Source: an uncultured Clostridia bacterium
GTDB taxonomy: Bacteria > Bacillota > Clostridia > TANB77 > CAG-508
NCBI GenBank assembly: GCA_944392675.1
Contig: CALXXK010000003.1
Span: forward strand, 1 to 35,339
Direction of reading: 5' to 3'
Length of the DNA stretch: 35,339 bases
Below the pieces are notes generated by a model. The model was not told where the DNA came from. It did not search any database and saw only the letters and a program-made list of their open reading frames with translations. Positions within the stretch are counted from its first letter, which is position 1. Every line of letters starts with the position of its first letter. The position numbers were made by a program, and so were the translations under genes. Below are positions 1-35,339 of the stretch, in pieces.

Positions 1-417
1 AAAGGATATTTACAACCATGTGATATTTGGCACTTAGAAGATAAAGTAAAAGATGTATTATCAATAGGAAATCAAACTGGTGAAGGTTGGTTTTTAACTG
101 CTGAAATGATTGAATATATTGAAAATGATATTCCTAATATTGTCTGCGTGCAACCTTTTGCTTGTTTACCTAACCATGTTGTTGGTAAAGGTGTTATTAA
201 AACAATTAGAAGTATGTACCCAGATGCAAATATTTCTCCTATTGATTATGACCCTGGTGCTAGTGAAACTAATCAAACTAATAGAATTAAACTTTTAATG
301 ACTGTTGCTAAAGATAATTTGAAAGAAAAAGAAAAACATATAAAAGCATTAGAAATGGAAAATACTGAAAATAAAAATACTGATAAAAAATCTTCTTTAG
401 TAGATACTAAAAGTTAA
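1..417 (+). CDS. C-terminal part of a 2-hydroxyacyl-CoA dehydratase/activase-related protein (5' truncated by window edge)
   Basis: Frame is open from base 1 (KGYLQPCDIWHLEDK...GNQTGEGWFLTAEM); motifs GEGWFL, QPFACLPNHVVGKG and IDYDPGASETNQTNRIKL are typical of the C-terminus of this family. Confidence 0.8.
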   Translation, partial: KGYLQPCDIWHLEDKVKDVLSIGNQTGEGWFLTAEMIEYIENDIPNIVCVQPFACLPNHVVGKGVIKTIRSMYPDANISPIDYDPGASETNQTNRIKLLMTVAKDNLKEKEKHIKALEMENTENKNTDKKSSLVDTKS

Positions 418-421
418 TTTT

Positions 422-470
422 AAAAAATCGTTTTTCAAAATTGCATAATTTTTTTGAAAAACGATTTTTT
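422..470. terminator. Bidirectional intrinsic terminator-like hairpin
   Basis: Perfect 19-bp inverted repeat AAAAAATCGTTTTTCAAAA (422-440) / TTTTGAAAAACGATTTTTT (452-470) between convergent genes. Confidence 0.8.
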
Positions 471-491
471 ATTTTATATTGATTTTATTTA

Positions 492-559
492 TCTAATTTA
501 TTCTATTTTTTTCGATTTTATTCTAATTTATTCTATTTTTTTCGATTTTATTCTAATTT
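492..559 (-). repeat. 30-bp tandem repeat, 2.3 copies
   Basis: TCTAATTTATTCTATTTTTTTCGATTTTAT at 492-521 and 522-551, partial third copy from 552 supplying the patatin stop codon. Confidence 0.9.
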
Positions 560-1410
560 TTCTGATTTAACTTTTTTAAATATTTTTTTGTTTCCTGATA
601 ACCTAATTCATATAATTCATCAATTTTGCTCATATCCAATAATCCTATTTTACCACTTCTAATTATAATATTATCCCCAGAACCATTTAACTCATAATTA
701 GAAAGTTCTCTACATAATAAATTTATGGATCTACTTGCAACTTCAATTATATTTTTATTATAACATTCGTCTTTTTCACTTTCAAAAATCACATTTATAA
801 CTTTATCAGCACCTAACATTTTTAACTCTTTCCACGGAACATTTTCTCTTATTCCACCATCTATTAATTGTGTGTTTTTATATTTAAATGGAGAAAAAAC
901 TACAGGATAACTACAGCTTGCTCTCACTGCTTTGCCTACTTCTATATCATTTATAAAAACTATATTATCTGAAAATTCTTTTCTAAATTCACAAGAAGTA
1001 AAACATTTTAATTCTCCATTGCACATATCAACAGTAGGAATAACTAATGGCATTTTAATATCTGAAATATTATATATATCTTTTTTATTACATTGCTTTT
1101 TTATTAATTTTTCTATCTGACTTCCATTATTTAATCCGTCTATAACTATTTTTCTTGTGAATATTAAACCGAATATCAATTTTATTATATTTATAAAATC
1201 AACATATTTTATTTTTTTACAATATTTTTTGAATATTTCATATATTTCGTCAGATGTGAAGCCACATGCATATAAAGATGCAACTATACTACCTGATGAT
1301 GTTCCTCCTATATAGTCTATTTTTATATTTTCTTCTTCTAATGCTTTTAACGCTCCTATATGTGCAGCACCTTTAACTCCTCCTCCTGCTAAGCACAACC
1401 CTAAACTCAT
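553..1410 (-). CDS. Patatin-like phospholipase
   Basis: GGGVKG oxyanion loop, GTSSG nucleophile motif, ASCSYP and DGG motifs; ATG at 1410 follows AGGTGA RBS (track start 1419). Confidence 0.92.
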   Translation of the reverse strand: MSLGLCLAGGGVKGAAHIGALKALEEENIKIDYIGGTSSGSIVASLYACGFTSDEIYEIFKKYCKKIKYVDFINIIKLIFGLIFTRKIVIDGLNNGSQIEKLIKKQCNKKDIYNISDIKMPLVIPTVDMCNGELKCFTSCEFRKEFSDNIVFINDIEVGKAVRASCSYPVVFSPFKYKNTQLIDGGIRENVPWKELKMLGADKVINVIFESEKDECYNKNIIEVASRSINLLCRELSNYELNGSGDNIIIRSGKIGLLDMSKIDELYELGYQETKKYLKKLNQKN

Positions 1411-1521
1411 AACAATCACCTATAATAATATATTCATAAAATAATTTATGTGTGCTCACAAATTTAGTTAAAATTCTATTGTACAAATTGCTACTTATTC
1501 TAAAAAATTTCATTTTATAAC

Positions 1522-1570
1522 ATAAAAAGCTAAAACATAAAACTTCAAAATTTTACGTTTCAGCTTTTAT
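1522..1570 (-). terminator. Intrinsic terminator ending the T4SS-like operon
   Basis: Minus strand ATAAAAGCTGAAACGTAAAA..TTTTATGTTTTAGCTTTTTAT, stem with G-U pairs, just after the stop at 1595. Confidence 0.65.
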
Positions 1571-1594
1571 CTAACAACTAATTTTAATATATCT

Positions 1595-2932
1595 TTAATC
1601 AAATTGAGATTTAGTAGGGAAATTAAATGACATCACAAAATCTGTTTCATCCTTTAATCTCATTATTATAGTCCTTTGTATTTCTCTAGTATCTTCTCCC
1701 GTCACATCTTTTAATGTTATTTTTTGAATATAGTTATCTTCTTCTTTTGTCGTTTCACCATATTCTATTGTATAATGTGCAGGAAAATACTGTCTCATAT
1801 ATTCTTCGAATTTTTCAATGCTACCAAAATTTTCGTTTCTAAATGTTTCATCTAATACATTATATGCTGCATTATAATCTCTATTATTTAGCATTTTAAT
1901 CCATTTATTGATATTATAAGCAACTTTATATTGATCGTCTGAACTTGCATACTCTGCTAAATATTCTTCATCTTCATAATCTAATGTATAATCATCTAAT
2001 AATACTGTATAGCCCATAATATAATTTTCTCTAAATATATAAATATTTTCATATTGATCTTTGCAAACATATTCATTATAATTTTCATAATTATTATATA
2101 GATATGATTGTACTTCTACTTTTGATAAATCATTTTTATTACTTTCTACATATTGCTTAAAACTATCAACACTACCAAATCTTTTATTTCTATAATCTTC
2201 GTCTAAAAGATCATAATATTTTTCTGGATTAGATAGTATTTTATTTTTCCAATCATTAAAATATATTACTGATACCCTTTGATTAGTAGTATTAGAAAAT
2301 TTAAATTTATTATATTCATTTTCTAATAAAGTAACTGTACCTATAGAATTCAGATCTTCTTTGCTTATATTTTCAGATATATTGTGTGTTTCTATATATT
2401 CTTCTGGAAACACTGAAAATAAAGTATTTCTTGTATCCATTTTTATAATTATTTCCATATCCTTTTCCAATAAAGAATATCTTCCTTTTATTAACAAAAT
2501 ATTTATATTATTATCAAATTCGGCAATATACATATCTTTTATTTCTACTGTTTCATTAATAGATATATTTTGATATTTATCATTTAAACTTGCTTCAGTT
2601 ATATTAAATTCACTTTTATAAGCATCATCTAATATATTATATATAGCCTCATTAGCAATATCTGTCAATCCTGCATCAATATCATTTAATGTCTTAATAT
2701 ATTCAAGATATCTATCAACTAACATTTGTGTAGTAAAGTATATATTTCTATCTTTAACTCTTTCTATCTTTTCTTTAGGTTCATATACATTTCTAGTCTC
2801 AAATTCTGTCACTTCACCACTATCAGTTTCTTTTTTGTTACTATTAAATATTATACATATTACAATAGTTATTAGTATTAATACAGAGATAATTATTATA
2901 GCTATTCTTAATTTTCTCAAATAATTCACCAC
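1595..2932 (-). CDS. Membrane-anchored protein with repeated possible NTF2-like (VirB8-like) domains
   Basis: Single N-terminal TM helix; internal repeats IYNILDDAYKSEF / YYDLLDEDYRNKRFGSVDSF / AYNVLDETFRNENFGSIEKF; fold assignment is inference. Confidence 0.55.
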   Translation of the reverse strand: MVNYLRKLRIAIIIISVLILITIVICIIFNSNKKETDSGEVTEFETRNVYEPKEKIERVKDRNIYFTTQMLVDRYLEYIKTLNDIDAGLTDIANEAIYNILDDAYKSEFNITEASLNDKYQNISINETVEIKDMYIAEFDNNINILLIKGRYSLLEKDMEIIIKMDTRNTLFSVFPEEYIETHNISENISKEDLNSIGTVTLLENEYNKFKFSNTTNQRVSVIYFNDWKNKILSNPEKYYDLLDEDYRNKRFGSVDSFKQYVESNKNDLSKVEVQSYLYNNYENYNEYVCKDQYENIYIFRENYIMGYTVLLDDYTLDYEDEEYLAEYASSDDQYKVAYNINKWIKMLNNRDYNAAYNVLDETFRNENFGSIEKFEEYMRQYFPAHYTIEYGETTKEEDNYIQKITLKDVTGEDTREIQRTIIMRLKDETDFVMSFNFPTKSQFD

Positions 2933-2935
2933 CTT

Positions 2936-5900
2936 TTATTGAGGTACCCTTAAAATGTGTGTAGCCGATGACTTACTATAGCCAGAAGTAGAACTTTCTG
3001 GTAATTCACTTGTACCTTCAGCATTTATAGAAGCATTTCCACCACAGTTATAAACTATAAATCTATCTCCAGATGGATTTGGATCAGCAATAATTTCAAC
3101 GTGTCCATTATATGTAACAATATCTCCAGGCTGTGCTTGATCAATAGATACTTCTTGCCATCCATATTGATTTCCTTCAAATGTCCATGATGTCCATTGA
3201 TACATTCCTTGTACAAAGTTTTCAACTCCTGCATTAACAAGAACCCATGTTACATAAGAACTACAGTCTATTGTTCTTCCACCTAAATTAGGTACTGTTA
3301 CTCCAGCTTGACCATAACTATAACCATTTGTCCTTATATATTGATGCAATTTTACAGCTTCTTGTACTATTGTTCCACCACCAAGTGATGCAAAATCTCC
3401 AAATATATCATTCCAATATTTTAGTTGTTGTTCATACAACCATGCCGTATAATCAGCTCTTTCTTGAATTGTATAATCATCTACACCTATTTTATGAACA
3501 CTACCACATTTAGCTTCAAATTCATCACCATAGATTTCTTTCAAATAGATATTTCCACCACTTCCCCAGTCTCCTTCTCTATGTTTAGTATCTTCTCCAC
3601 ATAGATCTGAATAAACACTAAGCATTCCTTTTAACGTTCCTGGTTTTCCATATCCATTAGAATTACAATTTGCGGCCGATCTTTCTTCATATCTTTGTAA
3701 TATTAATTGTTCTTGCCAAGTTCCACTGCCTTCCATGTAACTAGCAAATGTATCTGCTAATTCTTTAACACCTTCTTCAAATGAACTTATATATTTTAAA
3801 GATGCTCCATTTGGCGTTCCTAATCCCCAGAAATTCTGATTTCCTCCTGATGATTTAAATCCACTTTCTTTTAATGCCATTGTTACAATTAGCTCTGGAT
3901 TTACATTATATTTTACTCCTAAATCATATATCTCCTCTGCTCGAGATAAAAAGTTTTGTTTAAAAGCTAAATTTCCGGTTTTATCATAATATGCTTGTAG
4001 AGCCTTTACAAAAGTCTCTTTATCCATAACACTTTCTGTTAAAGATATATCTGTTGCACCATAACCTATTTGAGTAAATTCATTATTTTTAAATTTTTCA
4101 AAGATTTTATCTTTATCTACACCTTCAAATATTTCTTTTCCAAATAATTCATTTATTAAAAACTTTGTTAAATCGACCATTTCGGTACAATTTCTTTCTA
4201 TTATTTTAATTATCCATTTAGGTTTTAAATTTGCTTGTGTACCTGGATTATCTTTAAATAATTTAATAAAATCGTCCTCTTTACTTTGAATTGGTTTTGT
4301 TTCTCCAGTATCAAATTTATTTGAAATTGTAGTTGTCGTTGTTGTTATTACTGTTGTAAAAACATTAGTCTTTCCATCTTGTGTTACTGATGTAGTTCTA
4401 ACATCTTGTTGAACAGTTTTTGTATTAGTAACTTTTCCTTTTACATTAGCAGTCGCATTAGCAATTAGTCCTAATTTTGAATTACCATTTTTTATTGCTG
4501 CATCTCCCTTTTCTTCAACGTCTTCTGCTAAAAATACTTCTCTACCATCAGACGTCACTCCAAAAGTCTCATCATGATTTTCCACATAAATATCTATATG
4601 ATTTCCATTTACTCCTCCTCCAACATCTTCTGCAACAAATACACAATCAAAACCATCTATTATAACTTTTGTACCTAGTGGAATAACATTTCTATCTACT
4701 GCTATTGTTCTATTAGGTGTTGCGACTGCTCCAGATGCAGTTTGTGTTCCATATCCTTCTGAACATTCATAACATGGACAATATCCTGTTGTTCTAAAAA
4801 CTCCTAAAGATTGTCCTTTCTTTCCAGATAATCCTCCGCCGCTAGCTTGTATATTAAGAGATGTATAACTTACTTCTTTTTCAAATCTAACAAACCAAGT
4901 ATCTGCATATGTTAGCTCTATAGTATCACTAACAGTTTCTCTTAATTCTAAACTTGAAGTCACACCTTGACCATTATATGTTACACTTCTTTCTACTTGA
5001 GTTGTGGTAACATTATCTTGAATAGCAATAATAAATTCGCTATCATATACCATATCTATAAAATCATTTATAAACTCCACATCTTTTACATCTATTAAAA
5101 AATCTAATAAATATTCATATTTAGTAACATATTTTTTCATAACTGTTTTAAAGTTTATTGGTGAATTTTTTAAAATTTTTAATCCTTCTGCTGTTGAATA
5201 AGACCACTTAGCAGTAATTAAATTTCCACTTTCATCTAAAGTATATACATCTAAAGCCTTTTGATCATTATTATCAACATAATAATTAAAAGTTTCTTTA
5301 TCTACATATGATAAATCTTGAGTTTCCTTTTCTTCATTTTCATCATCATCTTTTGTATCTTCTGAACTTTCTGGATCCTCAGGATGTCCCATATATTCAT
5401 CTACACCTTCAGCAATAGCTTTACCAATTTCATCAGATTTTGAATTTAGTATAGCCAAATCTGAACTATTATCATAAAATCCTATTTCTAGATATGCAGT
5501 AGGACAAGTATTTTTATGAAAAGCTATTAAATCTGGTTGTCCTGTTATAGCACCATTATTTTTTAATCCTGTACTTTCCGCTATTTTATTATTAATAATA
5601 GAACCTGCTGAATTGCTTTTTTGTGCATAGTCAGTTGGTATATATTTTTGAGTATAACGATTTTCATCTCCTAATTGCATATAACTTGTACCACTTGCAC
5701 CTGCTCCAGAGGCATTAGAATGTATACACACATATAAATCTGCATCTGGCTCTTTAGTTATATCTTGATTTGGAAAACAATATTCTGATCTTAAAGAAAA
5801 TGATTTATGTGAATTTCCATCCTCTCTAGTCATTCTAACTGTATATCCCATATCTTCCAAATATTTCTTTGCAGCAAGTGCATTTTTTAAGTTAATTTCC

Positions 5901-8179
5901 GGTTCTGTATCTCTATCACCACTTGTGGCTGAATACCATTCACTTACCCCCTGTGCAGCCCCTGAACATCCAGAACCTTCACATTCTTGTCCATATGTTC
6001 CTGATTTCCAATGTCTCCATTCTCCCCATTCACCAGAAGAATTTTGAACAAATCCATTTTTAGCTCTATCTTCAGCTGACATAGCTGATATTGAAGTTCC
6101 ATGACCTGGATCTAAAACTATTATTCCTTTACCTCCTCCAGAAGAATAACTTCCTGAACTTTCTCCTTCTGGAACATACTTCAAATCTTTTATCTTAGCA
6201 TTAATTGCAGATGAGGTTTTAGTCGTTGACGTAAATGAATTTTCTGTACCTGTTGTAGTAGAAGATGAGCCTTCTCCACTTGCTGTTTCAATATTTTCAT
6301 AAACTATTGAAGATAATTCCTCAAAAATTTTTGCATTGTCATCAGTAGTAGAAATAGCTAAAACATATGTTGCATTTTCTTTATATACTATAGTAATTTC
6401 AGTCTTAGCCCCTCCTCTTTCTTCTATCATTGACACGTTATTTACTCCGTTAGGTAATCCCATTGCAATCTGTGATGATCTTTCTGTCTTCATAAGTAAA
6501 TTTAAAGTTGTTAATCCTTCTGTATTATTTTCCCAAGTATGATATGTATTATTTTGCAACTCTCCAACCAACCTTACTAAATCAGAAAGTGAACTATAAT
6601 TTTCTTCAATATTTTCAGTAATTACTGTTGATGTATAACCTCTTTCTTTAATCCTCTTATTTAATTCATCAACTCCAATTACCTCTATAATTTTATTAAT
6701 TCTTCTATCACTAATATATCTATTTATTTCTGCTGATTTATCAGAATCTTTATTTTCATATTTGTATTGCTGTGCTTCTGCAATTACAAATAAATCTGTT
6801 AAATTTCCTGCGTTAATTTGTTTATCATTTAAATTTACTCCTATTTTACCTGTTGATAAATTTTTAGCATAAATACTCCAAGCTCCACCTTGAGCATTTT
6901 TATTCACATAGTCTGATACCTCTTCACTTATCTTACCTCCAGAGTTATCTGTACTAACAGAGCTTTCTTCTTCTCTACTAGAGGCTATTTCTTCTGACTC
7001 TTGTTCATTTTTTCCTACATTTGTCCAATCTATAGTAGCAACATTATCCAAACTCTGTTTTTCAAAATGTTGTGTATCACCTGTTAAATCATCTGCACTT
7101 CCAAGCCATACCCAACCATATTTGGTAAAAATATTATATATTTCTGAATCTGAGGTTATTGCTGCTGCCTTTTCTGTTTCTGTCCATCCAGTTTTATTTT
7201 TTCTATCTTTGGCAAATTTATTTGCATTTGAATGTGAATTTGAACCATCTGGATAAATATATGGATTTATCATAGGATTTATATCTATAGCTTGTCCAAG
7301 TCCATGATATGAAGCAGTTCCAGTATCTGTATTTCTATCATTGAAAGCTGATGTATTATTATCTTCTATTGAACAATAATCCAATCTATTTCCATATTCT
7401 GTACTAGAATTCATTTTTTGAGCTTCATCATCATACTCATCAATCAAAACCATTTTTTGTATAGGATACTTAATTTGATACAGTTCTTGAAAAATAAGTA
7501 ACACTTCATCTGCTATTTTTTTACTAACAACCATTTCACCTGTTTGCACATTTCCATCAAAATCATAATATGGTATTTTTAAGTAAGATAAATCATCATA
7601 AGTTATTCCTGTTAGCCCTTTCATTGATTTACCTTCCATTCTTTTTTGTAACTCTTCATCTATATCCTGTTTAGTACCTAATCCATCTGAACTAACTTCA
7701 CTAGTTGTACTAATAACACCAGCTGATGTATCTTTTAACTCTCCTATACTTTTATTTGGTGAGACCCTTCTGATTTTTATTCTTCCTTGAAATCCATCTA
7801 TACTTTCTTCTGTTGATTCTTCTTCTTCCTCTCCACTAATTGCATTTTGTATTTCTTCTTTCTTATTTTTTATATCTTTGTCATTAACTCCTTGATCTTC
7901 TAGATACTTAATATCATCTAATAAATCTTGTAATTCTTCTTTATTACTATCTTCCGAAATTTCTGCATTATAAATATTAGTTTTTATCTTTTCAATATTC
8001 CTCATTGTTGTTCCGTCATCATCATCATTTATTGGAATTATTTCATTTTCATCATCTATGTGTCTTATATCCTTTACACTTCTTGTATTTACTTCTCTAC
8101 TAGTTACTTTCCAATTCGTTTTAGAATTTCTTCCTGTCAATTTTTCTTCAGACCAACCGAGTCTGATATTTATCATCAT
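2936..8179 (-). CDS. Multi-domain peptidoglycan hydrolase (M15 peptidase, degenerate class A beta-lactamase-like, Amidase_3, 3D, glucosaminidase/lysozyme-like, NlpC/P60); probably the C-terminal part of a ~2005-aa protein starting at 8954
   Basis: SYHGLGQAIDINPMINPY..DTQHFE; IVLDPGHG..CIHSNA..YLEIGF; TGYCPC..TASG..IAVDRNVIPLGTKV..AEDVGG..HIDIY; YNVNPELIVTMALKESG..NFWGL; IDCSSYVTWVL..PGDIVTYNGHVEI. No well-spaced RBS at 8179. Confidence 0.85.
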   Translation of the reverse strand: MMINIRLGWSEEKLTGRNSKTNWKVTSREVNTRSVKDIRHIDDENEIIPINDDDDGTTMRNIEKIKTNIYNAEISEDSNKEELQDLLDDIKYLEDQGVNDKDIKNKKEEIQNAISGEEEEESTEESIDGFQGRIKIRRVSPNKSIGELKDTSAGVISTTSEVSSDGLGTKQDIDEELQKRMEGKSMKGLTGITYDDLSYLKIPYYDFDGNVQTGEMVVSKKIADEVLLIFQELYQIKYPIQKMVLIDEYDDEAQKMNSSTEYGNRLDYCSIEDNNTSAFNDRNTDTGTASYHGLGQAIDINPMINPYIYPDGSNSHSNANKFAKDRKNKTGWTETEKAAAITSDSEIYNIFTKYGWVWLGSADDLTGDTQHFEKQSLDNVATIDWTNVGKNEQESEEIASSREEESSVSTDNSGGKISEEVSDYVNKNAQGGAWSIYAKNLSTGKIGVNLNDKQINAGNLTDLFVIAEAQQYKYENKDSDKSAEINRYISDRRINKIIEVIGVDELNKRIKERGYTSTVITENIEENYSSLSDLVRLVGELQNNTYHTWENNTEGLTTLNLLMKTERSSQIAMGLPNGVNNVSMIEERGGAKTEITIVYKENATYVLAISTTDDNAKIFEELSSIVYENIETASGEGSSSTTTGTENSFTSTTKTSSAINAKIKDLKYVPEGESSGSYSSGGGKGIIVLDPGHGTSISAMSAEDRAKNGFVQNSSGEWGEWRHWKSGTYGQECEGSGCSGAAQGVSEWYSATSGDRDTEPEINLKNALAAKKYLEDMGYTVRMTREDGNSHKSFSLRSEYCFPNQDITKEPDADLYVCIHSNASGAGASGTSYMQLGDENRYTQKYIPTDYAQKSNSAGSIINNKIAESTGLKNNGAITGQPDLIAFHKNTCPTAYLEIGFYDNSSDLAILNSKSDEIGKAIAEGVDEYMGHPEDPESSEDTKDDDENEEKETQDLSYVDKETFNYYVDNNDQKALDVYTLDESGNLITAKWSYSTAEGLKILKNSPINFKTVMKKYVTKYEYLLDFLIDVKDVEFINDFIDMVYDSEFIIAIQDNVTTTQVERSVTYNGQGVTSSLELRETVSDTIELTYADTWFVRFEKEVSYTSLNIQASGGGLSGKKGQSLGVFRTTGYCPCYECSEGYGTQTASGAVATPNRTIAVDRNVIPLGTKVIIDGFDCVFVAEDVGGGVNGNHIDIYVENHDETFGVTSDGREVFLAEDVEEKGDAAIKNGNSKLGLIANATANVKGKVTNTKTVQQDVRTTSVTQDGKTNVFTTVITTTTTTISNKFDTGETKPIQSKEDDFIKLFKDNPGTQANLKPKWIIKIIERNCTEMVDLTKFLINELFGKEIFEGVDKDKIFEKFKNNEFTQIGYGATDISLTESVMDKETFVKALQAYYDKTGNLAFKQNFLSRAEEIYDLGVKYNVNPELIVTMALKESGFKSSGGNQNFWGLGTPNGASLKYISSFEEGVKELADTFASYMEGSGTWQEQLILQRYEERSAANCNSNGYGKPGTLKGMLSVYSDLCGEDTKHREGDWGSGGNIYLKEIYGDEFEAKCGSVHKIGVDDYTIQERADYTAWLYEQQLKYWNDIFGDFASLGGGTIVQEAVKLHQYIRTNGYSYGQAGVTVPNLGGRTIDCSSYVTWVLVNAGVENFVQGMYQWTSWTFEGNQYGWQEVSIDQAQPGDIVTYNGHVEIIADPNPSGDRFIVYNCGGNASINAEGTSELPESSTSGYSKSSATHILRVPQ

Positions 8180-8954
8180 TATATGTTGGAACTTTTATTT
8201 TCTCTCCTTGATAAAAGTCTATATCACTCTTATTAATCCAACCTTGTAAATTTAAAAGAGACCATTCTACATCTACTTTTACCTTTACTCTGTCACCTTC
8301 TGCTTCTACAACTTCATATATCTGTTTCTTTGTTTTTTGCTCTTTCTTCATAATAGTTGATTTTAAAATTTCATCACCAGTAGAATTTACATATATATTC
8401 TTATTTTCAATTGGCTGTATATATTTTATATCATCCCAATTTTCTATCAATTCTGCCTTTATGGTATCCCCTTCTATGTCTTCATCATCCCCTGATGTAA
8501 AATCTCCTCCTAAATTAGGATACTGAGTAACTAGTTGAGCCCTTATCATTTTCTCAATTGTATCTTCTGTCATTCCTTTTAAATTGTGTTCATCTATTAC
8601 TTTTTTTGTGAGTTCACTTAATTTTTCCTCAAATCCATCTACATAACCTAAATAATATCCATCTTCTGAATTACCTTTTATTTCTACCAATTCTTCTAAA
8701 TTATCTACCTCTAATGTTTCTAATGTTGCCTCTGGTGTTTTATCAGCTTGAATAAGTTCAACTATCCAACTAATTCCTGTATATATAAGAACTATTGCAG
8801 AAAAAATCGTAAGAAATGTTGCCATTAGTTTTACTCCAGTTACAGAAATAATAGCCATTATTGTCCCTTTTACTTTTCCTTTAACTTTTGCAGTTTTTCT
8901 GGATGTATCTTTTTCATAATTTTCTAACTTTTTTTCATCAAAATCATCATTCAA
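8148..8954 (-). CDS. Membrane-anchored N-terminal part of the giant hydrolase (TM segment, possible SH3-like tail)
   Basis: TTG start after GAGGTGA; hydrophobic segment aa ~32-66; YEVVEAEGDRVKV..GWINKSDI resembles bacterial SH3; overlaps the next ORF, which is in the +1 frame. Confidence 0.7.
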   Translation of the reverse strand: MNDDFDEKKLENYEKDTSRKTAKVKGKVKGTIMAIISVTGVKLMATFLTIFSAIVLIYTGISWIVELIQADKTPEATLETLEVDNLEELVEIKGNSEDGYYLGYVDGFEEKLSELTKKVIDEHNLKGMTEDTIEKMIRAQLVTQYPNLGGDFTSGDDEDIEGDTIKAELIENWDDIKYIQPIENKNIYVNSTGDEILKSTIMKKEQKTKKQIYEVVEAEGDRVKVKVDVEWSLLNLQGWINKSDIDFYQGEKIKVPTYNDDKYQTRLV

Positions 8955-8980
8955 GCTTTCATCACCTCATTTCTTATTAA

Positions 8981-9922
8981 TTATAATTCTACTTCTATTT
9001 TTACATAATACTGTACATCATTATTATTTAAATATTTTTCATAATCTGTAACAATACTTGAAAAAGTTAATTTTTTATTTGGCAATCCTTCTGTATAAAT
9101 ACTACTAAATTTAATACTTAAATTTTTACTTTCTTTTGATTTTACACATAAATCTTCATCAGAATATTCATGAATAAATGCTTCAAATTCTGTACTATTC
9201 TCATTTGATATATATGTACTATCCGTATCTTTTCTATCGTCTAACAAAATATCTTTATCTGTATTATTTTCTACAGATATATTATAAATAGAATAATCCA
9301 TAAATATATCTGCCGAATCTACTGTAACTTTAATATTTTCTTGCTCTGCACTATTATTATAATTAACTCTTCCGACATATCCATTTATACCTAACTTATA
9401 AGTATTTTCTTCTTTTATTATACTATAATAATCTTCAATATAAGTTTTATTTGCTATACCAGTTGATAACATATCTTCATAAAATTTTATTCTATAAATA
9501 TAGGCGTTTTTAGTTGTCCAAGATTGAAAAGAATAATCCCATTTTTCATTTTTAAATTTTCCTTTGCAATAATTTTCTTCAAATATTTCTTTAGTTGGAT
9601 ATAATAATCTTTTACAATCTGAAGAAAGTAACTTGTATGCCTCATCTACGTTATTTTCTTTACAATAAGTTAAAAAACTATCTATCAAATTACCAAAATC
9701 AGAACTATATTCTTCTGGAACTTCATCTCCTGAAACTAAAGATATACTTTCATCTTCATATTTTTCAGTTGAAATATCATTTTGAGCTGTATTTTGACTA
9801 TTATCTGTCTGTTTTGCATTATTATTCAACACTTGAATAATAGCTAAAATAAAAATTATTACTGCAATTCCAATCCAGACCTTAAATCTATTTTGATTAT
9901 ATAATCTTATAATTTTATTCAA
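8981..9922 (-). CDS. Membrane-anchored protein, possible NTF2/VirB8-like domain plus C-terminal beta-rich domain
   Basis: TTG start after GGAGG; N-terminal TM; LIDSFLTYCKENNVDEAYKLLSSDC resembles the repeats in 1595-2932. Confidence 0.55.
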   Translation of the reverse strand: MNKIIRLYNQNRFKVWIGIAVIIFILAIIQVLNNNAKQTDNSQNTAQNDISTEKYEDESISLVSGDEVPEEYSSDFGNLIDSFLTYCKENNVDEAYKLLSSDCKRLLYPTKEIFEENYCKGKFKNEKWDYSFQSWTTKNAYIYRIKFYEDMLSTGIANKTYIEDYYSIIKEENTYKLGINGYVGRVNYNNSAEQENIKVTVDSADIFMDYSIYNISVENNTDKDILLDDRKDTDSTYISNENSTEFEAFIHEYSDEDLCVKSKESKNLSIKFSSIYTEGLPNKKLTFSSIVTDYEKYLNNNDVQYYVKIEVEL

Positions 9923-9931
9923 TTTTTCCTC

Positions 9932-12541
9932 CTATACTTTTCTTATCTTTATTATATCATCCATTACTTCATTAACTTTTTTATCACTAATCTTTCCTTT
10001 GTTTCTTTTCATCAAGTTTTCTCTAAATGCTACTTTTGCTTCTTCATTAGTAGCAAAATCCTTTGGTAATTTACTTGCTAATTCAGCCCTAGCTACTTTT
10101 GAACGTTCATCTTTAAGGTTCAATTGTGAAGCCTTATATATAGTATTTATATCCGTAACTCCCGCATCCAAATAAGGTTGAACACTGTTATCTAAGAATT
10201 CTTTTGCTTGCTCAGAATTCATTCCTTTTTTCATTAAGTATTCATAATTTTTTTCGCTACTTTTGAATTCAGCATCAAATTGTGCTTGTTTCTTTTTCTT
10301 TATTTCTTCAGGAGAATGCATTGCATGTTGCGTAATAGTTTTAATATTATTAGCTTCATTTGATATTGTATTTCCCATTCTATTAGCTGCTCTTGAACCA
10401 AGACCTGCGCCCACTCCTGCTCCTGTTGCTAAACCACCTGCAAATACTGCTGCTCCTTTTTCTAGATCTCCTGTTGTTAATGCTGCTGCTCCAGCTACAG
10501 TTCCTGTTACTGCTGCTCCTACAGCTGCTCCACCTAATGATACTGCTGCCTTAGGTACTTTTTTAGCTACTTTCCAAACTTTTTGACCTACATTCTCTGG
10601 ACTCATAGCTCTACCAATTCTTCTTTTATAATGGCTTCCTACCTCTCTAACTGCATTCATAACTTTAGAAGGTCTTCTTTCCCTACTTTTACCTTCATTT
10701 TCTTCTATGCTTTCTTCTGAAATTTCTTCTGTATTATTTCTATTCTCTAAACTTTTCCTAAATTTATCAGAAGCTACTTTTACTGTATTTTGCTGTTGTT
10801 CATTATTACTTAAATTACTCTGATCATTTGGGTTGTTTAAATTGTTTGGATTATTTAAACCATCTATATTATTATCATTATATTCTCTAGTATTTGGCTC
10901 TATTGAACTTGTATCCTCTCCTTCATTTGAATTCCCCTCTGTATCTTCTCCATTAGATGTTGGAAGAGCTCCTCTTTCTTGATTTTCTTCTTCTCCTAAA
11001 ACATCTTCTGCACTTGTATGTCCTTCATTTGCTCCTCTATTATACCTATCAATTGCTTTTGTTGTACCTCTATCACCTGAGTCATCATTTCCGTCTTTGC
11101 TTCCTCCTTTTGCTTTTCCCTTAAATAATCCAGCTACTGCTCCAACTCCCTTCATCGCTAGAGCTCCTCCAGCTACTGCTCCTAAACCTGCTGCTGTTTC
11201 TGATTTATCTAGACCAAACATCTTCTTAATAAATTTCTCTGCTGGTAATAGGAAACCAATTGCAACTAATGCATAAATAGGATTATCAGCTGCCAATCCA
11301 ATTGCTGATGTCACTAATACTGTATATAACACTAAATGAATTGGTTGTATAATAAGGTTCATAGTATATTCTTTAAACCATAAATTAAATGCCTGTGCTT
11401 TTCCATCTCCTGCTTTATCTACAGGGTATGTTAAAGCCGATAATGGTGCTATCATTGTAAAAAATGCCATATACATTAACCTTTTAAAATATGTAAAGGT
11501 AAACATTACAGTATATATAACTAATGCTAAATAAATTATTGTATATGCTGCCGCATCTTGAAATTCACTACTTTGAGCCATAAATCTTACATATCCTGTC
11601 AAATTAGTTCTAAATGCTCCATTATTTCCTTCACCTATTTCTAATGATTTTGCACCGTTTTCTTTACCATTGTCCGTAACTAAAACTACAATGTCATTTC
11701 CATCTCCACCTGCAAATAAATTAGTCACTCTTTCTGTTAACATCAATAAACCTGCCATTATAAAATGTATTGCAAAAACTAAAACCATGGCAACTAACCA
11801 ATCCTTCATTGTTTCTTTGTATTTTGCTTTATTTTCTGCAGTTGAACTTAATAAAATTCTTATTCCTAAGAAAATCAAAACTGACAATAAACCAACAATA
11901 GCAATATTTCTAAAAGATTTATACCAAGCAGCTATAGTTGGTCCTAATGTAAAGGCTGTAGATACTGCCGCATCTTCACTACTTTCAACACTACTTCCAA
12001 CACTATTTCCATCACTATTTCCATCACTATTAGTAGTTGTAGCATTAAATTCTACTGAAGTATATGTATGTGGATTTATGAAGTTTACATCTAAAGCTGC
12101 TATTCTATTAGAAAATATACTTTCTGGTGAATACATTATATTAGGAATTCTCCAATCGGAAAATAGCAATCCATCCATTTCTCCACCATTTACTACCATT
12201 AAAGTTCCTTTACTTTTTGCCTCACTTACATCACTATTAGTAGCATATAGAGAAGATCTTGTTTCTTCTGAGTTATTTGCTCCATTCTCTTTAAAATTTG
12301 CATTAGTTGTAGGCAGCATTGTTGAACTTATACTCGATACACCAACCATCATTTTATTCAATGCTCCCATAAATACATCCCCTAAAGCTGCTAGCAAATG
12401 TACAAATTCTTTTAATAAATCTCCTCCTATATCCCATCCATCTGCTTGAACTCTCACAGGAACAATAAAGTTAAAAAGTATTACTACTACTATTGCTATT
12501 ATTATCTTTTGCGTAAAACCTTTACTCTTAAAAAAATTCAT
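9932..12541 (-). CDS. VirB6/TrbL-like polytopic membrane protein with long C-terminal extension
   Basis: Signal peptide, several TM helices, YFKRLMYMAFFTMIAPLSALTYPVD..FNLWFKEY..IIQPIH motif typical of Gram-positive VirB6-like proteins; follows VirB4. Confidence 0.75.
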   Translation of the reverse strand: MNFFKSKGFTQKIIIAIVVVILFNFIVPVRVQADGWDIGGDLLKEFVHLLAALGDVFMGALNKMMVGVSSISSTMLPTTNANFKENGANNSEETRSSLYATNSDVSEAKSKGTLMVVNGGEMDGLLFSDWRIPNIMYSPESIFSNRIAALDVNFINPHTYTSVEFNATTTNSDGNSDGNSVGSSVESSEDAAVSTAFTLGPTIAAWYKSFRNIAIVGLLSVLIFLGIRILLSSTAENKAKYKETMKDWLVAMVLVFAIHFIMAGLLMLTERVTNLFAGGDGNDIVVLVTDNGKENGAKSLEIGEGNNGAFRTNLTGYVRFMAQSSEFQDAAAYTIIYLALVIYTVMFTFTYFKRLMYMAFFTMIAPLSALTYPVDKAGDGKAQAFNLWFKEYTMNLIIQPIHLVLYTVLVTSAIGLAADNPIYALVAIGFLLPAEKFIKKMFGLDKSETAAGLGAVAGGALAMKGVGAVAGLFKGKAKGGSKDGNDDSGDRGTTKAIDRYNRGANEGHTSAEDVLGEEENQERGALPTSNGEDTEGNSNEGEDTSSIEPNTREYNDNNIDGLNNPNNLNNPNDQSNLSNNEQQQNTVKVASDKFRKSLENRNNTEEISEESIEENEGKSRERRPSKVMNAVREVGSHYKRRIGRAMSPENVGQKVWKVAKKVPKAAVSLGGAAVGAAVTGTVAGAAALTTGDLEKGAAVFAGGLATGAGVGAGLGSRAANRMGNTISNEANNIKTITQHAMHSPEEIKKKKQAQFDAEFKSSEKNYEYLMKKGMNSEQAKEFLDNSVQPYLDAGVTDINTIYKASQLNLKDERSKVARAELASKLPKDFATNEEAKVAFRENLMKRNKGKISDKKVNEVMDDIIKIRKV

Positions 12542-12553
12542 TTTTCTCCTCCT

Positions 12554-14527
12554 CTATTTTCCTGCTCTTATTTCTCTCATCTTTCGCATTTTAACTAATT
12601 TATTAATATTTGTTTCTACAAATTCAAATTCTTTTGCTGTAGGTACAATTTGTAAAATTGCTGTATCTGAACCAACTTTTAATAATCCCTCACCTTTTAA
12701 GCAAGTTATTAAGAAATTTGCTTCTCCTTCACTTAATTTAAAAACAGTTTTTAAATATTCTATTTCAGATTTATCTTGTGCTAAAAATAATTTTGTATCA
12801 GATGATGTTAAAACTGCTTGTGCTTCTGGTTTTTCATAAAAGTCTTGAAATCTTTGAGAAATAATAGCCAAAGAAACATTTCTCTTTCTAGCACGTCTAG
12901 CCATTTTATTTAAAAAGTCTACTGCTTCTGGATATGGCAAAAGCATCCATGCTTCATCAACTAACACTCTTTTTTGTTTTGCTTTATTTCTATCTTCACT
13001 ATTCTTTTTTACATATTTTTCCCAAATCCATGAAAGCAAAATTTGTTGTGCCAATGGTCTAGCAAATCTTTCTTCTAATTGTGATATATCCAAATTAATA
13101 AATGGTGAATCTTCTAATAATTCAAATGTTGATTGACCATCAAAATATGCCATCTGTCCATTAAATTCTCTTATATATTGTTTCATTACTTTTAATAAAT
13201 AACTATAATGAAATTGATAATCCACATTATTATTATCTTGTGCCTTCTTTTGTAATCTTTTATACCAACTTCCTATTGTTGGCATATCCTTCTTTTGTTT
13301 ATATAATTTATCACCTTTTTGTAATTCGTCACCTTTTCTATATAAACTATTAGGATTATTAGTAATTCCCAAACTTGCATATTCCTCTGCAACTGTTTCT
13401 GCTATAACTTGCTTTGTTAATTCATTTACTTCGTCGCTCCTTGTACTACCTCTTGCCATTGTTAATAATGCTTGCGTAACATCCTCAACCTTATTTTCTA
13501 TATTTAAACTTACTCTCTCTCTTCCTGTTATAGGATCTTTAACTACTTCTGGTTCAACATCAAATAAATTAATTACAGTATTAGAATTTGGGCTTAATAC
13601 TACATTAATTCCTCCCAAACTTTCTGCCACAATTGAATACTCACCTTCTGCATCTAGAGCTAAACTTTCTATTCCCATTAATACAGATGATCTTGAAATT
13701 AAGGTTTTCATAGTTACGGATTTACCAGCTCCAGATTTAGCAAATATTACCATGTTATAATTAGTTAAAGATGAATGAAAATTATCAAATAATATAGGTG
13801 TTCCTGTTTGTTTATTAAATCCTAACGGTACTCCAGTAGGATGTCCTATTTCAGATGTTGTAAAAGGAAATACTGTTCCCATAGATCTTCTATCAAATGA
13901 ATGTATTTTCCTTATTTGGTCATTCATTAATGGTAAATTTGATTTAAAAGCTTCTTCTTGGATGGCCCAAGCATTTTTAATTTCCACTAATGATTTTGAC
14001 ATTTCAGTTGCTAATAATTTTGTTAACCTATCTAAATCTTGCATATTATATGCAAATAAAGTAGCTATCACAGATGCTTCATACATTTTATTAAAACCGG
14101 CTGCAATTTCATCTCTTAATTGCTCAGCTTCAAATCTCTTTTGAGCTAATGTACTTTCTCTATTTATATTTCCTCTATCAGATGCTACTATTCTCTCAGT
14201 TTCCAATTCATTAATAACTTTATTTAATTCATTCTGAGACCTAGATTCAGCTATAGGAGTTATGTATATAGAAGTATTAATATCACCAAAAAAGTATAAA
14301 TCTCTAAACAATTCTGGAAAAGTACACATACGTGGTAATCCAGATATAAAGAAACTTCTTGCATATCTAGTAACACTTGATATTATCTCTAAATGATCTA
14401 CTTTTGAAGCATCAATACCTGATGGAGCAATCAATTCTTTGATAGTTTTTGCTCTTAATGCTCCTGTCTCTACTTGTTCATTATAACTAGCTTTTTCTAC
14501 TTTTTGTTTCTTTTTTCTTCCCAACAT
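12554..14527 (-). CDS. virB4: VirB4-like type IV secretion ATPase
   Basis: NYNMVIFAKSGAGKS (Walker A), LDAEGEY, VLVDEAW (Walker B), RRARKR, ISQ and GEGLL motifs. Confidence 0.9.
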   Translation of the reverse strand: MLGRKKKQKVEKASYNEQVETGALRAKTIKELIAPSGIDASKVDHLEIISSVTRYARSFFISGLPRMCTFPELFRDLYFFGDINTSIYITPIAESRSQNELNKVINELETERIVASDRGNINRESTLAQKRFEAEQLRDEIAAGFNKMYEASVIATLFAYNMQDLDRLTKLLATEMSKSLVEIKNAWAIQEEAFKSNLPLMNDQIRKIHSFDRRSMGTVFPFTTSEIGHPTGVPLGFNKQTGTPILFDNFHSSLTNYNMVIFAKSGAGKSVTMKTLISRSSVLMGIESLALDAEGEYSIVAESLGGINVVLSPNSNTVINLFDVEPEVVKDPITGRERVSLNIENKVEDVTQALLTMARGSTRSDEVNELTKQVIAETVAEEYASLGITNNPNSLYRKGDELQKGDKLYKQKKDMPTIGSWYKRLQKKAQDNNNVDYQFHYSYLLKVMKQYIREFNGQMAYFDGQSTFELLEDSPFINLDISQLEERFARPLAQQILLSWIWEKYVKKNSEDRNKAKQKRVLVDEAWMLLPYPEAVDFLNKMARRARKRNVSLAIISQRFQDFYEKPEAQAVLTSSDTKLFLAQDKSEIEYLKTVFKLSEGEANFLITCLKGEGLLKVGSDTAILQIVPTAKEFEFVETNINKLVKMRKMREIRAGK

Positions 14528-15698
14528 TTTTCTTTACTCCTTTCTCTTTTGATTTTTCTATTTCCTTAATCGCTTCATCCGCAATGTCTTCACCTACATA
14601 ATCTTTATTTTCTTCTATAATAAGCTGCGCCATTTTATCAATTAATTCATCCATATTTCTTTCTTTTTCTTCTGCTTGTTGTTGAAAAGCTGATTTTACT
14701 TTATCAATAGCTTCATTTGCTGTATCTATAGCTCTATTAGTTATCTCCTCATCTAAGATTTTTATTCTCTTTTCAAATACATCAGGTGCAGTAGAATACA
14801 ATTCATCATATCCTGCTTTTAATGCTTTGTTTAATCCAAATATTTCAGATTCATCTCTATTGTATGCAACATATAATAATTCAGCCAATTCCTCTGAATT
14901 TAATATTTTCCCTAATACAGAACAAGAAGAAATAGTTCTAATTACAGATTGTGCTTTTGTATATAATTCAGAAAAAGCAATATTTTTTATTTCCTCACTA
15001 TCATATTTTTCTCCATTAGATTCTTCTGAAAAATATGGTATTATAATATAAAATTTCTTATTTAATATATTTCTATTTAAACTCATTTTTTCTGTAGAAT
15101 TTACTAAATCTTTTCCATATTCTAATAAGTTCTTTTGTTTAGTTAATTCAAAATAATATTTATCCAATTGCTCTTTTGAATATTGTTGCGATTCTACCAT
15201 ACGATTATATTTATATAACATGTCTTTATATCTTTTTTCTATTTCATTAACTTTACTTTTATATGTTAAAATACTTCTTTCTAAGTTAATAGTTCTTGTT
15301 TGTATATAAATTTGAATTGGATGTTTCAATGTATTTAAAAATTGTTGAAATCCTTCTTCAACACCAACTTTTTCTACTTTAGACATTAAATCATAATTTA
15401 CCCCTTGGCATTCTATTACCATTAAAAATCTTTTTCCATTTCTTTGTATTATCATATTATTTTCTATTTTATCAAAATCCATAAAATCAAGAATCGATTG
15501 CCTACTATATTCACTAGAAATAGAATCCGTTTTAATATTGTCTTTTTTAGTTTTTTTAACTGCCATATCATTTTTTGTTTTATTTTGTGCCTTTTCTCTT
15601 AATTTTAATGTAACTAATATAACAACTAAAATAATAAGAATAAATATCATTATTGAAAGTACTATTGCTAAAATATTTGAAATCATATTATCACTCAT
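14487..15698 (-). CDS. Membrane-anchored T4SS-associated protein (VirB4 partner)
   Basis: N-terminal TM; FDKIENNMI..GVNYDLMS..FLNTLKHPIQIYIQTR..KFYIIIPY..ELAELLYVAYN resembles proteins found between prgI and virB4; overlaps the virB4 start. Confidence 0.6.
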   Translation of the reverse strand: MSDNMISNILAIVLSIMIFILIILVVILVTLKLREKAQNKTKNDMAVKKTKKDNIKTDSISSEYSRQSILDFMDFDKIENNMIIQRNGKRFLMVIECQGVNYDLMSKVEKVGVEEGFQQFLNTLKHPIQIYIQTRTINLERSILTYKSKVNEIEKRYKDMLYKYNRMVESQQYSKEQLDKYYFELTKQKNLLEYGKDLVNSTEKMSLNRNILNKKFYIIIPYFSEESNGEKYDSEEIKNIAFSELYTKAQSVIRTISSCSVLGKILNSEELAELLYVAYNRDESEIFGLNKALKAGYDELYSTAPDVFEKRIKILDEEITNRAIDTANEAIDKVKSAFQQQAEEKERNMDELIDKMAQLIIEENKDYVGEDIADEAIKEIEKSKEKGVKKNVGKKKETKSRKS

Positions 15699-15700
15699 CT

Positions 15701-16066
15701 TTAGTTTTCCTCCTTTTTATCTGATTTATCGAAATTATTTATTTTATTCACATATATTCTTTTCTTCTTCAATTTGAATTTTATAGCTCTCCTTATAACA
15801 TCATCTATATCTTCTCCTCCGGTATTCTTGGTAAATTCAAATGAATTAGTTCGTGGTATTTTAAACGTACCTATTATAAAACCTATTAAACCTAATACTG
15901 CAACAATTATTATACCAACAATATCCATTTCTAATAAACTAAATATTAAATAAAAAATTAATCCTATTCCAGCACCAATAGCTGTATATACCATTGCCTT
16001 TTTTGAAAATATAAATAATATTTTTCCTTCACCTTTTACATTTCTAGGTAAATCATATGTTCCCAT
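15701..16066 (-). CDS. PrgI-family (VirB3-like) membrane protein
   Basis: MGTYDLPRNVKGEGKILFIFS followed by two TM helices; ATG at 16066 follows GGAGG (track start 16090). Confidence 0.75.
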   Translation of the reverse strand: MGTYDLPRNVKGEGKILFIFSKKAMVYTAIGAGIGLIFYLIFSLLEMDIVGIIIVAVLGLIGFIIGTFKIPRTNSFEFTKNTGGEDIDDVIRRAIKFKLKKKRIYVNKINNFDKSDKKEEN

Positions 16067-16108
16067 TAAAACCCTCCTACTTTTTCTCATAAATATACTA
16101 TTATATTA

Positions 16109-16148
16109 ATTATATCAAAAAAACGCAAAAATTGTAATATTTTTGCGT
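16109..16148 (-). promoter_or_regulatory. Extended -10 promoter for the prgI-virB4 operon with overlapping palindrome
   Basis: Minus strand TGaTATAAT (16117-16109); inverted repeat ACGCAAAAAT-N6-ATTTTTGCGT at 16123-16148. Confidence 0.55.
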
Positions 16149-16208
16149 AAAAAATACAAATTTATTCATTTTTAATATACTTGTAATAACACCGTAATAT
16201 TAATGAAA

Positions 16209-16244
16209 TAAAAAAAGAAATATAAATTATCTTTATATTTCTTT
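16209..16244 (-). terminator. Intrinsic terminator after the third pilin
   Basis: AAAGAAATATAAA-ttatc-TTTATATTTCTTT hairpin (16214-16244) with U-rich tail on the minus strand. Confidence 0.65.
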
Positions 16245-16252
16245 CTCAAAAA

Positions 16253-16615
16253 CTAGCTTCCGCTTATTCCCGTAAAGAATTGGTATATTACTTGTGCAAA
16301 TACAGATGCTGCAAATATTAAAGCTGCACCAACTATATATGGTATCATACTTTTCTTATATTCTGACTTTTCTTCTGCACTACCCATCATATATTTTATA
16401 CCTATAATAATTAATATAACAACTGATAATACAATTCCTGCAGTTTGTAGTATACCAACTAAGCTTTGTCCTAAACTTGTTATTTCAGCTGTTCCTGTAA
16501 CATCTCCTGATGATGTAACTTCTGATGGTTCAAGAGCAAAAACATTTAAACTTATTGATATAAAAACTGTCATAATTAATAAAATATTAATTATATTTAA
16601 TACCTTCTTGCTCAT
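16253..16615 (-). CDS. TrbC/VirB2-like pilin
   Basis: Signal peptide ending VFA; two hydrophobic helices around GIKYMMGSAEEKSEYKK. Confidence 0.85.
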   Translation of the reverse strand: MSKKVLNIINILLIMTVFISISLNVFALEPSEVTSSGDVTGTAEITSLGQSLVGILQTAGIVLSVVILIIIGIKYMMGSAEEKSEYKKSMIPYIVGAALIFAASVFAQVIYQFFTGISGS

Positions 16616-16677
16616 TACATCTCCTCCTTTTCTTATTAAAATATTAATAATATAATTAAAAACACTATTATAAGTAA

Positions 16678-16706
16678 ATTATAACATTATTTTTTTTTTT
16701 TTTCAA
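16678..16706 (-). promoter_or_regulatory. SigA-type promoter of the 120-aa pilin
   Basis: TTGAAA (16706-16701), 17-bp spacer, TGtTATAAT (-10 at 16683-16678); 14-nt homopolymer at 16690-16703. Confidence 0.75.
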
Positions 16707-16770
16707 CTAATAACTACAAAATATAAGAAAATATTTTATAATTCTTTTAATTTATTTAATATTTTCATAT

Positions 16771-17223
16771 TTAATCATTAAAATTTTGCATAAATTGATA
16801 TATCAAATTTGGAATAGTAGTTCCCGTAAATAGAAAAAATGCTCCTATTATATATGGATACATTGTTTTCTTATAATCAGCCTTTTCCTCTACACTACCC
16901 ATCATATACTTTAGACCAATAAAAGCCAAAATAACAACAGAAGCCACAATTCCTACTACGTTAACTATTTGTAATACTTTACCTGCAATATCCATTAATC
17001 TTTCTGCATCATTTGTATTAGGATCTTTCTTATAATTATCTAAATCCCCTAAATCAAATTGGTTTCCACCACTACTTCTAGCAATTGCAATAGATTCACT
17101 ATTGAATCCTTCAAGTGTTTCATTCGACGCATGTGAACACAATATATTAATATTAAAATATATAAACAAAATCATCAATACTATTAATACTTTTTTTACT
17201 ATATTCAAATTTCTCACCTTCAA
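16771..17223 (-). CDS. TrbC/VirB2-like pilin
   Basis: Signal peptide; GLKYMMGSVEEKADYKKTMYPYIIGA motif; real start may be TTG at 17208 after AAGGTGA. Confidence 0.85.
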   Translation of the reverse strand: MKVRNLNIVKKVLIVLMILFIYFNINILCSHASNETLEGFNSESIAIARSSGGNQFDLGDLDNYKKDPNTNDAERLMDIAGKVLQIVNVVGIVASVVILAFIGLKYMMGSVEEKADYKKTMYPYIIGAFFLFTGTTIPNLIYQFMQNFND

Positions 17224-17268
17224 TCTGTATTATATAATCTTTTCTTTTACTTTATATCTATTTTATTT

Positions 17269-17955
17269 TTAAATTGAATTTAATATTGTCACAACTAATT
17301 TCCATATTCCAAATGCTCCAAATACAATAACACATCCTACTATATAAGGCATTATAAATTCTTTTATTTCTGCTTTTTCTTCAACACTTGAGGTTAACAT
17401 TTTTAATCCTAAAACACTTCCCATAACAACTGCCACTACAATTGCTATTGTCAATAATATACTGTACATAGTCTCTGATAAATCTTGTATCTTATCCTGA
17501 TCTATAGTATATATTTCTAAAGTATCTTCATTATTTATGTATTCATCTGCACTATCAAAAATTTCATCAATTGTCCCTACACTTGTTCTATTTGCATCAT
17601 CTAATTGGGGTTGTCTATATAATTTATAGTTTTCATTACGCCCTTCCTTTATATCCATCAACTTACTCTTTAATTCATCAATCATCTCATCATCAACCCC
17701 TTCAGGTGGAGATTGTGTGCCACGAACACTCGATATTACGTCAAGCCATTCCGTTGCCGTTTCTGCATTTTTACAGTTATCTTCTATATATTTATCGCCT
17801 TCATCTCTAAATCCTTTTAATATTTCACTATATTTCTGAATCTTCTGAGCATTGTTAAGTGCTGCAAAACATTTTACTTGCATGATACTACACATAAAAA
17901 ATACAAAACATAGAAATAATATAACAACTCTAAATAATTTATTATTCCTAATCAT
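17269..17955 (-). CDS. TrbC/VirB2-like pilin with extended N-terminal domain
   Basis: Signal peptide, ~130-aa soluble region, then GLKMLTSSVEEKAEIKEFIMPYIVGCVIVFGAFGIWKLV. Confidence 0.8.
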   Translation of the reverse strand: MIRNNKLFRVVILFLCFVFFMCSIMQVKCFAALNNAQKIQKYSEILKGFRDEGDKYIEDNCKNAETATEWLDVISSVRGTQSPPEGVDDEMIDELKSKLMDIKEGRNENYKLYRQPQLDDANRTSVGTIDEIFDSADEYINNEDTLEIYTIDQDKIQDLSETMYSILLTIAIVVAVVMGSVLGLKMLTSSVEEKAEIKEFIMPYIVGCVIVFGAFGIWKLVVTILNSI

Positions 17956-17993
17956 ATTTTTCCCCCCTTTTACTAAAAATTCTATTTTATTTA

Positions 17994-18022
17994 ATTATAT
18001 AACATTTTCTTATTTTTTTCAA
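17994..18022 (-). promoter_or_regulatory. SigA-type promoter of the first pilin
   Basis: TTGAAA (18022-18017), 17-bp spacer, TATAAT (17999-17994). Confidence 0.7.
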
Positions 18023-28652: not shown

Positions 28653-28862
28653 TTATCCACAATTTCTGAAAAATTATCCACATTTTTTTAAAATTTTCCA
28701 CAATCTTATTGACTAATTATATTTTTATTTGTTATTATATGAAAGTACAAATTTATATGCAATTTTTGTTGATATATAAATAAATTTTTGTTCGTAACAT
28801 TTTATTGTTTATTACAAATTTATTACAAACTTATCAACAGTTGTGGATAACTTTGTGGATAA
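28653..28862. promoter_or_regulatory. oriC upstream DnaA-box cluster and dnaA promoter
   Basis: TTATCCACA 28653 and 28674, TTTTCCACA 28694, TTATCAACA 28831, TGTGGATAA 28842 and 28854; TTGACT 28709 with TGtTATTAT (-10 at 28733). Confidence 0.9.
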
Positions 28863-28887
28863 TTTATAAGAAGGGGTTGATATTTCC

Positions 28888-30246
28888 ATGACATTAGACA
28901 AAGATGAATTAGCAGCCAAAATTAAAGAACTACTAAAACCTGAAGTTACGAAAATATCTTATGATACTTGGATTCTTCCTTTAAACATCAGAAGTATAGA
29001 AGAAGATCATATTGTATTTACTGCTAATTCAGAATTTCAAAAAGATTTCTTAGAAAATAAATACAGAAGTCTACTTTTCAATACATTAAGATACATAACA
29101 AACAAAGATTGGACTTTTTCTGTTATTGATTTATCAAAAGAAGAAAACGAAAACATTTCTACAGATGTTATAAAAGATGAAAATAATGCTGATTCATCAG
29201 CAGAAGTTGAATTAAATAAATCTACATTAAATCCCAAATATACTTTTGACACATTTGTAGTTGGCAATAATAACAGATTCGCTCATGCAGCAGCTTTAGC
29301 CGTTGGAAATGAACCTGCAAAATCATATAATCCTTTATTTCTCTATGGAGGTGTTGGTTTAGGAAAAACTCACTTAATGCACGCAATAGGAAATAGGATA
29401 GTAGAAAACAATAGAAATAGCAATGTTTTATATGTTACATCTGAAAAATTTACAAACCAGCTAATAAATGCGATAAAAGATAATAAAAATGAATTTTTTA
29501 GAAATAAATACAGAAATATTGATGTTCTACTAATAGATGATATTCAATTTATTGCAGGAAAAGAAAGAGTTCAAGAAGAATTTTTCCATACTTTTAATTC
29601 GCTCTATGAAGATGGAAAACAAATAATTATATCTAGTGATAAACCTCCTAGAGACATACAGTTTTTAGAAGATAGATTAAAATCTAGATTTGAATGGGGA
29701 TTATTGGCAGATATTTCATGTCCAGATTATGAAACTCGTTTAGCCATATTGCGAAAAAAAGCTCAAGATGAAAATATAATTATAGATGATTTTATACTTT
29801 CTAATATAGCAAATAAAATAGATTCAAATATTAGAGAATTAGAAGGTGTATTTAACAAAATAGTAGCAAGAGCTTCATTAACACATAGTCCAATAACTAT
29901 AGAATTAGCAGAAAATATAATAAATGAATTTAAATATGAAAGTGAAAAAGTAATATCTTGTGACTTTATAAAAGAAACTGTTTCAAAATATTTTAGTATA
30001 AACAAGGATGATCTATCAGGAAACAAAAGATCAAATGATATAGCATTCCCAAGACAAATTGCAATGTATCTTTGTAGAGAAGTAGCTAATATGTCTTATC
30101 CTCAAATAGGTATTGATTTTGGAGGAAGAGATCATTCCACAGTTATGCATGCTTGTAGAAAAATAGAAAAAGAAATAAAAGAAAAAAATAATACAAAGTT
30201 AATTGTGGATAGTGTGAAAAACATAATAATAAATGGTAAACAATAA
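28888..30246 (+). CDS. dnaA: Chromosomal replication initiator DnaA
   Basis: YNPLFLYGGVGLGKTHL, LLIDDIQF, RLKSRF, GGRDHSTVMHA. Confidence 0.99.
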   Translation: MTLDKDELAAKIKELLKPEVTKISYDTWILPLNIRSIEEDHIVFTANSEFQKDFLENKYRSLLFNTLRYITNKDWTFSVIDLSKEENENISTDVIKDENNADSSAEVELNKSTLNPKYTFDTFVVGNNNRFAHAAALAVGNEPAKSYNPLFLYGGVGLGKTHLMHAIGNRIVENNRNSNVLYVTSEKFTNQLINAIKDNKNEFFRNKYRNIDVLLIDDIQFIAGKERVQEEFFHTFNSLYEDGKQIIISSDKPPRDIQFLEDRLKSRFEWGLLADISCPDYETRLAILRKKAQDENIIIDDFILSNIANKIDSNIRELEGVFNKIVARASLTHSPITIELAENIINEFKYESEKVISCDFIKETVSKYFSINKDDLSGNKRSNDIAFPRQIAMYLCREVANMSYPQIGIDFGGRDHSTVMHACRKIEKEIKEKNNTKLIVDSVKNIIINGKQ

Positions 30247-30346
30247 GAAGTTCTAAATAAAAGTTTCAATTTTTAAATTTTTGTTTGTAAAAATTATTGT
30301 TTGCCAAAAGATAATTCAATATATTCTTACGGAACAGCTATATTGG

Positions 30347-30565
30347 ATATCCACACCTTAATGTTAATAAACTGTTAATAAAGTGTGTATATCTCAATTA
30401 TTCACAAAAGAAAAAAATAACTGTGGATTATTTTTAAAGTTTTCCACTATATTATCAACATCAATTTTATTAGGGATACTAACTTTCAACATAGTTTTCC
30501 ACAGTTTCCACAGTACCTAATACTATTACTACTAATATAATATTTATTTTATTTATAATATATAA
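30347..30565 (+). other. oriC unwinding region: DnaA boxes, DnaA-trios and AT-rich element
   Basis: Boxes ATATCCACA 30347, TTATTCACA 30398, TGTGGATTA 30422, TTATCAACA 30452, tandem TTTTCCACA 30495 / GTTTCCACA 30504, then TAA-TAC-TAT-TAC-TAC-TAA (30518-30535) and a pure A/T tract, as in the Bacillus subtilis basal unwinding system. Confidence 0.9.
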
Positions 30566-30578
30566 AGGAGGAACCAAA

Positions 30579-31697
30579 ATGAAAATAGTTTGTTATAAGG
30601 ATAAAATCCTTAAAGCTTTAAATTCCGTAGTAAAAGGAGTAGCATCAAAAACAACAATGCCTATACTAGAAGGAATATTAATTCAAACAAATGATAATGA
30701 AATAAAATTAACAACATATGATTTAGAAATAGGAATAGAATATGTAATGGAATGTGAAGTAAAAGAACAAGGTAGTACAGTAGTAAATGCAATAATGTTT
30801 AGTGAAATAATTAGAAAATTACCAGATACAGAAATTTATATAACTTTAAATGACAAAAATTTATTAGAAATAGAATGTGAAGGATCTTTATATAAATTAG
30901 CAACAATGAATCCAGAAGAATTTCCAGAATTACCAAAAATAGAAGTTGAAAATTCTATAGAAATAGACCAAAATGTATTAAAAAATATGATAAGAAAAAC
31001 AATTTTTGCTGTTAGTACAGAAGAAAGTAGACCAATTTTTACAGGATGTTTATTTGAAATTGAAAATAATAAATTAAGTTTAGTAGCTGTAGATGGATTT
31101 AGATTAGCTTTAAGAAGTATATTCCTTACTAAACAAACTAATAACTTTAGTGCAGTAATACCAGGAAAAACATTAAATGAATTAAATAAAATAATAACTG
31201 ATTCATTTGAACCAATAAAAATGGGAGTATCAAAAAATCAAGCATTATTTGAAATGGATAATTGTAAAATAGTTACAAGAATTCTAGATGGAGAATTTTT
31301 AAATTATAAAAATGTAATTCCAAATAATTGGGAAACAAGAATAAGAGTAAACAAAAACAGTATACAAGACAGTTTTGAAAGAATAAGTTTAATTTCAGCA
31401 TCAACAATTGAAAAAGAAAAGAAATATCCTGTAAAAGTACAAGTTGACATAGGAAAAGTTACTATATCATGTACAAATCAAACAGGAGATGCAAAAGAAG
31501 AATTATATGTTTCAACAGAAGGAAAAAATTTAGAAGCAGGATTTAATCCAAAATATTTCTTGGATAGTTTAAAAGCTATTGATGATGAAGAAGTATATAT
31601 AGAATTTGGAACAAGTATATCACCATGTTTAATAAAATCAGTTGATAATAAAGACTATACATATATGATTTTACCAATTAGATTAAAAGAAGATTAA
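30579..31697 (+). CDS. dnaN: DNA polymerase III beta clamp
   Basis: TMPILEGILI, VAVDGFRLA, GFNPKYFLD, YMILPIRL. Confidence 0.98.
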   Translation: MKIVCYKDKILKALNSVVKGVASKTTMPILEGILIQTNDNEIKLTTYDLEIGIEYVMECEVKEQGSTVVNAIMFSEIIRKLPDTEIYITLNDKNLLEIECEGSLYKLATMNPEEFPELPKIEVENSIEIDQNVLKNMIRKTIFAVSTEESRPIFTGCLFEIENNKLSLVAVDGFRLALRSIFLTKQTNNFSAVIPGKTLNELNKIITDSFEPIKMGVSKNQALFEMDNCKIVTRILDGEFLNYKNVIPNNWETRIRVNKNSIQDSFERISLISASTIEKEKKYPVKVQVDIGKVTISCTNQTGDAKEELYVSTEGKNLEAGFNPKYFLDSLKAIDDEEVYIEFGTSISPCLIKSVDNKDYTYMILPIRLKED

Positions 31698-31722
31698 AGG
31701 TAGAAAATTCTGCCTTTATTTT
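31695..31722 (+). terminator. Terminator after dnaN
   Basis: TAAAGGTAGAA-AA-TTCTGCCTTTA followed by T tract. Confidence 0.65.
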
Positions 31723-31786
31723 TAAATATAAAACATTATTATATTTAAAAATAAATTTATAAACAAATTACTTGAATTTTTTTATA

Positions 31787-31820
31787 GTTATCCACAATTT
31801 GTTTTTTCATTGTGGATAAC
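31787..31820. promoter_or_regulatory. Inverted pair of perfect DnaA boxes downstream of dnaN
   Basis: GTTATCCACAA (31787-31797) and TTGTGGATAAC (31810-31820). Confidence 0.8.
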
Positions 31821-31851
31821 GGATATTGAGAATTAATAAAAAAATAACAAA

Positions 31852-32481
31852 AAAATCGAAAAAAATAGAATAAATTAGAAAAAAAAAAGAAAATGAAAGA
31901 AAAAACGAAGCTTTAAAATCCAAAATAAGCAGTTTTTATTTTATAATAATATAAATTTATTATAAAATAAAAAAAATCAAAAAAAATCGAAAAAAATAGA
32001 ATTAATTAGAAAATTAAAGAAAAATAAAATAAATTTAAGAATTTTTTTATAATTAAATATGTAATAATACAAAAGAAAAAGAATAAAAAAGAAAAAAATC
32101 GAAAAAAATAGGAAATAAAAGAAAAGTGAAATATATTAATAAAAAATAAATTATATAAATAAAAAAATAGCAGAAAATAAAAAAGAGATTTTAAAATAAT
32201 TAATTTAAATAAATAAATAAGATTTAAAATAATTAATTAAAATATAAATTAATAAATGATAAACAATAATAAATAAAAAAAATTAAAAAAAATAGAAAAA
32301 AAAAGAAAAAAATAGAATAAATTAGAAAAAATAAAAAAACAAAGAAAAAATAGAGCCACGAAAATTAAAAATAAGCTATTTTTATTTTTTAGTAATATAA
32401 TTTATTAAATAAAATTAAATTAAAAATAAAAAGAAAATAATAAAAATTTGAAAAAAATCGAAAAAAATAGAATAAATTAGA
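31852..32481 (+). repeat. A-rich array with copies of AAAATCGAAAAAAATAGAATAAATTAGA
   Basis: Exact at 31852 and 32454, one mismatch at 31983, partial near 32095 and 32305. Confidence 0.85.
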
Positions 32482-32581
32482 AAAAAAAAGAATAAAAGAG
32501 TTTATAAATTGTGGAAAAACATATAAAAAAATAAAAATAAATAGAAAATAGATATAAAAATTAATAAAAATGGAGAATAAT

Positions 32582-33652
32582 ATGTGGATAAATAAAATAA
32601 AAATAAATAATTTTAGAAATTATAAAAATGAAGAAATTGATTTAGAAAAAAATATAAATATTTTTTATGGAGAAAATGCACAAGGAAAAACAAATATAAT
32701 AGAAGCTATTTTTTTATCTAGTATGGGAAAATCTTTTAGAGCTAAAAAAGATAATGAAATGATAAATTTAGATTCAAATAATTCAATTATAGAAATTGAA
32801 TATAATAAAAAAGATAGAGAAGGTAAAATAAAAATAGAATTAGGAAATAAAAAAAATATTTATTTAAACGGAATAAAGTTAAAAAAATTAAGTGAATTGT
32901 TAGGGAATATTAATATTGTAATTTTTACGCCAGATGATATTAATATTTTAAAAGGAAGCCCAAAAGAAAGAAGAAGATTTTTAGATATAATGATTAGTCA
33001 ATTAAAACCTAATTATATGTATAATTTAAATTTATATTTAAAAACCTTAGAACAAAGAAATAAATATTTAAAACAAATCAAGGAAGAAAATAAAGATGAA
33101 AATTTATTAGAGATTTGGGATGAAAAATTAATAGAGTATGGTACAAACGTATATAAATATAGGAAAGAATTTATGGAAAAAATAAAAAATAAAATAAAAG
33201 AAATCCATAATAAAATAACAGATAATAAAGAAAATATTGAGATAGAATATTTAACGGAATGTGATAGTAAAGAAAAATATTTAAAAAATTTAAAAGAAAG
33301 AAGAAAATTAGATATAATAAAAGGTTACACAACAAAGGGAATACATAGAGATGATTTTATTATATATATTAATGATAAACAATTAGATATTTATGGTTCG
33401 CAAGGGCAACATAGAACAGCTATATTATCTTTAAAATTAGCTGAATTAAATATAATAAAAGATGAAATAGGAGAAAATCCAATTTTATTATTAGATGATT
33501 TTATGTCAGAATTGGATGGAAATAGAAAAAAACATTTTTTAGAAAATATAGAAGATACACAAGTAATAATTACGTGTACTGAAGAAATAAAACTTGCAAA
33601 TGAAAATATTTTAATATATAATGTGAAAAGTGGAAGAGTTTATAAAAAATAA
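32582..33652 (+). CDS. recF: DNA replication/repair protein RecF
   Basis: NFRNY, GENAQGKTN, GIHRDD, GSQGQHR, PILLLDDFMSELD; ATG at 32582 follows GGAG (track start 32570). Confidence 0.97.
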   Translation: MWINKIKINNFRNYKNEEIDLEKNINIFYGENAQGKTNIIEAIFLSSMGKSFRAKKDNEMINLDSNNSIIEIEYNKKDREGKIKIELGNKKNIYLNGIKLKKLSELLGNINIVIFTPDDINILKGSPKERRRFLDIMISQLKPNYMYNLNLYLKTLEQRNKYLKQIKEENKDENLLEIWDEKLIEYGTNVYKYRKEFMEKIKNKIKEIHNKITDNKENIEIEYLTECDSKEKYLKNLKERRKLDIIKGYTTKGIHRDDFIIYINDKQLDIYGSQGQHRTAILSLKLAELNIIKDEIGENPILLLDDFMSELDGNRKKHFLENIEDTQVIITCTEEIKLANENILIYNVKSGRVYKK

Positions 33653-33683
33653 ATTTCAAAAGAAAATATACAAATAAAACTAG

Positions 33684-35339
<1,656 letters not shown>

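Follow-up and report, generated by a model that had tools for sequence, protein, structure and literature searches.

A predicted modular wall hydrolase with a fixed frame break in an origin-proximal T4SS cluster of uncultured gut Clostridia

The window described here, the whole 35,339-nucleotide stretch of DNA analysed from an uncultured Clostridia bacterium, harbors a gene for a predicted large, modular peptidoglycan hydrolase. On balance, this protein is best understood as the wall-opening subunit of a vertically inherited T4SS that lies beside oriC, and as one that is probably still made despite a break in its reading frame. It would act within a Gram-positive-type T4SS as the functional counterpart of VirB1, PrgK, TraG and CwlT. 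Known T4SS wall hydrolases come from plasmids and ICEs and have one to three domains. We take CwlT and TcpG to group with PrgK (pCF10), TraG (pIP501) and Orf14 (Tn916) as VirB1-like hydrolases.

The T4SS cluster and its setting

The first-pass annotation compared the protein with the conjugative VirB1-like hydrolases, and a T4SS context is borne out: the gene occupies the hydrolase slot of a T4SS cluster. All of the features given in this article lie on the minus strand. Genes for pilins, PrgI, VirB4 and a VirB6-like protein are found directly upstream of the hydrolase and on the same strand. They comprise an array of three TrbC/VirB2-like pilin genes at 16253-17955 (16253-16615, 16771-17223 and 17269-17955), a PrgI/VirB3-like protein (15701-16090; 26.7 bits against a cut-off of 27), the VirB4 ATPase (12554-14527) and a VirB6-like channel protein of 869 aa (9932-12541). 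The VirB6-like protein gives a weak match to T4SS_pilin and also matches the NCBIfam families MMCAP2_0566, Mbov_0396 and pLS20_p028, each below its cut-off. The hydrolase itself is flanked by two conserved ORFs. That before it (8981-9922, 313 aa) holds the same position wherever synteny is kept, and no family was found for it; that after it (1595-2932, 445 aa) has a weak match to DUF4864. Neither neighbor matches anything in PHROGs or NCBIfam.

The cluster adjoins oriC, near dnaA, and is widely retained. Orthologues of VirB4 are present in 58 of 60 congeners and, at the level of the order, in 77 of 80 further genomes; genome sizes in this order are small (0.9-2.4 Mb). The gene order of a ~420-aa ORF, VirB4, the VirB6-like protein, a ~320-aa ORF, the hydrolase and a ~440-aa ORF was found in all 12 congeners of a first batch and in 14 of the 20 in a second, giving 26 of 32 overall. 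The hydrolase slot is laid out differently at the remaining 6 of the 20 second-batch loci, an observation that counts against the favored explanation.

Genes for a relaxase, a coupling protein or an integrase were not detected by Pfam among the 26 ORFs of the window, and the same scan of ORFs within bases 1-53,000 of a 100-kb contig of genome G024 detected none either. A full VirD4-type coupling protein is encoded 40-60 kb away, among housekeeping genes. With no relaxase, coupling protein or integrase in the flanks examined, nothing marks the locus as an ordinary ICE. The locus is a chromosomal, origin-proximal T4SS kept across an order, and not a recognisable ICE. A gene for a patatin-like phospholipase adjoins the cluster both here and in G024. 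Pilins have been reported from the TANB77 clade, to which this genome belongs and which is described as uncultured in the title of PMC11680825, but the available portion of that paper deals with Tad/Flp-type pili, a different system from this T4SS.

A parallel in gene layout is provided by the Patescibacteria, whose T4SS were surveyed by Quinonero-Coronel et al. 2025 (PMC12102498). As described in excerpts of that survey, these systems share with the present cluster a position near dnaA, an array of VirB2-like pilins and the absence of a relaxase from the cluster. Their wall hydrolases adjoin virB4 (PMC12102498, PMC10633639), and the excerpt of Wang et al. 2023 (PMC10633639) describes Southlakia epibionticum as having a chromosomal, origin-proximal T4SS with hydrolases downstream of virB4. 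Patescibacterial T4SS are thought, in the available parts of both papers (PMC12102498; PMC10633639), not to conjugate. The present system differs in belonging to another phylum, that of the Clostridia, and in having the hydrolase after VirB6 and the ~320-aa ORF instead of straight after VirB4. A VirD4-type coupling protein is also present elsewhere in these genomes, whereas none is recognised in Southlakia in the excerpted account.

Enzyme modules of the hydrolase

Every enzyme module is carried by ORF 2 (P0001; 2936-8179), a frame of 1747 aa on which domain calls were made with Pfam, with scores compared to family cut-offs and fragments rescanned. The M15, beta-lactamase-like, Amidase_3, 3D and NlpC/P60 modules proposed in the first-pass annotation were all found by Pfam where they had been placed, and the acidic and Ser/Thr/Gly-rich linkers are present as well. 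By alignment, the catalytic residues are intact in five modules.

The M15-type zinc peptidase corresponds to Peptidase_M15_4 (PF13539; VanY-like) at 7058-7327 (aa 285-374; E 1.1e-11, 45.6 bits against a cut-off of 25). It contains HGLGQAID and GDTQHF, and the H-x6-D and later His that form the zinc-ligand motif of M15 are kept in its homologues. Amidase_3 (PF01520), an N-acetylmuramoyl-L-alanine amidase, is found at 5399-6121 (aa 687-927; E 7.9e-21, 75.3 bits against 27) and has an insert of ~60 aa. It aligns with CwlD (7rag_B), its PHROGs match is an endolysin, and DPGHG, TEPE, CIHSNAS and LEIGF, which we take to be the functional motifs of Amidase_3, are all present. The 3D domain (PF06725; YuiC/MltA-like lytic transglycosylase) spans 4568-4711 (aa 1157-1204; E 1.7e-12, 47.8 bits against 23.8), and three of its Asp residues (in AVD, EDVGG and IDIY) align with YuiC (4wli). 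The NlpC/P60-CHAP cysteine peptidase (3017-3292; aa 1630-1721) scores 22.3 bits for NLPC_P60 on the whole protein, against a cut-off of 23, and 26.8 on the fragment, on which CHAP also reaches 26.8; the Cys in IDCSSYV and the His in NGHVEI align with CwlO (8wt3). When ORF 2 was compared with all PDB chains (phmmer, E<=0.1), only CwlD, YuiC and CwlO were returned, with no match to a solved T4SS hydrolase among these chains.

Two modules are less straightforward. The proposed glucosaminidase (3680-3961) falls below the Pfam threshold for PF01832 (18.8 against 30.2 bits, E 0.0027), but a profile of the region built from 16 sequences reaches solved GH73 structures, namely LytB (4q2w, E 1.9e-7) and Auto (3fi7, 2.2e-6). 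The same profile also matches a phage GH73, with matches overall at E 2e-7 to 4e-6, and the catalytic Glu, located in ALKESGF, is invariant (16/16 sequences). Profile match and catalytic Glu together assign the module to GH73 as a predicted glucosaminidase.

The other is a class-A beta-lactamase or PBP-A-like module (6260-6907), which is degenerate. The family membership proposed for it is supported by Beta-lactamase2 at aa 495-611 (1.5e-7, 31.4 bits against 22), but none of the three class-A motifs survives: A-G-N-L-T-D replaces the family's S-A-S-L-I-K, S-D-R-R occurs with a gap, and KTG is absent. Among nine aligned homologues, S-x-x-K is found in eight and both SDN/SEN and KTG in all nine. 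Lacking the SxxK Ser and Lys, SDN and KTG, the module should not acylate, and its sequence suggests that it is probably inactive. An intact version of the cassette exists in the G018 orthologue, and its closest solved relative (2j7v, E 2.7e-16) is the penicillin-binding protein PBP-A (Tll2115) of Thermosynechococcus, which resembles class-A beta-lactamases. PBP-A has DD-peptidase activity; it is by the loss of those same residues and motifs that the copy in this window differs from it.

To judge from these sequence features, five modules look active. The M15 and NlpC/P60 peptidases would cut the stem peptide, Amidase_3 the MurNAc-L-Ala bond, and the 3D lytic transglycosylase and GH73 glucosaminidase the glycan, while the sixth module, with its PBP-A/beta-lactamase-like fold, may contribute at most wall binding.

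A conserved scaffold and its cassettes

The anchor piece of the hydrolase is encoded separately by ORF 1 (P0002; 8148-8954), which is 268 aa long and has a TTG start. The TM anchor noted earlier is confirmed by a Kyte-Doolittle scan as a hydrophobic stretch at aa ~30-69 (8748-8867), with a Lys-rich stretch before it. It is followed by a conserved N-terminal scaffold domain (8484-8747; aa 70-157), which is seen in the family consensus and which BLASTP matches to 9 proteins from congeners (E 6e-19 to 7e-4). Residues 32-157 of ORF 1 align to the N-termini of single-ORF homologues, in which the scaffold motif GFQGRIKIRR, here in ORF 2 (7766-7795), comes directly after the N-terminal domain. The SH3-like call fared less well. 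A possible SH3b-like region (8151-8477; aa 160-268) draws weak leads from ESM-Atlas (feature score 0.90-0.92; SH3-cluster rows at TM 0.49-0.51; model mean pLDDT 0.58), where the highest TM, 0.64, belongs to a YkuD row, and Pfam gives no SH3 match at E up to 10. ORF 1 has no match in PHROGs or NCBIfam.

Two further scaffold domains, core A (4862-5320; aa 954-1106) and core B (3980-4462; aa 1240-1400), are found in ORF 2. Core A is the signature of the family, with tblastn matches at 80 of 96 loci. Its conserved start in the family alignment is DLKYVPxExF, and two copies of this motif make up the recurring junction seen around the amidase: the first copy, KDLKYVPE (6167-6190; aa 664-671), precedes the amidase, and the second, QDLSYVDK (aa 954-961), opens core A. 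The recurrence holds at the protein level but not in the DNA, where 19 of 54 bases match. The AF2 model of core A has a pLDDT of 82.3 and, at the level of this model, no known fold is matched: the best E was 0.33 with Foldseek against PDB and 0.034 against BFVD, and VIA-align over 48,161 chains gave a best Z of 3.0, for SH2-like rows taken as chance. Core B has a near-invariant DLTKYL motif, and its AF2 model (aa 1225-1400, 28 sequences) is poor, with a pLDDT of 53.2. Neither core has a match in PHROGs.

The idea that the catalytic domains are cassettes inserted in a scaffold is supported both by the orthologues at the same locus in 32 congeners and by the family alignment. In these congeners, 43 ORFs in the slot encompass wall-related Pfam domains of at least 15 kinds, in varying order; the conserved scaffold takes from 1 to about 7 cassettes, and the set differs between species. 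Identity along the protein is correspondingly patchy. P0001 is 63% identical to G021 over aa 1595-1747 and 26% over aa 846-1105, and it is 60% identical to G013 over aa 130-384 and 30% over aa 800-1713. Within the genus, VirB4 is 72-87% identical as against 26-57% for core A. Together, the anchor, the N-domain with its GFQGxIxIRR motif and the two cores probably hold the protein in place at the secretion channel, with interchangeable peptidoglycan-cutting cassettes placed between and behind these pieces. Cassettes would be swapped by recombination at conserved junctions, the core-A start motif flanking the amidase on both sides.

A profile search with core A recovered at least 337 unnamed protein clusters and, within the scope of that search, the family is restricted to uncultured gut Clostridia; 62 of 63 record titles name Clostridia or a group inside it, and the organism itself is represented by metagenome-assembled records. 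A plasmid search returned single-domain matches only, and a keyword search of open-access texts found no description of the family. The many-module architecture, first regarded as unusual, is therefore not unique but typical of this large family.

Compared with characterised VirB1-like hydrolases, of which PrgK has 3 domains and TraG 2 in the account available from PMC12857230, the protein does have more peptidoglycan-related modules, with six. The likenesses to PrgK, TraG and Orf14 are that the gene sits inside a T4SS cluster and that the family has an N-terminal anchor followed by extracellular glycosidase and CHAP/NlpC-type peptidase domains. One module appears non-catalytic here, as in PrgK, whose LytM and CHAP are reported to be so in the same excerpt (PMC12857230). 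The differences are more numerous. Those proteins have 1-3 domains, whereas this one has 6 modules and its relatives match up to 7 Pfam families, some of which are models that overlap; amidase, M15 and 3D add bond specificities, and relatives also have M23, GH3, GDSL, SleB-type and PBP-A-like domains. The scaffold of core A and core B is the family's own, with no known fold. Finally, the host T4SS is chromosomal, origin-proximal and order-wide, whereas theirs are on an ICE or plasmid, and anchor and enzymes are in separate frames in this genome.

The frame break and competing explanations

Positions 2936-8954 were first read as a single frame of ~2000 aa, which does not hold. Two ORFs of 268 and 1747 aa lie in different frames and overlap by 32 nt (8148-8179), so that joining them requires a +1 shift somewhere within 8151-8194. 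Contigs from four runs, of four independent studies, all show the break with no gaps over the site, and assembly error is therefore excluded. One of these contigs (X13) has exactly the substitutions of P0003, a 95%-identical protein from a lineage with the same break. An alignment of P0001 and P0003 over 1747 aa contains 82 aa substitutions and 2 gap columns, and the frame is open in both; in neutral simulations (n=2000, 82 aa changes each), 0.6% stayed stop-free across ORF 2. The SNPs in ORF 1 are both synonymous.

Because the enzyme ORF has remained open, its product is probably still made, and expression may occur through occasional +1 frameshifting or coupled re-initiation in the 32-nt overlap. 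No slippery motif of known type was seen in 8151-8194, nor was a Shine-Dalgarno sequence seen at the usual distance from the ORF 2 start, with AAGGAG ending 24 nt ahead of the ATG. Translating TGA as sense fails to join the frames, as a TAA follows ten codons further on. The stretch is contained in 20 sequencing runs, all of them DNA or of unknown kind, with none recorded as RNA. 

Anchor and enzymes are on one polypeptide in single-ORF homologues but not in this genome, and a hydropathy scan of ORF 2 revealed neither a signal peptide nor a TM segment. The break thus cuts all enzyme modules off from the sole membrane anchor, which counts against the favored explanation. The hydrolase is split in two congeners also, G015 (522+427 aa) and G072 (399+907 aa), and this genome, 89.7% complete, yielded no second copy.

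These features could be taken to mean that the gene is a decaying pseudogene in this species, killed by the frameshift and open only temporarily, which we consider improbable. The fixation of the break in all four runs, the motifs already gone from the beta-lactamase-like module, the poor ribosome-binding site of ORF 2, the splits in G015 and G072 and the missing second copy would all fit such decay. Set against this are the two break-sharing lineages, whose open frames were matched so rarely in simulation, the intact catalytic residues of five modules and the synonymous changes in ORF 1. A prophage or phage-tail lysin, tail-associated or tape-measure-like and not part of the T4SS, is very improbable indeed: PHROGs endolysin and 3D-type phage families do match, and Phage_lysozyme2 ("phage tail lysozyme") occurs in congeners, but Pfam recognised no gene for phage structural proteins, a terminase or an integrase in the 26 window ORFs, synteny with VirB4 and VirB6 is constant, and the core A model is unmatched in BFVD.

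It is also conceivable, though unlikely, that the T4SS displays or delivers the hydrolase as a contact-dependent weapon or host-attack factor that breaches the walls of other bacteria, and does not use it, or not solely, to aid assembly, possibly with the patatin-like phospholipase involved too, and that cassette turnover reflects an arms race or differences between target walls. The strongly species-variable repertoire beside a conserved motor would suit this, as would a T4SS with no relaxase or integrase nearby, as in the Patescibacteria, the phospholipase gene that neighbors the cluster both in this genome and in G024, and the small genomes of the order. Yet the family's membrane anchor and conserved scaffold match tethered VirB1-like subunits, no secretion signal or immunity gene was recognised, and a full VirD4-type coupling protein is retained in these genomes, so the system may yet transfer DNA. 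A wider and rather doubtful extension would have the relaxase-less, pilus-bearing oriC T4SS as core equipment of the whole order, as in the epibiotic Patescibacteria, that is used on other bacteria instead of for conjugation, with the hydrolase as its wall-breaching head and the cassettes reshuffled between species to fit, or keep ahead of, the walls of partners or prey. If true, these Clostridia would be a second, independent cell-attached or predatory lineage with a domesticated T4SS.

The favored explanation is a wall-opening subunit of a T4SS that has a fixed chromosomal place beside oriC and descends vertically in an order of gut Clostridia with small genomes. The VirB1-like role would then fall to a large unnamed family whose scaffold has no known fold. 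This scaffold accepts cassettes for nearly every peptidoglycan bond, and the T4SS that it serves would be core to an order of abundant uncultured gut bacteria. With its conserved junctions, putative recombination scar and probably dead module, the family offers a natural experiment in domain shuffling, and this gene, in which the frame break is fixed yet ORF 2 is maintained, provides a testable case of either recoding or a two-piece enzyme. The locus may also be a pointer to non-conjugative use of T4SS outside the Patescibacteria.

Two overlapping reading frames

The wall-cutting protein of the T4SS cluster, referred to here as the hydrolase, was described in the first-pass annotation as a single protein of about 2000 residues encoded at 2936-8954. 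This is not the case. The interval holds two ORFs in different frames with a 32-nt overlap: ORF 1 (8148-8954, minus strand; 268 aa, TTG start) and ORF 2 (2936-8179, minus strand; 1747 aa, the protein P0001). The upstream frame ends in CGG TTG GTC TGA at 8150-8148 and the open downstream frame extends back to a TAA at 8197-8195, so a single +1 shift within 8151-8194 would be needed to give a protein of about 2006 residues. The sole hydrophobic segment lies in ORF 1 (aa ~30-69), behind a Lys-rich stretch, and a hydrophobicity scan found none in ORF 2. In the single-ORF homologues (P0004, P0009, P0019, P0107 and those of several congeners), the motif GFQGxIxIRR comes after the part that matches ORF 1, but in the window this motif belongs to ORF 2. 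Inspection of the sequence revealed neither a Shine-Dalgarno at normal distance before ORF 2 nor a familiar slippery site in the overlap region.

The frame break is not an artefact. The stretch 7700-8700 is matched in 20 public runs from 13 studies, of chicken gut wherever labelled and none recorded as RNA, and contigs from all four of four runs, from four studies, align with 8142-8200 of the window without gaps. One metagenome contig of 2161 nt, X13, spans the entire stretch with seven SNPs. Four of these correspond to K36N, R39K, E124G and L148V, exactly the substitutions that set apart P0003, a 1749-aa database protein that is 95% identical to P0001 and begins at the same Met-Met; the remaining three, including both that are located in ORF 1, are synonymous. 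The break is therefore common to a second lineage. P0001 and P0003 are separated by 82 substitutions and two gap columns, and selection appears to have maintained ORF 2 since the break, because a stop-free frame was kept in only 0.6% of 2000 neutral simulations reaching 82 amino acid changes. Split genes occur in two more genomes, G015 (L024:7417-8982 and 8945-10225) and G072 (L050:6410-7606 and 7581-10301), where the orthologue is likewise found as two overlapping ORFs. These splits lie at different places, and the stop-to-stop coordinates again require a +1 shift in both.

Enzyme cassettes in a conserved scaffold

The domains originally assigned to the protein were largely the correct ones. 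A Pfam scan of ORF 2, whose numbering is used here, identified Peptidase_M15_4 (aa 285-374, E 1.1e-11), Beta-lactamase2 (aa 495-611, E 1.5e-7), Amidase_3 (aa 687-927, E 7.9e-21), 3D (aa 1157-1204, E 1.7e-12) and NLPC_P60 (aa 1630-1721, E 1.4e-4, or 5.3e-6 on a fragment that also matches CHAP at 7.3e-6). Glucosaminidase fell under the Pfam threshold (E 0.0027; 18.8 vs 30.2 bits), and the GH73 assignment comes from a 16-sequence profile of aa 1385-1600, which matches the solved GH73 structures of LytB (4q2w, 1.9e-7), Listeria Auto (3fi7, 2.2e-6) and the phage hydrolase 8yxk, and in which the Glu of ALKESGF is invariant. The SH3-like module fared less well: Pfam gave no match even at E 10, and the region is a lead only, from SH3b-type neighbours in the ESM Atlas at 0.90-0.92 and SH3-cluster structure rows with TM 0.49-0.51 for a low-confidence model.

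Alignment to solved CwlO, YuiC and CwlD places the Cys and His of the NlpC/P60 module and the three Asp of the 3D module in position. The M15 and amidase modules contain their metal-binding motifs. The beta-lactamase-like module is the exception. Its S-x-x-K is present in 8 of 9 aligned homologues, its S-D/E-N and K-T-G in all nine, and the intact copy of the congener G018 resembles PBP-A Tll2115 (2j7v, 2.7e-16). In the window copy the first two motifs are replaced by A-G-N-L-T-D and S-D-R-R and the KTG is missing; this copy is very unlikely to be a serine peptidase.

The suggestion that catalytic cassettes are inserted in a scaffold is well supported by shared scaffold pieces, variable Pfam orders and mosaic identity. 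BLAST of P0001 against 14 syntenic proteins revealed three shared pieces, with variable cassettes between and behind them: the N-domain together with its motif, then core A at aa ~950-1106, and finally core B at aa ~1240-1400. Among 43 ORFs in the hydrolase slot of 32 congeners, a Pfam scan found Amidase_3, Phage_lysozyme2, Phage_lysozyme, Lysozyme_like, Glucosaminidase, Hydrolase_2, Glyco_hydro_3, NLPC_P60, CHAP, Peptidase_C39_2/C70, M23, M15_4, Beta-lactamase2, GDSL lipase and alpha/beta hydrolase, in varying numbers and orders; with the 3D of the window protein, this makes at least 15 domain kinds. The slot proteins are 685-1882 aa long. The first batch of 12 congeners was chosen from P0001 matches, so the presence of the slot protein there reflects the sampling, and 6 of the 20 second-batch loci are arranged otherwise. 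Identity along the hydrolase is mosaic, P0001 being 63% identical to the G021 protein over aa 1595-1747 and 26% over aa 846-1105, and 60% identical to that of G013 over aa 130-384 and 30% over aa 800-1713. Core A is 26-57% identical among 55 relatives, against 72-87% for VirB4 within the genus.

The recurring junction noted around the amidase corresponds to the start of core A, whose consensus in the family is DLKYVPxExF. The motif occurs twice in the window, at aa 664-671 behind the beta-lactamase-like module and at aa 954-961 behind the amidase, and once, preceding core A, in both P0004, which has no beta-lactamase module, and P0009, in which that module is followed by the amidase. We read the doubled motif as a probable scar of recombination between two arrangements. 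Such an event would not be recent, since the DNA copies agree at only 19 of 54 positions.

A core T4SS beside the replication origin

The window, which covers the replication origin region, corresponds to one entire contig of a 1.41-Mb MAG (89.7% complete). It has dnaA, dnaN, recF and gyrB on one strand and rnpA, yidD, yidC, jag, mnmE, mnmG, rsmG, parA, parB and DUF4446 on the other. DUF4446 is followed by a family-less 78-aa ORF and then directly by the T4SS genes: three TrbC/VirB2-like pilins, PrgI, a 403-aa ORF, VirB4 and a VirB6-like gene (pilins to VirB6-like, 9932-17955), then a 313-aa ORF, the hydrolase, a 445-aa ORF and a patatin-like phospholipase. The cluster follows parB-DUF4446 in the congener G024 also (L030 and L018). 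Framing the locus as an ICE is unsupported, Pfam finding no gene for a relaxase, a coupling protein or an integrase in the window, nor any among the ORFs scanned in bases 1-53,000 of the 100-kb G024 contig. Within the genus, a VirB4 orthologue (72-87% identity, or a contig-end fragment) was recovered from 58 of the 60 other genomes and from every one of the 32 of high quality (G000 counted). Across the order, 77 of the 80 other genomes have one (61-87% identity), spanning five families and all 20 sampled genera. The T4SS is core machinery inherited vertically, rather than a mobile element of sporadic occurrence. A full VirD4-type coupling protein (T4SS-DNA_transf, TraG-D_C, TrwB) is encoded on its own in the chromosome, at a distance of 40-60 kb from the cluster in G003 (L119:6856-8904, on C1), G014 (C2:129679-130911) and G066 (C3:118994-120244), and at C4:26539-27933 in the window's own genome. 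Its neighbours in G003 are the housekeeping genes for YpeB, a Mur ligase, DnaJ and a peptide-chain release factor, and no relaxase gene adjoins it.

Several other features of the region were observed. The patatin-like phospholipase (553-1419) lies just past the T4SS cluster and could be an effector or unrelated; G024 has two copies (L018:13313-14275 and 16833-17783), interleaved with RCC1-repeat proteins. Many congeners have another VirB4-like ATPase (TraG P-loop/AAA_10) that shares ~30% identity with the first. In G024 (L118:7775-9394, on C41) it lies between gyrB and gyrA, ~25 kb away across the origin, and adjoins four ORFs without Pfam matches; in the window its position would fall past the contig end. 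A further 20-kb stretch of G024 (L031; C41:53000-72999) contains only 12 ORFs of at least 90 aa, all on the minus strand and the longest ~220 aa, which is unusual for so compact a genome.

Distribution and relation to known systems

Used as query against 5.8 billion proteins, P0001 matched 134 at E<=1e-10; among the 120 matches listed, 45 have at least four precomputed Pfam families and up to seven, some models overlapping. A core A profile matched 337 clusters at E<=1e-5, and wall-hydrolase families occur in all but two of the 120 listed, none of which has a name in any source. The core A model (pLDDT 82.3) has no match in PDB or BFVD. Species-representative genomes contain 63 matching loci, from chicken, rabbit, human, goat and mouse guts, 62 with Clostridia or a subgroup named in the record title, whereas of 72,556 plasmids only 19 records match, each by one domain over <=15% of the query. 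Four sampled genomes from three other families of the order have a large protein with a single M23 at the locus, and two genomes from a fourth family showed no hydrolase domain over 18 kb. The expansion to many cassettes is thus a peculiarity of the window's bacterial family. Loci from family f5 of the order (L120, L124) encode, downstream of VirB4, a number of very large proteins (804-1871 aa) that match T4SS_pilin weakly, and a hydrolase could not be recognised there within 18 kb.

A review (PMC12857230) describes every known VirB1 homologue of Gram-positive bacteria as membrane-anchored with at least one extracellular enzyme domain; PrgK has three domains, with the muramidase its sole active degrader, and TraG of pIP501 has two. 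The hydrolase family falls within this functional class, although it is much more modular and is built on a scaffold of its own. The T4SS around the hydrolase has a close parallel in that of Patescibacteria, which two reports (PMC12102498, PMC10633639) present as chromosomal, dnaA-proximal, pilin-array-bearing and relaxase-less, with hydrolases adjoining virB4 reported essential for epibiotic growth. The cluster is likewise a core, origin-proximal T4SS, here in Clostridia, and relaxase-less in the regions scanned, much as in Patescibacteria. Judged from sequence, the hydrolase is most likely a tethered subunit that opens the wall for a domesticated T4SS; five of its modules would be active and one dead. 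A fixed frame break splits it in this species, yet it is apparently still selected. Such a subunit may act on the cell's own wall, on that of a partner, or on both.
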